DNA from: Robiginitalea sp.
GTDB lineage: Bacteria; Bacteroidota; Bacteroidia; Flavobacteriales; Flavobacteriaceae
Direction of reading: 5' to 3'
NCBI GenBank assembly: GCA_024638915.1
Contig: JAHEJJ010000005.1
Span: 670 to 64,669 of the forward strand
DNA length: 64,000 nt
The translations under genes and the position numbers were made by a program. The notes beneath the pieces were generated by a model, which was given only the letters and a program-made list of their open reading frames with translations, ran no database searches and was not told the origin of the DNA. This document shows positions 1-64,000 of this stretch, piece by piece. Position 1 is the stretch's first letter. Each line of letters begins with the position of its first letter.

Positions 1-491
1 CGGAGATTCATGAGAAAGTCGAAATGCCGATGCACGATGAAGATAGCATCAAAGCCAAAAACCTCACCAGCCTGAGGAGGGCCATCGTCCAGATCATTAT
101 AATCGACTTTATTTTTTCCATAGATTCCATACTTACGGCAGTGGGTATGACCAACGGTATCGGTGAAAAGCCCATAGATGCCCTGGTCTTAATGGTTATT
201 GCCGTAGTGGTGTCGATCATTATCATGATGGTATTTGCCAATGGTATCAGGGAATTTATCAATAAGCATCCCTCCATGCAATTATTGGCGCTTTCATTTC
301 TTATCCTGATAGGGTTTATGCTGATCGCAGAAGCGGCACATCTCAGCCATACGCGTATCTTCGACACAGAGATCGGAGTGATCCCCAAGGGTTATCTTTA
401 TTTTGCTATCGCGTTTTCGCTTCTGGTGGAATTCCTCAATATGAAGATGAGGAAGAATGTACCGGCCGAAGATACTGATCAACAGGGCTAA
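1..491 (+). CDS. TerC-family integral membrane protein, C-terminal part (5-prime end outside the window)
   Basis: The frame is open from the window edge, with no stop upstream of the ATG at 24. Multi-pass hydrophobic sequence with TerC-like segments (IIDFIFSIDSILTAVGMT, LILIGFMLIAEAAH). Confidence 0.65.
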   Translation, partial: EIHEKVEMPMHDEDSIKAKNLTSLRRAIVQIIIIDFIFSIDSILTAVGMTNGIGEKPIDALVLMVIAVVVSIIIMMVFANGIREFINKHPSMQLLALSFLILIGFMLIAEAAHLSHTRIFDTEIGVIPKGYLYFAIAFSLLVEFLNMKMRKNVPAEDTDQQG

Positions 492-503
492 TCAAAGCTT
501 CGT

Positions 504-938
504 TCAATTCTTCCGGGAATTACGCAAAAGTTCGTTTTGCTCTTCCATAAGGTTTTTTAACTGATCGAGTAGTTCTATATCTTTTGGGGTGACCTCTTCA
601 ATGTCTTTGGGGTTTTCAGCCTTAGTCCTTAACTTGTTCATGGCTTTGATCACGATGAATATGGTAAAGGCGATAATGATAAAATCGATCACGACTTCGA
701 TAAATTGACCATAGCCAATGGCGATGGCTTCCCCGTTTTCACTCGCCGGCTGTAAAACCCATTCTTTCTCCGCGAAACTCCGATCACCGGTGATCAAAGC
801 AAGCGGCGGCATAACTATTTTACGTACAAGTGTATTGACCACATTGTTGAAGGCTGTACCGATGATAATCCCCACGGCCATATCGATCATATTTCCCCTG
901 ACCGCAAAATTCTTGAATTCCTGAAACAGTTTTTTCAT
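504..938 (-). CDS. mscL: Large-conductance mechanosensitive channel
   Basis: 144 aa. The N-terminus FKNFAVRGNMIDMAVGIIIGTAF is the canonical MscL TM1 signature. Second TM helix and charged C-terminal helix present. Lies 12 nt downstream of parC, so probably co-transcribed. Confidence 0.9.
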   Translation of the reverse strand: MKKLFQEFKNFAVRGNMIDMAVGIIIGTAFNNVVNTLVRKIVMPPLALITGDRSFAEKEWVLQPASENGEAIAIGYGQFIEVVIDFIIIAFTIFIVIKAMNKLRTKAENPKDIEEVTPKDIELLDQLKNLMEEQNELLRNSRKN

Positions 939-950
939 CTTTTAAGTATT

Positions 951-3626
951 CTAGAAAAGAGTGGTCTGACCTTCCGATGATTTCGATTCATCATCGTTTT
1001 TGGCACCCTTCTGCTTCGATTTTTTTTCGGTTTTCTTACCCGCTGCTTTATCCTCAGTTACTACACTTTCCTCATCGATCACTTCGATATCGCGGGGTTC
1101 ATGAGTGGCTGGCTCCTCAAATGGTAAAGGTTCCAAAATATTGATATTTTTTACTTTATCGGAGGTGAGTTGATTGCCCAGTGCCCTGATTCCTTTTACC
1201 GCGATAAACTGTTCTATATCTATTTGCAGATTGGGCTTCGCATCCTTGCCCCTCGGTTTTACGAACTCGAGTTCCACCAATGGTCTCCAGTCTGTGGAAA
1301 CCAGTTCCAGATAGGATTTGGCATGGTCGGTGATCACATTCTCAACCCGGTCTTCCTTCTCGATCAGGAATCTTTTAACGTAATAGCGCTCTTTATCCCC
1401 ATCGTAATGAATAACCGAGATCGGTTTATTGGGCTTCCATTTTTCCAATACGATCATGTCGTCCTCAAAGCGCATAGTGACTTCGGGGATCGCTGTTCTC
1501 ACCTCCCCTTTTTGATTGATGATCAAAAGCCGGTCCTGACCCGTAAATTCGCCTAGCAGCTCCCCTCTTTCATCTGTGTTGAGTCGTTGGACGGTGTCGT
1601 CGAACCAAAGTTTTCTGGGTTTAAGGGTAGAGATCCCTTTTTCCTTCAACTCGATCCGTTTTACCGAATACTTTGTAACGATATTCCCTTTAGACCCACG
1701 ACCCTTAATCATCACGTCAGCAAAATCGAGCTCCCATTTCAGTTTCTTTATACTCCCAGACTGCCTTAGGTGCACGGTTACCACCTCGGCCTCACCGTTG
1801 GGGTTAGCAGAGAAATAGTGCACATCCGATCCTGATTTACCACCGCTGAGATCATAGACCTTATCGCGGGTTACCCCCGTAACATTGAACCGCTTTACAT
1901 AACTGGAGCCACCGCGGCCGTCCTTGTAGATCATGTTATAAGTGGTTCGGGCATCTTTCTTTTTAAAAACCGCCACATGGATGATGTTCTTGCCGATAAA
2001 AGTTTTGGAATCGACCTTGGTCACCACCATCTGTCCGCTTTTGGTGAAGACGATGATGTCGTCGATATCACTGCAGTCCGTTACATATTCATCCTTCCTG
2101 AGTGAGGTCCCGATAAAGCCCTCCTCGCGATTCACATAGAGTTTGGTATTTCGGATCACCACCTTGGTGGCTTCGATGTCGTCGAAAATTCGTATCTCTG
2201 ACTTCCGCTCACGCCCTTTGCCATATTTCTTCTTCAGATCTTTAAAATAGTCGATAGCATAGACCACCAGGTTTTCCAGATGGTGCCTGGTCTCTGCTAT
2301 TTTTTCTTCCAGGCTTTCGATATGTTGCTGTGCTTTGTCCAGATCGAATTTGGAAATTCTTTTGATTCTGATTTCGGTGAGCCGCACAATATCTTCCCTG
2401 TTTACAGGCCTTTTCAGATGCTTAGTGTGTGGTTGCAAACCTTTTTCGATGGCACGGATCACCCCTTCCCAGGTCTCCTCTTCCTCGATATCCCTATAGA
2501 TCCGGTTTTCTATAAAAATACGTTCAAGAGAGGCAAAATGCCATTGCTCCTCTAACTCGCTCAACTGGATCTCCAATTCGGCCTTGAGCAATTCAAGCGT
2601 ATTATCAGTAGAGCGCACGAGCATTTCTTTTACCCCGATAAATAGCGGCTTATTATCTTCTATTACACAACCCAAAGGAGAAATGGAAGATTCACAGGCT
2701 GTAAAAGCATAGAGGGCATCGATCGTTTTGTCTGGTGAAAGGCCGGATGGTAAATGCACCAGGATCTCTACTTCCGCAGCGGTATTGTCCTCTATTTTCT
2801 TGATTTTGATCTTACCCTTATCGTTAGCTTTCAGGATAGAATCTATGAGCGAAGAAGTATTGGTGGTAAATGGGATCTCTTTGATCACCAGCGTGTTCTT
2901 ATCCAGTTGATTGATGCGGGCGCGAACCCTGATCTTCCCCCCACGGTTCCCTTCGTTATAATTTGTCACATCGATGATTCCGGCGGTTGGGAAATCCGGG
3001 AATATTTTAAATCGCTGGCCTTTGAGATGTTTTATCGAGGCATCGATCAGTTCATTAAAATTATGGGGCAAGATTTTTGTGGACAGACCAACTGCAATCC
3101 CTTCGGCCCCCTGTGCCAGGAGTAAAGGAAACTTAACCGGCAAATTTACCGGTTCTTTTTTACGGCCATCATAGCTCAGTTGCCACTCTGTGATCTTCGG
3201 ACTAAAAACTACTTCAAGGGCAAACTTTGATAAACGCGCCTCGATATAACGGGAGGCGGCAGCACTATCACCGGTAAGTATGTTTCCCCAGTTACCCTGG
3301 GTATCGATCAGCAGATCCTTCTGTCCGATCTGGACCATCGCATCGGCGATACTGGCATCTCCGTGAGGGTGATATTGCATGGTGTGCCCAACTACATTGG
3401 CCACTTTATTATAGCGACCATCATCGAGCTCCTTTAAGGCGTGCATAATCCTTCGCTGCACCGGCTTAAATCCATCCTCAATAGCAGGAACGGCCCGTTC
3501 CAGGATCACATAAGAGGCATAATCCAAGAACCAATCCTTGTACATCCCGGTTACCCTGGTGAGCGTCTCCGCATTGGCATTCTGGTCTTCTTCCCAATTT
3601 TCGTTCACTTCTCCATTCTCTTCCAT
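951..3626 (-). CDS. parC: DNA topoisomerase IV subunit A (type IIA topoisomerase A subunit)
   Basis: 891 aa. GyrA/ParC N-terminal motifs (ERAVPAIEDGFKPVQRRIMHAL, AAASRYIEARL with the catalytic Tyr). Located directly downstream of a short ParE-type B subunit. Lys/Ser-rich acidic-basic C-terminal tail. Confidence 0.85.
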   Translation of the reverse strand: MEENGEVNENWEEDQNANAETLTRVTGMYKDWFLDYASYVILERAVPAIEDGFKPVQRRIMHALKELDDGRYNKVANVVGHTMQYHPHGDASIADAMVQIGQKDLLIDTQGNWGNILTGDSAAASRYIEARLSKFALEVVFSPKITEWQLSYDGRKKEPVNLPVKFPLLLAQGAEGIAVGLSTKILPHNFNELIDASIKHLKGQRFKIFPDFPTAGIIDVTNYNEGNRGGKIRVRARINQLDKNTLVIKEIPFTTNTSSLIDSILKANDKGKIKIKKIEDNTAAEVEILVHLPSGLSPDKTIDALYAFTACESSISPLGCVIEDNKPLFIGVKEMLVRSTDNTLELLKAELEIQLSELEEQWHFASLERIFIENRIYRDIEEEETWEGVIRAIEKGLQPHTKHLKRPVNREDIVRLTEIRIKRISKFDLDKAQQHIESLEEKIAETRHHLENLVVYAIDYFKDLKKKYGKGRERKSEIRIFDDIEATKVVIRNTKLYVNREEGFIGTSLRKDEYVTDCSDIDDIIVFTKSGQMVVTKVDSKTFIGKNIIHVAVFKKKDARTTYNMIYKDGRGGSSYVKRFNVTGVTRDKVYDLSGGKSGSDVHYFSANPNGEAEVVTVHLRQSGSIKKLKWELDFADVMIKGRGSKGNIVTKYSVKRIELKEKGISTLKPRKLWFDDTVQRLNTDERGELLGEFTGQDRLLIINQKGEVRTAIPEVTMRFEDDMIVLEKWKPNKPISVIHYDGDKERYYVKRFLIEKEDRVENVITDHAKSYLELVSTDWRPLVELEFVKPRGKDAKPNLQIDIEQFIAVKGIRALGNQLTSDKVKNINILEPLPFEEPATHEPRDIEVIDEESVVTEDKAAGKKTEKKSKQKGAKNDDESKSSEGQTTLF

Positions 3627-3648
3627 TAGGAAAGACTTAATTTCTGAT

Positions 3649-5508
3649 TTACAATTGGTTCTCTTCTATTAAATCAACTTCTACTTTAAGATTTTCGATG
3701 ATGAATTCCTGTCGGTCAGGGGTGTTTTTTCCCATATAGAATTTAAGGAGTTCCTCTATAGACATCGCTTTGTCGAGCATCACAGGCTCCAGCCTGATAT
3801 CGTCGCCGATAAAATGTTTGAATTCATCGGGAGAGATCTCTCCTAACCCCTTAAACCGGGTTATTTCAGGTTTGCCCTTGAGCTTCTTGATCGCTGCGGA
3901 TTTTTCCTCCTGGTTATAACAATAGATCGTCTCTTTCTTGTCGCGTACCCTGAACAGAGGGGTTTGAAGGATATAAAGGTGGTTCTCCTTGATCAGTTCG
4001 GGGAAGAATTGCAGGAAAAAAGTAATGAGCAATAATCGGATATGCATCCCGTCCACATCGGCATCAGTAGCGATCACGATATTGTTATATCTGAGGTCTT
4101 CCATAGAATCCTCAATGTTCAATGCGGCCTGCAGCAGGTTGAACTCTTCATTTTCATACACGATCTTCTTGCTCATCCCGTAGGAGTTTAGCGGCTTACC
4201 CCTCAGGCTAAAGACCGCCTGGGTATTGACATCCCTCGATTTGGTGATCGAACCCGAAGCAGAATCCCCTTCAGTGATGAATAAGGTTGATTCGAGTCTT
4301 CTTTCATTTTTCATATCACCAAGGTGGATACGACAATCCCGAAGCTTTTTATTATGCAGGCTGGCTTTTTTAGCTCGTTCGCGGGCCAGTTTGCGGATCC
4401 CAGACAATTCCTTCCGTTCTTTTTCGGCCTGCATGATCTTTCGTTGTATGCTATCGGCCACCTCGGTGTTCTTATGCAAAAAATTATCGAGCTGCTTCCC
4501 GACGAAGTCATTGATATATGTACGAACGGTGGGCAGGCCATCCCCCATTTCTGTGGAACCCAGTTTGGTTTTGGTCTGGCTTTCGAAAACCGGCTCCATC
4601 ACTTTGATAGAAATTGCAGCGATGATCGATTTGCGTATATCTGAAGCTTCGTAATTCTTACCGTAATAATCCCTGAGCGTTTTTACAATAGCTTCACGGA
4701 AAGCCGATTGATGGGTACCGCCCTGTGTGGTGTGTTGGCCGTTTACAAAGGCCTGGTATTCCTCGCTATACTGTGTCTTACTGTGTGTCATCGCCAGTTC
4801 GATGTCTTTACCTTTGAGATGAATGATGGGGTACAGCATATCATCGGCGCTGTTCTGGTCTTCCAGAAGGTCTTTTAAACCATTTTCAGAATAATACTTC
4901 TCACCGTTGAAAACAATAGTGAGTCCGGGATTGAGATAGACGTAGTTCTTAAGCATGCGTTCCACATACTCATTGCGGTACTTATATTTCTTAAAAATAC
5001 CGATGTCTGGCGTGAAAGTGACCTTGGTACCCCTCCTGCGGGAGGTCTCCTCCAGATATTCCTCATCGATGAGTTCTCCCAAATTAAACTCTGCGGCTTT
5101 GGATTTACCATCCCGGGTGGATTCCACACGAAAATAGGCAGACAGCGCGTTAACCGCTTTTGTCCCAACCCCGTTTAACCCAACGGATTTCTTAAATGCG
5201 CGGGTATCGTACTTTCCTCCGGTATTCATCTTCGATACCACATCAACCACCTTACCCAGGGGTATGCCCCGGCCGTAATCGCGCACATTTACCTTATCGC
5301 CCTGAATGGAAATATCGATGGTTTTCCCGGCGCCCATTACGAATTCATCGATACAATTATCGATCACCTCTTTGAGGAGGATGTAGATTCCGTCGTCGTG
5401 TGAAGAGCCATCACCCAGCTTACCGATGTACATACCGGGCCTCATCCTGATGTGCTCTTTCCAGTCGAGCGAGCGGATATTTTCCTCTGTATATTGGGAT
5501 TGCGCCAT
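3649..5508 (-). CDS. parE: DNA topoisomerase IV subunit B
   Basis: 619 aa. GHKL ATPase motifs ([15 protein letters not shown]), TOPRIM EGDSA and DADVDG motifs. Shorter than a typical GyrB and paired with parC. Confidence 0.85.
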
Positions 5509-5649
5509 ATAATTTGGGGATTATACTTGCTAATATAGAATTATAGCCCAGAAATCAAAATGTAGCCCGAAGAAAGTAATTAACAATAAAAGTACCGTAA
5601 TTGTTGATATTTATAGGATCTCAGACCTCCTTTTTACTCCTAATTACGA

Positions 5650-6744
5650 CTATACATTAAACCTAAAATGCATCACATCGCCGTCTTTTACCACATAATC
5701 TTTCCCTTCGATCCGCATTTTACCAGCTTCCTTTACCTTAGCCTCACTTCCGTATTTTTGGTAATCCGCCAAGGCGATCACCTCGGCCCGGATAAATCCT
5801 TTTTCAAAATCGGTATGGATAACCCCGGCGGCCTGAGGGGCGGTAACACCGATAGGGATGGTCCAGGCACGCACTTCCTTTGGTCCGGCTGTAAAGTACG
5901 TCTGTAAATGCAAAAGGTTGTATGCTGCCTGTATCAGCTTTGAGGACCCGGGCTCTTCCAGTCCCAGATCTTCGAGAAACATCTGGCGCTCCTCATAGGT
6001 CTCAAGTTCCATAATATCGGCCTCGGTACCAACGGCCAGCACCAATATCTCTGCTTCCTCTCCCTCCACCGCTTTGCGGACCTTGTCTACATAATGGTTT
6101 CCATCAACCGCAGAAGCCTCATCTACGTTGCAGACATAGAGAACCGGCTTATCCGTGATCAGCTGCAGCGTTTTTACGTATTCCTGTCGGTCTTCCTCAG
6201 CGATATTCAAGGCACGCACTGAAATTCCAGACTCCAGGCCATCTTTAAGTTCCGTGAGTACCGCAACCTCCTTCTGGGCTTCCTTATCCCCGGTTTTAGC
6301 CGCCCTGCCTACCCTGTCGAGCCTTTTCTCCACAGATTCCAGGTCTTTTAGCTGCAGCTCCATATCGATCGTTTCTTTATCCCGCACCGGATTAACCGAG
6401 CCGTCAACATGAACTACATTATCATGGTCAAAACAGCGCAATACGTGCAGGATGGCATCGGTTTCCCGAATGTTAGCCAGAAACTGGTTGCCAAGGCCTT
6501 CCCCTTTACTCGCGCCTTTAACCAGGCCAGCTATGTCTACTATTTCGACCGTGGCCGGGATCACCTTTTCCGGATTCACCAATTTATCAAGCTGCTCAAG
6601 CCTCGGGTCGGGCACATTAACCACACCTATATTGGGTTCAATCGTACAGAACGGGAAGTTTGCACTCTGTGCTTTCGCATTGGAAAGACAATTAAAGAGT
6701 GTAGATTTTCCAACATTAGGCAAGCCTACGATCCCTGCTTTCAT
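5650..6744 (-). CDS. ychF: Redox-regulated ATPase YchF (Obg-family GTPase/ATPase)
   Basis: 364 aa. P-loop [12 protein letters not shown], a TGS-like C-terminal domain and full-length collinearity with YchF. Confidence 0.92.
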
Positions 6745-6765
6745 AATCGATCTTGTTTAAGCGTG

Positions 6766-6773
6766 CAAATATA
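6766..6773 (-). promoter_or_regulatory. Candidate Bacteroidota -7 promoter element (TATATTTG) for ychF
   Basis: The reverse complement of caaatata is TATATTTG, a perfect match to TAnnTTTG. It ends 22 nt upstream of the ychF ATG. Confidence 0.4.
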
Positions 6774-6812
6774 GTTTTTACTGGTATATTTAGCCTACAA
6801 GAATATGGTTGA

Positions 6813-7598
6813 ATGCAAAAAATCGTACTTCAGGGCATCGCCTATGATGACAAGTCTTCATACCTGAGAGGAACCGCCAAGGCACCCCCGGTAATCAGGG
6901 AATCTTACCGTAGTATTTCTGCGAATTATTATGCCGAAAACGGCATGGAGATCCTACCTGAAATATTTGAAGATGTCGGTGATATTACTCCAAATCAATA
7001 TTTTGACATAGAAGATTTTACAAAAAGTAATCTAAATAAAAAGTTTAGATTAATTACCCTCGGTGGGGATCACTCCATAACCTACCCGGTCTTCCGGGCT
7101 TTCCAAAACCAGAAAGGCCCCGTGGATATTTTGCATATCGATGCCCATGCTGACCTATACAACGAGTTCGGGGGTGATCCGTATAGTCATGCTTGCCCCT
7201 TTGCACGTATTATGGAAGAAGGCCTTGCCAGCCGACTTGTTCAGGTTGGGATCAGGACCATGACCCGTCATCAGCAGGAGCAGGCTGACAGATTTTCGTC
7301 AGAGGTGATACCCTCCGCCGGATTTTCGACCGCAGCCCTGCCCGAATTTAAAAATCCACTCTACTTAAGTCTCGATATGGATGCTCTGGATCCTGCATAT
7401 GCACCCGGAATCTCCCACTATGAGCCAGGTGGATTAACGAGCCGGCAGGTTATCGATATCATACAGCACATTAATATGCCGCTGCTGGGAGCAGATATCG
7501 TAGAATACAATCCCACACGTGACATCAATCAAATGACCGGAATGCTGTGTGCCAAGTTTCTAAAAGAGATCAGCGCGAAAATGCTTGAGTTTGCTTGA
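6813..7598 (+). CDS. Arginase/agmatinase/formimidoylglutamase-family ureohydrolase
   Basis: 261 aa. Mn-binding motifs GGDHS, DAHADL and SLDMDALDP. Confidence 0.8.
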   Translation: MQKIVLQGIAYDDKSSYLRGTAKAPPVIRESYRSISANYYAENGMEILPEIFEDVGDITPNQYFDIEDFTKSNLNKKFRLITLGGDHSITYPVFRAFQNQKGPVDILHIDAHADLYNEFGGDPYSHACPFARIMEEGLASRLVQVGIRTMTRHQQEQADRFSSEVIPSAGFSTAALPEFKNPLYLSLDMDALDPAYAPGISHYEPGGLTSRQVIDIIQHINMPLLGADIVEYNPTRDINQMTGMLCAKFLKEISAKMLEFA

Positions 7599-7601
7599 TG
7601 T

Positions 7602-7967
<366 letters not shown>

Positions 7968-8006
7968 CTAATGCTTATTTTTACGCAAAACTAATTCCAA
8001 AAGGTC

Positions 8007-9086
8007 TTGCAGACAAATATAATATCGGGTGTCGAGGAAAGATTACAAGCTTTTGTTAAACTTGGTCAGTGTTTTGTCGACTTCGTTCGGTGGAACGCAA
8101 CAGAAGAGCAGCCGACTACTGGCGGGATGGAATGGCTGATAAAAATGAAGTCAACGGTCGAGCAGGCCGAATTACAGAATAGATGGTTTACCTCTGAAAA
8201 TGTACTTTACGCCCTGGAAGGCTGGGGCGAGCTCCTGCAGGAAAATCGTTTGAGAGCCTGGCTTGCCCATTATACGCTCACTCAGATCCAGCCCAAGACT
8301 ATTGCGGTTATCACTGCAGGGAATATTCCACTGGTGGGTTTTCACGATGTCCTTTGTACGCTTATCACCGGACATAAGGCCTTGATCAAGTGCTCTTCAA
8401 ACGATAAGGTAATTTTGCCTTTTGTTGCAGATTTTTTGCAGTCTCAAGCCGATCAGTTCAGGGGTAAAATCGAGTTTAGCGAAGGTGTCCTGAAGGATTT
8501 TGATGCTGTGATCGCGACGGGGAGTAACAATACCGCCCGTTATTTTGAATATTATTTCGGCAAAAAACCACACATCATACGAAAGAACAGAAATTCCGTA
8601 GCCGTGCTCACCGGCCACGAAACCAAAGATGAGCTGGCACTACTTGGAGAAGATGTGTTCAGGTATTTCGGACTCGGCTGCCGTTCGGTATCCAAATTAT
8701 TTGTGCCCCGGGGATATGACTTCGACAGCTTATTGCAGTCTATTTATAATTACGGTGCCTTATTGGAACATAATAAGTTCACAAACAATTACGATTATAA
8801 CAAGGCGGTATACCTTATGAGTGAGTTCGATATTCTCGACAATGGATTTGTAATGCTCAAAGAAGATCCGCGATACGCCTCACCTATCGCAACACTCTTC
8901 TATGAATACTACGATTCTCCTGAAAATTTAAAACAGCGATTGAAGCAGGATGAAAATCAGATACAATGTGTGGTCGCCAGAGAATTTGTGGCCGATGAAG
9001 TTCCATTTGGACAAACACAACGTCCGGATTTAAACGACTACGCTGATCGGATAGATACTGTTGAATTCCTGTTGAGAAACCAATAG
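8007..9086 (+). CDS. LuxC-like acyl-CoA reductase family protein
   Basis: 359 aa. Recognised from overall similarity to the flavobacterial LuxC-type acyl-CoA reductase family and from its conserved position between ferredoxin and serC. The only in-frame start that keeps the conserved N-terminus is TTG at 8007; an in-frame stop lies at 7992. Confidence 0.6.
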   Translation: MQTNIISGVEERLQAFVKLGQCFVDFVRWNATEEQPTTGGMEWLIKMKSTVEQAELQNRWFTSENVLYALEGWGELLQENRLRAWLAHYTLTQIQPKTIAVITAGNIPLVGFHDVLCTLITGHKALIKCSSNDKVILPFVADFLQSQADQFRGKIEFSEGVLKDFDAVIATGSNNTARYFEYYFGKKPHIIRKNRNSVAVLTGHETKDELALLGEDVFRYFGLGCRSVSKLFVPRGYDFDSLLQSIYNYGALLEHNKFTNNYDYNKAVYLMSEFDILDNGFVMLKEDPRYASPIATLFYEYYDSPENLKQRLKQDENQIQCVVAREFVADEVPFGQTQRPDLNDYADRIDTVEFLLRNQ

Positions 9087-9246
9087 AAATTTCTATATTT
9101 TCACTCCGCTATTTCGTCATAATTTATGACCTTTGGGGCCTGGTGGAAAAGGCTGATAAAGATGAGCGTATTCCACATCCACCGGAGGATATCAAATGGT
9201 GCTAAAAACGCCGATAATTGAATCTCTTCTTATTAAAATTTTAAAA

Positions 9247-10311
9247 ATGAAAAAGCACAATTTTAGCGCAGGACCCTGTATACTTCCTCAGGAGGTGATG
9301 AAAAAAGCTTCTGAAGCTGTTATTGAACTCAATGAAATCGGATTATCGCTTATTGAGATTTCCCATCGCAGCAAAGATTTTGTCGACATTATGGAACAGG
9401 CCAGGTCACTGGCGCTGGAATTGCTTGGTCTGGAGGGAAAAGGATACAAAGCCCTTTATCTTCAGGGGGGTGCCAGCCTGGAATTCCTGATGGTGGCCTA
9501 TAATCTTCTCGAGACTAAAGCAGGATATGTGAATACCGGTACCTGGAGCGATAAGGCCATTAAGGAAGCAAGGCTCGTGGGTGAAGTACTTGAGATTGCC
9601 TCTTCAAAGGATAAAAATTTCAATTATATTCCTAGGGGTTATATGGTACCCAATGATTTGGACTATTTGCATCTTACCTCCAACAATACGATCTTCGGGA
9701 CACAGATCAAGGAATTCCCCAAAACCAATGTTCCTTTGGTATGTGATATGAGTTCCGATATTTTTTCCCGCCAGATGGATTTTTCGCAATTCGATCTCAT
9801 TTATGCCGGGGCTCAAAAAAATATGGGACCGGCCGGAACAACCCTTGTGGTCGTCAAGGAAGAGATACTGGGGCAGGTAAGTCGGAAAGTACCTTCTATG
9901 TTGAACTATCAGGTTCATATCAACAAGGATAGCATGTTCAATACTCCTGCCGTCTTTCCGGTCTATGTTTGTATGTTAACACTTCAGTGGCTTAAAGATA
10001 TGGGGGGAATACCGGCCATTGAAGAGATCAATGAAAAAAAGGCCAAGTTGCTTTATTCGGAAATCGACCTAAATCCGCTCTTTAATGGTTTTGCCAAAAC
10101 GGAAGATCGTTCGAATATGAATGCCACTTTTACCCTTGAGGATGAAACTTTAAAAGATACCTTTGATGCCATGTGGAAAGAGTCTGGGATCAACGGTTTG
10201 AACGGCCATCGATCGGTTGGCGGATACCGCGCTTCAATGTATAACGCTCTCCCGCTTGAAAGCGTTGGGGTTTTGGTCGATATCATGAGCGATTTGGAGC
10301 GTAAGGCATAG
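9247..10311 (+). CDS. serC: 3-phosphoserine/phosphohydroxythreonine aminotransferase
   Basis: MKKHNFSAGPCILPQEV is the canonical SerC N-terminus, and GAQKNMGPAG contains the PLP lysine. The track ORF starts 17 codons earlier at 9196; the internal ATG at 9247 is preferred. Confidence 0.9.
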   Translation: MKKHNFSAGPCILPQEVMKKASEAVIELNEIGLSLIEISHRSKDFVDIMEQARSLALELLGLEGKGYKALYLQGGASLEFLMVAYNLLETKAGYVNTGTWSDKAIKEARLVGEVLEIASSKDKNFNYIPRGYMVPNDLDYLHLTSNNTIFGTQIKEFPKTNVPLVCDMSSDIFSRQMDFSQFDLIYAGAQKNMGPAGTTLVVVKEEILGQVSRKVPSMLNYQVHINKDSMFNTPAVFPVYVCMLTLQWLKDMGGIPAIEEINEKKAKLLYSEIDLNPLFNGFAKTEDRSNMNATFTLEDETLKDTFDAMWKESGINGLNGHRSVGGYRASMYNALPLESVGVLVDIMSDLERKA

Positions 10312-10337
10312 AAACAATAAAATTTAAAAGAGACTAT

Positions 10338-11288
10338 ATGAAGATCTTAGCAAATGACGGGATCTCGAACAAAGGGATCACTAATCTTCAAGAGGCAGGT
10401 TTTCAGGTGGAGACCACCAATGTGGCACAGGAACAACTGGCCCGATACATCAACGACAATAATGTAGTGGGGCTTTTAGTAAGGAGTGCTACGCAGGTAA
10501 GAAAGGAATTAATAGATGCCTGCCCTGGTCTAAAACTCATCGGTCGTGGAGGCGTGGGTATGGACAATATCGATGTGGAATATGCTCGTTCTAAAGGATT
10601 ACATGTGATCAATACACCGGCTGCATCATCGGAGTCTGTGGCCGAATTGGTATTTGCCCATTTATTTGGTTCGGTGAGATTTTTGCATGATGCCAACCGG
10701 AATATGCCATTGGAGGGCGACAGCAATTTTAAAAAGCTTAAGAAACTCTATGCCAAGGGTACTGAGTTAAGGGGAAAAACGCTTGGAATCCTGGGCTTTG
10801 GTCGGATCGGACAGGCCACAGCCCGTATTGCCCTGGGAATTGGTATGAAAGTGCAGTACCACGATCCTTTTATTGATCAGGCGCAAATTGATCTGAACTT
10901 TTACGATGGGCAGAAGATAACTTTCAACTTTAAGAGCATTTCGAAGGAAGAACTGTTAAAATCGTCAGATCTGATTACGCTGCATGTTCCGGCCCAAGAT
11001 CAATATGTTATTGGCAAAAAGGAATTCGACATCATGAAGGAAGGCGTTGGGATTATCAATGCTGCACGTGGTGGCGTGGTCGACGAAGAAGCACTCGTAG
11101 AAATGCTCGAAAGCGGTAAAGTAGCTTTCGCCGGCCTCGATGTTTTTGAAACTGAACCCTCGCCTCAAATAAAAATACTGATGCATCCGAAAGTTTCCTT
11201 GTCCCCTCATATTGGCGCGGCCACCGGGGAAGCCCAGGATCGAATTGGGGAAGAGCTTGCCAACCAGATAATATCGCTTCTAAAGTAG
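10338..11288 (+). CDS. serA: D-3-phosphoglycerate dehydrogenase (short D-2-hydroxyacid dehydrogenase type, no ACT domain)
   Basis: 316 aa. NAD fold GILGFGRIGQ, catalytic-region motifs (NAARGGVVDE, SPHIGA). Adjacent to serC. Confidence 0.8.
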   Translation: MKILANDGISNKGITNLQEAGFQVETTNVAQEQLARYINDNNVVGLLVRSATQVRKELIDACPGLKLIGRGGVGMDNIDVEYARSKGLHVINTPAASSESVAELVFAHLFGSVRFLHDANRNMPLEGDSNFKKLKKLYAKGTELRGKTLGILGFGRIGQATARIALGIGMKVQYHDPFIDQAQIDLNFYDGQKITFNFKSISKEELLKSSDLITLHVPAQDQYVIGKKEFDIMKEGVGIINAARGGVVDEEALVEMLESGKVAFAGLDVFETEPSPQIKILMHPKVSLSPHIGAATGEAQDRIGEELANQIISLLK

Positions 11289-11299
11289 AATTACAGATA

Positions 11300-11950
11300 T
11301 TAACGATTACGCCAGTTTATAGTGTAGTCTTCAAAAAGGATATTGATTTTTCCCTGGCGTTCATCGGCCTGAAGATTTTTCTGATCGATTTCAGCATTTT
11401 TAGCCAGAAACCTCAGAGGAACTCTGATATCGGATACTGAGAGGGTCACAACTACTTCAGATGGCAGGGCATCCACAGGAACGCCATAGAAATACTCAAC
11501 GGTGAATTCCCCATTCTTCCTTGTACTAATTTCGGATCTTACAAGCCGTAACGCTTTAGGATCGATTGCGAGGGTAGCAATCGCAAAATCGGCTTTAGGG
11601 CTTTCCGGGATCACTCTGAAGACCTCACATTCTTGTCCTCCAATAGATATTTGACCCGTTCGTAGTGCAATGTAAGGGTAGCGAAATAATTCCTGGAGAT
11701 TGAAATCCAGTCCTTTTTTCGGCACCATGATAAATGACTCGGAGTCGATCTTTATCTTCTTACCTTTTTCGAATTGTATCCTGGCTGTTTTAGAGGGCAT
11801 GTTCACATGCTCAATATCCACATTGAGATGAACCGTTGCCTCGAAGGAATAAAGAGAATCGAGTTTTGTCTGCAGGGCTGTAAGAAGGCTGTCTTGCTTT
11901 TGGGCCGTAAGACTAATACTAAACAGGATAAAAATAAAGCTCCATCTCAT
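11300..11950 (-). CDS. Secreted LolA-like / outer-membrane lipoprotein-sorting-like protein (hypothetical)
   Basis: 216 aa with an N-terminal signal peptide (MRWSFIFILFSISLTAQ) and a beta-rich sequence. Last gene of a four-gene ATGA-coupled operon. The fold assignment is by eye and weak. Confidence 0.45.
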   Translation of the reverse strand: MRWSFIFILFSISLTAQKQDSLLTALQTKLDSLYSFEATVHLNVDIEHVNMPSKTARIQFEKGKKIKIDSESFIMVPKKGLDFNLQELFRYPYIALRTGQISIGGQECEVFRVIPESPKADFAIATLAIDPKALRLVRSEISTRKNGEFTVEYFYGVPVDALPSEVVVTLSVSDIRVPLRFLAKNAEIDQKNLQADERQGKINILFEDYTINWRNR

Positions 11951-12780
11951 GGCTTGATGTCTCGTTTGATAAAAACCCTAATCCCTGTCAGTGCAAAAAT
12001 GATAGTATACCCCAACAAGACTGTATTCTTGATCCAAATGGTAGCATAGGGAATATCGTAATAGAAAAAATATTGCCAGCTATCGATGAGTTTTGGAAAA
12101 AAGTAATCATTTAAAAGTGGCCAACCAAAATCGTATTTTAAAAGCATAGTGGTTACGATAAGAAAGAAGGCGGAAACGATCCAGGTGATGGTGGCCTCGC
12201 GAAACAAGACCGCCAGGGTTAGTCCAGTAATAGCGTAAAAGAGCGCAATAATTATCCCCGAAAGGAAGGCACCGGCTAAACGTCTAAGCGCTTCTCCCGG
12301 TTCAAAAAAACTCAGTCCATCGAGAAAAATTACCAGGTCTCCACTTCCAAAAAAAACATAGGCAGCGCTGAATGTTACCAGCATCAGCACCAGTACGAGA
12401 ACAATTGAAAAAATAGCCGTAGCCAGATATTTACTGGTAATAAACTTCCACCTTGGCACGGGGTGCAACAATATAGCCTCCACGGTTCGATCTTTGTATT
12501 CTGAGGTTAAAAACCCCGACACTACGATCATCAGGATCAGGGGGATATGAAACCACAGTGAGTTCAGCACCAAATAAATAATAAGATGGGCATTGAGCAG
12601 GTTTCCCTGGAATTCAAATGAATCCTGAATATTCTTCAGCATGATATCGAGAAAACCTCTTCCCTGAAAAAAAGCGCTGATCATAATAAACGCAACCAGG
12701 ACGAGAACAGCGGCCAGACCATAGAATGTCTTACGTTGTTTGCCTATTTTAAAAAGCTCAACCGCCAGTAACTCTTTCAT
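11947..12780 (-). CDS. ABC-2 type transporter permease
   Basis: About six hydrophobic helices. The start MKELLAVELFKI at 12780 forms an ATGA overlap with the stop of the upstream ATPase. The track extension to 12843 is rejected. Confidence 0.75.
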   Translation of the reverse strand: MKELLAVELFKIGKQRKTFYGLAAVLVLVAFIMISAFFQGRGFLDIMLKNIQDSFEFQGNLLNAHLIIYLVLNSLWFHIPLILMIVVSGFLTSEYKDRTVEAILLHPVPRWKFITSKYLATAIFSIVLVLVLMLVTFSAAYVFFGSGDLVIFLDGLSFFEPGEALRRLAGAFLSGIIIALFYAITGLTLAVLFREATITWIVSAFFLIVTTMLLKYDFGWPLLNDYFFPKLIDSWQYFFYYDIPYATIWIKNTVLLGYTIIFALTGIRVFIKRDIKP

Positions 12781-13634
12781 AGCTTTTCTTTTTGCAGTAA
12801 AAGTTCCAGGCTGGTTTGAGGTATACAGGCCGAAACGGAGCACCCTTCGTCTACGACACCTTTGATGACGGCTTCAATATCCCCTACACCGGGTATTACC
12901 AGAGCATTATCCGTAGAAATTTTAGCTCCCAGATGTTGCAGCGTCTTAGATTGTATAAGTGCCTCACCATAAATGCGATAACTTTTGGAAGCCATGCGAA
13001 ACAGATCAGATGCATTGCCATGCCTAATGATCTCCCCTTTATTAATAATGTAAAGTTCATCACAGAGATCTCCTAGATCATAAAGATTGTGTGAAGCGAT
13101 CAACACGGCAATATTTTTTGTCCGGGCCAATTCCCGGATCAGTTCTTGAAAGGACCGGTTTCCAAAAGGATCGAGCCCTGAAAAAGGTTCATCAAGAATT
13201 ATACATTCGGGATCATTCATGAGCGAAACAGCCAATCCTAGGCGCTGTTTCATTCCTGTAGAATAGTATTTCACAGGATCGTGCCTCGAAGCATCGAGCC
13301 CCACCAATTCCATTAATTCACTATAGCGCTCAACTGTAAGATCCATTCTTTGCATCCGCGCGAAAATCCTTAGATTATCCCTGGCCGATAAATAGCCATA
13401 AAGAGCTGGTTTGTCAATAAAGCCGCCCAAAGGCTTTTTGCGCTTCGAATAGACCGAAACCGTACCAGAATCGGGGCGGATCAAATCGAAAATAATTCTG
13501 AAAAGTGTTGACTTCCCCGCGCCATTGGGGCCTATCAAGCCACTGACCCTGCCTTTATCGCAACTTAATGAGACCGAATTCAACACCTGCCTCGAGCCGA
13601 AGGATTTTTTTATTTCAGCAATTTGAAGGATCAT
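12777..13634 (-). CDS. ABC transporter ATP-binding protein
   Basis: 285 aa. Walker A GPNGAGKST, ABC signature YSTGMKQRL, Walker B IILDEPFSGLD. Confidence 0.9.
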   Translation of the reverse strand: MILQIAEIKKSFGSRQVLNSVSLSCDKGRVSGLIGPNGAGKSTLFRIIFDLIRPDSGTVSVYSKRKKPLGGFIDKPALYGYLSARDNLRIFARMQRMDLTVERYSELMELVGLDASRHDPVKYYSTGMKQRLGLAVSLMNDPECIILDEPFSGLDPFGNRSFQELIRELARTKNIAVLIASHNLYDLGDLCDELYIINKGEIIRHGNASDLFRMASKSYRIYGEALIQSKTLQHLGAKISTDNALVIPGVGDIEAVIKGVVDEGCSVSACIPQTSLELLLQKEKL

Positions 13635-14179
13635 GAAAGTTGCTCGAATTGAAGTCTCCTATAATCAATTTTAGATACATAATTCTTTGAGAGGAAAGTC
13701 CGTTCCCAGAATGCCTTTTTTGTCAGGAAAAAAGGATCCCGAACCATAAAATATGGAATATAGTGGTACCACTTCACCCCCTGGCTCCTAAAAAACTGTA
13801 TGATTTCTTCTTTCATACCAAGCTCTTCTGCTGCAACAATCGCGGCGGAGCGCTGACACTTTGATCCTAAATAAAGAGAGGCAATACGAAGCGAAAACCC
13901 GTGGATAAAAAACATGTCTTTAGCTCTTTTATAGTCCTGAAATCTCGACCAGCCATCCATAAGAACCAATCCTATGTGTACAAAGGAGAAAGCAAAACAA
14001 TAAGCCCAGAAAACGCTTGGAAATAAAGCTGCGGTCTCCAGTGACCTTATCAACAGATACCAATAGAAATATGACTCAAGTATAAAAAGCAGCAAAGACC
14101 AATGTAACAGCTTTCCTACTTTTAAATAGGAGACATACAGAGGTGGTTGCTCGGGCAGATAGAGGTTTTTCACACGCAA
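13631..14179 (-). CDS. Hypothetical integral membrane protein, first gene of the ABC operon
   Basis: 182 aa with three or four hydrophobic segments. Its stop overlaps the ATPase start (ATGA). The start is non-ATG (TTG at 14179 or GTG at 14173). I recognised no family. Confidence 0.5.
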   Translation of the reverse strand: MRVKNLYLPEQPPLYVSYLKVGKLLHWSLLLFILESYFYWYLLIRSLETAALFPSVFWAYCFAFSFVHIGLVLMDGWSRFQDYKRAKDMFFIHGFSLRIASLYLGSKCQRSAAIVAAEELGMKEEIIQFFRSQGVKWYHYIPYFMVRDPFFLTKKAFWERTFLSKNYVSKIDYRRLQFEQLS

Positions 14180-14321
14180 ATATAAGAAGAATAGCCTCTT
14201 GACAATTCATTTTTGTCATTGGTCATATCTACAAACGATGGTTTCGATTATTAATTACGGCCTCATCATATTTCTATCGCTTTTTTTTTATCTTCCACAC
14301 ATAAACTATAAAAACACAACT

Positions 14322-14954
14322 ATGTCAGGATTATTAGACTTACTAAACAGCCCTGCCGGCCAGCAAGTGATCAGCGGAGTGGCCAGCCAAACGGGTGAAT
14401 CGGAAAACAAGACGGCCGATGTACTCAGTATGGCCATGCCCTTACTACTGGGAGCGATGAAAAAAAATGCATCCTCTCCCGGAGGAGCAGAAGGACTGAT
14501 GAGCGCACTTTCTTCAAAGCATAGTGGAGGAATACTGGACAATCTAGGCGGACTTTTCGGCGGCGGAGTAGATGACTCGGTGATGGAAGATGGAGCAGGA
14601 ATATTAGGACATGTCTTTGGCAACAAACAAAGCAATGTGGAAATGGCACTGAGTCAGAAATCAGGAGTCGACTCAAGTTCAATTAGCAAAATTCTGAAAA
14701 TAGCGGCACCTATCGTAATGGGCTATCTAGGGCGTCAAAAAGCACAAAATAATATAAATGATGCTTCCGGAATGAACAGCTTGCTCGGAGGCCTGCTAGG
14801 TGGACAACCAGCCCAAAACCAAAGTCTTATTACCACGCTTCTCGATGCAGACGGTGACGGCAGCATACTCGACGATGTAGCAGGCATGGTCATGAACAGC
14901 GGCAAAAAGAAAGGCGGATTAGGTGGTTTGTTAGGAGGACTATTTAAAAAATAG
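14322..14954 (+). CDS. DUF937-like Gly-rich protein
   Basis: MSGLLDLLNSPAGQQVISG start, GGLLGG repeats and a DADGDGSILDDVAGM segment typical of DUF937. The track ORF begins at 14199, but the conserved N-terminus starts at the ATG at 14322. Confidence 0.6.
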   Translation: MSGLLDLLNSPAGQQVISGVASQTGESENKTADVLSMAMPLLLGAMKKNASSPGGAEGLMSALSSKHSGGILDNLGGLFGGGVDDSVMEDGAGILGHVFGNKQSNVEMALSQKSGVDSSSISKILKIAAPIVMGYLGRQKAQNNINDASGMNSLLGGLLGGQPAQNQSLITTLLDADGDGSILDDVAGMVMNSGKKKGGLGGLLGGLFKK

Positions 14955-14990
14955 GACGATCTGTCAAATAGCTTAACACTATTTAACACA

Positions 14991-15018
14991 ACCGTCTGCT
15001 ACAACAGGCGGTTTTTTT
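14991..15018 (+). terminator. Rho-independent terminator
   Basis: Stem accgtctg / caggcggt (8 bp, one G-U pair), 6-nt loop, followed by a T run of 7. Confidence 0.7.
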
Positions 15019-15044
15019 GTATCTTTTAAGTAAAAGCCATTATT

Positions 15045-15500
15045 ATGAAATATTTCGTTCGCACTCTTTTCACATTGTCGATAGTATCGTTGGTTTTCAT
15101 ATCCTGCAGTAGTTCCAAGAAACAGGTCGATCTCAGCGCGGAGGAAAAACAGGTTTTTGAGAGTACCGATCAGGATACGGTTAAGATCGCTGATGCTGAA
15201 AGCGAATATGAAATACTGATCATAGAGCCTGGCTTTAACAATTGGCTAAACAGCATTGCACGTCAGAAAGGTTATTATTCACAACATTTTCTCGAAAACC
15301 GGAATGAACTTTTTGTACTCGAATGGAACCGACGGGTTTTATTGCCTACCCGGTATGATCCGCAGCTTTATCTGTGGCAGATTGACTATGACCGGACCAT
15401 TGATTATGGTTATGATGTAAATTTTAAACTCTACAATTATTTCATTTACATACAAAGGAAGTATAAGCAGCGTTTAGGGCCCTATCTGCCTAGAATATAA
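15045..15500 (+). CDS. Hypothetical lipoprotein
   Basis: 151 aa. Signal peptide with lipobox (LVFISCSSS). Confidence 0.6.
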   Translation: MKYFVRTLFTLSIVSLVFISCSSSKKQVDLSAEEKQVFESTDQDTVKIADAESEYEILIIEPGFNNWLNSIARQKGYYSQHFLENRNELFVLEWNRRVLLPTRYDPQLYLWQIDYDRTIDYGYDVNFKLYNYFIYIQRKYKQRLGPYLPRI

Positions 15501-15504
15501 ATCC

Positions 15505-15512
15505 TATATTTG
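15505..15512 (+). promoter_or_regulatory. Candidate -7 promoter element (TATATTTG)
   Basis: Perfect TAnnTTTG match ending 19 nt upstream of the ATG at 15532. Confidence 0.4.
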
Positions 15513-15531
15513 CTGCCGAAATATCTAATAC

Positions 15532-15858
15532 ATGGATAGATTGAAGCAGCGCTGGGGAATTGATTCCAATTTTCAGCTCATTATAATTTTCATCGTTTTT
15601 TCCATAACAGGGTCGGCCTCAGTTTATGTAGCCAAGCCATTTTTGGTATGGATCGGGTTGAATAAAACCAGTTTTCCTGAGGTATGGTGGGGCGATTGGC
15701 TGTACTGGCTGCTTAGGATTCTATTGATCTTCCCGATATACCAGGTACTACTTGTAGTCTTTGGTTGGCTTTTCGGTCAGTTTAGGTTTTTTTGGAATTT
15801 CGAAAAAAAGATGCTCAATCGAATGGGCTTAGGTTTTCTTTGGAAAGATAAGGCCTAA
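15532..15858 (+). CDS. Hypothetical small membrane protein
   Basis: 108 aa with two or three hydrophobic helices and its own -7 box. Confidence 0.55.
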   Translation: MDRLKQRWGIDSNFQLIIIFIVFSITGSASVYVAKPFLVWIGLNKTSFPEVWWGDWLYWLLRILLIFPIYQVLLVVFGWLFGQFRFFWNFEKKMLNRMGLGFLWKDKA

Positions 15859-15860
15859 AA

Positions 15861-16157
15861 TTATTCCTTTAGCTCTTTGAGCGACCCGGTTTCCTCTCTT
15901 TTAAATATGAAGGTATAGATCCACATCAGGGTAAACGAAGGGAACCAATCCAATCCCGGCACTAATTCTTCGATAAAGGCAACCACTCCCGCTATCTGAC
16001 CAATCCTGCCCTTATACATGCGGGTCATCAACCAGCCTGCCACCGGCGCCCAGATCAGGTCGAAGAACTCACCGATTCCTGGCAGGAGAAAAGAAGACAT
16101 TCCAATGGCGTCGAAAAAGAGGCCGAGCATTAGATATTTAATTTTCTTTTCCTTCAT
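15861..16157 (-). CDS. Hypothetical small membrane protein
   Basis: 98 aa with hydrophobic helices (LMLGLFFDAIGMSSFLLPGIGEFFDLIWAPVAGW). Confidence 0.5.
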   Translation of the reverse strand: MKEKKIKYLMLGLFFDAIGMSSFLLPGIGEFFDLIWAPVAGWLMTRMYKGRIGQIAGVVAFIEELVPGLDWFPSFTLMWIYTFIFKREETGSLKELKE

Positions 16158-16187
16158 ATATTTTTGAATCGGGCCATGTACCGCAAG

Positions 16188-16787
16188 TCAGTGTAAATTA
16201 GAACTGATCAGTTTTAGGAATTCGTTACGGGTTTCAATGGTTTCGAACTGACCTCTGAATCCCGACGTCGTAGTAACTGAATTCTGCTTTTGTACTCCGC
16301 GCATCATCATACAGAGGTGTGCTGCCTCGATTACTACCGCCACACCTTTAGGTCGGATCGTATTGTTTATGCACTCAAGGATATCCTGCGTAAGGCGTTC
16401 CTGGACTTGTAGGCGGCGTGCGAAAACATCTACAATTCTGGGAATCTTGCTCAACCCGACGATATATTTATCCGGGATATACGCTACATGAGCTTTGCCA
16501 TAAAAAGGTAAAAGGTGATGCTCACAAAGCGAATACACTTCGATGTCCTTGATGAGTACCATTTCATCATAATTTTCTGCGAACATGGCACTTTTTAAGA
16601 TCTCCACAGCATTTTGTTTATATCCCTGGGTGAGGAACAACATTGCTTTCGCCGCTCTTTCGGGCGTTTTGACCAGACCTTCCCGGTCCAGGTCTTCGCC
16701 AATCTCATCGATGATTTTAGAATACCTTTCCTTTACTTCGTTAGTGATATTAATATTGTATTCTTCCAGATTCTGATAGGGAGCCAT
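16188..16787 (-). CDS. folE: GTP cyclohydrolase I
   Basis: 199 aa. Motifs [10 protein letters not shown] and HLCMMMRGV (Zn/catalytic Cys-His region). Confidence 0.92.
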
Positions 16788-16956
16788 AATGTATTTTATA
16801 TAAAACGGTTTAAAGATAATGTATTCACTCTACAATCCACTTATTCGGGCTAAGTTCAATCTTAATCCTAAAACCTCAATCTGGCCAGATATCCTAAGGG
16901 AAGTATTTTGCAGAATAAGGGGGTATTGATTACTTTCACAGCCTAATCGAGGGGTG

Positions 16957-17628
16957 ATGATCAAAGCGACGAATATCGAAAAATCATTTGGGAATCTCAA
17001 GGTATTAAAAGGGGTTGACCTTTATATCGAAAAGGGTGAAATCGTGTCGATAGTTGGTGCCTCTGGTGCTGGAAAAACCACTTTGCTGCAAATCCTGGGT
17101 ACACTTGATACGCCTTCGAATAAAAAGAAAAGCAACCTGGAGATCAATGGGATCGACGTTACAACATTGTCAGATAAATCCATGGCCCGTTTTCGAAATA
17201 GAGAAGTTGGTTTTATCTTCCAATTCCATCAGTTACTCCCGGAGTTTTCGGCCATTGAAAACGTATGTATTCCTGCCTTTATTAAAAAAACGGCGGCGCA
17301 AGAAGCAGAAACCCGTGCATTGGAACTGCTCGATTTTTTGGGCTTGAAAGACCGGCAACATCATCGGCCTAATGAATTGTCGGGTGGGGAACAGCAACGG
17401 GTAGCGGTAGCCAGGGCGCTGATCAACAATCCCTCGATCGTGCTCGCCGATGAACCAAGCGGTAATCTCGATTCCGAAAGTGCCGACAATTTGCACAAGC
17501 TCTTCTTTCAACTAAGGGACGAATTTGGCCAGACCTTTGTTATCGTTACTCACAACGAGGAGTTAGCCGATATGGCCGACAGGAAACTCATCATGATAGA
17601 CGGCCAGATTGTAGATGGAAACCTATAA
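16957..17628 (+). CDS. ABC transporter ATP-binding protein (LolD/MacB/FtsE-like subfamily)
   Basis: Walker [10 protein letters not shown], signature [15 protein letters not shown], Walker [12 protein letters not shown]. The ATG at 16957 is preferred to the GTG at 16954. Confidence 0.85.
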
Positions 17629-18178
17629 GGATTTACTCCAATTCATCAAAAAACCAGTATACGACAATAGTGATGGTTGGGATCTGCAAGCCAGAATTTC
17701 AATTTTAGCAAAGTTGTTGGCTTTGTCGCTTATTCTCAGCTTTACCATAGGAGTGACACTGGCGATACTGGAAACCATTACCGATCTGGAATTGGGAGAA
17801 CATGCTATAGATCAGCTATTTAATGATTACAGTCCTGTTTTTATACTTCTAGTTGTGGCCGTGCTGGCGCCGGTAATCGAGGAATTGATATTCCGGGGGC
17901 CGTTGTACTTATTCAGGGATAGTCGGTATTTCGGCATCATATTCTATCTGTTCACTTTGGTTTTCGGGTTTTATCATATCACGAATTTCGAAATCAGTCT
18001 GAATGTAATTTACTTCGCACCACTTCTGGTTTCCCCCCAGTTGTGCATTGGTTTAATACTGGGCTATGTTCGGGTTAAGCTAGGCCTTATCTGGGCAATA
18101 GTCTTGCATTCGATGTATAATCTGTTATTGACAGGTCCAATTATTTTGGCTCAAGTTCTTGAAATCCCACTACAATGA
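17615..18178 (+). CDS. CPBP (CAAX) family intramembrane metalloprotease
   Basis: 187 aa. The EELIFRG motif, the downstream FxxxH (FGFYHI) and the HSMYN motif are typical of Abi/CPBP proteins. Overlaps the upstream ATPase by 14 nt. Confidence 0.75.
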
Positions 18179-18939
18179 ATTACAAAGAATTAAAGGACTT
18201 TTTAGAGCTAAAAGTTGAGCAGTACCATCAACCTGAATTTTTAATGGACGATCCGATTTGCATACCTCATCATTTCGATAAAAAAGAAGACATCGAGATC
18301 AGCGGGTTCCTTACTGCTACTATTGCATGGGGAAATAGAAAAAGTATAATCAAAAGCGCTACCCGTTTAATGGAGCTTATGGAATGGGAACCTTATAGTT
18401 TTATCATGGAATACCAACCTGATAAAGCCGAGACCTTGTCGGGCTTTGTCCATCGCACTTTTAATGGCGAAGACTTGTCGTACTTTATCAGAGCCTTGAA
18501 ACACCTTTACACAACTTATGGCGGACTCGAACCTATCTTCGCCCGCTATGCAACCCTTAACAATCTTCAATGGGCTATAACAGCCTTTAAGCAGGATTTT
18601 TTTGAGCTGGATCATCCCCCGAGGAGCACCAAGCATATTTCAGATCCAGAAAAAGGTTCGGCAGCAAAACGTATTAACATGTTCCTCAGGTGGATGATCA
18701 GAGACAACACCAGGGGTGTCGATTTTGGTTTATGGAAAGGTGTTAAACCATCTCAACTCTCGTGTCCTTTGGATGTTCATTCGGGAAGAGTGGCGAGAAA
18801 ATTAGGCCTTTTAACACGTAAACAGAACGATGCCAAAGCGGTAGCCGAATTAGATATGAATTTGCGGAAACTAGATCCAGAAGATCCGGTGAAATTCGAT
18901 TTTGCATTATTTGGCCTTGGTGTATTCGAAAAATTCTGA
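18175..18939 (+). CDS. TIGR02757 (DUF2400) family protein
   Basis: 254 aa. Recognised by the N-terminal DPICIPHHF...DIEISGFLTATIAWGNRKSII pattern. ATGA overlap with the CPBP gene. Confidence 0.65.
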   Translation: MNYKELKDFLELKVEQYHQPEFLMDDPICIPHHFDKKEDIEISGFLTATIAWGNRKSIIKSATRLMELMEWEPYSFIMEYQPDKAETLSGFVHRTFNGEDLSYFIRALKHLYTTYGGLEPIFARYATLNNLQWAITAFKQDFFELDHPPRSTKHISDPEKGSAAKRINMFLRWMIRDNTRGVDFGLWKGVKPSQLSCPLDVHSGRVARKLGLLTRKQNDAKAVAELDMNLRKLDPEDPVKFDFALFGLGVFEKF

Positions 18940-18984
18940 ATTAATCTATAATATACTTCTGATAAAATTCTGTTTTCACCAAAT

Positions 18985-19095
18985 AAGCAATTATTATTCC
19001 TTAAGATTTCGAGAAAATAATAATATTTCATACTAAAAATAATAATATTCGAATTATTTTGATTTATTATTTACATTTTTAATAATAATTTTCTT
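18985..19095. repeat. Very AT-rich tract with phased AATAATAAT repeats
   Basis: AAAATAATAATATT occurs at 19014-19027 and again at 19036-19049, a 22-nt period. AATAATAAT recurs at 19081-19089, and an inverted copy AATTATTATT lies at 18989-18998. Confidence 0.6.
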
Positions 19096-19200
19096 AAAAT
19101 AATTAAGTAATTAATATTATTTTTGTAATTTAATTCTGTCTTTACTTTCAAACAACCTTTTACCGGCTAATAACACAGATCGTCTTAAATACGAGGACGG

Positions 19201-19599
19201 ATGTATACACGTTATTCCTTGCAGAAAAGAAAGGAATTTCTGGAGATGAATATTTCCGGAGACTATCAGTATTGGGACCTGGTGAAGTATCCAAAAATCA
19301 TTCGTAATCAGTGCCTGAAAGCGGGAGTCTTTAAAATCCTGGTAGATTTAAAACAACTGGAAATTACGCGGATGCCCATCGTAGAACAGTTCTTTATAGG
19401 AGAACATATAGCCGAAGTACTCAAAGACCATATTAAAATCGCCATCGTTTGGAATGGTTTATATCACAGCAGGTTCTTCCAATCGGTTGCTACCAACAGG
19501 GCTGCTCTTTTACGGGTATTCAGGTCTGAAAAAAATGCTGAGATCTGGTTGTTGAGGGATAAAGAAAATGAGCCGATGTTCTATAATTCGAATCACTGA
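19201..19599 (+). CDS. Hypothetical protein (orphan; weak resemblance to a STAS/SpoIIAA-like fold)
   Basis: 132-aa ORF following the AT-rich tract, with no motif I can name with confidence. An alternative start is at 19246 (MNISGDY). Confidence 0.45.
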   Translation: MYTRYSLQKRKEFLEMNISGDYQYWDLVKYPKIIRNQCLKAGVFKILVDLKQLEITRMPIVEQFFIGEHIAEVLKDHIKIAIVWNGLYHSRFFQSVATNRAALLRVFRSEKNAEIWLLRDKENEPMFYNSNH

Positions 19600-19609
19600 T
19601 CCGTATGAT

Positions 19610-20749
19610 TCAATCACCTGCAAGTCCTAATTGGCCTAAGTCGAGCGCAATTTTCTTCCCTCCCATTTCTATCGACTGGTAGATCGCCTCTACAATGATT
19701 ATATCTCTTTTTCCCATTTCACCGGGTGCCCTGTTTGTCTTATCCTCGAGTATGTGCAGGGCGAAGTCGTCCATCTGCAGTTTTTGCTGTCTTTCATGTG
19801 GAAAATCTAAAATACCTGCAGACGTTTTTCCCTTCAAAGGACCATAACTTGAAGCGGGGGCTAATTCGAACCAACCATCGGTACAACTCGCCTTCAGGTT
19901 ATTGGCCCATATATTGTGAGAGGTCATAATATTAGCCATCGCACCTCCTTCAAATTCAAATTGAGCGGTAATGGTCTCATCGGTATCCTTAAAATATTCA
20001 GGGCGCGTGCTGAATTCCTGGGCAGATACGGAAACAGGATTCTGTCCGGTACAATAAACCGCGCTTTGAATAGCATATACGCCCATATTCATCAGGGCCC
20101 CTCCACCCGATAGCGATTTATCGAGCCGCCATTGCCCTGGCGAACCTGTTGACCTGTAGGCCGCCTCAGCAGTAACATATAATGTCTTGCCAAAGGTCAT
20201 CTCTCTAACATACTGCTTAATTCTACGGGTATAGGGCTCAGAGTGAAGCCGGTATCCTACCCCCAGTCGGACCCCCGCTTGCTGGCAGGCATTAATTATA
20301 GCATCGCACTCCTCTACGCTGGTGGCCATCGGTTTTTCACAGATGACATGTTTGCCCGCCCTTGCGGCGCGAATAGAAAATTCAGCGTGCATAGAATTGG
20401 GTAATACCACATAAACTATATCGACCTCACTATTGTTGGCAATTTCATCGAAATTCTGATAGTTAAAGATGTCCTTCTCAGTCAGGCCGTATTGAGTCGC
20501 CCATCTCTTTTCCTTGGCTGGTGTCCCGGTGACAATACCTGCAAGATGGCAATATTCTGTTTGTTGCAAGGCAGGTGCCAGCTGGTAAGTGCTATAACTC
20601 CCCAATCCGACCAAGGCAATACCCAACGACTTTTTCTGGACTTTTTTACCCTCCATGGCACAGGCCCATGGCATGGCTGAAGCAAGGGCAACACCTGTCA
20701 TCCCGGTTGACAATCGATTGGCAAAGGATCTTCTTGAAATTTTTTCCAT
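19610..20749 (-). CDS. Gfo/Idh/MocA-family oxidoreductase with twin-arginine (Tat) signal
   Basis: The start MEKISRRSFANRL...AMPWACA is a Tat signal. The Rossmann segment GIALVGLGSYS and the EKP motif (VICEKPMA) are present. The track extension to 20815 is rejected. Confidence 0.8.
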   Translation of the reverse strand: MEKISRRSFANRLSTGMTGVALASAMPWACAMEGKKVQKKSLGIALVGLGSYSTYQLAPALQQTEYCHLAGIVTGTPAKEKRWATQYGLTEKDIFNYQNFDEIANNSEVDIVYVVLPNSMHAEFSIRAARAGKHVICEKPMATSVEECDAIINACQQAGVRLGVGYRLHSEPYTRRIKQYVREMTFGKTLYVTAEAAYRSTGSPGQWRLDKSLSGGGALMNMGVYAIQSAVYCTGQNPVSVSAQEFSTRPEYFKDTDETITAQFEFEGGAMANIMTSHNIWANNLKASCTDGWFELAPASSYGPLKGKTSAGILDFPHERQQKLQMDDFALHILEDKTNRAPGEMGKRDIIIVEAIYQSIEMGGKKIALDLGQLGLAGD

Positions 20750-20891
20750 ATCTCTAAACAAAATCAAACATATCTTTAAAGATAATAAACATTCACCTCC
20801 CCACTTCTTCCACAACCTTTCGTGCCTGTGATAATTTAAGATTAGATTGATTTACAGAAATTCCTATTTTTAGCTTTCAAAGTAAAATCCT

Positions 20892-22388
20892 ATGAAACCT
20901 AATTTTTTACGACTCTTCATCCTGCTAACCTTTAGTGCAGGGATATCGGTATATGCCCAGGAGCGAAAACTTGTGATCGATACCGTAATCCGCACTCAAC
21001 ACAGTGTGACGGCCAACGGTGTCTCATTCAATTATACCGCTCATATAGGAACACAACCTGTATGGGACGAGTCGGGAAAACCGATTGCCTCACTGCACTA
21101 TACATACTACACCAGAAACGATGTAAAAGACCGTACATCCAGGCCTTTACTGATCTCCTTTAACGGAGGTCCCGGATCGGGATCGGTTTGGATGCACCTG
21201 GCGTATTCAGGTCCGAGAGTACTGAATATAGACGATGAAGGATATCCGGTGCAACCCTATGGGGTTAGGGAAAATCCGTATTCGGTTCTCGATGTCACCG
21301 ATATAGTATATGTAAACCCTGCCAATACCGGTTATTCCCGTACTATTCCAGAAACAGGAGATGAAGTAGATCGCAGTAAGTTCTTTGGGATCAATGCTGA
21401 CACAAAATACCTGGCCGAATGGCTCAATACCTTTATTACCAGAAATAATCGTTGGCGTTCACCCAAGTATATTATCGGCGAAAGTTATGGAGGGACCCGT
21501 GTCATGGGTCTTTCTCTAGCATTGCAGAATCAACAGTGGATGTATCTTAACGGAGTCATTATGGTTTCTCCTGCAGATTATAAGGTCATCCGGGCAGGAG
21601 GCCCGGTCAGCAGCGCAATGAACCTCCCCTACTATACAGCCGCAGCCTGGCATCAAAAAGCACTGCCGGCGACATTGCAGTCTAAGGACCTGTTGGAAAT
21701 ATTACCAGAAGCTGAAGATTATACCATCAACACCCTCATTCCGGCCATTGCCAAAGGTGGGTTTATCGGCGAAACGGAAAAGAATACGGTTGCCGAAAAA
21801 ATGGCCTACTATTCGGGGCTCTCCAAGAAAGAAATACTCGACCATAATCTGGTTGTACCTACCTCCTATTTCTGGAAGGCATTGTTGCGCGATAAAGGTG
21901 GATATACCATAGGCCGTCTCGATAGTCGCTATCTCGGAATCGACAAACAACTAGCGGGCGACAAACCGGATTACAATTCCGAGATCACTTCCTGGTTACA
22001 CAGCTTCACCCCGGCAATCAACTACTACCTGCAGGAAGAACTTAAATTCAAAACCGATATCAAATACAATATGTTCGGTCCCGTTCGCCCATGGGACAAC
22101 AAAGACGATAATACGAGAGATAACCTCAGGCAAGCCATGGCGCAGAATCCCTATCTGAATGTCTTGATACAAAGTGGTTATTACGACGGAGCCACTACTT
22201 ATTTCAACGCGAAATACACCATGTGGCAAATCGATCCCAGTGGTCGAATGAAGGATCGTTTCGAATTTAAGGGGTATCGCAGCGGACATATGATGTACCT
22301 CAGAAGAGAGGATCTGGAGAAGGCCAATAATGATATACGCAATTTCATACGCCGGACCCTTCCTAAAGGCAAAAGTGCCAAATATTAA
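20892..22388 (+). CDS. Serine carboxypeptidase (peptidase S10 family), secreted
   Basis: 498 aa with a signal peptide. Contains NGGPGSGS and the catalytic GESYGG motif. Confidence 0.75.
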   Translation: MKPNFLRLFILLTFSAGISVYAQERKLVIDTVIRTQHSVTANGVSFNYTAHIGTQPVWDESGKPIASLHYTYYTRNDVKDRTSRPLLISFNGGPGSGSVWMHLAYSGPRVLNIDDEGYPVQPYGVRENPYSVLDVTDIVYVNPANTGYSRTIPETGDEVDRSKFFGINADTKYLAEWLNTFITRNNRWRSPKYIIGESYGGTRVMGLSLALQNQQWMYLNGVIMVSPADYKVIRAGGPVSSAMNLPYYTAAAWHQKALPATLQSKDLLEILPEAEDYTINTLIPAIAKGGFIGETEKNTVAEKMAYYSGLSKKEILDHNLVVPTSYFWKALLRDKGGYTIGRLDSRYLGIDKQLAGDKPDYNSEITSWLHSFTPAINYYLQEELKFKTDIKYNMFGPVRPWDNKDDNTRDNLRQAMAQNPYLNVLIQSGYYDGATTYFNAKYTMWQIDPSGRMKDRFEFKGYRSGHMMYLRREDLEKANNDIRNFIRRTLPKGKSAKY

Positions 22389-22519
22389 AAATCGCCATAT
22401 ATTAATTCAGCACGATTCTTAGTACTATGATTATATGAGGATTTGCTGATAAAATCATACTAATATACCTGGTAGTTCGTTAAAGGGTTAGATATAATCT
22501 TACTATAACCCTATCCGTT

Positions 22520-23371
22520 ATGAAAAACTACAAAATTCATGGCCTTATAGCCGCTTTTCTTTTAGTATTCTTTATCTCCTGCGACAGCTCGGACGATCCC
22601 GGTTCAGACCTACAGGCGATTGCATTACCGTCATTCGAAACCATGGCGTATGACTTTGAGAGTTTTACCGCTGAACCCGGTTCAGCCCAGGGAATCGCTC
22701 AAAAGGCGGCGCCTAATGGCAACTGGGTCTTTTCCAGGCTTGTTGTCGGAATTTGGAATTCGGCCCTTTTTAATACGCTAGCCATACCGGTGGCATCCTT
22801 CCATGCTGCCATAAATCATGATCCTGAAGTGATCGGAGATCTGAAATGGCAATGGTCGTACTCTGTAAATGGCTTTACCAGTAATTATACCGCTAGGCTG
22901 ACCGGAGAGATCTCCGGGGAGGAAGTCATTTGGGAAATGTACATCACTAAAGAAGGAATTGAAGGTTTCGATAATTTCCTATGGTTTACTGGTGTTTCAG
23001 ACCTAGATGGAAATTCAGGCCATTGGTTACTGATTGAAAGCCCTGAACGCCCTAATCCGATCCTTCGCATCGATTGGGAAAAAGAAGGTGAAGATATCGG
23101 TAGCATTCGCTATACCTGGGTAAGGGAACTTGATGCCAACGAGAACGATGATCTTTTTAAGGATAGCTATCTGCAATATGGACTGCAGGAAGGTGACTTC
23201 GATGCCTATTTCGATGCGCATACCTATGATGAGGGTACTCAGGGTTTTGCCGATATCAGGATTGAATGGAATAGAGCCGACTATTTCGGGCGGGTACGTG
23301 CTCCCAGATACTTTGAAGATGAATTATGGCATTGCTGGGACGGTATGGGAGACGATGTTGTCTGCGAATAA
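22520..23371 (+). CDS. Hypothetical acidic lipoprotein
   Basis: 283 aa. Lipobox VFFISCDSS. Rich in Asp, Glu and Trp. No recognisable family. Confidence 0.55.
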   Translation: MKNYKIHGLIAAFLLVFFISCDSSDDPGSDLQAIALPSFETMAYDFESFTAEPGSAQGIAQKAAPNGNWVFSRLVVGIWNSALFNTLAIPVASFHAAINHDPEVIGDLKWQWSYSVNGFTSNYTARLTGEISGEEVIWEMYITKEGIEGFDNFLWFTGVSDLDGNSGHWLLIESPERPNPILRIDWEKEGEDIGSIRYTWVRELDANENDDLFKDSYLQYGLQEGDFDAYFDAHTYDEGTQGFADIRIEWNRADYFGRVRAPRYFEDELWHCWDGMGDDVVCE

Positions 23372-23398
23372 GCGCACAATGTTCTAAATATACATTAG

Positions 23399-23426
23399 CC
23401 CTGCAGGTATTCTGCAGGGTTTTTTT
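23399..23426 (+). terminator. Rho-independent terminator
   Basis: Stem ccctgcag / ctgcaggg followed by a T run of 7. Confidence 0.8.
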
Positions 23427-23496
23427 GTCGTCCCTATGAAACACTGAATCAGAATATACACATTTTGTATCTTTCCGGTCAAAATCTTTCAGAGCG

Positions 23497-24186
23497 ATGA
23501 CGCATCGACGACTTGCACAAATATTCTTAATTGCCAGTATCGTGTATAATTCTGAAACTCAGGCCCAGGACTGGGCAGATTTGAAACATTTTGCCATGGC
23601 CAATGAAAAGCTCCAGCCGCCTGCTGAAGACGAAAATCGCGTAGTATTCATGGGTAACTCTATCACTATAGGATGGCTGGAACATTATCCGGAATTTTTT
23701 AAAAACAAGCCTTATCTGAACCGCGGCATCGGAGGGCAGACCACTCCACAGATGTTGCTGCGTTTCCGTCAGGACGTCGTGGCATTGAATCCTAAGGTGG
23801 TGGTGCTTCTGGCAGGAACTAATGATATCGCTGGAAATACAGGGCCCATGACCCTCGAGATGATTATGGATAATATTAAAGGGATGATCGAGATCGCAAA
23901 GGCGAATGACGTTAAAGTTGTCCTTGCTTCAGTCCTTCCCGCAGCCGATTACCCATGGAAACCGGGTTGTGACCCGCATCTTAAAATACCCAAACTCAAC
24001 CAAATGCTTTTGGATTATGCCGATGAGCAAGATTTGGTGTTCCTTGACTATTATTCTGCCATGAAAGATGAGCTAAATGGAATGATAGAAGGATTGGCAT
24101 ATGACGGTGTTCATCCGAACAAAGAGGGATATCAGGTTATGGCTCCCTTAACCGAAGTGGCCATTAGAAAGGCCCTTAGACCATAA
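23497..24186 (+). CDS. SGNH/GDSL-family hydrolase (esterase), secreted
   Basis: 229 aa with a signal peptide. Block I GNSIT, block III GTND, block V DGVHPN. Confidence 0.8.
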   Translation: MTHRRLAQIFLIASIVYNSETQAQDWADLKHFAMANEKLQPPAEDENRVVFMGNSITIGWLEHYPEFFKNKPYLNRGIGGQTTPQMLLRFRQDVVALNPKVVVLLAGTNDIAGNTGPMTLEMIMDNIKGMIEIAKANDVKVVLASVLPAADYPWKPGCDPHLKIPKLNQMLLDYADEQDLVFLDYYSAMKDELNGMIEGLAYDGVHPNKEGYQVMAPLTEVAIRKALRP

Positions 24187-24198
24187 GAATATCAATCC

Positions 24199-25380
24199 AT
24201 GAGCAGGAGCATCGCCCTAGTACTAGTCTTAATTTCCATCCAGATAAGCATGGCTCATAAATCCAAACTGCTCATAGACCCGGGTACGGAATTGAAATAT
24301 CAGCATGAGGAGAAGCAGCAGGATGTACCGCTTCGCATCGGGGTTATCGGTTTGGTACATACCCATGTACACTGGATTCTCGGCAGAGAGGACCAGGCTG
24401 ATATCGAGATCGTCGGAATTGTGGAACCCAACAGGGAATTGGCCGCTGAGTATTCCGAAAGACATGGGTTTTCTATGGATATTGTCTACGATACCATGGA
24501 AGAGATGGTCGGCAATACGAAACCCCGGGCGGTAACAGCATTCAATACGATTTATGGACACCTGGAAGTTGTGAAGTTCTGTGCCCCACGCGGCATCCAT
24601 GTGATGGTAGAAAAACCACTTGCGGTGAACTGGGAACACGCTCAGGAAATGATCCAACTTGCAAAAAAGCACAAGATCCATTTGCTCACCAATTATGAAA
24701 CCACCTGGTATGGCAGCAATCATGAAGCGTACAGGCGGATCTACCAGGAAAGGTCTATCGGTGAGATACGAAAAATAGTCTTCCACACCGGACATCCTGG
24801 GCCCATTGAGATTGGATGCAATCCGGAGTTCCTCGAATGGCTGACCGATCCAAAACTTAATGGAGGAGGTGCTTTAACCGATTTTGGCTGTTATGGTGCA
24901 AATCTCAGTACGTGGTTGATGGAAGGTGCAGTACCGCTTACCGTTTCCTGCACGGTTCAACAGATTAAACCCGACCTTTACCCGAAGGTAGAGGACGAAG
25001 CCACAATAATCCTTACTTATCCTAAAACTCAGGTCATTATCCAGGCCTCTTGGAACTGGCCGCATAATGTTAAGGATATGGAGGTCTATGGCAAGGAAGG
25101 ATATATAATATGCAAAAACAGTACTGATATGCTTCAGTTCAATAGTAAGAATGAAAAATTAAACTCCTCTATAGCTCCAGAATTACCCCATGGCTTTCAT
25201 GATCCTTTTGCGCTGCTTCATAAGGTAGTGCTCAAAGGATACCTTCTACCCGCTAACGATCTCTCCGGAACTGAAAACAACCAGATCGTTATGCAAATTT
25301 TAGAGGCTGCCCGACATTCCGCTGATACAGGCAAGACTATACTATGGAATGATTTCTTTAAAGATAAATCTCAGGAATGA
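24199..25380 (+). CDS. Gfo/Idh/MocA-family oxidoreductase, Sec-type signal
   Basis: 393 aa. N-terminal hydrophobic signal, Rossmann segment RIGVIGLVHTH and the EKP motif (VMVEKPLA). Confidence 0.8.
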   Translation: MSRSIALVLVLISIQISMAHKSKLLIDPGTELKYQHEEKQQDVPLRIGVIGLVHTHVHWILGREDQADIEIVGIVEPNRELAAEYSERHGFSMDIVYDTMEEMVGNTKPRAVTAFNTIYGHLEVVKFCAPRGIHVMVEKPLAVNWEHAQEMIQLAKKHKIHLLTNYETTWYGSNHEAYRRIYQERSIGEIRKIVFHTGHPGPIEIGCNPEFLEWLTDPKLNGGGALTDFGCYGANLSTWLMEGAVPLTVSCTVQQIKPDLYPKVEDEATIILTYPKTQVIIQASWNWPHNVKDMEVYGKEGYIICKNSTDMLQFNSKNEKLNSSIAPELPHGFHDPFALLHKVVLKGYLLPANDLSGTENNQIVMQILEAARHSADTGKTILWNDFFKDKSQE

Positions 25381-25392
25381 TATTTTTGATAA

Positions 25393-26811
25393 ATGGCGCC
25401 TGAACAATCCCCTTCGAAAAATTCAATTCAATATTTTTTATCTTCCGGCGATAATCGTTTTATCGATGAGGAAATCGATAGATACGCATCTTTCAAAGAG
25501 GGGAATAGCTATAAAACTGAATTAAGGAATAGCGGAATTTCTTCACGGTTTTTTACAATTTTATACTGTATTGGGGGGCTTTGCCTATTGGTTGGCAGTT
25601 ACGCTTATGCTCAGGGGCCAGAAAAAAAGAATCCATTCCACTTCTCTGCGGAGATCAATCTTGGCAAGACCATGGAAGCGAACACCAACTTCCCTGAAAC
25701 CAAAATGCAAAAGAGCGCTTTTATCAGTATTGGGTGGCGTCAACAGAATTATGATCGCGAATGGGCAAAAAGGCTGAGAAGTCCACGAACAGGTCTTACC
25801 CTGGGTTATACCGATTTCGGAAATAGCGCAAGCATCGGCTACGCGCTTAGCCTTCTCCCCTATCTCGAGCTATTTCCTTTTTCAAAAGACGCTCAACGTT
25901 GGCGACTAAAAACCTCCCTTGGCATTTCCTATCTGAGCAAGCAATTCGACTCGGTCGCCAATCCGTTTAACCGGGCAGTCAGCACCAATTATAAATGGGC
26001 CTTCCGTACACTGCTCTACTATGACCTTTCCAAACGCAGAAGTACGACCTGGAGGATTGGCCTGGGTTATACTCATAATTCAAATGGTCATACCAGATTG
26101 CCCAATCAGGGGCTGAATTCGCTTGTAGCTACGGTAGAAGCTGAATTTATGAGCGATAAATCACTTCGGGCGCTAAAACCCTATATAAAAGATTCGGCTG
26201 CCGTGAAAACCAAAGAAAGATATTTGAACGTCAGGACGAGTATCGGACAGAATGTACTTTCTGAGGTATATAACGACAAAAAGGAAGTGTATTCTTTTGC
26301 CTTCTCCACCGGTAAGATCATCAATTCAACATTTAAGTTAGGGATTGGCATTTTTTACAGGTTATATGAGCATTATTATGACTACATAGACCAGGGCGAA
26401 ACATTGGTGGAAGAATTCTATCCCCATTTTGCCGATAACCCTTTTGTTTATGCTTCAAATTTTGGCGTAATGGCCGAAGGAGAATTACTTTTAGGACATG
26501 TTGGTGCTGAATTTGGCATAGGATTCAATATTTACAAACCCGCTTATAAAATAGACTGGCAACTCAATGAGGGGGATACTTTTTCCAGTGGAGGCGAATT
26601 GGTAACCACCCTGGGTGAACTCGATTCATATTACGAGATCAAACGTTCCATACCAACGAGGTTGGGGCTTAAATGGTATTTTATAAGTACACGGAAATCA
26701 CCTATCCATAATATCTACCTTGGCGCTCACATCAACGCCAATCTCGGACAGGCCGACTTTACAGGGTTAAGCCTGGGATATGAATATCGATTCAAGTCAA
26801 AGAATAAGTAG
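25393..26811 (+). CDS. PagL-like acyloxyacyl hydrolase / lipid A deacylase-family outer-membrane protein with extra C-terminal half
   Basis: 472 aa. GYTHNSNGH matches the HxSNG catalytic motif of the PagL family. Alternating beta-strand pattern. The signal-like segment FFTILYCIGGLCLLVGSYAYAQG begins only about 50 residues after the ATG. Confidence 0.5.
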   Translation: MAPEQSPSKNSIQYFLSSGDNRFIDEEIDRYASFKEGNSYKTELRNSGISSRFFTILYCIGGLCLLVGSYAYAQGPEKKNPFHFSAEINLGKTMEANTNFPETKMQKSAFISIGWRQQNYDREWAKRLRSPRTGLTLGYTDFGNSASIGYALSLLPYLELFPFSKDAQRWRLKTSLGISYLSKQFDSVANPFNRAVSTNYKWAFRTLLYYDLSKRRSTTWRIGLGYTHNSNGHTRLPNQGLNSLVATVEAEFMSDKSLRALKPYIKDSAAVKTKERYLNVRTSIGQNVLSEVYNDKKEVYSFAFSTGKIINSTFKLGIGIFYRLYEHYYDYIDQGETLVEEFYPHFADNPFVYASNFGVMAEGELLLGHVGAEFGIGFNIYKPAYKIDWQLNEGDTFSSGGELVTTLGELDSYYEIKRSIPTRLGLKWYFISTRKSPIHNIYLGAHINANLGQADFTGLSLGYEYRFKSKNK

Positions 26812-26876
26812 GCCGATTATACCATTGATTACTTTTATCATTTTGTTGTGATCATAAACAAGAAGGAACTGTTGGA

Positions 26877-26884
26877 TATATTTG
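26877..26884 (+). promoter_or_regulatory. Candidate -7 promoter element (TATATTTG)
   Basis: Perfect TAnnTTTG match 41 nt upstream of the ATG at 26926. Confidence 0.35.
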
Positions 26885-26925
26885 TTTTCTAGTGAGATGG
26901 GGTATTACATTTACTTTTTTAGCCG

Positions 26926-27930
26926 ATGAGTTTTGACAAGATCAGCATCCTGATGCCTTTCAAAAATACGGCAGAATTCCTTCCGGAATGTTTAGACTCC
27001 ATCCTCGATCAGACATATCTTAATTGGGAGCTCCTGGCGGTAAACGATCACAGTTCTGATCAGAGCAGCTCCATATTGACCCGATATGCCCAACAGGACA
27101 GCAGGATTACAGTAAAAGAGAATGAAGGCAGCGGCATTATTCGGGCACTTCGCACTGCATTTTCAGCCAGTAAAGGCACCTTGATCACGAGAATGGATTC
27201 TGATGATATAATGATCAAATCTAAGCTGGAGAAAATGGCAGCATCGCTGATTCAATCTGGACCCGGGCATATCGCCCTAGGACAGGTCAAGTATTTTTCC
27301 CAAACCGGGATCAGTGATGGATATGCCCGTTATGAAAAATGGATCAACCGCCTTACAGCCAGAGGAAACAATTACACTGAGATTTATAAGGAATGTGTCA
27401 TCCCCTCTCCCGCATGGATGATATATCGAGAGGATCTAGTAAATGCTGGTGCTTTTGAACCCGAGCGATATCCCGAAGACTACGATCTTACATTCAGGTT
27501 TTACAAAAACCAGTTGCACTGTTTGGCCTGTAATGAGGTCCTTCATATGTGGAGAGACTACCCTTCGAGAACCTCCCGAACCAGTGAACACTATGCCCAA
27601 AACTACTTTCTGGATATCAAAGTTCATTATTTTCTAGGCCTGGATCTCGATCTAAACCGACCCCTGGCCCTATGGGGTGCCGGCACAAAGGGAAAGACCA
27701 TAGCCCAACTATTGCTGCGTAAAAATGTGGAGTTTTACTGGTTATGCGACAATCCGAAGAAAATAGGCAAGAATATTTACGGTTGTGAGCTTCTTCCCTT
27801 TACTTTCTTAGAAAGACTTCAAAAACCACAAAGCATCATCAGCGTGGCCAATTCAGAGGCTCAGCAGGAGATAAGAGATTATTTGAACGGTCTTGGATTA
27901 AGTCCGACAGACTCCTTTTTCTTTTGTTAG
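26926..27930 (+). CDS. Family 2 glycosyltransferase
   Basis: 334 aa. N-terminal ISILMPFKN...ELLAVNDHSSD and a DSDD motif (RMDSDDIM) typical of GT-A/GT2. Confidence 0.8.
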   Translation: MSFDKISILMPFKNTAEFLPECLDSILDQTYLNWELLAVNDHSSDQSSSILTRYAQQDSRITVKENEGSGIIRALRTAFSASKGTLITRMDSDDIMIKSKLEKMAASLIQSGPGHIALGQVKYFSQTGISDGYARYEKWINRLTARGNNYTEIYKECVIPSPAWMIYREDLVNAGAFEPERYPEDYDLTFRFYKNQLHCLACNEVLHMWRDYPSRTSRTSEHYAQNYFLDIKVHYFLGLDLDLNRPLALWGAGTKGKTIAQLLLRKNVEFYWLCDNPKKIGKNIYGCELLPFTFLERLQKPQSIISVANSEAQQEIRDYLNGLGLSPTDSFFFC

Positions 27931-28013
27931 TGCCAAATATAATCTTGACAACTTAATGACATTTAACTTTTAATTATCAGAATTATACCTCCATAGTTCG
28001 CCCCTTTAATTGT

Positions 28014-28021
28014 TATATTTG
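28014..28021 (+). promoter_or_regulatory. Candidate -7 promoter element (TATATTTG)
   Basis: Perfect TAnnTTTG match ending 17 nt upstream of the ATG at 28039. Confidence 0.4.
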
Positions 28022-28038
28022 TCAAATCAAAGTTGGGA

Positions 28039-29958
28039 ATGCAGTTTAAATATCCGGAACTTCTTTGGGCCCTATTGCTTCTCCTAATCCCGGTCCTGGT
28101 TCATCTTTTTCAACTTCGAAAATTTAAAAAAACCGCATTTACCAATGTTAGCCTGCTTAAGAAAGTAAGGGCTCAAACACGCAAAAGTCGAACGCTGAAA
28201 AAGTGGTTACTATTGGTGAGCAGGATATTGCTTTTTACAGCTGTGATCTTGTCTTTTGCACAACCCTATTGGGCTTCTGAAACAGCTCTAATACAAAGGG
28301 ATACGGTTATTTATTTAGATGATTCATTTAGCATGCAGGCTCATTCAGAATCCTCAGATCTTTTACAGGCAGCCATTCAGGATCTGATCAAAGAGCTCCC
28401 TCCCAACCGCTATTTGAGTTTGTTTACCAATGAACACACTTTTAAGCAGGTAACCCCGGCAAGAATTCAAAATGAATTGCTAGGCCTAAAACACTCTTTC
28501 CGGCAGTTGAACCTGCAGGAGGTGGCGATCAAGGCCAGGTCTTTGTTTCACTCCACACCCGGCAGTAAAAAAGAACTCTGGATCATCTCAGACTTTCAGC
28601 AGTCGATGTACCAACTGAAAGACTCTATACCCGATACTGAGGTGCATTTAGTACATCTTCTTCCCCAGGCTCTTTCCAATATAAGCCTGGATTCTGTATT
28701 TGTGAACAATTCGACTCCAACTCAAGTGGAATTAAAGGTGCTTTTGAGCAGCAACGGAGAGATAGAAAGTACGCCAATCTCGATTTGGAATAAAGATCAA
28801 CTGATCGCCAAGACTGCGGCTAAATTTGGTGAAAATGGGACGGCGGAAGTCGATTTTAGCCTGCCGAAGAACTCTGTGATTGACGGTAAAATTCAACTCA
28901 ATGATACCGGTTTGACCTACGACAACCAATTGTACTTTAATATAAATGCAAAAAAGAAAGTTAAGATTCTTATCGTTGGTGATATATCCGCGGATTTTCT
29001 CAAGCGGATATTTGTTGAGAGTGAAACTGATCTTGCATCATATACCCTCAATAAACTGAATTATTCGACTATTGATCAACAGGACCTTATTGTCCTCAAC
29101 CAATTGGAGCGCATACCAGCTTCACTTCAAAATGCTTTGGCATCCTTCAAGAATGAGGGTGGAAGCCTGGTGGTGATACCTGGCACAAATGCTGACCTTG
29201 AGAGCTACAACAGACTTATGGGCGATCGTTTCGGCACCTATTATGATACATATGTAGACACTGAACAATTGATAAGCACGATTGCATTCGATCATCCGCT
29301 TTACAAAAATGTATTTGAAACATCGGTAAGCAACTTCCAATACCCAAGAGTAGCCGGCTACCATAAAATAAGAAGCAGGGCGCCTGGTATATTGAGATTT
29401 CAAAACGGTGACCCTTTTTTATCGGGCGGCGATGGTCTGTATTTCTTTACAGCCCCAATCGATCGAAATAATTCGAATTTTAGGAATTCTCCTCTTATAG
29501 TTCCCAGTTTTTATAACATAGGCGCCTTCAGCCTTAATCTACCGTCACTTTATCATGTCCTTAGCTCCAGCACGCGGATCGACATTCCTGTTGCGCTGCA
29601 AAATGATGAAATTGCCAGGGTTGTTAAAAATGATTACGAGTTCATCCCTTTGCAAAGGTCTTTTTCGAATAAAACCACCCTCGATTTCGAAGAGTATCCA
29701 TCGGAGGACGGTATCTTTAATATTGTTTTAAAGGATTCCATAGTAAGCAAGATCAGTTTTAACTACCCGAGAACGGAGAGCGACTTAACCTATGCCGATC
29801 TTGCCAACGCCCCTGTTAATAGCATAAATAAAGATATTCCTGAGCTGGTTTCAATTATGGAAGACAGCAATAAAGTAAAGGAGCTTTGGCAATGGTTTAT
29901 TATTTTAGCCCTGCTCTTCGTACTGACAGAAGTTCTTGTGCAAAAATTTATTAAATGA
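28039..29958 (+). CDS. BatA-domain (aerotolerance-operon N-terminal domain) membrane protein
   Basis: MQFKYPELLWALLLLLIPVLVHLFQLRK is the characteristic BatA N-terminal TM motif. There is a C-terminal TM helix. The ATG at 28039 is preferred to the TTG at 28033. Confidence 0.7.
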   Translation: MQFKYPELLWALLLLLIPVLVHLFQLRKFKKTAFTNVSLLKKVRAQTRKSRTLKKWLLLVSRILLFTAVILSFAQPYWASETALIQRDTVIYLDDSFSMQAHSESSDLLQAAIQDLIKELPPNRYLSLFTNEHTFKQVTPARIQNELLGLKHSFRQLNLQEVAIKARSLFHSTPGSKKELWIISDFQQSMYQLKDSIPDTEVHLVHLLPQALSNISLDSVFVNNSTPTQVELKVLLSSNGEIESTPISIWNKDQLIAKTAAKFGENGTAEVDFSLPKNSVIDGKIQLNDTGLTYDNQLYFNINAKKKVKILIVGDISADFLKRIFVESETDLASYTLNKLNYSTIDQQDLIVLNQLERIPASLQNALASFKNEGGSLVVIPGTNADLESYNRLMGDRFGTYYDTYVDTEQLISTIAFDHPLYKNVFETSVSNFQYPRVAGYHKIRSRAPGILRFQNGDPFLSGGDGLYFFTAPIDRNNSNFRNSPLIVPSFYNIGAFSLNLPSLYHVLSSSTRIDIPVALQNDEIARVVKNDYEFIPLQRSFSNKTTLDFEEYPSEDGIFNIVLKDSIVSKISFNYPRTESDLTYADLANAPVNSINKDIPELVSIMEDSNKVKELWQWFIILALLFVLTEVLVQKFIK

Positions 29959-31214
29959 ACGTACTCATCAAATCTGCCGTCGTTGTAGATCATACCGATA
30001 AGAAAATCGATCAGAAGAAAAGGGATATTCTCATCAAAGGCGGTGTGATACAGAAAATTGCGGCAAGAATTGAAAATATAAAAGGTATCAAAATTGTAGA
30101 ACGACCTAATTTACATGTGTCGAGGGGTTGGTTCGACAGCAGTGTGAGTTTTGGTGAACCCGGGTTTGAGGAAAGGGAGACCATATCCAATGGACTGACG
30201 GTGGCAGCAATGAGCGGTTTTACCGATATCGTTCTGAATCCCAATACCTATCCGGTTCCCGATAGCAGCGGTGATATCGCTTTTCTCACTAATCGCAACG
30301 GGGAGGGCCCTAGCAGATTGTACCCTCTTGGTTCTCTGACGTTTAAGAGTGAAGGTAAAGAGCTGGCCGAGCTCTACGATATGAAAAATACGGGTGCCGT
30401 AGGTTTCTATGATTACAAAAAGCCCCTGGAAAATGCCAACCTGCTAAAACTGGCTTTGCAATATAGTCAGGTTTTTAATGGTCTTATCTTATCATTCCCA
30501 ATGGATTCCCAAATTGCAGGTACTGGGATGGTCAACGAGGGAAAAATTTCCACAGCACTGGGATTGAAAGGAATTCCTGCTCTGTCCGAGGAATTGCAGA
30601 TCGCACGAGATCTTTTTATACTCGAATATACCGAAGGGTCGCTGCATATCCCAACTATATCAACTACAAGGTCTGTGCAACTCATCGCGGAGGCAAAGAA
30701 AAAAGGATTGGATGTCAGTTGTAGTGTTGCAGTGCATAACTTATGGCTGACGGACGAAGTTTTGGAGGGTTTTGACAGCAATACCAAAGTCCTGCCGCCC
30801 TTAAGAAGTTACAAAGACCTGAAATCCCTGAGGCGGGCCTTAAAAGACGGAATAATCGATTTTGTTACATCGGATCATACACCATTGGACATCGAGTTAA
30901 AGCGGCTCGAATTCGACAATGCTGCCTATGGAAGCATCGGATTGGAGACCTCTTTCGGGATTTTAAATCAAATTTACGACACACCTACCACCATTGAAAT
31001 CCTTTCAAGGGGGCGGCATCGGTTTCAGGTTCCGCAATCTGCTATATCTGAGGGGCAAGAGGCAAATCTTACCTTATTCGACCCAACAGAGAGCTACATC
31101 CTTACTAAAGACGAGGTGCGTTCCACTTCAAAGAATAGCATTTTCCTTGGAACAAACCTTAAAGGAAAAATCTATGGGGTATGTGCGCACGGACATCTAA
31201 AACTAACAGAATAA
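29955..31214 (+). CDS. Dihydroorotase-like amidohydrolase (possibly non-catalytic)
   Basis: 419 aa with overall DHOase/amidohydrolase collinearity (SDHTP motif present). The first metal-binding motif reads NLHVS instead of DxHxH. ATGA overlap with the BatA-domain gene. Confidence 0.65.
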   Translation: MNVLIKSAVVVDHTDKKIDQKKRDILIKGGVIQKIAARIENIKGIKIVERPNLHVSRGWFDSSVSFGEPGFEERETISNGLTVAAMSGFTDIVLNPNTYPVPDSSGDIAFLTNRNGEGPSRLYPLGSLTFKSEGKELAELYDMKNTGAVGFYDYKKPLENANLLKLALQYSQVFNGLILSFPMDSQIAGTGMVNEGKISTALGLKGIPALSEELQIARDLFILEYTEGSLHIPTISTTRSVQLIAEAKKKGLDVSCSVAVHNLWLTDEVLEGFDSNTKVLPPLRSYKDLKSLRRALKDGIIDFVTSDHTPLDIELKRLEFDNAAYGSIGLETSFGILNQIYDTPTTIEILSRGRHRFQVPQSAISEGQEANLTLFDPTESYILTKDEVRSTSKNSIFLGTNLKGKIYGVCAHGHLKLTE

Positions 31215-31221
31215 ACAAAAC

Positions 31222-31545
31222 ATGTCTGAACGCACAGAAGGTAAAACAACTGCTATTATCGCCTACCTCACCATGCTAGGGGCTTTAATCGCAATAACCA
31301 TGAACCTGGAGCCTAAGCATGAGTTCGCCCGATTTCACACCCGCCAGGCCTTCGGTCTGCATCTGGTGTTTTTGGGGTTTGCCATATTCCTGAGTGTCTC
31401 CTTTAATAAATATGCCTGGTATGGATTATATGTTTTTTATATCGTTTTATGGTTCTACGGTTTTATAAGCGCCCTGAACAACACAAAAAAACCAGTACCC
31501 TTGCTGGGCAATTATTTTCAAAAATGGTTTACTTTTATCCAGTAA
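31222..31545 (+). CDS. Small membrane protein (DUF4870-like)
   Basis: 107 aa with three hydrophobic helices. The TTAIIAYLTMLGALIAI...RFHTRQAFGLHL pattern fits the family. Confidence 0.5.
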   Translation: MSERTEGKTTAIIAYLTMLGALIAITMNLEPKHEFARFHTRQAFGLHLVFLGFAIFLSVSFNKYAWYGLYVFYIVLWFYGFISALNNTKKPVPLLGNYFQKWFTFIQ

Positions 31546-31655
31546 GTATACAAATGGGATACAACCTATCCTGATTTCTTTTATCCTGGGGCTGGATTAT
31601 ATTGGAGTATCATCTTACAAATACTGAACCTGCTTAACGAATTAGGACCAACCAG

Positions 31656-32315
31656 ATGAATACCAAGGACTTATCGCTATATCACCTGATACGGCCGCCT
31701 GCCATTGATCTCCAGAACCCACCCGTTCTATTTCTGTTTCATGGTTATGGAAGCGACGAGGCAGATCTTTTTTCCTTTGCTTCCGAATTACCCGGAGAGT
31801 ACTTTATTATTTCAGTACGGGCACCTTTTGCCCTGCAACCTTTTGGATATTGCTGGTACGCGATAAACTTTGGCGCCAGTTTTGGTAAATGGAGCGATAT
31901 AGAACAGGCCAGCAAATCGAGAGATATGATCCTGGCTTTTATCGATGAAGCTGTTGATGCTTATAAACTTGACTCATCACGAGTAAATCTGCTCGGATTC
32001 AGTCAGGGTACCGTCTTGAGCTATGCAGTCGCACTGTCCTATCCGGAGAAGATAAGCAACGTGGTGGCGCTCAGTGGTTATATCGATGAAAATTTACTAA
32101 TGCCAGATTATACAAAAAAAGACCATGGTCATCTGCACATATATTCTTCACACGGGCAGGTAGACCAGGTGATACCTCCTTCCTGGGCACAACAGATACC
32201 TGGTTTTCTGGAGAATTTAGGGGTAGATTTCGTCTATGAAGAATTTCCTTCAGGTCACGGTGTATCCCCTCAGAACTTTTATTCATTCAAAAAATGGATG
32301 GAGGAACATTCTTAA
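31656..32315 (+). CDS. Alpha/beta hydrolase (phospholipase/carboxylesterase family)
   Basis: 219 aa. Nucleophile elbow GFSQG, plus downstream Asp and His (SGHG) consistent with the family. Confidence 0.75.
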   Translation: MNTKDLSLYHLIRPPAIDLQNPPVLFLFHGYGSDEADLFSFASELPGEYFIISVRAPFALQPFGYCWYAINFGASFGKWSDIEQASKSRDMILAFIDEAVDAYKLDSSRVNLLGFSQGTVLSYAVALSYPEKISNVVALSGYIDENLLMPDYTKKDHGHLHIYSSHGQVDQVIPPSWAQQIPGFLENLGVDFVYEEFPSGHGVSPQNFYSFKKWMEEHS

Positions 32316-32806
32316 TGACTTCTGGTATACAGAAGGTGGTCCATCAGTGTAAAATCGACACCTAAATTATCTTTTAGTTCATAACGGATCAGAAGCTCAC
32401 CCCAATATTTACCGTCAGAAAAATCTGCGATTAGCCATTGGTGGTTGAGTAATTTTATTTTATTGATCTTGAAAGAATTCTCCATACCCTCATAAGGAAT
32501 CAGAGGATTATCTCCTTTTTTCTCATTGGTTTCCAAAAGCTTATCGCTTATGTAACGGGATGGATCTTCCAACTCAAGGTGATCGTAATACGCCAGGGCA
32601 TCATCGTTATTCTCAAGTGAAAAATACTGCATATCCAAATTCTGAAGTCTGACCTCCTGTACGGTATCCTGAAGATGGTCAATTCTTGCTTCGAGGCTCT
32701 TTACCTTACCCTGGTAGCTTTTTTCACGATTATTGCCGCTTACGGCCAGGTAAAGGGCGATAAGCGCTGAGAAAATAAAAAGATACAGGTAAATATTACG
32801 CTTCAT
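32312..32806 (-). CDS. Hypothetical protein with N-terminal membrane anchor/signal
   Basis: 164 aa. N-terminal hydrophobic helix followed by a coiled-coil-like segment. Its stop shares the palindrome TTAA with the convergent esterase gene. Confidence 0.5.
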   Translation of the reverse strand: MKRNIYLYLFIFSALIALYLAVSGNNREKSYQGKVKSLEARIDHLQDTVQEVRLQNLDMQYFSLENNDDALAYYDHLELEDPSRYISDKLLETNEKKGDNPLIPYEGMENSFKINKIKLLNHQWLIADFSDGKYWGELLIRYELKDNLGVDFTLMDHLLYTRSH

Positions 32807-32903
32807 AGGATCACAATTGATTTATAAACCGACATCGATCAACGGATTTTACAAGGTTTAGAAACTCTGGAAATTGCCTTGGTCCTCCATATATACGGAT
32901 CTG

Positions 32904-33671
32904 TCAGGCTACAGAGACAACCAGGTTATCGTAAGCCAAATGTACGTTTTTCGGGAGACTCTTTTCCACCTCTTCATGAAATCCCAGATAATGGCTTATA
33001 TGAGTAAAATAGGTTCTTTGAGGCTTTACTTTTTCAACGAACTCCAGGGCTTCTTCCAGATTGAAGTGAGAATGATGTGGATCTATTCTCAACGCATTGA
33101 TTGATAATATTTTGACTCCTCTTATCTTATCTATTTCTTCATCTTTTATTGTCTTTACATCTGTCAGGTAAGCAAAATTTTCAATGCGGTAACCAAACAC
33201 CTGTAGCCGATTGTGATATGCCTCTACCGGAATCACCTTTTTATCTCCTATCATGAAGAACGTACCCTTCAACACTTCATTGGTTTGCACCGCCGGTGCG
33301 CCGGGATAACGATTACTGTCCGCGAAAATATAGTCGAACCTTTTATTAAGATTATCAATCACCCGTTTATGGGCATATATGGGGATATCTCCCTGTCTGA
33401 AAAAATAAGGCCTTATATCATCTATTCCAGCGGTATGATCGGAATGTTCATGGGTAAACAGAACGCCGTCTAAGCGATTTACGGCATGGGTGAGCATTTG
33501 TTGTCTGAAATCAGGTCCGCAATCGATCACATAATTATAATCTTTCCAGGAAATCAGTACTGAAACCCGAAGTCTTCGATCGCGAGGGTCTTTACTCTGA
33601 CACACCGGATGGTTGCTCCCAATCACGGGGATTCCCTGAGATGTCCCGGTACCCAAAAAAGTAATTTTCAA
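32904..33671 (-). CDS. MBL-fold metallo-hydrolase (PhnP/beta-lactamase-like)
   Basis: 255 aa. Contains the HEHSDH (HxHxDH) motif. Confidence 0.8.
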   Translation of the reverse strand: MKITFLGTGTSQGIPVIGSNHPVCQSKDPRDRRLRVSVLISWKDYNYVIDCGPDFRQQMLTHAVNRLDGVLFTHEHSDHTAGIDDIRPYFFRQGDIPIYAHKRVIDNLNKRFDYIFADSNRYPGAPAVQTNEVLKGTFFMIGDKKVIPVEAYHNRLQVFGYRIENFAYLTDVKTIKDEEIDKIRGVKILSINALRIDPHHSHFNLEEALEFVEKVKPQRTYFTHISHYLGFHEEVEKSLPKNVHLAYDNLVVSVA

Positions 33672-33731
33672 CCCCTCATCTATTTAAATCAAATTTATAA
33701 CTTATTTATTTAATAGATTTCTTAATAATCT

Positions 33732-33739
33732 TAACTTTG
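33732..33739 (+). promoter_or_regulatory. Candidate -7 promoter element (TAACTTTG)
   Basis: Perfect TAnnTTTG match. It overlaps the GTG used by the track ORF, which argues for the ATG at 33760 as the real start. Confidence 0.4.
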
Positions 33740-33759
33740 TGAATTCAAGCAGCTTATTA

Positions 33760-35220
33760 ATGGCCTCTGTACTTAACAAGGAATCTGCATTTGAGAATAT
33801 CCCTTCCCTGAAGGCTAAAGCTCTTAGAATTAATCTGAACCCGGATATTTATGGAACTTTTGCTGAGATCGGCGCTGGCCAGGAAACAGCACGACACTTT
33901 TTTCGTTCGGGTGGTGCTTCGGGGACTATAGCCAAAGCGATGAGTGCTTATGACAAGTCTTTCAGCGACGCGGTTTACGGTCCGGAATTAGACGGTCGTT
34001 ATGTTACCCAAAACAGATTGAAGACAATGCTGGATCACGAAATGAACCTGATGGTGCAGCGAATAGACAGGAAGGAACACCCAGACCGGCTCTTTTTCAC
34101 CTATGCCAATACCGTTGCCACTATCGATTTTTCAAAACGCTATAAAGGTCATGGATGGGTGGGAATCCGATTCCAATTAGATCCCAAACAGGAAGAGTTC
34201 GACGAGATCGTTCTCCATGTACGCTTTAAGCAAAATGAAGCAAGGCTTCAGCAGGAAACACTAGGCATAGTAGGAGTCAACCTCATTTATGGTGCTTTCT
34301 ACAAATACAATAAACCAAGAAAGCTACTCAAATATCTCTACGACCACATCGACCGGGATACGATCGAGGTCGATATGGTCAATTTCTCCGGTCCCAACTT
34401 TAAGGACGTGGATAATCGGTTGATGAGCCTTCAACTTATCAGGAACGACATGACCGATGCCGTGATGTTTGGTCCGGATGGTAACAATCTGCTTCCTGCA
34501 GCCGCACTCTATAAAAAGAATATTCTGGCACTGCGAGGGAGTTTCAGACCTGTTACCAAGGTAAATATGGATATGTTTCAGAAATCCTATGAAATTTTTA
34601 TCAGGGACCCTAATGTAGTAGAAGATAACACCATGGTGATTTTTGAGATCACTTTGGCAAATCTCAGAGCATCGGGTGAGATTGACGAAAGGGATTTTAT
34701 GGACCGGGCCGAACTGCTTTGTAGCCTTGGGCATACGGTTATGATATCCAAATTCCAGGAATACTATAAGTTGGTGGAATATTTTAATAATTATACCAAG
34801 GCAAAGATCGCTTTAACTATGGGGGTCAATAATCTGGTAGATATTTTTGATGAAAAATATTACCGACATCTCAGTGGAGGTATCCTTGAAGCTTTTGGCA
34901 AATTGTTCTTTAAAGACCTTATCGTATATCTCTACCCTATGAAGAATAACGAGACCGGCCAGGTGATGACCAGCAATAATATTAAGGTTCATCCCAGAAT
35001 GAAAGAACTCTATAAGTTCTTTAAATACAATGGCAAAGTGATGGATATCATCGATTACGATCCGGAGATCATGCATATTTTCTCGAGAGATGTCTTGAAA
35101 AAGATCCAAAATGGTGAAAATGGATGGGAGGAAATGCTACCGGAAGGAATTGCCGAAATCATCAAAGAAGAAAATCTATTCGCCAGTCAGGAAGAAAAAG
35201 TGGAAAAGCAACGGGTATGA
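33760..35220 (+). CDS. Large conserved cytoplasmic protein of unknown function
   Basis: About 486 aa with no signal peptide or TM helix. FAEIGAGQETARHFF segment near the N-terminus. I cannot assign a family from sequence alone. Confidence 0.6.
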   Translation: MASVLNKESAFENIPSLKAKALRINLNPDIYGTFAEIGAGQETARHFFRSGGASGTIAKAMSAYDKSFSDAVYGPELDGRYVTQNRLKTMLDHEMNLMVQRIDRKEHPDRLFFTYANTVATIDFSKRYKGHGWVGIRFQLDPKQEEFDEIVLHVRFKQNEARLQQETLGIVGVNLIYGAFYKYNKPRKLLKYLYDHIDRDTIEVDMVNFSGPNFKDVDNRLMSLQLIRNDMTDAVMFGPDGNNLLPAAALYKKNILALRGSFRPVTKVNMDMFQKSYEIFIRDPNVVEDNTMVIFEITLANLRASGEIDERDFMDRAELLCSLGHTVMISKFQEYYKLVEYFNNYTKAKIALTMGVNNLVDIFDEKYYRHLSGGILEAFGKLFFKDLIVYLYPMKNNETGQVMTSNNIKVHPRMKELYKFFKYNGKVMDIIDYDPEIMHIFSRDVLKKIQNGENGWEEMLPEGIAEIIKEENLFASQEEKVEKQRV

Positions 35221-35242
35221 TCCTGAATGGCTAACTTATGTT

Positions 35243-35276
35243 AAAGGCCCATTTCTTTGTGAATGGGCCTTTTTTA
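35243..35276 (+). terminator. Rho-independent terminator
   Basis: Stem aaaggcccatt / aatgggccttt (11 bp), 8-nt loop, followed by TTTTT. Confidence 0.8.
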
Positions 35277-35282
35277 TTTCTA

Positions 35283-35738
35283 TCAGAGGATCTGGGCAGC
35301 GTGATCCTTGGTTTTTACCTTGTCTATTACTTTTGTAATTATCCCCTGCTGATCCATAATAAAGGTTTTCCTGTGGATGCCATCGTATTCCCTGCCCATG
35401 AATTTTTTTGGCCCCCAGACCCCGAAGCCATCGATCAACTGATGGTCCTCATCTGCAATAAGGGCAAAAGGAAATTCGTATTTGTTTTTGAAATTCGATT
35501 GTTTTTTTTCAGAATCAGCACTGACCCCCAGCAGTTCATATCCCGCTTGCTGTAAATCTTTATAGTGATCTCTCAGATTACATGCTTCCGCTGTACAACC
35601 CGGTGTACTGGCTTTTGGATAGAAAAATACCACAAGTTTTTTACCTTCAAAATCGGAGAGTTTTACCGTATTCCCATCCTGGTCCTTTGCGGTGAAATTC
35701 GGTGCCTTGTCCCCTGCCTTCAATGTTTTCATAGTCAA
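35283..35738 (-). CDS. bcp: Thioredoxin-dependent thiol peroxidase (peroxiredoxin Bcp)
   Basis: 151 aa. Peroxidatic Cys motif PKASTPGCTAEA; AhpC/TSA fold. Confidence 0.88.
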   Translation of the reverse strand: MTMKTLKAGDKAPNFTAKDQDGNTVKLSDFEGKKLVVFFYPKASTPGCTAEACNLRDHYKDLQQAGYELLGVSADSEKKQSNFKNKYEFPFALIADEDHQLIDGFGVWGPKKFMGREYDGIHRKTFIMDQQGIITKVIDKVKTKDHAAQIL

Positions 35739-35768
35739 TTTTTAATTAAATTCGCGTTTGATTTTGTT

Positions 35769-35776
35769 CAAAAATA
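35769..35776 (-). promoter_or_regulatory. Candidate -7 promoter element (TATTTTTG) for bcp
   Basis: The reverse complement of caaaaata is TATTTTTG. It lies 30 nt upstream of the bcp ATG. Confidence 0.4.
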
Positions 35777-35781
35777 ACAAA

Positions 35782-36441
35782 ATGACCAAAGCAGAAAAAG
35801 TAAAATTCATTATTGATACTCTGGAAGAGCTTTACCCAAAAGTTCCCATTCCCCTTGAGCATAAAGACCCGTTCACACTTCTGATCGCCGTTCTTTTGTC
35901 GGCTCAGAGTACAGATGTAAAAGTGAACCAGATCACCCCATTGCTTTTTCAAAGGGCACGCACACCATTCGAAATGGTAAAACTCAGTATAGAGGAAATC
36001 AGGGAAATCATAAAACCAGTCGGTTTATCGCCTTCAAAAGCCAAGGCGATTCATGGGTTATCGGAAATTCTGATCAAAAAGTACGACGGTGAGGTGCCCC
36101 GGGAGTTAGACTTGCTAGAGGAATTACCCGGAGTCGGTCATAAAACAGCGAGCGTAGTTGTTTCCCAGGCCTTTGGAATTAATGCATTTCCGGTCGACAC
36201 CCATATTCACAGACTTATGTATCGCTGGGGACTGAGCAATGGTAAAAATGTGGTTCAGACCGAAAGGGACGCCAAGAGATTATTTCCCGAAGAAAGCTGG
36301 AATAAACTACATCTGCAGATTATCTGGTATGGCAGACAATACTGCCCGGCCAGAGGCTGGGATCTAGAACGGGATATCATCACAAAAAAGGTGGGCAGGA
36401 AAACGGTTATTAGGAAATATTACAAAAAAAAGACCCGCTAA
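35782..36441 (+). CDS. Endonuclease III-family HhH-GPD DNA glycosylase lacking the Fe-S cluster cysteines
   Basis: HhH motif LPGVGHKTASVV with the catalytic Lys, and VDTHIHR with the catalytic Asp. The C-terminus has a single Cys and a Lys/Arg-rich tail where CX6CX2CX5C would normally be. The ATG at 35782 (MTKAEK) is preferred. Confidence 0.75.
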   Translation: MTKAEKVKFIIDTLEELYPKVPIPLEHKDPFTLLIAVLLSAQSTDVKVNQITPLLFQRARTPFEMVKLSIEEIREIIKPVGLSPSKAKAIHGLSEILIKKYDGEVPRELDLLEELPGVGHKTASVVVSQAFGINAFPVDTHIHRLMYRWGLSNGKNVVQTERDAKRLFPEESWNKLHLQIIWYGRQYCPARGWDLERDIITKKVGRKTVIRKYYKKKTR

Positions 36442-36451
36442 ATGCGGGTCT
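36431..36451. terminator. Bidirectional rho-independent terminator (nth-like gene and sigma module 1)
   Basis: Stem agacccgc / gcgggtct with loop taaat, which contains the nth-like stop codon. An A run lies upstream and a T-rich stretch downstream. Confidence 0.7.
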
Positions 36452-36460
36452 GTGATTTTC

Positions 36461-36604
36461 TTAGTTCAAATTTGTTTCAAATTTGAGATCCCCATAATTT
36501 GTGCAGTGAAAAGATCGGGAAAAATCCATCAGAAACCTTATCGTTTCAGGGCTAACCTTAAATGATCTTCCAACACTTTTTTCTTGAGAGTAAATTTTTT
36601 CCAT
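36461..36604 (-). CDS. Unannotated 47-aa ORF downstream of sigma factor 1 (paralogue of 37589-37732)
   Basis: Hand translation gives MEKIYSQEKSVGRSFKVSPETIRFLMDFSRSFHCTNYGDLKFETNLN. It has the same length, the same MEKIY start, the same NLN-stop end and the same 68-nt spacing from the sigma stop as the second copy. It is below the 60-aa cutoff of the ORF track. Confidence 0.6.
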   Translation of the reverse strand: MEKIYSQEKSVGRSFKVSPETIRFLMDFSRSFHCTNYGDLKFETNLN

Positions 36605-36672
36605 ATGATTATAGTATCGTTATGTTAAAATAACGCCACTATTATGGAAATATTGCTTGGTTTTAGAACGAA

Positions 36673-37257
36673 TTAAGAATTCGTCAGCACAATTTTATGT
36701 TTGTTGATAATCTTCCTAAGGTTGATCAGGGCATAGCGCATTCTTCCAAGGGCCGTATTAATGCTTACACCGGTATTTTCAGAGATTTCTTTAAAGCTCA
36801 TATCACGGTATATCCTCATCAGGAGCACCTCTTTCTGATCGTCGGGCAATTCGTCGATCAACAGGCTAAGATCGCTATCTATCTGTTCTTTGATCAATTG
36901 CTTTTCCGCATTGAGTTTATCGTCGCCGATGACTGAGAATATATTAAAATCGTCATTTCCTTCGAATTTAGGCATACGCTTGTTTCTGCGAAAATGATCT
37001 ATTATGAGGTTATGAGCAATACGCATTACCCAAGGCAAGAATTTACCTTCTTCGCTGTAGCGTCCTTTTTTTAAGGTTTTGATAACCTTTATAAATGTAT
37101 CTTGAAAAATATCCTCAGTGATATCACGATCCAGGACTTTGGAATAAATAAAACTGGTGATCCGCTGATTGTGTTTTTTGACAAGAATTTCAAGGGCGGC
37201 TTCGTCCCCGCTGATGTAGTCCCTTACAAGTATTGAATCATCTAATTGCGTTTCCAT
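36673..37257 (-). CDS. RNA polymerase sigma-70 family (ECF-type) sigma factor, copy 1
   Basis: 194 aa. Region 2 (ITEDIFQDTFIKVIKTL, WVMRIAHNLIIDHFRR) and region 4 HTH (MSFKEISENTGVSINTALGRMRYALINLR). Confidence 0.88.
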   Translation of the reverse strand: METQLDDSILVRDYISGDEAALEILVKKHNQRITSFIYSKVLDRDITEDIFQDTFIKVIKTLKKGRYSEEGKFLPWVMRIAHNLIIDHFRRNKRMPKFEGNDDFNIFSVIGDDKLNAEKQLIKEQIDSDLSLLIDELPDDQKEVLLMRIYRDMSFKEISENTGVSINTALGRMRYALINLRKIINKHKIVLTNS

Positions 37258-37518
37258 ATATAAAGTATTTTTTGGTTAATCGCTGCTCTTGTCTGAAAAG
37301 ATCAGCGTCATTAGAATTGGTTATTTCTCTTATTATTCTGAGTCATGGAATAAAAGTAGAGAAATAGCCTCCTGCCAAAAAAACTATGTTGTGTAACCCA
37401 CGATTTATGATGTCAAACACCGTTTTTAGGATTTCTGATACAATAAATCGGTTTATTTGGAGTTGAGCGGCCACTCAGCGCCAGGTTGAAGATCTTGCAA
37501 GATTATTCTGTCTGTAAC

Positions 37519-37552
37519 CAAAAATCCCTCCGATTCGCTAATCAGAGGGATC
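37519..37552 (-). terminator. Rho-independent terminator of sigma module 2
   Basis: On the minus strand: gatccctc-t-gatt-agcg-aatc-g-gagggat, followed by TTTTT. It lies 37 nt after the stop of the 47-aa ORF. Confidence 0.65.
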
Positions 37553-37588
37553 TGTTGATGTATATAAGAACTATATTATCTTGCGGTT

Positions 37589-37732
37589 TTAATTAAGATT
37601 ATTCTCGAAAGTGAACTTTTTATGTTTTACTATATTCAAAGACTGCGAGTATTTTAATAAAAACGATACCTTCTCAGGGCTGGTTTTAATAAGTTTACAG
37701 CGATCTTTATATTCCGGGTAGATTTTCTCCAT
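37589..37732 (-). CDS. Unannotated 47-aa ORF downstream of sigma factor 2 (paralogue of 36461-36604)
   Basis: Hand translation gives (M)MEKIYPEYKDRCKLIKTSPEKVSFLLKYSQSLNIVKHKKFTFENNLN. An extra in-frame ATG lies at 37735. About 19 of 47 positions are identical to copy 1 by eye. Confidence 0.6.
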   Translation of the reverse strand: MEKIYPEYKDRCKLIKTSPEKVSFLLKYSQSLNIVKHKKFTFENNLN

Positions 37733-37803
37733 CATGCTTTGTTGTTACCATAAATTAACGGAAGCAACAGCACAACCATTCGGATTAATCGACCTAAAAC
37801 CTA

Positions 37804-38385
37804 TTAATTCGTCAAAACTATATTATTCTTTTCGATGATTTTGCGCAAATTGATCAGGGCATAGCGCATACGCCCCAGGGCTGTGTTAATGCTAACACCC
37901 GTATTTTCAGATATTTCCTTAAAACTCATGTCGCGGTATATCCTCATCATCAGTACCTCTTTCTGATCATCGGGCAACTCCTCGATCAGCATAGTCAGAT
38001 CGCTATCGATCTGATCTTTGATCAGTTGTTTCTCGGCATTGAGCTTATCATCGCCCAAAACAGAAAAAATATTGAAATCTTCCGAGCCTTCGAAACGCGG
38101 CATTCTTTTGTTTCTTCGGAAATGGTCGATAATAAGGTTATGAGCAATCCGCATAACCCAGGGCAAGAACTTACCCTCCTCACTATAATTTCCTTTTTTC
38201 AGGGTTTTAATGACCTTGATAAAAGTATCCTGGAAGATATCTTCAGTGATATCCCTGTTCAATACCTTGGAATAAATAAAACTGCTGAGGCGTTGATTAT
38301 GTTTCAGGATCAGCTTCTCAAGCGCCATTTCGTCACCGCTGATATAATCTCTTACTAGAATAGAATCTTCGATCTGTAGTTCCAT
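37804..38385 (-). CDS. RNA polymerase sigma-70 family (ECF-type) sigma factor, copy 2
   Basis: Collinear with copy 1, with roughly two dozen substitutions over about 193 residues by eye. The start MELQIEDS at 38385 is preferred by homology to the ATG at 38391. Confidence 0.88.
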   Translation of the reverse strand: MELQIEDSILVRDYISGDEMALEKLILKHNQRLSSFIYSKVLNRDITEDIFQDTFIKVIKTLKKGNYSEEGKFLPWVMRIAHNLIIDHFRRNKRMPRFEGSEDFNIFSVLGDDKLNAEKQLIKDQIDSDLTMLIEELPDDQKEVLMMRIYRDMSFKEISENTGVSINTALGRMRYALINLRKIIEKNNIVLTN

Positions 38386-38507
38386 ACACATTACTTTTTT
38401 GGTTAAATAAGGGGCCCTTTCAAGAAGCAGGGACTTCAGCTATTTAGGTTAAATCACAAAAAAGTAATGGTCTATGTATAGGCGATCTGTTACGAATTAT
38501 TATAAAT

Positions 38508-38515
38508 CAAATATA
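38508..38515 (-). promoter_or_regulatory. Candidate -7 promoter element (TATATTTG) for sigma factor copy 2
   Basis: The reverse complement of caaatata is a perfect TAnnTTTG. It lies about 123 nt upstream of the ATG at 38385, which implies a long leader. Confidence 0.4.
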
Positions 38516-38607
38516 GAAAAAATATGAGTTGATAAAAAAACAATGTTGTGATTTGACGGTTTTTTGAGGTATAATAACACTTATTAGTTATTGAAAACCC
38601 CATGTTG

Positions 38608-38615
38608 TATCTTTG
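38608..38615 (+). promoter_or_regulatory. Candidate -7 promoter element (TATCTTTG) for uvrA
   Basis: Perfect TAnnTTTG match ending only 8 nt before the uvrA ATG at 38624, which implies a very short or absent leader. Confidence 0.45.
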
Positions 38616-38623
38616 CAAATTCC

Positions 38624-41413
38624 ATGAGTAAACCCATTTCCATTTCAGAGGCAGACCCCAAAGACAATATTATTATTAAGGGGGCTAAGCTACACAACCT
38701 GAAGAACATAGACGTTGTAATCCCACGTAACAAGTTGGTGGTGATCACAGGTTTATCGGGTTCGGGAAAGTCCACCCTGGCCTTCGATACCCTTTATGCC
38801 GAGGGTCAAAGACGCTATGTTGAGAGTTTGTCATCTTATGCCAGACAATTTTTGGGGAAACTCGACAAACCCAAGGTCGATTTTATAAAAGGGATCGCCC
38901 CGGCCATCGCTATCGAACAGAAAGTCAACTCCACCAACCCACGCTCCACGGTAGGTACTTCCACCGAGATATACGATTATTTAAAATTATTGTACGCGCG
39001 TATAGGTAAGACCTTTTCCCCGATTTCCGGAAAGCAGGTCAAGAAACACACCACCTCGGATGTTGTAAACCATTTAAAAGGATTCGAAGAGGGTACCCGG
39101 CTTCTGCTTCTGGCACCAATAGTTGTTCCCGAGGACAGGGATCCACAAAAGATATTGCAGGTTCTATCTAAACAAGGCTATGCCCGGATAAAATTCAAGA
39201 ATAGTATACATCGGGTGGATGAATCTCTGCCAGGTCTCGGAAGAACTTTTGAGCTGGTGGTAGACCGGATCGTGATGAAAGATGATGAAGATTTTTTCTT
39301 TCGCCTGGCTAATGCTATCGATACCGCTTTTTTTGAAGGCAAGGGCGAATGTATGATCGAAGAGGTGGAAAATGGGAACCGTCATATTTTTAGTACCAAG
39401 TTCGAGCTCGACGGTATGATCTTCCCCGATCCCAACGTACACCTGTTCAGCTTTAACAATCCTTATGGGGCCTGTCCAAAATGTGAGGGCTATGGCGATG
39501 TCATCGGTATCGACCAAAAGCTTGTAGTACCTAACACGGGATTGTCGGTATATGAAAATGCCATATTTCCCTGGCGCGGTGAAAGCATGAGCTGGTATCG
39601 GGATCAATTGGTGAACAGTGCCTATAAGTTCAACTTTCCCATCCATAAACCCTGGTTTAAGCTCAGCGAAGCCGAAAAAGAGCTCGTATGGTCGGGCAAT
39701 GAATATTTTATCGGCATCGATAACTTTTTTAAAAAACTGGAAGAGAAGAGCTACAAGATACAGAACCGGGTTATGCTCTCCAGATATAGGGGTAAGACCC
39801 GTTGTAGTTCCTGTAACGGAAGGCGTCTGAGAGAGGAGACCGACTACATTAAACTGGGTGGCAAGTCCATTTCAGACCTTGTAGAGCTTCCTATCGATAA
39901 GCTTATCAATTTTTTTGACACCCTTGAATTGAAGGCGCACGACAAAAAGATTTCTGGCCGGCTGCTCAAAGAAATCACTACCAGGCTGGGATTCCTGAAT
40001 AAGGTAGGATTGAGCTATCTGACGCTGAATAGGAAATCCAATAGCTTATCGGGTGGTGAAAGTCAGCGTATTAATCTGGCCACTTCATTGGGCAGCAGCC
40101 TGGTAGGCTCTATGTACATCCTAGACGAACCGAGCATTGGCTTACATCCCAAGGACACCGAAAGCCTGATAGGCGTGCTGAAATCACTCAGAGATCTTGG
40201 AAATACAGTGATTGTTGTTGAGCACGATGAAGATATCATGCGTGCCGCCGATGAGGTGATCGATATTGGTCCTGAGGCAGGCACCCACGGCGGAGAAGTG
40301 GTCGCTCATGGTAATATCGATATAGTTTTGAGTTCTTCCTCTCTAACCGCAGGATATCTCAATGGAAAGCTTAAAATTATAACACCAGAAGCAAGACGTA
40401 CATCTAAAAACTTCATCACTATCAAGGGAGCCAGGGAAAATAACCTCAAAAATATCGATGTGCTTTTTCCGCTCAATATGCTCACTGTGGTAACCGGTGT
40501 CTCAGGAAGTGGCAAAAGTACCCTTGTTAGAAAGCTTCTGTACCCCATCATACAAAAAGAGATCGGTGGTTATGGAGAACGTGCCGGTCAGTATACCGAA
40601 TTCGAAGGGAAATTCCAGGCGATAAAAAATGTGGAGTTCGTGGATCAAAACCCGATAGGACGTTCTTCCAGATCAAATCCCGTAACCTATATAAAGGCAT
40701 ATGATGACATCCGAAATCTATTTGCTACGCAACGATTGAGTAAGATAAGGGGTTACCAGGCGAAGCATTTTTCATTTAATGTAGATGGCGGACGCTGTGA
40801 GAAATGCAAAGGTGAAGGCGAGATTACCGTCGAGATGCAGTTTATGGCCGATGTGCATCTGGAATGTGATACTTGCAAGGGAAAACGCTTTAAAAAAGAA
40901 GTCCTGGAAGTAAGGTTCGAAGAAGTCAACATAGACGATGTTCTTAATATGACCATCGATAACGCCGTAGAGTTCTTCGAAAATACCAACCAGAAACGGA
41001 TCGTGGGAAAATTAAAATCCCTGCAAGATGTCGGTCTTGGTTATGTAACATTAGGACAGTCGTCTTCTACCCTCTCGGGAGGCGAAGCACAACGGATAAA
41101 ACTGGCTTCCTTTCTGCTAAAAGGGAACGACAAGGATAAAACGCTGTTCATTTTTGATGAACCCACCACAGGGTTACATTTTCACGATATCAATAAATTA
41201 CTCACGTCCTTCAATGCGCTAATCTCCAGGGGGCATTCGATAATTGTTATCGAACATAATATCGAGCTGATCAAATGCGCCGATTACATTATTGATCTCG
41301 GACCCGATGGTGGTGAAAAAGGTGGACAACTTATTGCCTCAGGGACACCGGAAGAACTGCTTAAATCCGAAGCATCGTATACCGCCAGATACTTGAGGGA
41401 AAAGCTCGATTAA
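38624..41413 (+). CDS. uvrA: Excinuclease ABC subunit A
   Basis: About 929 aa. Two ABC ATPase modules (GLSGSGKST and GVSGSGKST Walker A; two LSGGE signatures) and Zn-finger CxxC pairs. The track ORF starts at a TTG at 38591; the ATG at 38624 (MSKPISI) is preferred. Confidence 0.95.
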
Positions 41414-41454
41414 TATTGCCGCTTCCTGTACCTACCCAACTAAGCATAGAAATC

Positions 41455-41495
41455 TTATTGACAATTATTGATTTATATTATTGATAATCAATAAT
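41455..41495. promoter_or_regulatory. Operator-like repeat cluster: three direct TTATTGA repeats ending in a 9-1-9 palindrome
   Basis: TTATTGA occurs at 41455, 41465 and 41478. ATTATTGAT-A-ATCAATAAT at 41477-41495 is a perfect inverted repeat, about 90 nt upstream of the ATG at 41584. Confidence 0.5.
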
Positions 41496-41583
41496 TTATA
41501 TTTCTATAACAATTTATGGCACGCTAATTGAAAAGTATTAGTTGGATGTAAATAGTTACGTCTGGAACTAAAAACAAAATGTC

Positions 41584-42840
41584 ATGAAAAGGTTAGTATT
41601 TTATTCCGTGATACTCCTGTTGGGCATCACCTATGTCCAGGCAGAAGTTGGAAAAGACAACTCAGCAACATATTTTAATAACTATGGGAAATCCTTCATT
41701 TTTGAAGAGAGCGGCACTACGTTTTCAGTGTATCCCGATGGTGAATTCGACTTTTACATCAATAACCGTCTCAATGCAGGCGCCTTTGTGAGTACAGGTT
41801 CGGCCAGTTTCACATTCAACTCTGGCTATAGCTACAACTCGTATGTTCAATATGATGATTACGGTGCCGTTATCCAGGTGGAAAATGTACCGATTTATTA
41901 TGATTATTACGGGCGGGTAAGCCAGATCGGTAATGTCAATATTTGGTATCGCAACAATCGCGTCAGACGTATAGGTGGTTTAAATGTTTATTATAACAAT
42001 AGAGGTTATTACGATTATTGTACAGGTTATGTCAATATATATAACAGACACTATGTTTACCGACCCTATCACCGATACTTTGTAAGACCTGTTGTTGGAT
42101 TTTGTAATGTATGGACAACACCCTATCGTAGGTATTATTACCCTACACGATATACCTATTACAGCCCATACTACCATAATTACAGGAGGTCCTATGTGCA
42201 AGTAGGCAGGCCTTACCGCCACTATAATAAAGGACACCACAGGTCACGTATTTACAGGAATGACCGTAGAGTAGCCGTCAGGAAGAACCATGGCAGAAAC
42301 GAATATGGCCATACCAGGGGTGAGGTTCGATATGCGAACAACCATAGAAACGGTACCAGGAATACTGTGCGAAAAAACAGTGCCGTAAGATCTTCCAGCG
42401 GGAACAGGAGCAGCCTGACCAGGTCTAAAGCTGTACGAAATTCAGACAATGGTAGGAATACTGTGCGCAGATCGGTGACCAATAGTGAGCGTCCCCAGAC
42501 AAGGGGTGCCTCGAGAACGATAAAGCGAAGTGATGCATCTCCTAAGGCGAGAAATATCGTCAAAAACAGCCGGGCTGATAGTCCGAAGAGACAGGTCACA
42601 TCGAGAAGCTCAAGGACTGTGGTCAAGCGCAGCACTAAGCCAGAGGGAAGAAGATCTTATGAAAGAAATACAAAATCGACTAAGACTTCAGTTGCGAGAT
42701 CTGGAAACCGGGAGGTTAAACGCAGTACAAGCATAGCACAAAGAAGGCCTTCCGATAGGAGCAAATCTAGTAGTGCTAAGAAAAGTTCAAGATCTAATAA
42801 GAAAGGAACTTATAGCCGAAGCAGCAGAACAGTGCGATAA
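41584..42840 (+). CDS. Secreted low-complexity protein: Tyr/Asn/Arg-rich N-terminal region plus Ser/Arg/Lys-rich polybasic tail
   Basis: 418 aa. Signal peptide MKRLVFYSVILLLGITYVQA. Repeated G-x-V-x-x-I-G-x-V/L-N-I/V-x-Y-x-N-N-R units. The C-terminal ~200 aa are almost entirely S/R/K/N/T, with internal repeats (GRNTVR twice, SSRTV twice, VKRST twice). An exact 14-nt repeat AGGAATACTGTGCG occurs at 42358 and 42454. Confidence 0.6.
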   Translation: MKRLVFYSVILLLGITYVQAEVGKDNSATYFNNYGKSFIFEESGTTFSVYPDGEFDFYINNRLNAGAFVSTGSASFTFNSGYSYNSYVQYDDYGAVIQVENVPIYYDYYGRVSQIGNVNIWYRNNRVRRIGGLNVYYNNRGYYDYCTGYVNIYNRHYVYRPYHRYFVRPVVGFCNVWTTPYRRYYYPTRYTYYSPYYHNYRRSYVQVGRPYRHYNKGHHRSRIYRNDRRVAVRKNHGRNEYGHTRGEVRYANNHRNGTRNTVRKNSAVRSSSGNRSSLTRSKAVRNSDNGRNTVRRSVTNSERPQTRGASRTIKRSDASPKARNIVKNSRADSPKRQVTSRSSRTVVKRSTKPEGRRSYERNTKSTKTSVARSGNREVKRSTSIAQRRPSDRSKSSSAKKSSRSNKKGTYSRSSRTVR

Positions 42841-42868
42841 AGATAGTTTTTAGGTTGGTTAGTTGTTG

Positions 42869-42905
42869 AGCCCTGCGGTGGATTATTCCCCGTGGGGCTT
42901 TACCT
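42869..42905 (+). terminator. Probable rho-independent terminator
   Basis: Stem agccctgcgg / ccgtggggct (10 bp including two G-U pairs) followed by T-rich sequence. It overlaps the 3-prime end of the convergent flippase gene. Confidence 0.45.
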
Positions 42906-44354
42906 TTTAAACCAATTAGAAAGCAATCCAAATATGTCCTCAGAAATCTTAAATCTATAGAGGATCCCTATATACATTAGGCTCATAAGCATACTCTTGA
43001 AGATAATATTCACGATGGGATGAAAAGTAAAATTGAAAAGGTAAAAGAGCGCCCCAACAAAGATCAATAGACCTAATACTTTGAATGTATCGGCAGTAAA
43101 GGGAGCCATATCGAATTTGCGTTTAACAAAAATCAACTTGGCAATATTATAGGAAGCGATGGCCATAAAACTTGCAACGGCAGCGCCATTTATTCCAAAT
43201 CGGGGTATGAACCAAAGATTTAACAGGATTGTGAAAACCACCAGAAAAATACCCATTAGTAAAAATATCCTGTAGTGTTCGGAGTTGAACAATATAGCAT
43301 TGTTATTTCCCATTAAGGCATCAAAAACCTTTGCCAATCCAATGAACAAGACAACGGTAAATCCTCCACGGTAATTAAGAGGCAATAGTTGATATAATTC
43401 TTCGAGATTGAGCAAAACAAGTAAAAAAATAAGTCCGGCTATGATAAAAAGCGTGAGTGAGCTCTTTTTATATAGTTCCTTTAATTCGGTGCCCGAGCCG
43501 TTATTCATAAGTTCTGCCGTCATAGGATAGGTGATCTGGTGCATCGCCCGGGAGGGAACCGCGATGACCGTTGCAATAAAGATGGAGACAGTATAGTACG
43601 CTACATTTTCTATGGCTATAAACTGATTGATCATAAATCTGTCGATCTCCAGCAAGATCACCGCCACTGAACCACCCAAAACGATAAATGTGCTATAAAG
43701 CAAAACTTCTCGTGTGTTGGAGGGCAATGAGAAAGAAATTTTCGGCAGGGACAGGCTATAGGCATACAATTTCATTATGAGCGTCCTCAACAGATATATA
43801 CCCACCAGACATTTTAAAAATCCTTCCACCGATAGCCAGTCTAGGGAGACTAAAACCAGGGCTATACTAATACAAATCCTGGCGAATACCTCTTTCATGA
43901 AATTTCCGAATACCGACCTTAGGTAAACCTTTGACCAGGCATAAAAGACCTCAAAATACGCCATCGCCATACCGATGAGGAAAACATACCATACATAATT
44001 CCCGACAATATCGTTCTTCCTCGACAAAAAAGCGGCTATGGCATCGTAAGAGATCCAGCTCAATAAGGCTATGGGCAAAATAAACAACATTGGCAGTAAT
44101 AGCATCATTGAAAGAAAGTGCTGTTGCTCTTGCCGCTCTTCATACCCACTAAAATACTTGACCAAAGTATTTGGTACTCCAAGTGCGAGTATGGGCATAA
44201 GAATTACCGAGGTAGACAGTATTACCCCAACCAATCCGAAATAAGCTTCTGATAGAAATCGGGTATACAGGAACAGTACATTGATCGCACCTATGCCGAA
44301 ACCAAGATAGGTGACCACCGTATTTCGCATCGACTGTCTAAAAATTATTCCCAT
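42900..44354 (-). CDS. Wzx-like polysaccharide/oligosaccharide flippase (MOP superfamily)
   Basis: 484 aa with about 12-14 TM helices. Typical polysaccharide-biosynthesis-protein architecture. Its start overlaps the GT4 stop by 10 nt. Confidence 0.7.
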   Translation of the reverse strand: MGIIFRQSMRNTVVTYLGFGIGAINVLFLYTRFLSEAYFGLVGVILSTSVILMPILALGVPNTLVKYFSGYEERQEQQHFLSMMLLLPMLFILPIALLSWISYDAIAAFLSRKNDIVGNYVWYVFLIGMAMAYFEVFYAWSKVYLRSVFGNFMKEVFARICISIALVLVSLDWLSVEGFLKCLVGIYLLRTLIMKLYAYSLSLPKISFSLPSNTREVLLYSTFIVLGGSVAVILLEIDRFMINQFIAIENVAYYTVSIFIATVIAVPSRAMHQITYPMTAELMNNGSGTELKELYKKSSLTLFIIAGLIFLLVLLNLEELYQLLPLNYRGGFTVVLFIGLAKVFDALMGNNNAILFNSEHYRIFLLMGIFLVVFTILLNLWFIPRFGINGAAVASFMAIASYNIAKLIFVKRKFDMAPFTADTFKVLGLLIFVGALFYLFNFTFHPIVNIIFKSMLMSLMYIGILYRFKISEDIFGLLSNWFKR

Positions 44355-45628
44355 TTGAGCTCCTCTGCAAGTTTTTCTGTCAATGATCTTCTGCTATACA
44401 TAGTAATGGTATCCGGACTCAAATGTAGCTTCCCTTTTTGAAACAACTCATACCATTCCAATATTTGCCTTTTTAATGTCTCTGAAGCTTTATGGGTAAA
44501 ATAGACACCGGTTTGGGTATTTTCCACCATATGGCCGGCCTCCCAATCCACAGGTCCTATCGCCAGTATAGGTCTTTTAGCGGACATATATTCAAATAGT
44601 TTCCCGGGAATAATCCCTTTGCACTCGGAACGATCGATTTCCAGTAAAAGTAAAACCTGAGAAGATCTTTGATAGGCCCGAGCCTCCTGATGACTGACAT
44701 AGGGGATAAGGGTGGTATGATCTTTCAGCCCATATTGATCGAGGCTCTTTAAAACATCTTCACCGATCAGGCCCACGATTTTAATATTAATTTGCTTGCT
44801 CAGGCCCGGATTTTCATCGATGAGTTCCGAGATGACTTTCCAAAGATTTGTTGGATTGCGGCCACTGAGCAAGGATCCAATATATGAAAGCGTGAACTCC
44901 TGGTCCAATGATATGTCTTCCATAGATGCACTGGACTCGTAGCCATTTGTGATTACCGTTATAGGCTTGGTTGTTATCCGGCAGAATTCATCGCGGGTCG
45001 TCTGGCTGGTGGTAATGATCTTATCGGCTTTGTTTAGTACTAGACTTTCGAGCCTTTTATGCTTTTTTTGGGCAGCAGAACCAAGATTTAGCTTTTGGTG
45101 GTATCCGATACTGGTCCATGGATCCCTGAAATCGGCAACCCACCTGATTTCTGTTTGCAGTTTAACCTCTAGGCCAATTAGATGTATGCTATGAGGCGGG
45201 CCTGTGGTAATTAATGTTTCAATTTGTTCATCCCGAATGATCTTCAATATTTTTTTACTGGCGGGCCCCACCCAAAACTTTCTGGCATCGGGAATAAACA
45301 GGTTTCCCCTTATCCATATCATGAGCCGTTCAGACCAGCTTTGTGATTCCTCTTTGATGATCCCAGAACTTATCGTGTCGGCTTTTTTTCCGAAGAGCGT
45401 CTTGGCCAGCGAATAAGGTTCAATTATTTTCTGTCTGTAAATGGGCAGACCTTCGGGGATATCATCTAACAAAGATTCATCTTTTATTGGATAATGCGGA
45501 TCATCGGGTATGAAGACCACTGGCTGAAAACCGAATTCTGCCAAATATCTGGTGAAGCTCAACCATCGTTGTACTCCAGGCCCTCCTGCCGGTGGCCAGT
45601 AATAGGTTATCACCAAAACTTTAGGCAT
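44345..45628 (-). CDS. Family 4 (GT-B) glycosyltransferase
   Basis: The start MPKVLVITYYWPPAGGPGVQR is a GT4 N-terminal signature, and an E-x7-E-like C-terminal region is present. The start at 45628 overlaps the YfhO stop by 8 nt. The track extension to 45676 is rejected. Confidence 0.8.
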   Translation of the reverse strand: MPKVLVITYYWPPAGGPGVQRWLSFTRYLAEFGFQPVVFIPDDPHYPIKDESLLDDIPEGLPIYRQKIIEPYSLAKTLFGKKADTISSGIIKEESQSWSERLMIWIRGNLFIPDARKFWVGPASKKILKIIRDEQIETLITTGPPHSIHLIGLEVKLQTEIRWVADFRDPWTSIGYHQKLNLGSAAQKKHKRLESLVLNKADKIITTSQTTRDEFCRITTKPITVITNGYESSASMEDISLDQEFTLSYIGSLLSGRNPTNLWKVISELIDENPGLSKQINIKIVGLIGEDVLKSLDQYGLKDHTTLIPYVSHQEARAYQRSSQVLLLLEIDRSECKGIIPGKLFEYMSAKRPILAIGPVDWEAGHMVENTQTGVYFTHKASETLKRQILEWYELFQKGKLHLSPDTITMYSRRSLTEKLAEELKWE

Positions 45629-48062
45629 CGGGTTTAGCCTTTTTTCGTCCTTTAAAAATGGTATAAAATGCCCCACCCAACAATATAAGAAGAAGGAGGA
45701 CTGAACTTGCCAGGGTAATCTGACTCCCGGTGGAAACGACCTCTGGTTCGAACTTAAACTCTATTTGATGCTGGCCAGGCGATAGTTTGATCGCGCGTAA
45801 AACATAATTTACCCTGAAATAAGGCTGAGGTCTACCATCTACATAAGCATTCCATCCCTTATCGTAATACATTTCCGAAAAAACCGCCAATCCTTCACTT
45901 GAATTGGTCGACACATACCTGAGCCGATTAGGTTGATAGTCTGTAAGTACAATAGCAGCACTCGAGTCGTTCTCGAACTCCTTGGCCTTTATTTCCGGAA
46001 ACTTGCTCGTATTGACCAAAGCTTCGGATTGCACATCAAGGCTGTCGAGCCTGCTGATCTCTTCATCGGAGCTCTTCACCCCTATCAGTCTTGAAACAAA
46101 CCAGGCATTGCCACATGCCCTGGGATTATAGGCTACACTTTTATTTCCCTCCTCATCATTCTGTATTACATATTTAACATTTAGCATATGAAGCACGGAG
46201 AGATTGTTCCTGTAGATATGAAAATCGAAAAGCTCCTGCATGCCGGCGGGTTTCGCGGCATGATATCCTCCAATCGAATTATGAAAATTCGAAGTTCTGG
46301 CTCCATTCAGGCCTTCGGTCTGATCAAAAACTCTAAAAATGGTAGTGTCGGTCATAATTTGCCGATCCACCTGGGTTTCGGCAAATGGTTCCTTAACCAT
46401 ACGTTGTTTCACGAACTGATCTTCACTGATATATCGTTTTGCAACGGAAACAAGGTCTATACTGATCAATAGAGCCAGTAAAAGGATACCAAAAACCGGT
46501 TTGAGCTTTCCTTTTAAATAAATTAAAAGGACCAATGCAGCAAGACCTACAAATATCAAGGACCTAATGGTATCGTTGCGATATACAATTTCACGATCCC
46601 TTCGAATCACCGCCAGCACTTCTTCACCAAAATATCGTTCATACATGGCATCATTCAGACCGGTGAAACTAAACATCCCCTGAAAAAGCAATAAGACGAT
46701 ACCCAAGCCTAAGACTGTAAAAAAACTAACTTTTAAGGCGCGTAGTTTTTGCTGATGATCGCCGTTGGCAGCAAAGACCTTTACAAGGCCCAGTATCATC
46801 AATAATGGGACGCATAGTTCGATGATCACCTGAATGGAAGAAACCGCCCTGAATTTATTGTACAGAGGGAAATAATCTATCATAAAATCGGTGAGCCAGG
46901 GAAAATTCTTTCCCCACGACAGCAGCAGTGCAAATAAACTACCCAATATCAACCACCATTTGTACTTACCCTTTACCAGGATCAATCCCAGAATGAACAG
47001 AAAAAATACCACTGCACCAAGATAAGCCGGACCCGAAGTACCCGGTTGATCTCCCCAATATAGGGGCAGTGCACTGCTAAATTCCAGAGCCCTGCTTCTG
47101 GCCAGACCTTGTTCGGTAAGATATTCATATGTCTTTGAATCTTTCCCCAGGTTTTCGGCATTGGCACCCCCAAATAACCTTGGGACAAACAGGTTTAGTG
47201 ACTCTGCTATACCATAGCTGTACTGAGTGATATATTCTTTATCAAGGCCGTCGGTAGCCATTTTGGGTGAACCATCGGGCTGGATGGTCAATTCCGACGA
47301 GCCTCGGGTGCTCCAGTCGGCATACTGTTTCGTGGCCATGACACTGGTCGCATTTGCGCCTATAGCGAGAATAACGGCTAGGAGCAGTAGCCCCACGGAT
47401 TTAAAATAATGGGGAAGTGTTTTTGTCCTGATAGCATCGACCATAAAAACGATGCCCAGCAATAAGATCAACAGCATGAAATAATACGTCATCTGGTAAT
47501 GATTCGCCGCTATTTCGAGCCCCATGGCAACCGAGCTAAGTACAAAGCCCCACAGGTATTTTTTCCTGAAGACCAATAGTATGCCCGCCAGTAAAACCGG
47601 TAAATAGCCCAGAGCATGGGCCTTTGCATTATGCCCTACCCCAAGAATAATTATAAAATATGTTGAAAATCCGAAGGCCAGCGAGCCAAGTATGGCAAGT
47701 TTAAAATCGACCTTAAGACAGGTCAGAAGAATATAAAATCCTAAGAAATAAAGAAAAAGATAGTCAGCAGGTCTCGGCAAAAACCGAATGGCCCTGTCTA
47801 AATCCTTTACATAATGATGTGGGTAACGCGCCCCCAATTGAAAAGTTGGCATTCCCCCGAATGCGCTATTGGTCCAGTACGGTTCTTCTCCGGTCTGCTC
47901 ACGGAATTCTGTTTGCTCCCGTGACATACCATTATACTGTTGAATATCGGATTGCAGTATTGTCTTTCCCTGCAAAACAGGATGAAAAAAGGCCAGGGCG
48001 ACCACTACAAAAAAAACTAAGCTAAAAAAGTGGGTAAATAATGCTTTTACGCGGCTGTTCAT
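45621..48062 (-). CDS. YfhO-family membrane protein (GT-C-like glycosyltransferase)
   Basis: 813 aa. Many N-terminal TM helices, a large extracytoplasmic C-terminal domain and a final TM helix. The architecture and sequence resemble the YfhO family. Confidence 0.7.
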   Translation of the reverse strand: MNSRVKALFTHFFSLVFFVVVALAFFHPVLQGKTILQSDIQQYNGMSREQTEFREQTGEEPYWTNSAFGGMPTFQLGARYPHHYVKDLDRAIRFLPRPADYLFLYFLGFYILLTCLKVDFKLAILGSLAFGFSTYFIIILGVGHNAKAHALGYLPVLLAGILLVFRKKYLWGFVLSSVAMGLEIAANHYQMTYYFMLLILLLGIVFMVDAIRTKTLPHYFKSVGLLLLAVILAIGANATSVMATKQYADWSTRGSSELTIQPDGSPKMATDGLDKEYITQYSYGIAESLNLFVPRLFGGANAENLGKDSKTYEYLTEQGLARSRALEFSSALPLYWGDQPGTSGPAYLGAVVFFLFILGLILVKGKYKWWLILGSLFALLLSWGKNFPWLTDFMIDYFPLYNKFRAVSSIQVIIELCVPLLMILGLVKVFAANGDHQQKLRALKVSFFTVLGLGIVLLLFQGMFSFTGLNDAMYERYFGEEVLAVIRRDREIVYRNDTIRSLIFVGLAALVLLIYLKGKLKPVFGILLLALLISIDLVSVAKRYISEDQFVKQRMVKEPFAETQVDRQIMTDTTIFRVFDQTEGLNGARTSNFHNSIGGYHAAKPAGMQELFDFHIYRNNLSVLHMLNVKYVIQNDEEGNKSVAYNPRACGNAWFVSRLIGVKSSDEEISRLDSLDVQSEALVNTSKFPEIKAKEFENDSSAAIVLTDYQPNRLRYVSTNSSEGLAVFSEMYYDKGWNAYVDGRPQPYFRVNYVLRAIKLSPGQHQIEFKFEPEVVSTGSQITLASSVLLLLILLGGAFYTIFKGRKKAKPDA

Positions 48063-48082
48063 AAAAGAAATAAGGGAATAGG

Positions 48083-48346
48083 TTATTCCAGTTCTTCAAA
48101 GTCTATATACTCTCCTACTTCCAAAGAGCGGCGATTATTCTTTGTTGATTTTTTTTCAATGGTTATATCACCTTCCGGTCTTTCCTGAGCATTTCCAAAG
48201 CTTTGAAAATCTCCGAATTGCTCTCTGAAACGCTCTTCGGTTTTCCTGGCAGCATAAACAAATAATTTTGGAGCAAACCATCTGGCCAGTAATCTTATAA
48301 GATAATAGACCAGTAAAATGACCAATATAGTCTTTAAAATTCCCAT
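48083..48346 (-). CDS. DUF4834-like small membrane protein
   Basis: 87 aa. MGILKTILVILLVYYLIRLLARWFAP N-terminal TM helix followed by a charged tail. Lies 20 nt upstream of YfhO. Confidence 0.55.
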   Translation of the reverse strand: MGILKTILVILLVYYLIRLLARWFAPKLFVYAARKTEERFREQFGDFQSFGNAQERPEGDITIEKKSTKNNRRSLEVGEYIDFEELE

Positions 48347-48432
48347 AATCTTTGAGATTGATATATCAAAAGTACAATTCCGACGTTGTATTTACTGTAC
48401 AAAAGTCATAAAATATTAATAAAACAGACTTT

Positions 48433-49473
48433 ATGGGGCAAGGTATCACATGGAAACTTTATGGAGGAATTCTCTTAATTCTATTGCTGAATACTCCATT
48501 TATAGCACGTTCTCAGTACACAGAGGTGATCAATTCCAACCGGCCGGGTGTTTCTGTAAGTGCCTATGCAGTGGGTAGAAATGTGGTTCAGGCCGAATTT
48601 GGAGGGTACTATGAACAAAGGGATCATTCCGATCTTCTTACAGATTCGAATATTATCGGTGGCGAGCTCGCACTGAGGTACGGACTACTTTTTGAATCTT
48701 TGGAAATTATATGGGAAGGGAGCTACCAAAATCAGGATATAAACTATATCGCGCTTGATTTCAATGAATCAAGGACCGGTTTTGCTGACAATCGTCTGGG
48801 AGTGAAATACTTGTTATTCGATCCTTATAAAAACCCTGAACGCAACAAACCCAATCTGCGCAGCTGGCGTGCAAACAATAAATTTCAATGGAAGAATCTT
48901 ATCCCGGCGATTTCGATTTATGGCGGAGCCAATTTTGTATTGGGCGACAATCCATTTTATCCGGAAGACCCCACCATATCGCCCAGGGCCTTGCTGGCCA
49001 CACAGAGCCAGCTGACCCCGAAGTCGGTTTTGATCCTGAATTTCATATATGACAGGATCGGTACGGATTTTCCGGAGATGAGCTATGTCATTTCCTTTTC
49101 TCATGCATTTAGAAATCCTAAATGGAGTGCTTTCATAGAGAATCAAGGGATAGACAGCGATCGGTATTCAGACATTTTGCTACGAACCGGAGTATCGCAT
49201 TTGCTCAACCCTAATTTTCAAATTGATCTGAGCCTGGGTGGGAACTTCAAAACTTCACCAAGCAGATATTTTGCTGCCTTCGGGTTGTCCTACCGATTGG
49301 ATTTTCACCAAGACCAGATTATTAATAAATCACAGACGCCAGGAGGGCCAATCAAGAAAAATTCGATGAAGAAGAATAGATCCTCAGAGATCGGCCCTTC
49401 TAAAAAAGAAATTCGAAATCAGCGTAAAAAAGCCAAAAAGAACAAAAAGAAGAAAGACGATTTCGACTTCTAA
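48433..49473 (+). CDS. Outer-membrane beta-barrel protein (transporter-like) with 55-aa polybasic C-terminal tail
   Basis: 346 aa. Signal peptide and alternating beta-strand pattern. A barrel-terminal-like strand AAFGLSYRLDF is followed by HQDQ...KKAKKNKKKKDDFDF. Confidence 0.55.
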   Translation: MGQGITWKLYGGILLILLLNTPFIARSQYTEVINSNRPGVSVSAYAVGRNVVQAEFGGYYEQRDHSDLLTDSNIIGGELALRYGLLFESLEIIWEGSYQNQDINYIALDFNESRTGFADNRLGVKYLLFDPYKNPERNKPNLRSWRANNKFQWKNLIPAISIYGGANFVLGDNPFYPEDPTISPRALLATQSQLTPKSVLILNFIYDRIGTDFPEMSYVISFSHAFRNPKWSAFIENQGIDSDRYSDILLRTGVSHLLNPNFQIDLSLGGNFKTSPSRYFAAFGLSYRLDFHQDQIINKSQTPGGPIKKNSMKKNRSSEIGPSKKEIRNQRKKAKKNKKKKDDFDF

Positions 49474-49579
49474 GATCTTACCAACCTTAGCGGGAGGTTC
49501 ATAAACTTATCAAAAAATGGCTCCTGACGCTTCATTCCCTGTACAATATTGCCTAATATTGATCTTATGATTTACTCGT

Positions 49580-50710
49580 ATGATCACCCTGAAAGAAATT
49601 TCGAGTCTTGCGGATCTCAGGTTATTTGTAAAATTTCCTTTTGAACTATACAGGGATTCAGAACAGTGGATTCCCCCGATAATAAGCGAAGAAATTGAAA
49701 GTTTCGATAAAAGGAAAAACCCAGTATTTCACAATGCCGATGCACGCTTCTTCCTCGCTTATAAAAGCGGAAAGATCGCAGGCAGAATTGTAGTGATCAT
49801 CAATTGGCTTGAAGTAAAGGATCAGGGAATCGGTAAAATCCGTTTTGGATGGTTAGATTTTATTGATGATAAGGAGGTTTCGACAGCACTTTTAACCAAG
49901 GTTCATGAGATCGGCCTGCAAAACCAACTCGATTTCATGGAAGGTCCGCTCGGGTTTTCTAACCTTGATAAGGTAGGGGTGCTTACCGAGGGCTTTGAAT
50001 CGCCTGGCAGCATGATCACCTGGTACAATTATCCCTATTATAAAGAACATTACGAAAGCTTCGGATTACAGGTTGAAAAAACCTATTTGGAAAGTCGTTT
50101 TACCCTATATCACACCGATCCTGATCATTATAAGCGAATACAAGACATAATTAAGGCGCGATATAAATTAAAGGCAGTGAATTTTAGTCGAACTAAAGAC
50201 ATTATGGACTGGGCAGACCGCATGTTCGAATTGTTCCAGGAGACCTATATAAAACTCTCCTCTTTTGTGCCTATTTCCAAGTCTCAGATCGAATATTTTA
50301 AGAAAAAGTACCTCAAGTTTATCAATCCGGAGTACATCAAGTTCGTGCTAGACGAACAAGATCAGCTCGTCGCCTTTGCCATTGTAATGCCTTCCTATTC
50401 TGAGGCCATGAAGAAGGCCAAGGGTAAATTATTTCCATTCGGGATTTTTCATTTGAATAAAGCCAGGAAGAAGAGCAAGAGTGTGCTGTTCTATCTCATC
50501 GGTATTCATCCCGAATTCCAGAACAAAGGGATAACCGCCATGATTATGCACGAATTCGGCCAAACTTTTCACAAAAAAGGTATTACACACTGCTTCCGCT
50601 CCCCGGAACTTGCAGATAATTTGGCCATACAGCAAATGTGGAAATATTTTAATCCTGAAGTCTACAAAAAGAGGTGTACCTATAAACTTGTGCTACTTAG
50701 AAAAAAGTAA
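49580..50710 (+). CDS. GNAT-family N-acetyltransferase-like protein
   Basis: 376 aa. The C-terminal region LIGIHPEFQNKGITAMI resembles the acetyl-CoA binding motif A (Q/R-x-x-G-x-G/A). Confidence 0.5.
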   Translation: MITLKEISSLADLRLFVKFPFELYRDSEQWIPPIISEEIESFDKRKNPVFHNADARFFLAYKSGKIAGRIVVIINWLEVKDQGIGKIRFGWLDFIDDKEVSTALLTKVHEIGLQNQLDFMEGPLGFSNLDKVGVLTEGFESPGSMITWYNYPYYKEHYESFGLQVEKTYLESRFTLYHTDPDHYKRIQDIIKARYKLKAVNFSRTKDIMDWADRMFELFQETYIKLSSFVPISKSQIEYFKKKYLKFINPEYIKFVLDEQDQLVAFAIVMPSYSEAMKKAKGKLFPFGIFHLNKARKKSKSVLFYLIGIHPEFQNKGITAMIMHEFGQTFHKKGITHCFRSPELADNLAIQQMWKYFNPEVYKKRCTYKLVLLRKK

Positions 50711-50738
50711 GTCGGGTTTAGCTTAGACCGGTATTGTT

Positions 50739-51998
50739 CTATTCGCCCATCGCAGCAGCTACTGCAGAAGAAAGTCTCTTGTAGGTACCATTTTCCAACC
50801 GTTCGCGTATAGCGGAAAAGGCCTCAAGGGTCGCCTCAATATCTTCCATGGTATGGGTTGCTGTGGGAATCATCCTCAACAAAATCAGGCCTTTTGGTAT
50901 AACCGGATACACCACAATAGAACAGAATATACCGTAGTTTTCACGAAGGTCTCTAACCAGGGCCATGGCTTCAGGGATACTACCGCTGAGATAGACCGGA
51001 GTAACACAACTGGAGGTAGTCCCAATATCAAAGCCCCGCTCCTTCAAACCATTTTGCAATGCGTCGACATTTTCCCAAAGTTTTTGCTTCAGTTCAGGCT
51101 GGGTACGAAGCATTTCCAATCGCTTTAACGCTCCTTTGACAAAGATCATCGGCAGTGATTTGGCAAACATCTGAGAGCGCAGATTATATTTCAAGTAATC
51201 GATGATCTCCTTATCCGCAGCCAAAAATGCCCCGATACCTGCCATCGATTTCGCAAAAGTGGCAAAATAGACATCAATATCGTCCTGAACACCCTGCTCT
51301 TCACCGGCACCGGCTCCTGTTTTACCTAATGTGCCAAAGCCATGAGCATCATCTACCAGCAGTCTGAAGTTAAACTCCTTCTTGAGCGCTGCTATTTCCT
51401 TGAGTTTCCCCTGCTCTCCTCTCATCCCGAAAACCCCTTCAGAGATCACCAATATGCCTCCGCCGGTCTGTTCGGCCATTTTAGTAGCCCGCTCCAGGTT
51501 TTTTTTCAGGCTTTCTATATCGTTATGCTTAAAAGTGAAGCGTTTCCCAACATGTAACCGAACCCCGTCGATGATACAAGCATGAGAATCTACGTCGTAC
51601 ACTATAATATCGTCCTTGGATACAAGCGCATCGATGGCCGACATGATACCCTGATAGCCGAAATTCAGTAAATAGGCTGATTCTTTGCTTACAAATTCGG
51701 CTAATTCCCGTTCCAGTTGCTCGTGGAAATCGGTATGGCCACTCATCATTCTCGCACCCATAGGATAAGCCGCTCCGTGTTCCATCGCAGCCTCGCCATC
51801 GACCTTCTTAATCTCAGGTAAATTGGACAGACCCAGATAGTCGTTGATGCTCCAGGTGATCACTTCTTTCCCCTGGAACTTCATTCGATTAGAGATTGGA
51901 CCTTCTAATTTTGGAAAAACGAAATAGCCTTCAGCCTGTGAAGCCCACTTTCCTAAAGGACCTTTATTTTCTGTAATTCTGTCAAATAAATCTCTCAT
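50739..51998 (-). CDS. Alpha-oxoamine synthase family PLP enzyme (AONS/KBL/SPT-like; candidate cysteate- or serine-fatty-acyl transferase)
   Basis: 419 aa. Class II aminotransferase fold with DDAHGFG and the PLP lysine region FATFAKSMAG. Confidence 0.8.
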   Translation of the reverse strand: MRDLFDRITENKGPLGKWASQAEGYFVFPKLEGPISNRMKFQGKEVITWSINDYLGLSNLPEIKKVDGEAAMEHGAAYPMGARMMSGHTDFHEQLERELAEFVSKESAYLLNFGYQGIMSAIDALVSKDDIIVYDVDSHACIIDGVRLHVGKRFTFKHNDIESLKKNLERATKMAEQTGGGILVISEGVFGMRGEQGKLKEIAALKKEFNFRLLVDDAHGFGTLGKTGAGAGEEQGVQDDIDVYFATFAKSMAGIGAFLAADKEIIDYLKYNLRSQMFAKSLPMIFVKGALKRLEMLRTQPELKQKLWENVDALQNGLKERGFDIGTTSSCVTPVYLSGSIPEAMALVRDLRENYGIFCSIVVYPVIPKGLILLRMIPTATHTMEDIEATLEAFSAIRERLENGTYKRLSSAVAAAMGE

Positions 51999-52147
51999 TT
52001 ACTACAGTTTGGAATTGTCAGCAAAACTATGGAATTTTAGGCAGCAATCATAATAATATTGCCCGGTTATCTTACCTAAAATAGTTGATTCTAAGTTTGA
52101 TTTGGTGCTAAAATAAGTTGTAAGATATTAAATATCAGTAAATTAAT

Positions 52148-52174
52148 AAAAAAGGGCAATGATTATCATTGCCC
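52148..52174 (-). terminator. Rho-independent terminator after the CBS-like gene
   Basis: Perfect 10-bp inverted repeat GGGCAATGAT-T-ATCATTGCCC, followed on the minus strand by TTTTTT. It lies 24 nt after the stop at 52198. Confidence 0.8.
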
Positions 52175-52197
52175 TGATATATCAATGGGTATCCTTA

Positions 52198-53238
52198 TTA
52201 TTTTACGAACTCTACCCTTTGCTTATTCTCTGCGTTCTTATGGTCGAAAAATCCTTGATCGCTCATCCATTGATCGCTATAGATTTTACTCATATATCTC
52301 GATCCATGGTCTGGGAAAATCACCACAACCTGACTATTCTTATCAAATTCACCCTTCTGGTTCAGTTTTTTGATAGCCTGCATCACCGCACCACTGGTAT
52401 AGCCCACAAAAATACCTTCGGTACGGGAAATTTCCCTCGCAGTATGAGCACTGTCTTCGTCCGAAACCTTGATAAACTGGTCAATTACGTCGAAATCAGT
52501 CGCATCGGGAATCAGATTCTTGCCCAGACCTTCTATCCGGTAGGGGTAAATCTCGTCACGATCGAATTCGCCGGTCTCATGGTATTTCTTAAGAACAGAC
52601 CCGTAGGCGTCTACTCCGATGATCCTGATTTTTGGATTTTTTTCCTTAAGGTATCTAGCGGTACCTGATATGGTACCTCCCGTTCCGCTGCATGCCACCA
52701 AATGCGTGATATGACCGTTGGTTTGCTCCCAGATCTCAGGACCTGTAGTTCTATAATGCGCCTCAATATTGAGATTGTTGAAGTACTGGTTGATATAGAT
52801 GGACCCTTGGATCTCATCACTCAGTCTTTTGGCCACCTGGTAATAGGAACGCGGGTCGTCTGCGCTGACATGTGCCGGACAAACATAAACTTTGGCTCCC
52901 ATAGACCTCAACATGTCGATCTTATCCTTGGAAGATTTTGAACTCACGGCAAGGACACATTTGTAGCCTTTTACGATACTCACCATCGCTAAACTGAATC
53001 CGGTATTACCAGAAGTCGTTTCTATAATGGTGCTGTTCTCTTTTAATATCCCCCTACGCTCGGCTTCTTCAATAATATAGGCGGCTATTCTGTCCTTAGA
53101 CGAATGGCCAGGATTAAAAGCCTCCACTTTAGCATAATAGTTTCCCGTTAAGGATTCTGTGATGCGATTGAGTTTGACAAGGGGGGTGTTTCCTATGAGA
53201 TCTAGGATGTTGCTATAAGCGTTTATTTTACTTTCCAT
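52198..53238 (-). CDS. Cysteine synthase / cystathionine beta-synthase-family PLP enzyme (no CBS domains; candidate cysteate synthase)
   Basis: 346 aa. PLP-lysine motif NPGHSSKDR, the TSGNTG loop and the GTGGTISG phosphate-binding loop. Confidence 0.8.
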
Positions 53239-53295
53239 AAAGTTAGGTTAGCTCTATGTATCCCGCTTCCGGGAACAATAACGGTGTCAAAATTA

Positions 53296-55389
53296 CTATT
53301 TTTTTTCCGACTTGGGAATTTTACCTTCTAAATCGAGTATAAAGGCATATTCTTTGGCCGTTTCTTTTAAGGCTTCAAATCGTCCAGATGCCCCGCCATG
53401 GCCCGTGCCCATGTTGGTGTCCAGATAGATTTGGTTATTATTGGTCTTGAGTTCCCTAAGCTTAGCCACCCACTTGGCGGGTTCCCAGTATTGCACCTGA
53501 GAATCATGTAAGCCTGTAGTTATCAGCATATTAGGGTATTCCCGTGCTCCTACATTGTCATAAGGCGAATAAGACTTGATGTAATTGTAAAACTCTTCTT
53601 CATCAGGATTCCCCCATTCGTCGTATTCACCCGTGGTTAAGGGGATAGTATGATCGAGCATTGTTGTGATGACATCTACAAAAGGAACAGCAGCAATCAC
53701 CCCATTATATAATTCTGGCGCCATATTGATCACAGCCCCGATAAGCAGTCCACCTGCAGAAGCTCCGTAGGCGTAGAGGTGAGCCGGACTTGTATACTTT
53801 TTCTCGATCAGGAACTTCGAACAATCGATAAAATCGGTAAAAGTGTTCTTTTTAAACAACAGCCTGCCTTTTTCATACCAGCTACGCCCAAGGTATTCCC
53901 CTCCCCTTACATGGGCAATGGCATATATGAAACCGCGATCGAGAAGGCTTAAACGAACCGAAGAGAAATGAGGATCAACCGTACTTCCATACGCCCCATA
54001 GCCATAGAGCAATAAAGGACGGGTGCCATCGATCGGGCTATCTTTTCTATAGACCAGGGAGATTGGTATTTGTGCGCCATCTGCCGCCGTTGCCCAGAGC
54101 CTCTCAGCGATATAATCATCAGGTTCAAATTTTCCGCCTAAGACTTCCTGTACCTTCTGGACTTTAAGCTCTTTCGTTTCCATATTGAAATCAATTATGG
54201 AATAAGGCGTGGTCATAGCATTATAAACATAACGCAGCGTGTGGCTTACAAAATCCGGATTTATATAGGTGCCTGCCACATAAGTTTCGCTATCAAAGGG
54301 TATATAATAAGAATCGGTTCCATCCCAACGTACTATTTTTAGTTTATTGAGACCTTGTATTCTTTCAGAAAGAACATAAAACTCCTCAAAAATTTCAACA
54401 TCTTCGAGAAGTACATCATCCCGATGTCCTATGAACTCCACCCAATGCTCCGCCGAGGTCTGCCCCTCATCTGCGCTCATGAGCTTAAAATTGGTCGCAC
54501 CGTCCTTATTGGTGAGAATGTAAAACCGTTGTGCGTAATGGAAAATAGAGTACTCTAAGCCCCTGATCCTCGGAGAAAAGACCTCAAACTCTCCTTCAGG
54601 TTCATCTGATCTCAGAATACGGTATTCGGAGGTCAGGGTACTGCAGGAGCCAATGATTATGTATTCCCTGGACTTGGATTTATAAATAAAGGTAATATAG
54701 GTATCATCGGTCTCTTCATAGACCAATACATCTTCGGATGAAGGTGTTCCTAATTTATGTCTGAAAATTCTATTGGCCCTGAGCGTTTGCGGGTCTTTTG
54801 CGGTGTAAAAAATTGTCTTATTATCATCGGCCCAAACCGCTGTCCCCGTGGTATTATCAAGTTTATCGGAATATACCTGTCCATCTTCGAGGTTTTTAAT
54901 GTAAAGAGTATACTGCCTTCGCGATAACGTATCTACACCAAAAGTCGCCATCTTGTTATCCGGACTTATGGAAATTCCTTTCAGGTGAAAATACTCATAT
55001 CCCACAGCCATTTCATTACCATCGAACAAAATTTCTTCAACAGCCCGGTCATTTTCCATCCAACGGAAGTAAATAGGGTATTCCTGCTCGGTTTTATAAC
55101 GGGTTTGATACCAGTACCCATGGTATTTATACGGTACCGTCTCATCATCCTCTTTAATTCTGGCTTTCATTTCCTTAAAGAGTTCTAGCCGGACCTCTTC
55201 AAGGTGCTGGGTTTTTTCCTGGTAGTATTTGTTTTCCTGTCGGAGATAATCCAACACCTGAGGATCTTCGCGTTGGTTTAGCCAGAAATAATTATCGATC
55301 CGTTCGTCTCCATGCCGGCTTAGTTTTTTTGGAATTTTAGGAGCGATTGGTTCCTTTATGGTATCTATATTTTTATTCTGATTTGGCAT
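53296..55389 (-). CDS. S9-family serine peptidase (oligopeptidase B / prolyl oligopeptidase type)
   Basis: 697 aa. N-terminal beta-propeller region and C-terminal catalytic domain with GASAGG (GxSxGG), plus downstream Asp and His (GHGG). Confidence 0.85.
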   Translation of the reverse strand: MPNQNKNIDTIKEPIAPKIPKKLSRHGDERIDNYFWLNQREDPQVLDYLRQENKYYQEKTQHLEEVRLELFKEMKARIKEDDETVPYKYHGYWYQTRYKTEQEYPIYFRWMENDRAVEEILFDGNEMAVGYEYFHLKGISISPDNKMATFGVDTLSRRQYTLYIKNLEDGQVYSDKLDNTTGTAVWADDNKTIFYTAKDPQTLRANRIFRHKLGTPSSEDVLVYEETDDTYITFIYKSKSREYIIIGSCSTLTSEYRILRSDEPEGEFEVFSPRIRGLEYSIFHYAQRFYILTNKDGATNFKLMSADEGQTSAEHWVEFIGHRDDVLLEDVEIFEEFYVLSERIQGLNKLKIVRWDGTDSYYIPFDSETYVAGTYINPDFVSHTLRYVYNAMTTPYSIIDFNMETKELKVQKVQEVLGGKFEPDDYIAERLWATAADGAQIPISLVYRKDSPIDGTRPLLLYGYGAYGSTVDPHFSSVRLSLLDRGFIYAIAHVRGGEYLGRSWYEKGRLLFKKNTFTDFIDCSKFLIEKKYTSPAHLYAYGASAGGLLIGAVINMAPELYNGVIAAVPFVDVITTMLDHTIPLTTGEYDEWGNPDEEEFYNYIKSYSPYDNVGAREYPNMLITTGLHDSQVQYWEPAKWVAKLRELKTNNNQIYLDTNMGTGHGGASGRFEALKETAKEYAFILDLEGKIPKSEKK

Positions 55390-55505
55390 AAATGCGCAAA
55401 AATACTATTTAAAACCCAATTTTGGCATCCATTATTCAGTCCTTCGAGCCCACAACTATAGTCAAATCTGTATTTTTACCGTATTAATGAACTAATACTT
55501 AAATT

Positions 55506-55832
55506 ATGTTTGGAGATTTAATGGGCATGATGGGAAAACTTAAGGAAACCCAGGAGAAAGTAAAAGCCACCAAGGAACGTTTACATACGGTGTTGTTAAC
55601 CGAAAAATCTGAGGGGGATGCTATATCGGTCACGATCACAGCCAATCGCACAATTAAATCGATTGAAATAGACCAAAATCTGTTGACTGAGAATGAGCAA
55701 CTTGAAGACCTTTTGGTTTTAACCCTCAACAGGGCGATTGAGCAGGCCACTGCAGTTCAGGAAGCCGAATTAGGAGCAGTAGCCAAAGAAGGGATGCCCA
55801 ATATCCCGGGCATGGACTCTTTGTTCAAATAG
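55506..55832 (+). CDS. ybaB: YbaB/EbfC-family nucleoid-associated protein
   Basis: 108 aa. [19 protein letters not shown] start and tweezer-domain pattern ([15 protein letters not shown]). Confidence 0.88.
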
Positions 55833-55976
55833 CAAAATTATGCTGTAAAGAAACCAGGAAACATGGACCGGTCCATATCGCAGTTAGGAACCTAACCTAT
55901 TCTTTGTTTTGTTGATTCAGCATGACTTACAACTATAAATTTCTGGTTATTTTTTAATATTTTCGAGGATATTAGG

Positions 55977-56297
55977 ATGATTGAGATAAAACAGCAAAAA
56001 AACAATACGTACCAGTTTCGATTAAAAGCGGCTGGCGGTCAGACCCTGCTAAAAAGCATCGCTTTTAACAGTCGTGAAGAAATTGAACAAACCGTAAAGC
56101 AATTAGCTCCATTGACCAATGATTATAATATCATCGAAAGGAAAACCAACTACGAGGGGAATTTTATGTTCAACTTAAAAGACAGGAGCGGAAAAGTCAT
56201 TGGAAATAGTCTCCTGTATAATTCGGAGGCGGGCATGGAAAACGGAATCTCGAACCTTAAACGCAGTATACGTTCGTTGGCTAAGCCTGGCCTATAG
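55977..56297 (+). CDS. YegP-family (DUF1508) protein
   Basis: 106 aa. Two DUF1508-type repeats (YQFRLKAAGGQTLLKS...; FMFNLKDRSGKVIGNS...). Confidence 0.65.
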   Translation: MIEIKQQKNNTYQFRLKAAGGQTLLKSIAFNSREEIEQTVKQLAPLTNDYNIIERKTNYEGNFMFNLKDRSGKVIGNSLLYNSEAGMENGISNLKRSIRSLAKPGL

Positions 56298-57321
56298 TAC
56301 AGGTTTTCAATACTTCCAAAACCCTCTGGTGCATACTTTCAACATAATCCAGATGCGTTACCATACGAAGCTTCCCCTGTCCCATACCGATAAGATGAAT
56401 ATTATGATCGGCCAGATATGAGATGAACGCTTCCTGTCGGATAAGTGAAGTGTTTAGCTCAAATATGATGATATTGGTCTCGATAGGTTCTACCCTGCTG
56501 ATATAGGGTAGATTTTCAAGCGTAGCTCCAATATCAATCGCTTTTTGATGATCTTCCGCCAATCGGTCTAAATGATGATCCAAAGCATAAATACCTGCTG
56601 CTGCCAGGTAACCGGCCTGTCTCATTCCCCCACCCAGTATCTTTCTGATCCGGAGCGCCCGGTGAATAAGTTCTTTATCGCCTACAAGTACCGAACCCAC
56701 TGGACATCCAAGGCCTTTACTCAGACAGACACTTATAGAATCGAATAAGGTACCATACTGTTGGGGAGTTTCCTGACGGGCCACCATCGCATTCCAGATT
56801 CTCGCCCCATCGAGATGATAAGCTAAACCATTTTCATCACAAACTTCCCTGATCTTTTGCAGTTCCCTGAAATCCCAGCAGGCTCCTCCCCCTTTGTTTG
56901 TAGTATTTTCAACACATACCAAAGCGCTCAACGGGCTATGATAAAAATCTGGAGGGTTGATCGCCTCCAACACCTGTTCGGCGGTCATCATCCCTCTGGT
57001 TCCATCTACAAGCTTACAGCTAACGCCGCTATTGAAGCTAACGCCACCTCCTTCATAATTGTAGACATGGGCATATTTGTCACAAATCAATTGATTTCCT
57101 GGCGCTGTATGGAGTTTTATAGCCGTTTGGTTAGTCATGGTACCACTGGGGAAAAACAAGGCGGCTTCCATCCCAAACATACCGGCAACTTTATCCTCAA
57201 GTTCATTCACACTAGGGTCTGCCTTAAAAACATCGTCCCCTACTCTGGCGTTCATCATCGCTTCGAGCATCCCATTTGTGGGCCTGGTTACCGTATCGCT
57301 GATCAAGTTTATTTCTGTCAT
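56281..57321 (-). CDS. ltaE: Low-specificity L-threonine aldolase
   Basis: 346 aa. DTVTRPT N-terminal motif, and the PLP-lysine region SVCLSKGLG. Its 3-prime end overlaps the convergent yegP-like gene by 17 nt. Confidence 0.85.
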   Translation of the reverse strand: MTEINLISDTVTRPTNGMLEAMMNARVGDDVFKADPSVNELEDKVAGMFGMEAALFFPSGTMTNQTAIKLHTAPGNQLICDKYAHVYNYEGGGVSFNSGVSCKLVDGTRGMMTAEQVLEAINPPDFYHSPLSALVCVENTTNKGGGACWDFRELQKIREVCDENGLAYHLDGARIWNAMVARQETPQQYGTLFDSISVCLSKGLGCPVGSVLVGDKELIHRALRIRKILGGGMRQAGYLAAAGIYALDHHLDRLAEDHQKAIDIGATLENLPYISRVEPIETNIIIFELNTSLIRQEAFISYLADHNIHLIGMGQGKLRMVTHLDYVESMHQRVLEVLKTCTIGQA

Positions 57322-57327
57322 AGATCT

Positions 57328-59730
57328 TTAGAATTCACAATCCATCCCGATGGGTGATCCATCCGGGATCTTGGGGACAGAAATTGTTTTAAAGCTGGCG
57401 GGTTCTTTGAAGTAAGAATTGATCATTCTGATCATCTCCGCCCTATCGGTGGTTACTTCCTTCCCTGTCCATTTAGTAGTAATTTGCTTAAGTTTCAGAT
57501 GGCAGATAGCGCGTACCTGAGGATTGGTGCTCTCGGTCGAGCCCAAAGATATCAAATGTTCTAAAACCCTATAATTTATCGCGCTTTGAACGCTTGAGAG
57601 ATAATCATTCTGCTGTGATTTCATCAAAGTACGATCTAAAATCATGTCTATGACCTCTTGCAATCCGAGCTGGTTTGAAGACAAGCTTTTCTGCTGTATC
57701 AATCTCGAGGCCCGTTCAGGATGTAATATTAGTGCGAGGCTGAGATCGGCCGCGGTTTGGGCTGCTCCAATCGGGTCAAAAGCCGTTCCCGTATATCCTT
57801 TAAAAGACTCCCTGGTTCTCCCGTAACCGATAGCTCTTGGAGGAAAGAGCGAAAGCTTTTCAACAGGTATGGCCACCACGGATGCGTCTAAGGTCCTCAG
57901 CACGGCCTTAAGAGCTTCTTCTTGTTCCTTTCTGCTAACCATGGAATGATCCGGGAGATTATCGCCCTTTACAGAATAGTGATAATCCAAACCTCCGATA
58001 AGTTTTACGGCTGCCTCGGTCTGATAGCGGTGGAAAAGATAAAGCGGAACAAAAACATCTTCCAGTACCGCTCTAGGCTCATTAGCCCGAATATTATCAA
58101 TAGAAAAATTCTCAATGGCCCTCTCTCTCACAGCAAGAACCCTGTTCAATTCCTCACTGGGACTGGCTCCATTATCCCAAAGGTGTGCCTTGGCATGTGC
58201 CCCACCCCTGGGTCTTGCGTCCTGATCTGACATATATTGAAGTCCCATTTCATACGCAGTTTCGAGAATGCTGTTCAAAGCTGCCCGTTCATCGGTGCCT
58301 TCCTGAAAATCTGAATATGAATAGGCTACACTCACTTTGTCCCATTGACCAATGCCGCTATCATAGGCATTGCTGAAATCGATCTGATTGCCATCTAATT
58401 CGATCTTTGGATGTGGGTAATCCATCACCGAAGCCCTGCTATTAGTGCTGGCCGCGAAGTTATGAGCAAATCCAAGCGTATGACCCACCTCGTGTGCCGA
58501 CAATTGCCGGATGCGTGCTAATGCCAATTCCAGCATAACACTATCATTGTCATCTCTCTCCGAAAAAGGGGTATTTGAGAGTGCCTGGGCAATCAGGAAG
58601 TCTTGTCTGATTCGAAGGCTCCCAAGGCTAACATGGCCTTTTAGAATCTCGCCTGTTCGAGGATCTATTACACTGTTTCCGTAGCTCCATCCCCGGGTAG
58701 ATCGGTGTACCCATTGAATTACATTGTAGCGTACATCAAGCGGATCGGCATCATCGGGCAAGATCTTTACCTGAAAAGCATTTTGATATCCATTTGCTTC
58801 AAAGGCCTGATTCCACCAACGGGCGCCTTCCAGTAATGCTGTGCGAACCGGTTCCGGGGTCCCATTGTCGAGATAATAAATAATAGGCGCTATCGCCTCA
58901 CTGCGCTCCGCCGAGGGATCTTTCTTTTTAAGGCGGTGTCTGGTGATATATCTCTTCACAATGGGCTCCTGTACAGGGCTAGCGTAATCATAGTACGAAT
59001 ATGGATAGGAACCCGATCTTGGATCGAAATCTCGCTTTTCATAGGCCGCTTCAGGCAATGCGATAAAGGAATGATGCTGAGCTACAGTAATAAAACCAGG
59101 ATTAGGCACAACAGACCGGATCATTTCCCCCTTGGGTTCTCCTTTGAAAGTTAGCCAAATATCAAATTCAATATTCTTTGGAAATGACTTAGTCCTCGAC
59201 ATATTAAACGCACTCCTGTTCTTATCTAATTCGTAAGACCCCTGTTCCATGCTTTTCAAACGTCTGGAAACCCCATGGGCATCGCGTAACAGAAAGTCGG
59301 TAATATCGATGAGGTACTGTCCGTTGTTTTCTTCAAGGATGGGTGCGCCAAAAAGCACCGATTTGGCAAAGGCTTGTTCCACCGACAATCGCTCCAGTGT
59401 ATTTGCCGTCTCTGCCCGAAACTTCATATTGGGCTGGACCAGGAGGAGTTTATTGCCAGCCTTTTTAAATAACACAACTTGTTCATTTCCAATTTGCCCC
59501 CTGTCTAAACCTAAATCATTACTTCCAATACCACTGCTCAGAGAATACACATAGAGAAATTCCTCGTCCAGACGGTCTACTTCCAGGTATAGCTTATCTT
59601 TTTGATTATCGTAATAATAGTTGATGAAGCCTTCGGTTTTTATAAAGTTTTTTTTATCCAGCACTGTTTGTGCCTGGAGTGAAGCATAACAAAAGATCAG
59701 TGCTAGAGCGGTAAACAAGCTTTGTTTCAT
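57328..59730 (-). CDS. Secreted zinc metalloprotease (HExxH; DUF5117/DUF5118-type)
   Basis: About 800 aa from the ATG at 59730 (MKQSLFTALALIFCYASLQA signal peptide). Zn motif HEVGHTLGFAHN. The track extension from the TTG at 59775 is rejected. Confidence 0.8.
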   Translation of the reverse strand: MKQSLFTALALIFCYASLQAQTVLDKKNFIKTEGFINYYYDNQKDKLYLEVDRLDEEFLYVYSLSSGIGSNDLGLDRGQIGNEQVVLFKKAGNKLLLVQPNMKFRAETANTLERLSVEQAFAKSVLFGAPILEENNGQYLIDITDFLLRDAHGVSRRLKSMEQGSYELDKNRSAFNMSRTKSFPKNIEFDIWLTFKGEPKGEMIRSVVPNPGFITVAQHHSFIALPEAAYEKRDFDPRSGSYPYSYYDYASPVQEPIVKRYITRHRLKKKDPSAERSEAIAPIIYYLDNGTPEPVRTALLEGARWWNQAFEANGYQNAFQVKILPDDADPLDVRYNVIQWVHRSTRGWSYGNSVIDPRTGEILKGHVSLGSLRIRQDFLIAQALSNTPFSERDDNDSVMLELALARIRQLSAHEVGHTLGFAHNFAASTNSRASVMDYPHPKIELDGNQIDFSNAYDSGIGQWDKVSVAYSYSDFQEGTDERAALNSILETAYEMGLQYMSDQDARPRGGAHAKAHLWDNGASPSEELNRVLAVRERAIENFSIDNIRANEPRAVLEDVFVPLYLFHRYQTEAAVKLIGGLDYHYSVKGDNLPDHSMVSRKEQEEALKAVLRTLDASVVAIPVEKLSLFPPRAIGYGRTRESFKGYTGTAFDPIGAAQTAADLSLALILHPERASRLIQQKSLSSNQLGLQEVIDMILDRTLMKSQQNDYLSSVQSAINYRVLEHLISLGSTESTNPQVRAICHLKLKQITTKWTGKEVTTDRAEMIRMINSYFKEPASFKTISVPKIPDGSPIGMDCEF

Positions 59731-59789
59731 GGTTGGAGTATCAGGTCCTAAATTTATATAAAATTGGTTGCCCAACCATACTTAAGTAT

Positions 59790-59797
59790 TATTTTTG
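59790..59797 (+). promoter_or_regulatory. Candidate -7 promoter element (TATTTTTG) for prfB
   Basis: TAnnTTTG match ending 15 nt upstream of the ATG at 59813. Confidence 0.4.
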
Positions 59798-59812
59798 CTC
59801 AAACGCTATTTT

Positions 59813-60911
59813 ATGCTAAGCACAGATCAATACAAGGATCTTATTGAACGCCTGGGCGCGTTGAGGAGGTATCTTTGACATCGATACCAAACTTGTAGAA
59901 ATAGAGAACGAGGAGGAAAAAACACTTGCTCCCGATTTTTGGGATAACCCGATTAAAGCACAGGCCGAGATGAAACAACTTCAGGCCAAGAAAAAATGGG
60001 TGACCGACTTTAATCAGGCTTCAGCCCTGCTCTCCGACCTGGAGGTCATGCTCGAGTTTCACAAAGAGGGCGAAGTTGGCGATCAGGAAATTGCAGAATT
60101 ACATCAAAAAGCCATTGCACTGATCGAAGACCTGGAATTTCGAAACATGCTTTCCGAAGAAGGTGACGAGATGACCGCGGTATTGCAGATCACGGCAGGT
60201 GCCGGAGGTACTGAGAGCTGTGACTGGGCGGCTATGTTGATGCGCATGTATATGATGTGGAGCGAGAAGAACGGCTACAGGGTAAAAGAGTTAAATTATC
60301 AGGAAGGCGACGTGGCTGGCCTTAAAACCGTCACACTTGAAATAGAAGGAGATTTTGCCTTCGGCTGGTTAAAAGGAGAGAATGGCGTACACAGGTTGGT
60401 ACGGATCTCTCCGTTCGACAGCAATGCCAAACGCCATACATCGTTTGCCTCTGTTTATGTTTATCCGCTGGTTGACGACGGTATAGAGATAGAAATCAAT
60501 CCTTCCGACATAGAGATTACCACAGCGCGCTCCAGTGGTGCTGGTGGCCAGAATGTGAACAAAGTAGAAACCAAAGTACAGCTCGTACATAAACCCAGCG
60601 GGATACAGATCTCGTGTTCGGACTCCAGATCCCAGCACGACAACAGAGCTACTGCCATGAAAATGCTTAAGTCGCAGCTTTATGAAATAGAACTGCGAAA
60701 AAAACAAGAAGCAAGACAGGAAATAGAATCATCCAAACTTAAGATCGAATGGGGATCGCAGATCAGGAACTATGTCCTGCATCCATATAAGTTGGTGAAA
60801 GATGTTCGCAGCGGGGAGGAAACCGGCAATGTAGAAGCCGTACTCGATGGGGATATCAGCGCCTTCCTCAAGGCCTATTTAATGATGATGGGACAAAAAG
60901 AAGGCGGATAA
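59813..60911 (+). CDS. prfB: Peptide chain release factor 2, expressed through a programmed +1 ribosomal frameshift
   Basis: Frame 0 reads [21 protein letters not shown] and then TGA at 59876-59878. A shift of +1 at CTT-T-GAC joins it to the 59877-60911 frame ([14 protein letters not shown]...). The SPF tripeptide motif (ISPFDS), the GGQ motif ([10 protein letters not shown]) and RF-2 domains are present. Confidence 0.93.
59864..59879 (+). other. prfB +1 frameshift site: internal Shine-Dalgarno AGGAGG, 3-nt spacer, CTT TGA C
   Basis: The sequence AGGAGG TAT CTT TGA C has the same architecture as the E. coli prfB recoding site. Confidence 0.9.
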
Positions 60912-60954
60912 AGCAACCGCTGGCTGTATGATAGCGCCCGATTAACAATTGACA

Positions 60955-61302
60955 ATGATAGAGATATACCACAATCCAAGATGCAGGAAATCCAGAGAGG
61001 GGTTGGTGATTTTAGAAGAATCCGGACAAACCTTTAAAATAGTGGAATACCTGAAAGAAGTTCCTTCTAAAAAATACCTGTCGCAGCTTGTAAAAAAGCT
61101 GGGGATAAAGCCTGGGGAGTTATTGCGCAAGAATGAAGCGGTTTGGAAAGAACAGTACAAGGGCAAAGAACTTAGTGACGATGAAATACTGGAAGCCATG
61201 GTGAAGCATCCAAAACTTATCGAACGTCCCATTGTTATATCGGGAGATAGGGCGGTATTGGGAAGACCTCCGGAACTCATCGCTGAATTCATTTCCAAAT
61301 AG
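60955..61302 (+). CDS. ArsC/Spx/YffB-family thioredoxin-fold protein
   Basis: MIEIYHNPRCRKSREG N-terminal Cys motif and the C-terminal LIERPIV motif. The ATG at 60955 is preferred to the TTG at 60949. Confidence 0.75.
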   Translation: MIEIYHNPRCRKSREGLVILEESGQTFKIVEYLKEVPSKKYLSQLVKKLGIKPGELLRKNEAVWKEQYKGKELSDDEILEAMVKHPKLIERPIVISGDRAVLGRPPELIAEFISK

Positions 61303-61337
61303 ATCCTAAGTATTTGGGAGACAGTGAAAACAATGGT

Positions 61338-61345
61338 TATATTTG
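61338..61345 (+). promoter_or_regulatory. Candidate -7 promoter element (TATATTTG)
   Basis: Perfect TAnnTTTG match 30 nt upstream of the ATG at 61376. Confidence 0.4.
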
Positions 61346-61375
61346 TATCACCAAACTATAATTTAAAAATCTATA

Positions 61376-61849
61376 ATGAACCATAGATTATTTGGAATTT
61401 GGTTGATCGCTTTCTTTCTGTTGTGTTTGTCAACATCAGAGGCACAATACCGAAACGGATACCCTTATTCCGGTCGGTCCAATAGCATTATTCCGCAATC
61501 GAACGATGAGAAGCCTGAGCCCAAGGCTCTAACTTCCGAAGAAATAGTTGAAAAGGAAATGCCCCGCATTACGGAAGCCGCACAGCTCAATGATTTTGAG
61601 CAGGCCGTTGTCTCCTCGATCCTTACCAAATATGTTCAGCAATCAATCGAGCTTAGAATACTCGATCTGGAACCCCAAAAGACCCGTGAAAAGCTCGAAT
61701 TGATGAAGAAAAAGCAGAATGAAGAGCTCAAAGCAGGACTACCGGAAGACAAGTACAACATTATCGTTGAGATCCAGGAAAAAGGAGTTAGAAAAGTAAA
61801 GAGTCAGAAAAAGAAAGGAAAAAAGAAGAAAAAGGATAAAGATAATTAA
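61376..61849 (+). CDS. Hypothetical secreted protein with Lys-rich C-terminal tail
   Basis: 157 aa. Signal peptide LIAFFLLCLSTSEAQ. The C-terminus reads KVKSQKKKGKKKKKDKDN. Confidence 0.55.
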   Translation: MNHRLFGIWLIAFFLLCLSTSEAQYRNGYPYSGRSNSIIPQSNDEKPEPKALTSEEIVEKEMPRITEAAQLNDFEQAVVSSILTKYVQQSIELRILDLEPQKTREKLELMKKKQNEELKAGLPEDKYNIIVEIQEKGVRKVKSQKKKGKKKKKDKDN

Positions 61850-61877
61850 CGCTGAATAAATTCTTTAAGTAAATAAA

Positions 61878-61905
61878 AAGCCCGTAACCGGGCTTTATTT
61901 TTTAG
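61878..61905. terminator. Bidirectional rho-independent terminator
   Basis: Stem aagcccg / cgggctt with loop taac, flanked by an A run upstream and TTTATTTTTT downstream. Confidence 0.75.
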
Positions 61906-62075
61906 ATATCTTCTTTGGCTCTCCTGGCTTCACGCCTTTCCTTCCACATCTCCCTAAGGTTGCCTCCTACCCAGTAGGGAACGATAAAAAGCAACAACAG
62001 CATCATCAGCCAAAATCCAATGGTTACTATGGTCAGGAAGGCAAGAAATCCGAGGTATTGGTCAAACTCAAACAT
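61902..62075 (-). CDS. Unannotated 57-aa membrane protein
   Basis: Hand translation gives MFEFDQYLGFLAFLTIVTIGFWLMMLLLLFIVPYWVGGNLREMWKERREARRAKEDI. A perfect TATCTTTG -7 box (minus strand, 62098-62105) lies 22 nt upstream, and the stop abuts the bidirectional terminator. It is below the track cutoff. Confidence 0.5.
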   Translation of the reverse strand: MFEFDQYLGFLAFLTIVTIGFWLMMLLLLFIVPYWVGGNLREMWKERREARRAKEDI

Positions 62076-62223
62076 ATAATCGCTTTTTATTCAAAAGCAA
62101 AGATAATCTTAAAACTATCAATTGTACAAATTGGGATTAAAAATATTATAGTAAAATAGCATATTTTACCTTAGAAAAAGACTTGCTTTTGAGCTACCTT
62201 TACTCTTATTAAATATTGTACTT

Positions 62224-63621
62224 ATGAGTTACAGAGTTGAAAAAGACACCATGGGTGAAGTAAAGGTGCCTTCCGATAAATATTGGGGTGCACAGACAGA
62301 ACGTTCACGGAATAACTTCAAAATAGGCCCTCCGGCATCCATGCCGCTCGAAATTGTCTACGGCTTCGCGTATCTGAAAAAAGCCGCAGCCTATACCAAT
62401 TGCGATCTGGGCGTACTTTCTGAGGAGAAAAGAGATCTGATCGGAAGTGTTTGCGACGAAATTCTCACTGGGCAGCACGATGACCAATTTCCACTGGTGA
62501 TCTGGCAGACAGGTTCCGGAACTCAGAGCAATATGAATGTAAACGAAGTGATCGCAAATCGGGCTCATGTATTGGCGGGAAAAAAAATAGGGGAAGGCGA
62601 CAAAACATTACAGCCCAATGACGATGTCAATAAATCTCAGTCCTCGAACGATACATTCCCTACAGGAATGCATATTGCCGGATATAAAATGATCGTGGAA
62701 ACCACGCTGCCTGGAGTAAGACAGCTTCGGAACACGCTGGATAAAAAAGCAAAAGAATTCAAAGATGTGGTTAAAATTGGCCGTACCCACCTGATGGACG
62801 CTACACCGCTTACATTAGGTCAGGAATTTTCTGGATATGTTTCTCAGCTCGATCACGGTATTAAAACAGTGGAGCGTTCCCTTGATCACCTTAGTGAATT
62901 GGCCCTGGGAGGTACAGCTGTCGGGACCGGACTCAATACTCCCCCCGGTTACGACGTATTGGTGGCCAAGTATATCGCTCAATTTACCGGTCTACCTTTT
63001 ATTACTGCGGGGAACAAATTTGAGGCTCTTGCAGCCCACGACGCCTTTGTTGAAAGTCATGGTGCTCTCAAGCAACTTGCGGTATCGCTCAATAAAATTA
63101 CCAATGATATACGCATGATGGCTTCCGGGCCACGCTCAGGTATTGGTGAAATCATTCTCCCGGCGAATGAGCCGGGCAGTTCAATCATGCCTGGAAAAGT
63201 AAATCCTACCCAATGTGAGGCACTGACAATGGTATGCGCTCAGGTCTTTGGCAATGATGTAGCCATTAGTGTAGCAGGTACACAAGGACATTATGAACTG
63301 AACGTTTTCAAGCCGGTAATGGCAGCTAATTTGCTTCAATCGGCCAGATTACTGGGAGAGGCCTGCGTGAGTTTCGATCAGAATTGCGCCATCGGAATCA
63401 TGCCCAATCAGGAAGTTATTACCCGTCTGCTGAACAATTCCCTTATGCTTGTGACGGCCCTTAATACCAAAATTGGCTACTATAAGGCCGCTGAGATTGC
63501 CAACACGGCTCATCAAAATGGTACTACGCTGAGAGAAGAGGCAGTCCGACTTGGATATGTTACCGAGGAAGAATACGATCAATGGGTGCGACCAGAAGAT
63601 ATGGTTGGCGGTCTTAAATAG
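62224..63621 (+). CDS. fumC: Class II fumarate hydratase
   Basis: 465 aa. The [11 protein letters not shown] signature and full-length collinearity with FumC. Confidence 0.95.
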
Positions 63622-63656
63622 CACCACTGTCTTCATAAACACCTCATAATATGGAA

Positions 63657-63692
63657 TAAAAAAAGGGGCCTTCAGATTGAAGGCCCCTTTTC
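63657..63692. terminator. Bidirectional rho-independent terminator
   Basis: Stem aaggggccttc / gaaggcccctt (11 bp) with loop agatt, flanked by an A run and a T run. It lies between convergent genes. Confidence 0.85.
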
Positions 63693-63710
63693 ATAGTAGG
63701 AAAGTGTTTA

Positions 63711-64000
63711 TTACTTCAGGGTGAACTTATTCGTCCCCAGAAGCTTCAAGCCGTCGTCATAGACATTAACCATGTAATTTCCTTTCTGGAATTCACCTCC
63801 CGGTTTGTCGATGTAATCACAAACGTCGATATTTCCATTCTCATAGTAGAAGAAAGTTCCTTTGCTGTAGGTAACAGAAGCACCGCCTTCATTAGATTTA
63901 GAATTTCCACCGCTTATCACATTGCCTTGTGGGTCAAGTACTTCGAGTAGAAACTCTCTATCACCTGCTTCTGCGATAACATTATCGGCTACAGTAAAAC
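63711..64000 (-). CDS. Hypothetical protein, C-terminal fragment (5-prime end outside the window)
   Basis: The frame stays open from 63921 to the window edge. The M at 63920 in the track is an internal GTG. The sequence is beta-rich, and I recognised no family. Confidence 0.4.
   Translation of the reverse strand, partial: FTVADNVIAEAGDREFLLEVLDPQGNVISGGNSKSNEGGASVTYSKGTFFYYENGNIDVCDYIDKPGGEFQKGNYMVNVYDDGLKLLGTNKFTLK

What the first reader, a model, noticed from the sequence alone, without database searches (positions are those of the whole stretch)
36461..38391. Tandem duplication of a complete ECF-type sigma factor transcription unit
Two minus-strand units lie head to tail between the nth-like gene and uvrA. 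Each has a long leader, a sigma-70 family factor of about 194 aa, a 68-nt spacer, a 47-aa ORF and its own hairpin terminator. The terminators are at 36431-36451 and 37519-37552. The sigma proteins differ at only about two dozen of roughly 193 aligned positions by my by-eye alignment. The DNA-recognition helices of region 2 and region 4 are essentially identical, so the two factors would be expected to read the same promoters. Keeping two near-identical sigma factors as separate, separately terminated units is not a standard housekeeping arrangement. It suggests either a recent duplication or two differently regulated inputs into one regulon.
Basis: seen in the sequence. Interest (0 to 1): 0.7.

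Follow-up and report, generated by a model that had tools for sequence, protein, structure and literature searches.

The report
Ancient tandem sigma-factor duplicate, differently regulated
Two neighbouring copies of a stress-type sigma factor gene, each with its own tiny partner gene, are real, but they come from an old duplication shared by many marine Flavobacteriaceae genera; the proteins look interchangeable, while their control regions have diverged.

Summary
Two minus-strand units lie head to tail between nth and uvrA. Each has an ECF-type sigma gene, a spacer of about 68 nt, a 47-aa ORF and a hairpin terminator.

"Recent duplication" is wrong. The copies are 88% identical in protein but only 77% in DNA. 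Synonymous sites are saturated, and no gene-conversion tract is visible. Both copies are under strong purifying selection (dN/dS about 0.01-0.06). The same tandem is present in 37 of 80 species-representative Flavobacteriaceae loci, including the complete Muriicola soli genome, where the sigma genes are annotated as ordinary sigma factors.

No residue distinguishes the two copy classes, and regions 2 and 4 are nearly invariant. The same promoter specificity is therefore expected.

The control regions differ. The uvrA-side copy keeps a canonical Bacteroidetes promoter and a leader of about 106 nt. A covariation-supported helix in this leader buries the start codon. No Rfam family matches it. 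The nth-side copy lacks this leader. It has a conserved 21-bp-period direct repeat and a non-consensus -7 box.

The 47-aa ORF follows every copy, is protein-coding, and matches no known family.

Verdict: a real, old, ordinary paralogue pair showing regulatory subfunctionalisation. Interest is moderate.

The parts
37804..38385 (-). sigB, the uvrA-proximal ECF-type sigma factor. It is 193 aa from the ATG at 38385. The ORF listing extends it to the ATG at 38391, which lies inside the conserved leader motif AAGUAAUG.
   Evidence: dN/dS against the closest relative is 0.016.
38380..38485 (-). Conserved 5' leader RNA of sigB. GCCUAUAC lies at 38476-38483, AUUACUUUUUU at 38458-38468, the variable hairpin P2 at about 38414-38433, and AAAAAAGUAAU at 38390-38400. 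The start codon is at 38383-38385. Helices P1a and P1b pair the 5' motifs with the A-rich initiation region and the AUG.
   Evidence: Covariance model R1 hits here at 85.8 bits (E 1.7e-14). It is the only hit in the 64-kb window. Covariation is shown, per-sequence folds, low accessibility, and the absence of an Rfam match.
38508..38515 (-). Canonical Bacteroidetes -7 box TATATTTG of the sigB promoter. The inferred transcription start is near 38503, which gives a 5'UTR of about 118 nt.
   Evidence: 41 of 42 B copies have TAnnTTTG. The consensus comes from PMC9723704.
38536..38549 (-). ACAACATTGTTTTT, a retained half of the upstream direct-repeat element next to the T-rich -33 region of sigB.
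   Evidence: this motif occurs only twice in the window, once upstream of each sigma gene..
37589..37732 (-). Small ORF B, 47 aa from MEKIYPEY... The listed ORF starts one Met earlier, at 37735.
37522..37553 (-). Hairpin terminator of the B unit: a 14-bp stem, a 4-nt loop and a U-rich tail.
37387..37417 (-). Direct repeat upstream of sigA: TTTGACATCA at 37408-37417 and TTACACAACA at 37387-37396, with a 21-bp period, abutting the T-rich -33 region. It is a candidate transcription-factor site.
   Evidence: (present in 42 of 43 A copies).
37351..37358 (-). Non-consensus -7-like box TACTTTTA of the sigA promoter. It sits at the position of TATATTTG in B and single-copy genes.
   Evidence: 0 of 43 A copies have TAnnTTTG and 31 of 43 have TAnnTTTA.
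37258..37350 (-). sigA leader. It lacks the GCCUAUA, UUACUUU and AAAGUAAU motifs, and its initiation region is predicted to be open.
   Evidence: no R1 hit; unpaired probability 0.76, against 0.23 for sigB.
36673..37257 (-). sigA, the nth-proximal ECF-type sigma factor (194 aa). It is the slower-evolving copy.
36461..36604 (-). Small ORF A (47 aa).
36431..36451 (.). Bidirectional hairpin terminator shared by the A unit and the convergent nth gene.
35758..36441 (+). Flank: nth-like endonuclease III gene, a conserved synteny anchor.
38591..41413 (+). Flank: uvrA, divergent from sigB. The likely true start is the ATG near 38627. It is a conserved synteny anchor.

Best explanation
This is an ancient tandem duplication of a module made of a promoter, a leader, a sigma gene, a 47-aa ORF and a terminator. 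The duplication arose in an ancestor of a large Flavobacteriaceae clade that includes Maribacter, Arenibacter, Eudoraea, Muriicola, Zeaxanthinibacter, Ulvibacterium, Spongiimicrobium and the window's own lineage. Both copies have been kept under strong purifying selection. Shown: both sigma proteins are intact ECF-type (sigma2 plus sigma4) factors, their DNA-recognition regions are practically invariant, and no residue distinguishes the two classes. Inferred from that: they bind the same promoters and feed one regulon. Shown: the copies differ in their cis-regulatory DNA. The uvrA-side copy (B) keeps the state seen in single-copy genera. That state is a canonical TAnnTTTG promoter plus a long leader whose 5' part base-pairs with the A-rich initiation region and the AUG. 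Inferred: this structure represses translation until some factor opens it. The nth-side copy (A) has lost that leader, and its initiation region is predicted to be open. It has a non-consensus -7 box preceded by a conserved direct repeat, TTTKACAWCA-N11-TTTKACAWCA. Inferred: transcription of A depends on an activator that binds this repeat. The closest single-copy genera, and the window's B copy in part, carry both the repeat and the leader. The pattern therefore fits partition of an ancestral control region after duplication (subfunctionalisation). The 47-aa protein that follows every copy is a real, conserved, uncharacterised protein. Inferred, weakly: it is a stoichiometric partner or regulator of its sigma factor.
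For: Age and selection. There are 84 synonymous and 23 non-synonymous codon differences, evenly spread, and NG86 dS is undefined because of saturation. Against the nearest relative, dN/dS is 0.010 for A and 0.016 for B. Across eight other ortholog pairs (four per copy) with a measurable dS, dN/dS is 0.009-0.036 for A and 0.022-0.059 for B.

Distribution. Of 80 species loci, 37 have two copies, 36 have one copy with uvrA adjacent, and 7 cannot be scored. The tandem is present in the complete genome of Muriicola soli and in three independent metagenome contigs. On a UvrA+Nth proxy tree the two-copy taxa form one large clade.

Same specificity. No column is at least 80% conserved in both classes yet different between them. 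Mean column conservation in regions 2.2-2.4 and 4 is 0.90-0.98 in all classes.

Cis elements. Full leader: 0 of 43 A copies, 36 of 42 B copies, 33 of 40 single-copy genes. Direct repeat: 42 of 43 A copies, 3 of 42 B copies. Canonical -7 box: 0 of 43 A copies, 41 of 42 B copies.

Leader structure. On a plain MAFFT alignment 87% of cells are paired, against about 50% when the partners are slid. Thirteen pairs show changes on both sides, and 0 of 500 shuffles reach the observed values. The covariance model hits one site per locus, always upstream of a B or single-copy gene. On the model-fitted alignment 88.7% of cells are paired and covariation is 0.21, against 0.08 in shuffles.

Accessibility. 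The unpaired probability of positions -20 to +6 is 0.65 for A, 0.28 for B and 0.28 for single-copy genes (p = 7e-15).

Small ORF. It follows all 129 sigma units examined (129/129), and 111 of the 129 are exactly 47 aa. Substitutions follow the codon-position pattern 3 > 1 > 2, and dN/dS is 0.02-0.37.

Lead from the literature. A F. psychrophilum ECF01-type sigma gene of the same length has a mapped 80-nt 5'UTR with the same order of motifs, and it is induced by high osmotic pressure (PMC9723704).
Against: There are no expression, binding or translation data for this organism, so the promoter, transcription start, activator site and translational repression are all inferred from sequence. P1b is largely invariant, so most covariation comes from P1a and P2. 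The model-fitted alignment leans towards the structure. In the protein NJ tree the window's A and B copies are sisters, and the B copies are not monophyletic. Independent duplication or an old gene conversion in this lineage is therefore not formally excluded; the argument for a single event rests on the shared A-type and B-type upstream regions. In the proxy species tree the single-copy Flagellimonas group and Cellulophaga nest inside the two-copy clade, so their single copy may result from secondary loss or recombinational collapse and need not be ancestral. The role of the small protein is untested; its model is of low-to-moderate confidence (pLDDT 74) and has no structural match. A sequence-only profile matches the F. 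psychrophilum UTR only weakly, and orthology of that gene was not verified by protein alignment.
Confidence: 0.72

Rival explanations
1. A recent duplication, or an assembly expansion artefact, that selection has not yet sorted out.
For: The proteins are 88% identical, and the A and B copies of the window cluster together in the protein NJ tree.
Against: DNA identity is only 77%, synonymous sites are saturated, and no tract of identical sequence is visible. The flanks and leaders are unalignable apart from short motifs. The arrangement is present in 37 species-level genomes, a complete genome and three independent assemblies. The orthologous B copies of the window and its nearest relative are 98.5% identical in protein with dS 0.83.
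Confidence: 0.02
2. Neofunctionalisation: copy B has acquired a different promoter specificity or a different partner, so that the two factors run different regulons.
For: B copies evolve about twice as fast as A copies and sit on long branches. The differences concentrate in region 2.1, the linker and the termini, which could affect partner binding. The small ORFs are only 40% identical.
Against: No position is conserved within each class yet different between classes. The -10 and -35 recognition regions are near-invariant in the A, B and single-copy classes. The extra change in B looks like relaxed constraint, not a directional shift.
Confidence: 0.1
3. Simple redundancy or dosage: two equivalent copies are kept only to raise the sigma level, and the upstream differences have no functional meaning.
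For: The two proteins appear interchangeable, and both are under purifying selection.
Against: The upstream differences are class-specific and conserved across about 40 genomes from many genera: the direct repeat in 42 of 43 A copies, and the leader in 36 of 42 B copies but 0 of 43 A copies. Neutral drift would not give this. The leader shows compensatory changes.
Confidence: 0.12
4. The sigB leader is an RNA thermometer, as in E. coli rpoH, making copy B the heat-responsive input.
For: An AU-rich helix covers the start codon of a stress-type sigma mRNA. The rpoH precedent is own knowledge.
Against: In silico the initiation region of B and single-copy leaders stays closed from 4 to 55 C: unpaired probability rises only from 0.25 to 0.34, and from 0.20 to 0.24 for the window's copy. 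The only expression clue from a possible ortholog is induction by osmotic pressure and nutrient limitation, measured at the mRNA level.
Confidence: 0.15

Closest known systems
RpoE/AlgU-like ECF sigma factors (groups ECF01/02)
   Same: A two-domain sigma2-sigma4 protein of about 190 aa. The best solved-structure matches are P. aeruginosa AlgU (6in7_B, deposited as sigma-H factor) and E. coli sigma-E. A F. psychrophilum sigma gene that may be the ortholog was assigned to ECF01 by ECFfinder.
   Different: There is no RseA/MucA-type membrane anti-sigma gene next to it. The downstream gene is a 47-aa soluble protein with no anti-sigma domain. No ECF-type autoregulated promoter (AAC...CGT or GGAACTT...TCAAA) is visible upstream; the promoters look like those of the primary sigma factor. 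The protein is unusually conserved for an ECF factor, at 71-90% identity across the family.
Paralogous ECF pairs that share one regulon, e.g. EcfG1/EcfG2 of Sphingopyxis granuli (PMC7083833, seen)
   Same: Two paralogous ECF factors are kept in one genome and appear to feed one response through different regulation.
   Different: Here the pair is a strict tandem repeat of a whole transcription unit including a small partner ORF. The divergence is seen in promoter and leader DNA, and no anti-sigma or anti-anti-sigma partners are known. Nothing has been tested experimentally.
Start-codon-sequestering leaders of sigma mRNAs (E. coli rpoH thermosensor, rpoS leader; own knowledge)
   Same: A long 5' region base-pairs with the translation initiation region of a stress sigma mRNA.
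   Different: The sequence and fold are different, and there is no Rfam match. It pairs with an A-rich, Shine-Dalgarno-less Bacteroidetes initiation region. It is predicted not to melt at physiological temperature. The opening factor is unknown.
Duplication-degeneration-complementation model of subfunctionalisation (Force et al. 1999; own knowledge)
   Same: The closest single-copy genera carry both the direct repeat and the leader, while the duplicates each keep mainly one of them.
   Different: The polarity is uncertain, because some single-copy genera nest inside the two-copy clade on the proxy tree. The window's B copy still keeps part of the repeat.

Membership tests
ECF (group 4) sigma-70 family | Has sigma region 2 and region 4 only; lacks regions 1.1 and 3 | tested here: met
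   Pfam Sigma70_r2 (E 9e-15 and 9e-14) and Sigma70_r4_2 or r4 in proteins of 193-194 aa. PF07638 Sigma70_ECF and TIGR02937 score above their cut-offs.
ECF (group 4) sigma-70 family | Co-transcribed cognate anti-sigma factor | tested here: inconclusive
   The only co-oriented downstream gene is a 47-aa ORF with no Pfam or NCBIfam hit and no structural match. It follows every sigma copy, which fits a partner role but does not show one.
ECF (group 4) sigma-70 family | Autoregulation from an ECF-type promoter upstream of its own gene | tested here: not met
   The conserved upstream elements are a TAnnTTTG or TAnnTTTA -7 box with a T-rich -33 region, of the primary-sigma type. No conserved AAC/CGT-type pair at ECF spacing is present.
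RpoE-RseA / AlgU-MucA type system (ECF01/02) | Sigma protein closest to RpoE/AlgU | tested here: met
   Best PDB sequence matches are 6in7_B (AlgU) at E 8.5e-15 and 1or7_A (sigma-E) at E 2.5e-11. The proteins fall below the cut-off of every NCBIfam equivalog model.
RpoE-RseA / AlgU-MucA type system (ECF01/02) | Adjacent single-pass membrane anti-sigma factor with an N-terminal anti-sigma domain | tested here: not met
   There is no such ORF between uvrA and nth in the window or in any of the fetched loci that span uvrA to nth.
Known cis-regulatory RNA families (Rfam 15) | Match to a curated covariance model | tested here: not met
   No match at the gathering threshold in 36300-38700. The only sub-threshold matches lie on terminator A.
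RNA thermometer | The initiation region is sequestered at low temperature and opens within the physiological range | tested here: inconclusive
   Sequestration is met. Predicted opening between 4 and 55 C is negligible. This is in silico only.
Riboswitch | Conserved unpaired nucleotides that form a ligand pocket in junctions or loops | tested here: not met
   The conserved nucleotides lie in or next to helix P1 and in UUUAACC. The interior, including P2, is variable in sequence and length.

The most novel reading that the evidence does not exclude
The module may be an undescribed way of controlling an ECF-type sigma factor that is nearly universal in Flavobacteriaceae. In this reading the 47-aa protein is a minimal, soluble anti-sigma or co-factor of a new type. 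The start-codon-sequestering leader is a new class of cis-regulatory RNA opened by a trans-acting factor. The tandem paralogues then form a two-input switch, one transcriptional through the direct-repeat activator and one translational through the leader, onto a single regulon.
Probability: 0.25. Interest if true: 0.6.

Novelty: new member of a known kind. Interest (0 to 1): 0.4.

Why it matters
As flagged, a duplicated sigma unit is an ordinary, old and widely shared paralogue pair, so it does not signal a recent event or an anomaly. It is a clean natural example of duplicates with near-identical proteins whose control regions have been partitioned, replicated across about 40 genomes. It also brings up two undescribed elements attached to one of the most conserved alternative sigma factors of marine Flavobacteriaceae. 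One is a 47-aa protein family with 1602 database hits, all named 'hypothetical protein' where a name is given. The other is a structured leader that hides the start codon in a phylum that initiates translation without Shine-Dalgarno pairing. Both can be tested directly in cultured species such as Muriicola soli or Maribacter.

Tried and rejected
RNAalifold on a broad, gappy MAFFT alignment of 69 leaders returned no structure. I replaced it with a narrower alignment, an explicit structure and a covariance model.

The Rfam scan gave only sub-threshold hits on a terminator.

Pfam and NCBIfam gave nothing for the small ORFs. The AlphaFold model of the small protein (pLDDT 74; one helix and a beta-hairpin) had no Foldseek match in the PDB with E < 1.

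Literature searches for this sigma factor's genomic context found nothing specific. The ECF reclassification paper has no supplementary files held as text.

I looked for gene-conversion tracts between A and B and found none; the differences are evenly spread.

The thermometer idea was not supported in silico.

I considered reading the direct repeat as an ECF -35/-10 pair and rejected it, because the spacing to the next conserved element is about 29 nt (reading).

A sequence-only nhmmer profile of the leader matches the F. psychrophilum UTR only weakly, at 1.1 bits. That link therefore stays a lead.

One DNA search pattern was rejected for its syntax.
Full report
**Observation.** Four minus-strand ORFs lie between the nth-like gene (35758-36441, +) and uvrA (38591-41413, +). 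They are sigB 37804-38391, small ORF B 37589-37735, sigA 36673-37257 and small ORF A 36461-36604.
- The sigma proteins are identical at 170 of 193 aligned positions.
- The small ORFs are 40% identical.
- Both sigma proteins carry Sigma70_r2 and Sigma70_r4_2 domains and pass the ECF models.
- The spacers between each sigma gene and its small ORF are 68 nt.
- Terminator A (36431-36451) is a bidirectional hairpin shared with nth.
- Terminator B is a 14-bp stem at 37522-37553.
- Comparison with orthologs shows that the ATG at 38391 lies inside a conserved leader motif. The homologous start of sigB is the ATG at 38385.

**Not an artefact and not recent.**
- At the DNA level the two units align only over the coding regions, and the sigma genes are 77% identical.
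- Of 193 aligned codons, 86 are identical, 84 differ synonymously and 23 differ non-synonymously. The differences are spread evenly, with no long identical tract, and Nei-Gojobori dS is undefined because of saturation.
- The same tandem is found in three independent metagenome assemblies, in two MAGs whose A copy is 97% identical, and in the complete genome of Muriicola soli.
- Against the nearest relative, dN/dS is 0.010 for A (dS 1.2) and 0.016 for B (dS 0.83).
- Across eight other ortholog pairs (four per copy) with a measurable dS, dN/dS is 0.009-0.036 for A and 0.022-0.059 for B.

Both genes are therefore functional and strongly constrained. B is about twice as relaxed as A.

**Distribution.** I scanned one genome per species and surveyed the hits with tblastn.
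- The order uvrA, sigma, small ORF, nth, bcp is conserved across Flavobacteriaceae.
- 37 of 80 loci carry two tandem units. These include Maribacter, Arenibacter, Eudoraea, Zeaxanthinibacter, Spongiimicrobium and Ulvibacterium. Muriicola soli, fetched separately, also carries the tandem.
- 36 loci carry one unit directly beside uvrA. These include Flagellimonas/Muricauda, Cellulophaga, Croceivirga, Robertkochia, Kordia, Zhouia, Aquimarina, Winogradskyella and Aequorivita.
- 7 loci lack a uvrA match and cannot be scored: six lie on contigs cut short upstream, and one (L055) appears rearranged.
- Public annotation calls these genes simply 'RNA polymerase sigma factor'.
- On a UvrA+Nth proxy tree the two-copy taxa form one large clade. 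The Flagellimonas group and Cellulophaga nest inside it.

**Are the proteins different?** An alignment of 40 A, 40 B and 39 single-copy proteins has no column that is at least 80% conserved in both A and B yet different between them.
- Mean conservation in regions 2.2-2.4 is 0.96 for A, 0.90 for B and 0.92 for single-copy genes. In region 4 it is 0.98, 0.90 and 0.91.
- In the window the only differences inside these regions are R66N and L147M.
- The protein tree gives short branches to A and single-copy genes and long branches to B. The window's two copies come out as sisters.

Since no residue is diagnostic of B, I read this as lineage-specific relaxation of B, which is slow in the window's lineage. 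I do not read it as a separate duplication, although old gene conversion cannot be excluded. The expected consequence is one promoter specificity. This is an inference.

**What differs is the control DNA**.
- B copies and single-copy genes share a canonical Bacteroidetes -7 box, TAnnTTTG, in 41 of 42 B copies. The consensus is as given in PMC9723704.
- They also share a long leader with three nearly invariant motifs: GCCUAUA, UUACUUU and AAAGUAAU just before the AUG. All three are present in 36 of 42 B copies and 33 of 40 single-copy genes, but in 0 of 43 A copies.
- A copies have a direct repeat, TTTKACAWCA-N11-TTTKACAWCA, in 42 of 43 cases. It abuts a T-rich -33 region and a TAnnTTTA box. 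No A copy has the canonical box.
- The repeat also occurs in the single-copy Flagellimonas, Cellulophaga and Croceivirga group and, in part, upstream of the window's B copy.
- ACAACATWGTTTTT occurs exactly twice in the 64-kb window, once before each sigma gene.

**The leader is a structured RNA.**
- Single-sequence folds of nearly all B and single-copy leaders pair CCUAUAC with GUAUGG, which contains the start codon. They also pair AUUACUUUUUU with AAAAAAGUAAU. These helices enclose a hairpin of variable sequence.
- On a MAFFT alignment that was not fitted to any structure, 87.2% of cells pair, against 46-53% when the partners are slid.
- Thirteen of 25 pairs show changes on both sides, and no shuffle out of 500 reaches the observed values. 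Pair 10-111, for example, is CG 16, GU 5, GC 4 and AU 3.
- A covariance model built from this alignment finds exactly one forward-strand site at E <= 0.11 in each of 69 of the 72 sources searched; L055, L073 and L079 give no hit, and L026 has one further marginal forward hit (E 0.93) upstream of its A copy. Every one of these sites lies upstream of a B or single-copy sigma gene. In the window it hits only 38380-38485 (85.8 bits), with nothing before sigA and nothing elsewhere.
- On the model's own alignment of 65 leaders, 88.7% of cells pair and covariation is 0.21, against 0.08 in shuffles. That alignment leans towards the structure.
- Rfam has no match.
- The predicted unpaired probability of positions -20 to +6 is 0.28 for B, 0.28 for single-copy genes and 0.65 for A. 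In the window it is 0.23 for B and 0.76 for A.
- Bacteroidetes do not rely on Shine-Dalgarno pairing (PMC9723704). Burying the A-rich region and the AUG should therefore repress translation. This is an inference.
- The structure is predicted to stay closed from 4 to 55 C, so a simple thermometer is unlikely and some factor must open it.

**A lead from the literature.** In F. psychrophilum the ECF01-type sigma gene THC0290_1868 is 585 nt long and is listed without an anti-sigma gene. Its mRNA rises under high osmotic pressure and nutrient limitation. It has an experimentally mapped 80-nt 5'UTR reading GGCUUAUAC...AAUACUUUAG...hairpin...CUAAAAGUAUU, with a published fold that pairs the last two motifs (PMC9723704, Supplementary Information and Table S7). 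The order of motifs is the same as here. A sequence-only profile matches it only weakly, and I did not confirm orthology.

**The small ORF.**
- A 47-aa ORF with the consensus MEKIYS...ETIxFLLxYSKSL...FExxLN-stop follows every sigma copy examined, in 129 of 129 units. 111 of the 129 are exactly 47 aa. In 121 of the 129 units the spacer is 50-79 nt.
- Substitutions follow the coding pattern, with mean pairwise differences of 0.38, 0.25 and 0.53-0.60 at codon positions 1, 2 and 3. dN/dS is 0.02-0.37.
- A profile search finds 1602 relatives, all unnamed or called 'hypothetical protein', with no Pfam domain.
- The predicted fold is a disordered N-terminus, one helix and a beta-hairpin (pLDDT 74). 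It has no structural match in the PDB.
- Gene callers often skip it.
- Both copies have been retained in every two-copy genome. This suggests a function coupled to its own sigma gene. An anti-sigma or co-factor role is possible but untested.

**Comparison with known systems.** The sigma proteins are ECF-type and closest to RpoE and AlgU. The system does not qualify as an RpoE-RseA type module, because there is no membrane anti-sigma gene and no ECF-type autoregulated promoter. In function it most resembles paralogous ECF pairs that feed one response, such as EcfG1/EcfG2 (PMC7083833), and sigma mRNAs controlled by start-site-sequestering leaders (rpoH and rpoS; own knowledge). The evolutionary pattern fits duplication-degeneration-complementation (own knowledge), with the polarity caveat.

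**Verdict.** The added value lies in the cleanly partitioned control regions, an undescribed structured leader and an undescribed 47-aa protein family. Interest is 0.4. It is a new member of a known kind.

Noticed in passing
window 36461-36604 (small ORF A), compared with L084, L013/L020, L031/L041 and L012/L025: Small ORF A shows lower synonymous divergence than the sigma gene beside it in all four pairs tested, markedly so in three. For the window against L084, dS is 0.21 for the small ORF and 1.20 for sigA. For L020 against L013 it is 0.33 and 1.69. In three of the four pairs small ORF B does not show this (in L020/L013 its dS, 1.19, barely exceeds sigB's 1.12). Some constraint at the nucleotide level may act here, perhaps because of the convergent nth 3' end and the shared terminator.
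   Followed up: partly
window 38476-38483 (-) and the same position in the B and single-copy leaders of all loci: GCCUAUA, or more loosely GCnUAU, at the 5' end of the leader is almost invariant. This holds even in distant genera, where it lies outside the predicted helix. No explanation was found; it could be a protein or ribosome contact.
   Followed up: no
window 38385-38391 and 38591-38627: The longest-ORF starts are probably wrong. The ATG at 38391 for sigB lies inside the conserved leader motif, and the homologous start is at 38385. The longest uvrA ORF starts at the TTG at 38591, but the conserved N-terminus MSKPISI begins at an ATG near 38627.
   Followed up: partly
L001, L084, L085, L087 (small ORF after the A copy): The gene calls in public assemblies omit the 47-aa ORF after sigA in several genomes and include it in others. 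The family is therefore annotated inconsistently.
   Followed up: yes
window 41584-42840 (+): A 418-aa ORF has a signal-peptide-like N-terminus, a Tyr/Asn-rich middle section and an extremely Arg/Ser/Lys-rich C-terminal half. Its composition is unusual, and I did not examine it.
   Followed up: no
window 36431-36451: A single GC-rich hairpin with T-runs on both strands appears to terminate both the sigA unit and the convergent nth gene. The nth stop codon lies inside the hairpin.
   Followed up: partly
L016 3720-3856 and L040 3697-3839 (Zeaxanthinibacter B leaders); L046 4882-5006: These leaders carry insertions of about 20-40 nt inside the P2 region but keep the outer helices. The interior of the leader therefore tolerates large changes in length.
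   Followed up: no

What the first reader, a model, noticed from the sequence alone, without database searches (positions are those of the whole stretch)
36461..37735. Pair of unannotated 47-aa ORFs downstream of each sigma factor, diverged far more than the sigmas
Hand translation of the minus strand downstream of each sigma gene gives two ORFs. The first (36461-36604) reads MEKIYSQEKSVGRSFKVSPETIRFLMDFSRSFHCTNYGDLKFETNLN. The second (37589-37732) reads MEKIYPEYKDRCKLIKTSPEKVSFLLKYSQSLNIVKHKKFTFENNLN. Both are 47 codons long, start with MEKIY, share an internal SPE...FL...S core and end with FE-x-NLN-stop. Each begins exactly 68 nt after the sigma stop. Preservation of frame, length and termini despite about 60 percent sequence divergence argues that they are translated. 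They have no TM helix and no motif I recognise. The contrast between a near-identical sigma and a fast-diverging small partner is what would be expected of a cognate regulator, such as a minimal anti-sigma or adaptor, that has specialised after duplication. That interpretation is inference only. A soluble sigma partner of this size is not a described class that I know of.
Basis: partly seen in the sequence, partly recalled or inferred. Interest (0 to 1): 0.78.

Follow-up and report, generated by a model that had tools for sequence, protein, structure and literature searches.

The report
Conserved 47-residue partner of flavobacterial sigma
Both small ORFs are real genes for a tiny, uncharacterised protein that always follows one conserved alternative sigma factor in marine Flavobacteriaceae; it is most likely that sigma's dedicated regulator, but no binding has been shown.

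Summary
Two tandem ECF-type sigma genes (88% identical) are each followed by a 47-codon ORF (40% identical) and a strong terminator.

The ORFs are genuine coding genes:
- All 119 sigma modules in 80 related loci carry one.
- Codon-position variability and dN/dS (about 0.4, against 0.03 for sigma) fit coding sequence.
- About 1,100 database relatives are all stand-alone proteins of 32-80 aa labelled 'hypothetical'. None matches Pfam, NCBIfam or PDB.

AlphaFold predicts a flexible tail, one helix and a beta-hairpin (pLDDT 82).

The sigma-ORF spacer is not neutral. It holds an invariant CAATA-N15-CGTTA two-box element with ECF-promoter geometry. The stretch between the boxes is complementary to the ORF's own start region. 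Codons 2-6 ('MEKIY') are frozen at synonymous sites.

The duplication is old and shared by 37 of 80 loci. Synonymous sites are saturated in both gene pairs, so the contrast reflects different constraint, not recent specialisation.

A sigma-binding role (minimal soluble anti-sigma or feedback regulator) is the best inference from strict linkage, but it is untested. A mirror-tree test gave no cognate-specific signal. Small soluble anti-sigmas already exist (NepR, CsfB). I rate this a new variant of a known kind, of moderate interest.

The parts
36461..36604 (-). Small ORF, copy A (47 aa plus stop): MEKIYSQEKSVGRSFKVSPETIRFLMDFSRSFHCTNYGDLKFETNLN. Promoter-distal ('b-type') module.
   Evidence: Orthologues in all related loci. 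AF2 model: helix 19-31, beta-hairpin 32-45, pLDDT 82. Not among public gene calls.
36605..36672 (-). Spacer A (68 nt) between sigma A and small ORF A. It contains the CAATA box (36651-36655), the anti-start strand UUUCCAUA (36643-36650), the CGTTAT box (36630-36635) and an inner hairpin CGUUAU/AUAACG (36618-36635).
   Evidence: CAATA-N15-CGTT is invariant in 80/80 single-copy and b-type modules. Exact match at 36631-36655. The MFE fold pairs UUUCCAUA with UAUGGAAA of the start region: -16.1 kcal/mol, z -3.85.
36673..37257 (-). ECF-type sigma gene, copy A (194 aa), the slowly evolving 'b-type' paralogue.
   Evidence: Sigma70_r2 plus r4, and TIGR02937 above its cut-off. 86-90% identical to orthologues.
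36423..36451 (-). Intrinsic terminator after small ORF A (8-bp GC stem plus U-run). It is shared tail-to-tail with the convergent nth gene.
   Evidence: -16 kcal/mol, z -4.7.
37589..37732 (-). Small ORF, copy B (47 aa plus stop): MEKIYPEYKDRCKLIKTSPEKVSFLLKYSQSLNIVKHKKFTFENNLN. There is an alternative in-frame ATG at 37735. Promoter-proximal ('a-type') module.
   Evidence: A called gene in the public collection.
37733..37803 (-). Spacer B (71 nt). It keeps the CGTTAA box (37755-37760), but the CAATA half is degenerate (AATGG), as in other a-type modules.
   Evidence: The fold pairs the start region: -21.5 kcal/mol, z -2.1.
37804..38391 (-). ECF-type sigma gene, copy B (195 aa as the longest ORF; orthologues start at the ATG at 38385). 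This is the faster-evolving 'a-type' paralogue.
37517..37559 (-). Intrinsic terminator after small ORF B (long GC-rich hairpin followed by UUUUU).
   Evidence: -22.4 kcal/mol, z -5.9.
38386..38515 (-). Conserved leader of the sigma operon. It contains a TATATTTG -7 box (38508-38515), a GCCTATAC box (38476-38483) and a long-range helix, CATTACTTTTTTG (38457-38469) with CCAAAAAAGTAATG (38389-38402), that covers the region just upstream of the sigma start codon.
   Evidence: Helix: 89% of cells paired, 4 pairs with compensatory change, 0/500 shuffles reach the covariation score. Present in the MFE fold. No Rfam match.

Best explanation
Each ORF encodes a 47-residue cytoplasmic protein. It has a flexible N-terminal tail, one amphipathic helix (core ETIxFLLxYSKSL), a beta-hairpin and an invariant C-terminal Asn. 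It is the dedicated partner of the ECF-type sigma factor encoded immediately upstream.

I think it most likely binds that sigma and restrains it, that is, acts as a minimal soluble anti-sigma or feedback regulator.

Shown:
- It is a genuine, purifying-selected gene family.
- It is always found directly after this sigma, with no terminator between them and a terminator after it.
- The spacer carries an invariant two-box element, CAATA-N15-CGTTA.
- The sequence between the boxes is complementary to the ORF's start region.

Inferred:
- On the sigma-ORF bicistronic mRNA, made from a housekeeping TAnnTTTG promoter, the ORF's start codon is base-paired and poorly translated.
- The two-box element is an ECF-type promoter (hexamer nnCAAT, 16 nt, CGT). 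It would make a short transcript lacking the masking strand, so the small protein is produced in proportion to sigma activity and closes a feedback loop.
- Alternatively, in genera where the sigma stop codon abuts the element, terminating ribosomes could melt the helix and couple the two translations.

Binding to sigma, the sign of the effect and the transcription start site are all untested.
For: Coding and selection:
- 119/119 modules keep the ORF.
- Entropy by codon position is 1.06/0.74/1.47, and dN/dS is about 0.4 against 0.03 for sigma.
- Core residues T21, L25, S29, L46 and N47 use all synonymous codons.

Linkage:
- Divergent family members also sit directly after the 194-aa sigma.
- Both copies were retained after an old tandem duplication in 37 loci.
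- The uvrA/sigma-ORF/nth arrangement holds in 73/74 and 78/79 loci.

Operon:
- Terminators follow the ORFs only.

Spacer element:
- CAATA and CGTT are invariant at fixed spacing across genera whose flanks are unalignable.
- The element occurs nowhere else in 690 kb of loci.
- A CGT -10 box is the flavobacterial ECF promoter hallmark, and flavobacteria lack Shine-Dalgarno sequences (PMC9723704).

Start masking:
- Mean MFE z is -2.5 to -2.9. The start-region pairing probability is 0.62-0.68 against about 0.50 in shuffles, and is higher in 104/114 modules.
- Cognate duplexes are -6.1 and -8.8 kcal/mol, against -4.0 and -4.7 across clades.
- Tyr5 is TAC in 91/92 sequences against a 36% background.

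Precedent:
- Conserved genes next to ECF sigma genes, usually in the +1 position, are commonly their anti-sigmas, and soluble ones are under-detected (PMC7826278).
- NepR's 32-residue core suffices to bind its sigma (PMC4551977).
Against: - No physical or modelled interaction is available.
- There is no sequence or fold similarity to any known anti-sigma domain. The predicted fold (one helix plus a hairpin) is unlike the helical class I and II anti-sigma domains.
- The mirror-tree test shows no module-specific co-evolution. The accelerated a-type sigma (a-a 75% against b-b 89%) is not mirrored by its peptide.
- Classical sigma/anti-sigma pairs are usually tightly translationally coupled, not separated by a regulated 51-79-nt spacer.
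- The -35-like box is CAAT rather than the usual AAC, and it is degenerate in a-type modules.
- No second site suggesting a regulon was found in the window or loci.
- No sensing input (zinc or Cys motif, TM segment, partner-switch gene) is evident.
Confidence: 0.4

Rival explanations
1. The small protein is an output of the sigma rather than its regulator. It would be the principal, perhaps only, local target gene, transcribed from the spacer's ECF-type promoter. It would act on something else (RNAP core, DNA, a repair or stress component) without binding sigma.
For: - The promoter-like element sits upstream of the ORF only, not upstream of either sigma gene.
- There is no cognate-specific co-evolution.
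- The fold is unlike known anti-sigma domains. Weak, non-significant Foldseek hits are to helix-plus-wing parts of winged-helix DNA binders.
- The module occupies a fixed slot between uvrA and nth.
Against: - 100% co-occurrence with the sigma gene, and co-retention after duplication, are more than expected of an ordinary regulon member.
- The gene is never found detached from the sigma in the contexts examined.
- 47 residues with a disordered third leave little room for an autonomous activity.
Confidence: 0.25
2. The peptide is a positive cofactor. It would stabilise sigma, or be required for holoenzyme formation or promoter recognition, like Crl or the RsoA subunit of a two-part sigma.
For: - The same strict linkage evidence applies.
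- This sigma is exceptionally conserved, with dN/dS 0.03, and no membrane anti-sigma is present.
- A sigma-dependent promoter for an activator would give positive feedback.
Against: - The sigma has complete sigma2 and sigma4 domains, so no missing part needs supplying.
- Masking of the ORF's start codon suggests the cell limits this protein. That fits an inhibitor better than an obligate subunit.
Confidence: 0.15
3. The region is a non-coding 3' UTR or regulatory RNA, and the reading frame is incidental.
For: - The spacer and the first six codons are under nucleotide-level constraint and form a stable structure.
- Gene callers missed copy A.
Against: - The frame is open in 119/119 modules despite saturated synonymous change.
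- Length is nearly fixed, at 47 aa in 100 of 119.
- Second codon positions are the most conserved.
- Conserved core residues vary freely at synonymous sites.
- The alignment gives a confident AF2 fold.
Confidence: 0.03
4. The ORF is a precursor peptide for a modified product, for example microcin-C-like, whose precursors end in an essential Asn.
For: The C-terminal Asn is invariant in 119/119 sequences.
Against: - The conserved neighbours are only sigma, uvrA, nth and bcp. No adenylyltransferase, exporter or immunity gene is present.
- The whole C-terminal two-thirds is predicted to fold.
Confidence: 0.02

Closest known systems
NepR, the anti-sigma of EcfG-type ECF sigmas in Alphaproteobacteria
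   Same: It is a small soluble protein (68 aa in Caulobacter) encoded beside its ECF sigma. It has disordered flanks around a roughly 32-residue sigma-binding core. Paralogous sigma/NepR sets occur in one genome (PMC4551977, PMC4814048).
   Different: NepR's core is two helices, and it is controlled by the PhyR partner switch. Here the predicted core is one helix plus a beta-hairpin, and no PhyR-like gene is linked. There is no sequence similarity: the PDB profile search found nothing. The phylum is also different.
CsfB (Gin), anti-sigma of sigma-G and sigma-E in Bacillus subtilis
   Same: It is a very small (64 aa) soluble sigma inhibitor whose gene is itself under sigma-factor control (PMC5890618).
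   Different: CsfB is a zinc treble-clef homodimer that acts on group-3 sigmas. The family here has no conserved Cys or His and accompanies an ECF sigma.
CfrX, the small protein linked to SigX (ECF102) in Pseudomonas aeruginosa
   Same: It is an uncharacterised small soluble protein (84 aa) next to an ECF sigma. It is transcribed from a promoter dependent on that sigma and is proposed, but not shown, to regulate it (PMC7641640, PMC7826278). The best NCBIfam hit of the sigmas here is PRK12513, which I recall (from memory, not checked here) to be the SigX-like model; the score is below its cut-off.
   Different: CfrX lies upstream of sigX in an operon with a mechanosensitive channel. No similarity to the 47-aa family was detected, and membership of ECF102 was not tested.
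Canonical class I anti-sigma factors (RseA, RsiW, RsrA, ChrR)
   Same: The position immediately downstream of the ECF sigma gene, and co-transcription with it.
   Different: Those have a four-helix anti-sigma domain of about 80-90 aa, often with a zinc motif and usually a TM segment. None of these features is present here.
Start-codon-masking mRNA structures used for translational coupling or transcript-isoform-specific translation
   Same: An upstream strand pairs with the start region of the downstream cistron. It is supported here by clade-specific complementarity and synonymous-site constraint.
   Different: Here the masking strand lies between the two boxes of a putative internal promoter. 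The same DNA would then serve as promoter spacer and, in the longer transcript, as translational mask. This is inferred, not demonstrated.

Membership tests
Protein-coding gene (as opposed to non-coding 3' UTR) | The reading frame and length are preserved in relatives despite sequence divergence. | tested here: met
   119/119 modules have the ORF. Lengths are 45-52 aa, with 100 of 119 exactly 47.
Protein-coding gene (as opposed to non-coding 3' UTR) | Codon-position bias in substitutions and dN/dS below 1. | tested here: met
   Entropy by codon position is 1.06/0.74/1.47, and median dN/dS is 0.41. The window pair has pN 0.37 and pS 0.84.
Protein-coding gene (as opposed to non-coding 3' UTR) | Direct evidence of translation (Ribo-seq or mass spectrometry). 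| not testable with these tools
   No such data are accessible here.
ECF (group 4) sigma factor, for the two upstream genes | Sigma2 and sigma4 domains only, about 190 aa, matching the ECF superfamily model. | tested here: met
   Sigma70_r2, Sigma70_r4_2 and Sigma70_ECF match, and TIGR02937 scores 88-90 bits against a cut-off of 42.9. No equivalog-level NCBIfam model reaches its cut-off.
Class I anti-sigma domain (RseA/RsrA/ChrR type) | Helical anti-sigma domain of about 80-90 aa detectable by Pfam or PDB profiles, often with an HxxxCxxC zinc motif. | tested here: not met
   No Pfam or NCBIfam hit at E<=1, and none recurrent among 70 members at E<=10. No PDB sequence hit at E<=10. Only one predicted helix. 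No conserved Cys or His.
Class II anti-sigma domain (NepR/CnrY type) | Two short helices that clamp sigma2 and sigma4. | tested here: not met
   The AF2 model has one helix (19-31) plus a beta-hairpin. No sequence match to solved NepR or CnrY chains. No Foldseek hit with E<1.
Any anti-sigma factor (functional definition) | Binds its cognate sigma and blocks its association with RNAP core. | not testable with these tools
The indirect co-evolution test was negative or inconclusive.
CsfB/Gin-type anti-sigma | Zinc-binding treble-clef fold with conserved Cys ligands. | tested here: not met
   The mean is 0.8 Cys per protein, and only 11% have two or more.
ECF-type promoter, for the spacer element | Two conserved blocks at fixed spacing of about 16-17 nt, with CGT in the -10 block. 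| tested here: met
   nnCAAT-N16-CGTTA(T) is invariant in 80/80 single-copy and b-type modules. The CGT -10 box as ECF hallmark in flavobacteria is from PMC9723704.
ECF-type promoter, for the spacer element | AAC core in the -35 block, and a mapped transcription start 6-9 nt after the -10 block. | tested here: inconclusive
   The -35-like block reads CAAT(A), not AAC, and it is degenerate in a-type modules. No transcription start data are available.
Intrinsic terminator, after each small ORF | GC-rich hairpin followed by a U-run. | tested here: met
   (z -4.7 and -5.9). The same arrangement is visible in nearly all loci.
Rfam RNA families, for the spacer and leader | Match to a curated covariance model. 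| tested here: not met
   Only sub-threshold chance hits in 35500-39000, overlapping the terminator.

The most novel reading that the evidence does not exclude
The 47-aa family is a previously unrecognised structural class of minimal soluble ECF anti-sigma (tail, helix, beta-hairpin). Its production is switched by transcript isoform. The spacer of a sigma-dependent internal promoter doubles, in the read-through mRNA, as the strand that masks the ORF's start codon. The inhibitor would therefore be translated only from the sigma-driven short transcript. Combined with the structured sigma leader, this would be a self-contained, membrane-independent feedback module conserved across Flavobacteriaceae.
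Probability: 0.2. Interest if true: 0.75.

Novelty: new variant of a known kind. Interest (0 to 1): 0.55.

Why it matters
Flavobacteriaceae are major marine polymer degraders, and their ECF sigma networks are almost unstudied. This sigma is among the most conserved in the family (72-90% identity across genera). It has no recognisable anti-sigma.

A strictly linked 47-residue protein family of about 1,100 members, with no Pfam, NCBIfam or PDB relative, gives a concrete and easily testable candidate for its regulator. It would extend the short list of soluble mini anti-sigmas.

The conserved spacer and leader elements also provide defined handles (CAATA, CGTTA, the masking strand) for dissecting how translation is controlled in a phylum that lacks Shine-Dalgarno sequences.

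If the peptide turns out not to bind sigma, the finding reduces to one more conserved small hypothetical protein with an unusually well-defined expression signal.

Tried and rejected
- Pfam, NCBIfam, a PDB profile search and two Foldseek searches found nothing meaningful.
- Rfam found nothing in the spacer or leader.
- RNAalifold on the sigma leader returned no consensus. Only the manually specified long-range helix could be tested.
- The inner hairpin CGTTAT/ATAAC is frequent (78% of cells paired), but its covariation is not significant, with 89/500 shuffles as high. I therefore do not claim it as a structural element.
- Motif searches for further CAATA-N15-CGTTA sites gave chance-level counts in the window and none in the loci outside the modules. 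No regulon could be proposed.
- The mirror-tree (Mantel) test for cognate-specific co-evolution was negative.
- I considered a link to SigX/CfrX, but the NCBIfam score is below its cut-off and there is no peptide similarity.
- I considered a microcin-C-like precursor because of the invariant C-terminal Asn. I rejected it because no modifying genes are in the conserved neighbourhood.
- A 389-aa 'cluster member' (P0281) is an unrelated clustering artefact.
- The ECF re-classification paper's supplementary tables were not available, so the sigma's ECF group could not be assigned.
- The family's extent outside Flavobacteriaceae could not be delimited, because only the 80 closest loci were returned.
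Full report
**1. What is in the window**

On the minus strand, the interval between uvrA (38591-41413, +) and nth (35758-36441, +) holds two tandem modules. Each module has three parts:
- an ECF-type sigma gene (36673-37257 and 37804-38391), with Sigma70_r2 and r4 domains and TIGR02937 above its cut-off;
- a 47-codon ORF (36461-36604 and 37589-37732);
- a strong hairpin plus U-run terminator (-16 kcal/mol, z -4.7; and -22.4 kcal/mol, z -5.9).

No terminator lies between a sigma gene and its ORF. The sigmas are 88% identical and the ORFs 40% identical, without gaps. The '68 nt' spacing is exact for copy A. For copy B it is 71 nt from the MEKIY start.

**2. The ORFs are real genes**

I fetched 80 loci encoding relatives of the sigma. 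All were Flavobacteriaceae or unclassified Bacteroidota MAGs, with 72-90% sigma identity. They contain 119 sigma modules. Every module is followed by a homologous ORF of 45-52 codons (100 of them exactly 47), usually 51-79 nt downstream.

Evidence for coding selection:
- Variability by codon position is 1.06, 0.74 and 1.47 bits.
- Median dN/dS in unsaturated pairs is 0.41, against 0.03 for sigma in the same pairs.
- Conserved core residues (T21, L25, S29, L46, N47) use all their synonymous codons, so the selection is on the protein.

The consensus is M-[EA]-K-[IL]-Y, a variable stretch, P-x-x-E-T-[IV]-x-F-L-L-x-Y-S-K-[SA]-L-x-V, a further stretch, F-E-x-x-L-N-stop. M1, S29 and N47 are invariant.

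**3. The family**

A profile search found 1,096 proteins at E<=0.01. An exhaustive HMM search of 1.84 billion cluster representatives found 180 clusters at E<=0.001. All listed hits are stand-alone proteins of 32-80 aa, never a domain of something larger. Where named, they are 'hypothetical protein' from genera such as Maribacter, Eudoraea, Cellulophaga, Arenibacter, Psychroflexus and Aquimarina.

Two of the most divergent members also lie directly after a 194-aa sigma, one of them visibly next to uvrA. The uvrA/module/nth arrangement holds in 73/74 and 78/79 loci.

There is no Pfam, NCBIfam or PDB sequence match. In this genome's public gene calls, the copy-B peptide is present and the copy-A peptide is absent.

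**4. Predicted structure**

AlphaFold2 with a 124-sequence alignment gives pLDDT 81.8. Residues 1-18 are unstructured, residues 19-31 form a helix, and residues 32-37 and 40-45 form a beta-hairpin. A first run with a shallower alignment gave the same topology.

Foldseek against the PDB finds nothing below E=1. There is no TM segment (maximum 19-residue hydropathy 1.21) and no zinc-type Cys/His pattern.

**5. The duplication and the 'fast partner' contrast**

A second, upstream sigma-ORF module is present in 37 of the 80 loci, so the duplication long predates this genome.

In the window, synonymous sites are saturated in both pairs: sigma pS is 0.80 and ORF pS is 0.84. Non-synonymous divergence is 0.084 for sigma and 0.37 for the ORF. 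The two pairs are therefore equally old. The contrast is one of constraint, not of accelerated specialisation or gene conversion.

Across genomes the promoter-distal ('b') sigma is slow-evolving (b-b 89%). The promoter-proximal ('a') sigma is fast-evolving (a-a 75%). The peptides do not follow this pattern (a-a 54%, b-b 51%).

A distance-matrix test gave cognate correlations of 0.52 and 0.57 and non-cognate correlations of 0.75 and 0.69. This gives no support for paralogue-specific co-evolution. The test is weak because of shared phylogeny and saturation.

**6. The spacer is a conserved control region**

In all 80 single-copy and b-type modules the spacer contains CAATA, exactly 15 nt, then CGTT(A/T). 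These are the only invariant positions in otherwise unalignable sequence. Read as nnCAAT-N16-CGT, this has the geometry of an ECF promoter. A CGT -10 box is the ECF signature reported from mapped transcription starts in Flavobacterium psychrophilum (PMC9723704).

A weight matrix of the element finds no other site in 690 kb of loci or in the window. A looser pattern gives chance-level counts. In a-type modules, including window copy B, the CAATA half is degenerate while CGTT persists.

The 15 nt between the boxes are complementary to the ORF's own start region. This tracks the clade:
- UUUCCAU pairs with AUGGAAA where the ORF begins MEK.
- (A)AAGUAAAUUUUGCC(A) pairs with (U)GGCAAAAUUUACU where it begins MAK.

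Supporting numbers:
- Cognate duplex energies are -6.1 and -8.8 kcal/mol, against -4.0 and -4.7 for cross-clade combinations. The z score against shuffled spacers is -1.2 to -2.2.
- Whole-spacer folds have a mean z of -2.5 to -2.9.
- The start region is more often paired than in shuffles in 104 of 114 modules.
- The window's two spacers give z -3.85 and -2.1, with the AUG inside a helix.
- Codons 2-6 are frozen at synonymous sites. Tyr5 is TAC in 91/92 sequences, although TAC is 36% of Tyr codons in the sigma genes and Tyr28 is mostly TAT. Lys3 is AAA in 67/71 and Ile4 is ATT in 68/72.

The small hairpin CGUUAU/AUAAC is common but lacks significant covariation.

**7. Mechanism proposed**

Shown:
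- A two-gene unit with a single terminator.
- A conserved two-box element in the spacer.
- A strand that masks the ORF's start region.

Inferred:
- The operon is transcribed from a housekeeping TAnnTTTG promoter.
- On that long mRNA the small ORF is poorly translated.
- Either the spacer element is a promoter used by the sigma itself, producing a short unmasked transcript, so that peptide output follows sigma activity.
- Or, where the sigma stop codon abuts the element, terminating ribosomes open the helix and couple the two translations.

Strict linkage, the +1 position and retention of both copies after duplication suggest a dedicated regulator. The cell's evident effort to limit the peptide's translation adds to this. 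I therefore consider a sigma-binding inhibitor the most likely role (about 0.4). The alternatives are a sigma-dependent effector that does not bind sigma (0.25) and a positive cofactor (0.15). Non-coding and RiPP-precursor readings are essentially excluded.

**8. Comparison with known systems**

Small soluble anti-sigmas are already described:
- NepR: 68 aa, with a 32-residue helical core that binds its ECF sigma (PMC4551977).
- CsfB: 64 aa, a zinc treble-clef dimer (PMC5890618).
- CfrX: 84 aa, linked to SigX and driven by a SigX-dependent promoter. It is a proposed but unproven regulator (PMC7641640).

The ECF re-classification paper notes that soluble anti-sigmas without similarity to known ones are probably missed (PMC7826278).

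The present family fails the sequence and fold criteria of class I, class II and CsfB-type domains (see the membership table). If it is an anti-sigma, it is a new structural variant of a known functional kind.

**9. Verdict**

The coding status and the sigma linkage are firmly established. The regulatory interpretation is plausible but unproven, and the 'specialised after duplication' and 'undescribed class' elements are not supported.

The added value from this analysis has three parts:
- the family-wide evidence;
- the conserved spacer element with a start-codon mask;
- the structured sigma leader.

Interest is moderate (0.55).

Noticed in passing
window 38386-38515 (minus strand), and the equivalent region in about 70 related modules: A conserved leader of about 120 nt precedes the sigma operon. 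It runs TATATTTG (-7 box), GCCTATA(C/G), ATTACTTTTTT, a variable GC hairpin, then TTAACCAAAAAAGTAAT 3-4 nt before the ATG. The two A/T-rich blocks form a long-range helix that buries the region just upstream of the sigma start codon. 89% of cells are paired, 4 pairs show compensatory changes, and 0/500 shuffles reach the covariation score. There is no Rfam match. It may be an undescribed cis-regulatory leader, for example a thermosensor or translational attenuator.
   Followed up: partly
window 36618-36655 (copy A) and 37755-37760 (copy B); L001-L080 spacers: The invariant two-box element CAATA-N15-CGTTA(T) is found only between the sigma gene and the small ORF. The upstream box has decayed in the promoter-proximal (a-type) paralogous modules, including window copy B.
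   Followed up: yes
L001-L056 and the window: The tandem duplication of the whole sigma-plus-small-ORF module is shared by 37 of 80 loci (Maribacter, Eudoraea, Arenibacter, Zeaxanthinibacter, Ulvibacterium, Spongiimicrobium and others). The promoter-proximal sigma copy evolves much faster than the distal one (a-a 75% against b-b 89% identity). Most of the extra variation lies in residues 1-20 and 101-140, the sigma2-sigma4 linker.
   Followed up: partly
L003 about 2875-3450 and L055 about 4001-4580: Two loci have a frameshift or an in-frame stop inside the sigma gene while the downstream small ORF stays intact. One of the records (L055) is a MAG, so these may be assembly errors or sigma pseudogenes.
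   Followed up: no
window 41584-42840 (+): A 418-aa ORF with a signal-peptide-like N-terminus, a Tyr/Asn-rich middle and a long Arg/Ser/Lys-rich low-complexity tail. It has no Pfam match. It contains the only other exact CAATA-N15-CGTTA match in the window (41848-41872), which is probably chance.
   Followed up: no
window 33739-35220 (+): A 493-aa ORF with no Pfam family at E<=0.001, lying between an MBL-fold gene and bcp.
   Followed up: no
window 37258-37480 (minus strand), upstream of sigma copy A: The b-type sigma genes have their own conserved upstream blocks: TTTGACAACATA(C/G)TTTTTT, TA(G/C)TTTTA and TTAACCAAAAAA. These look like a diverged copy of the a-type leader, including a UUUUUUGG/CCAAAAAA pairing. 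The promoter type is unclear.
   Followed up: no
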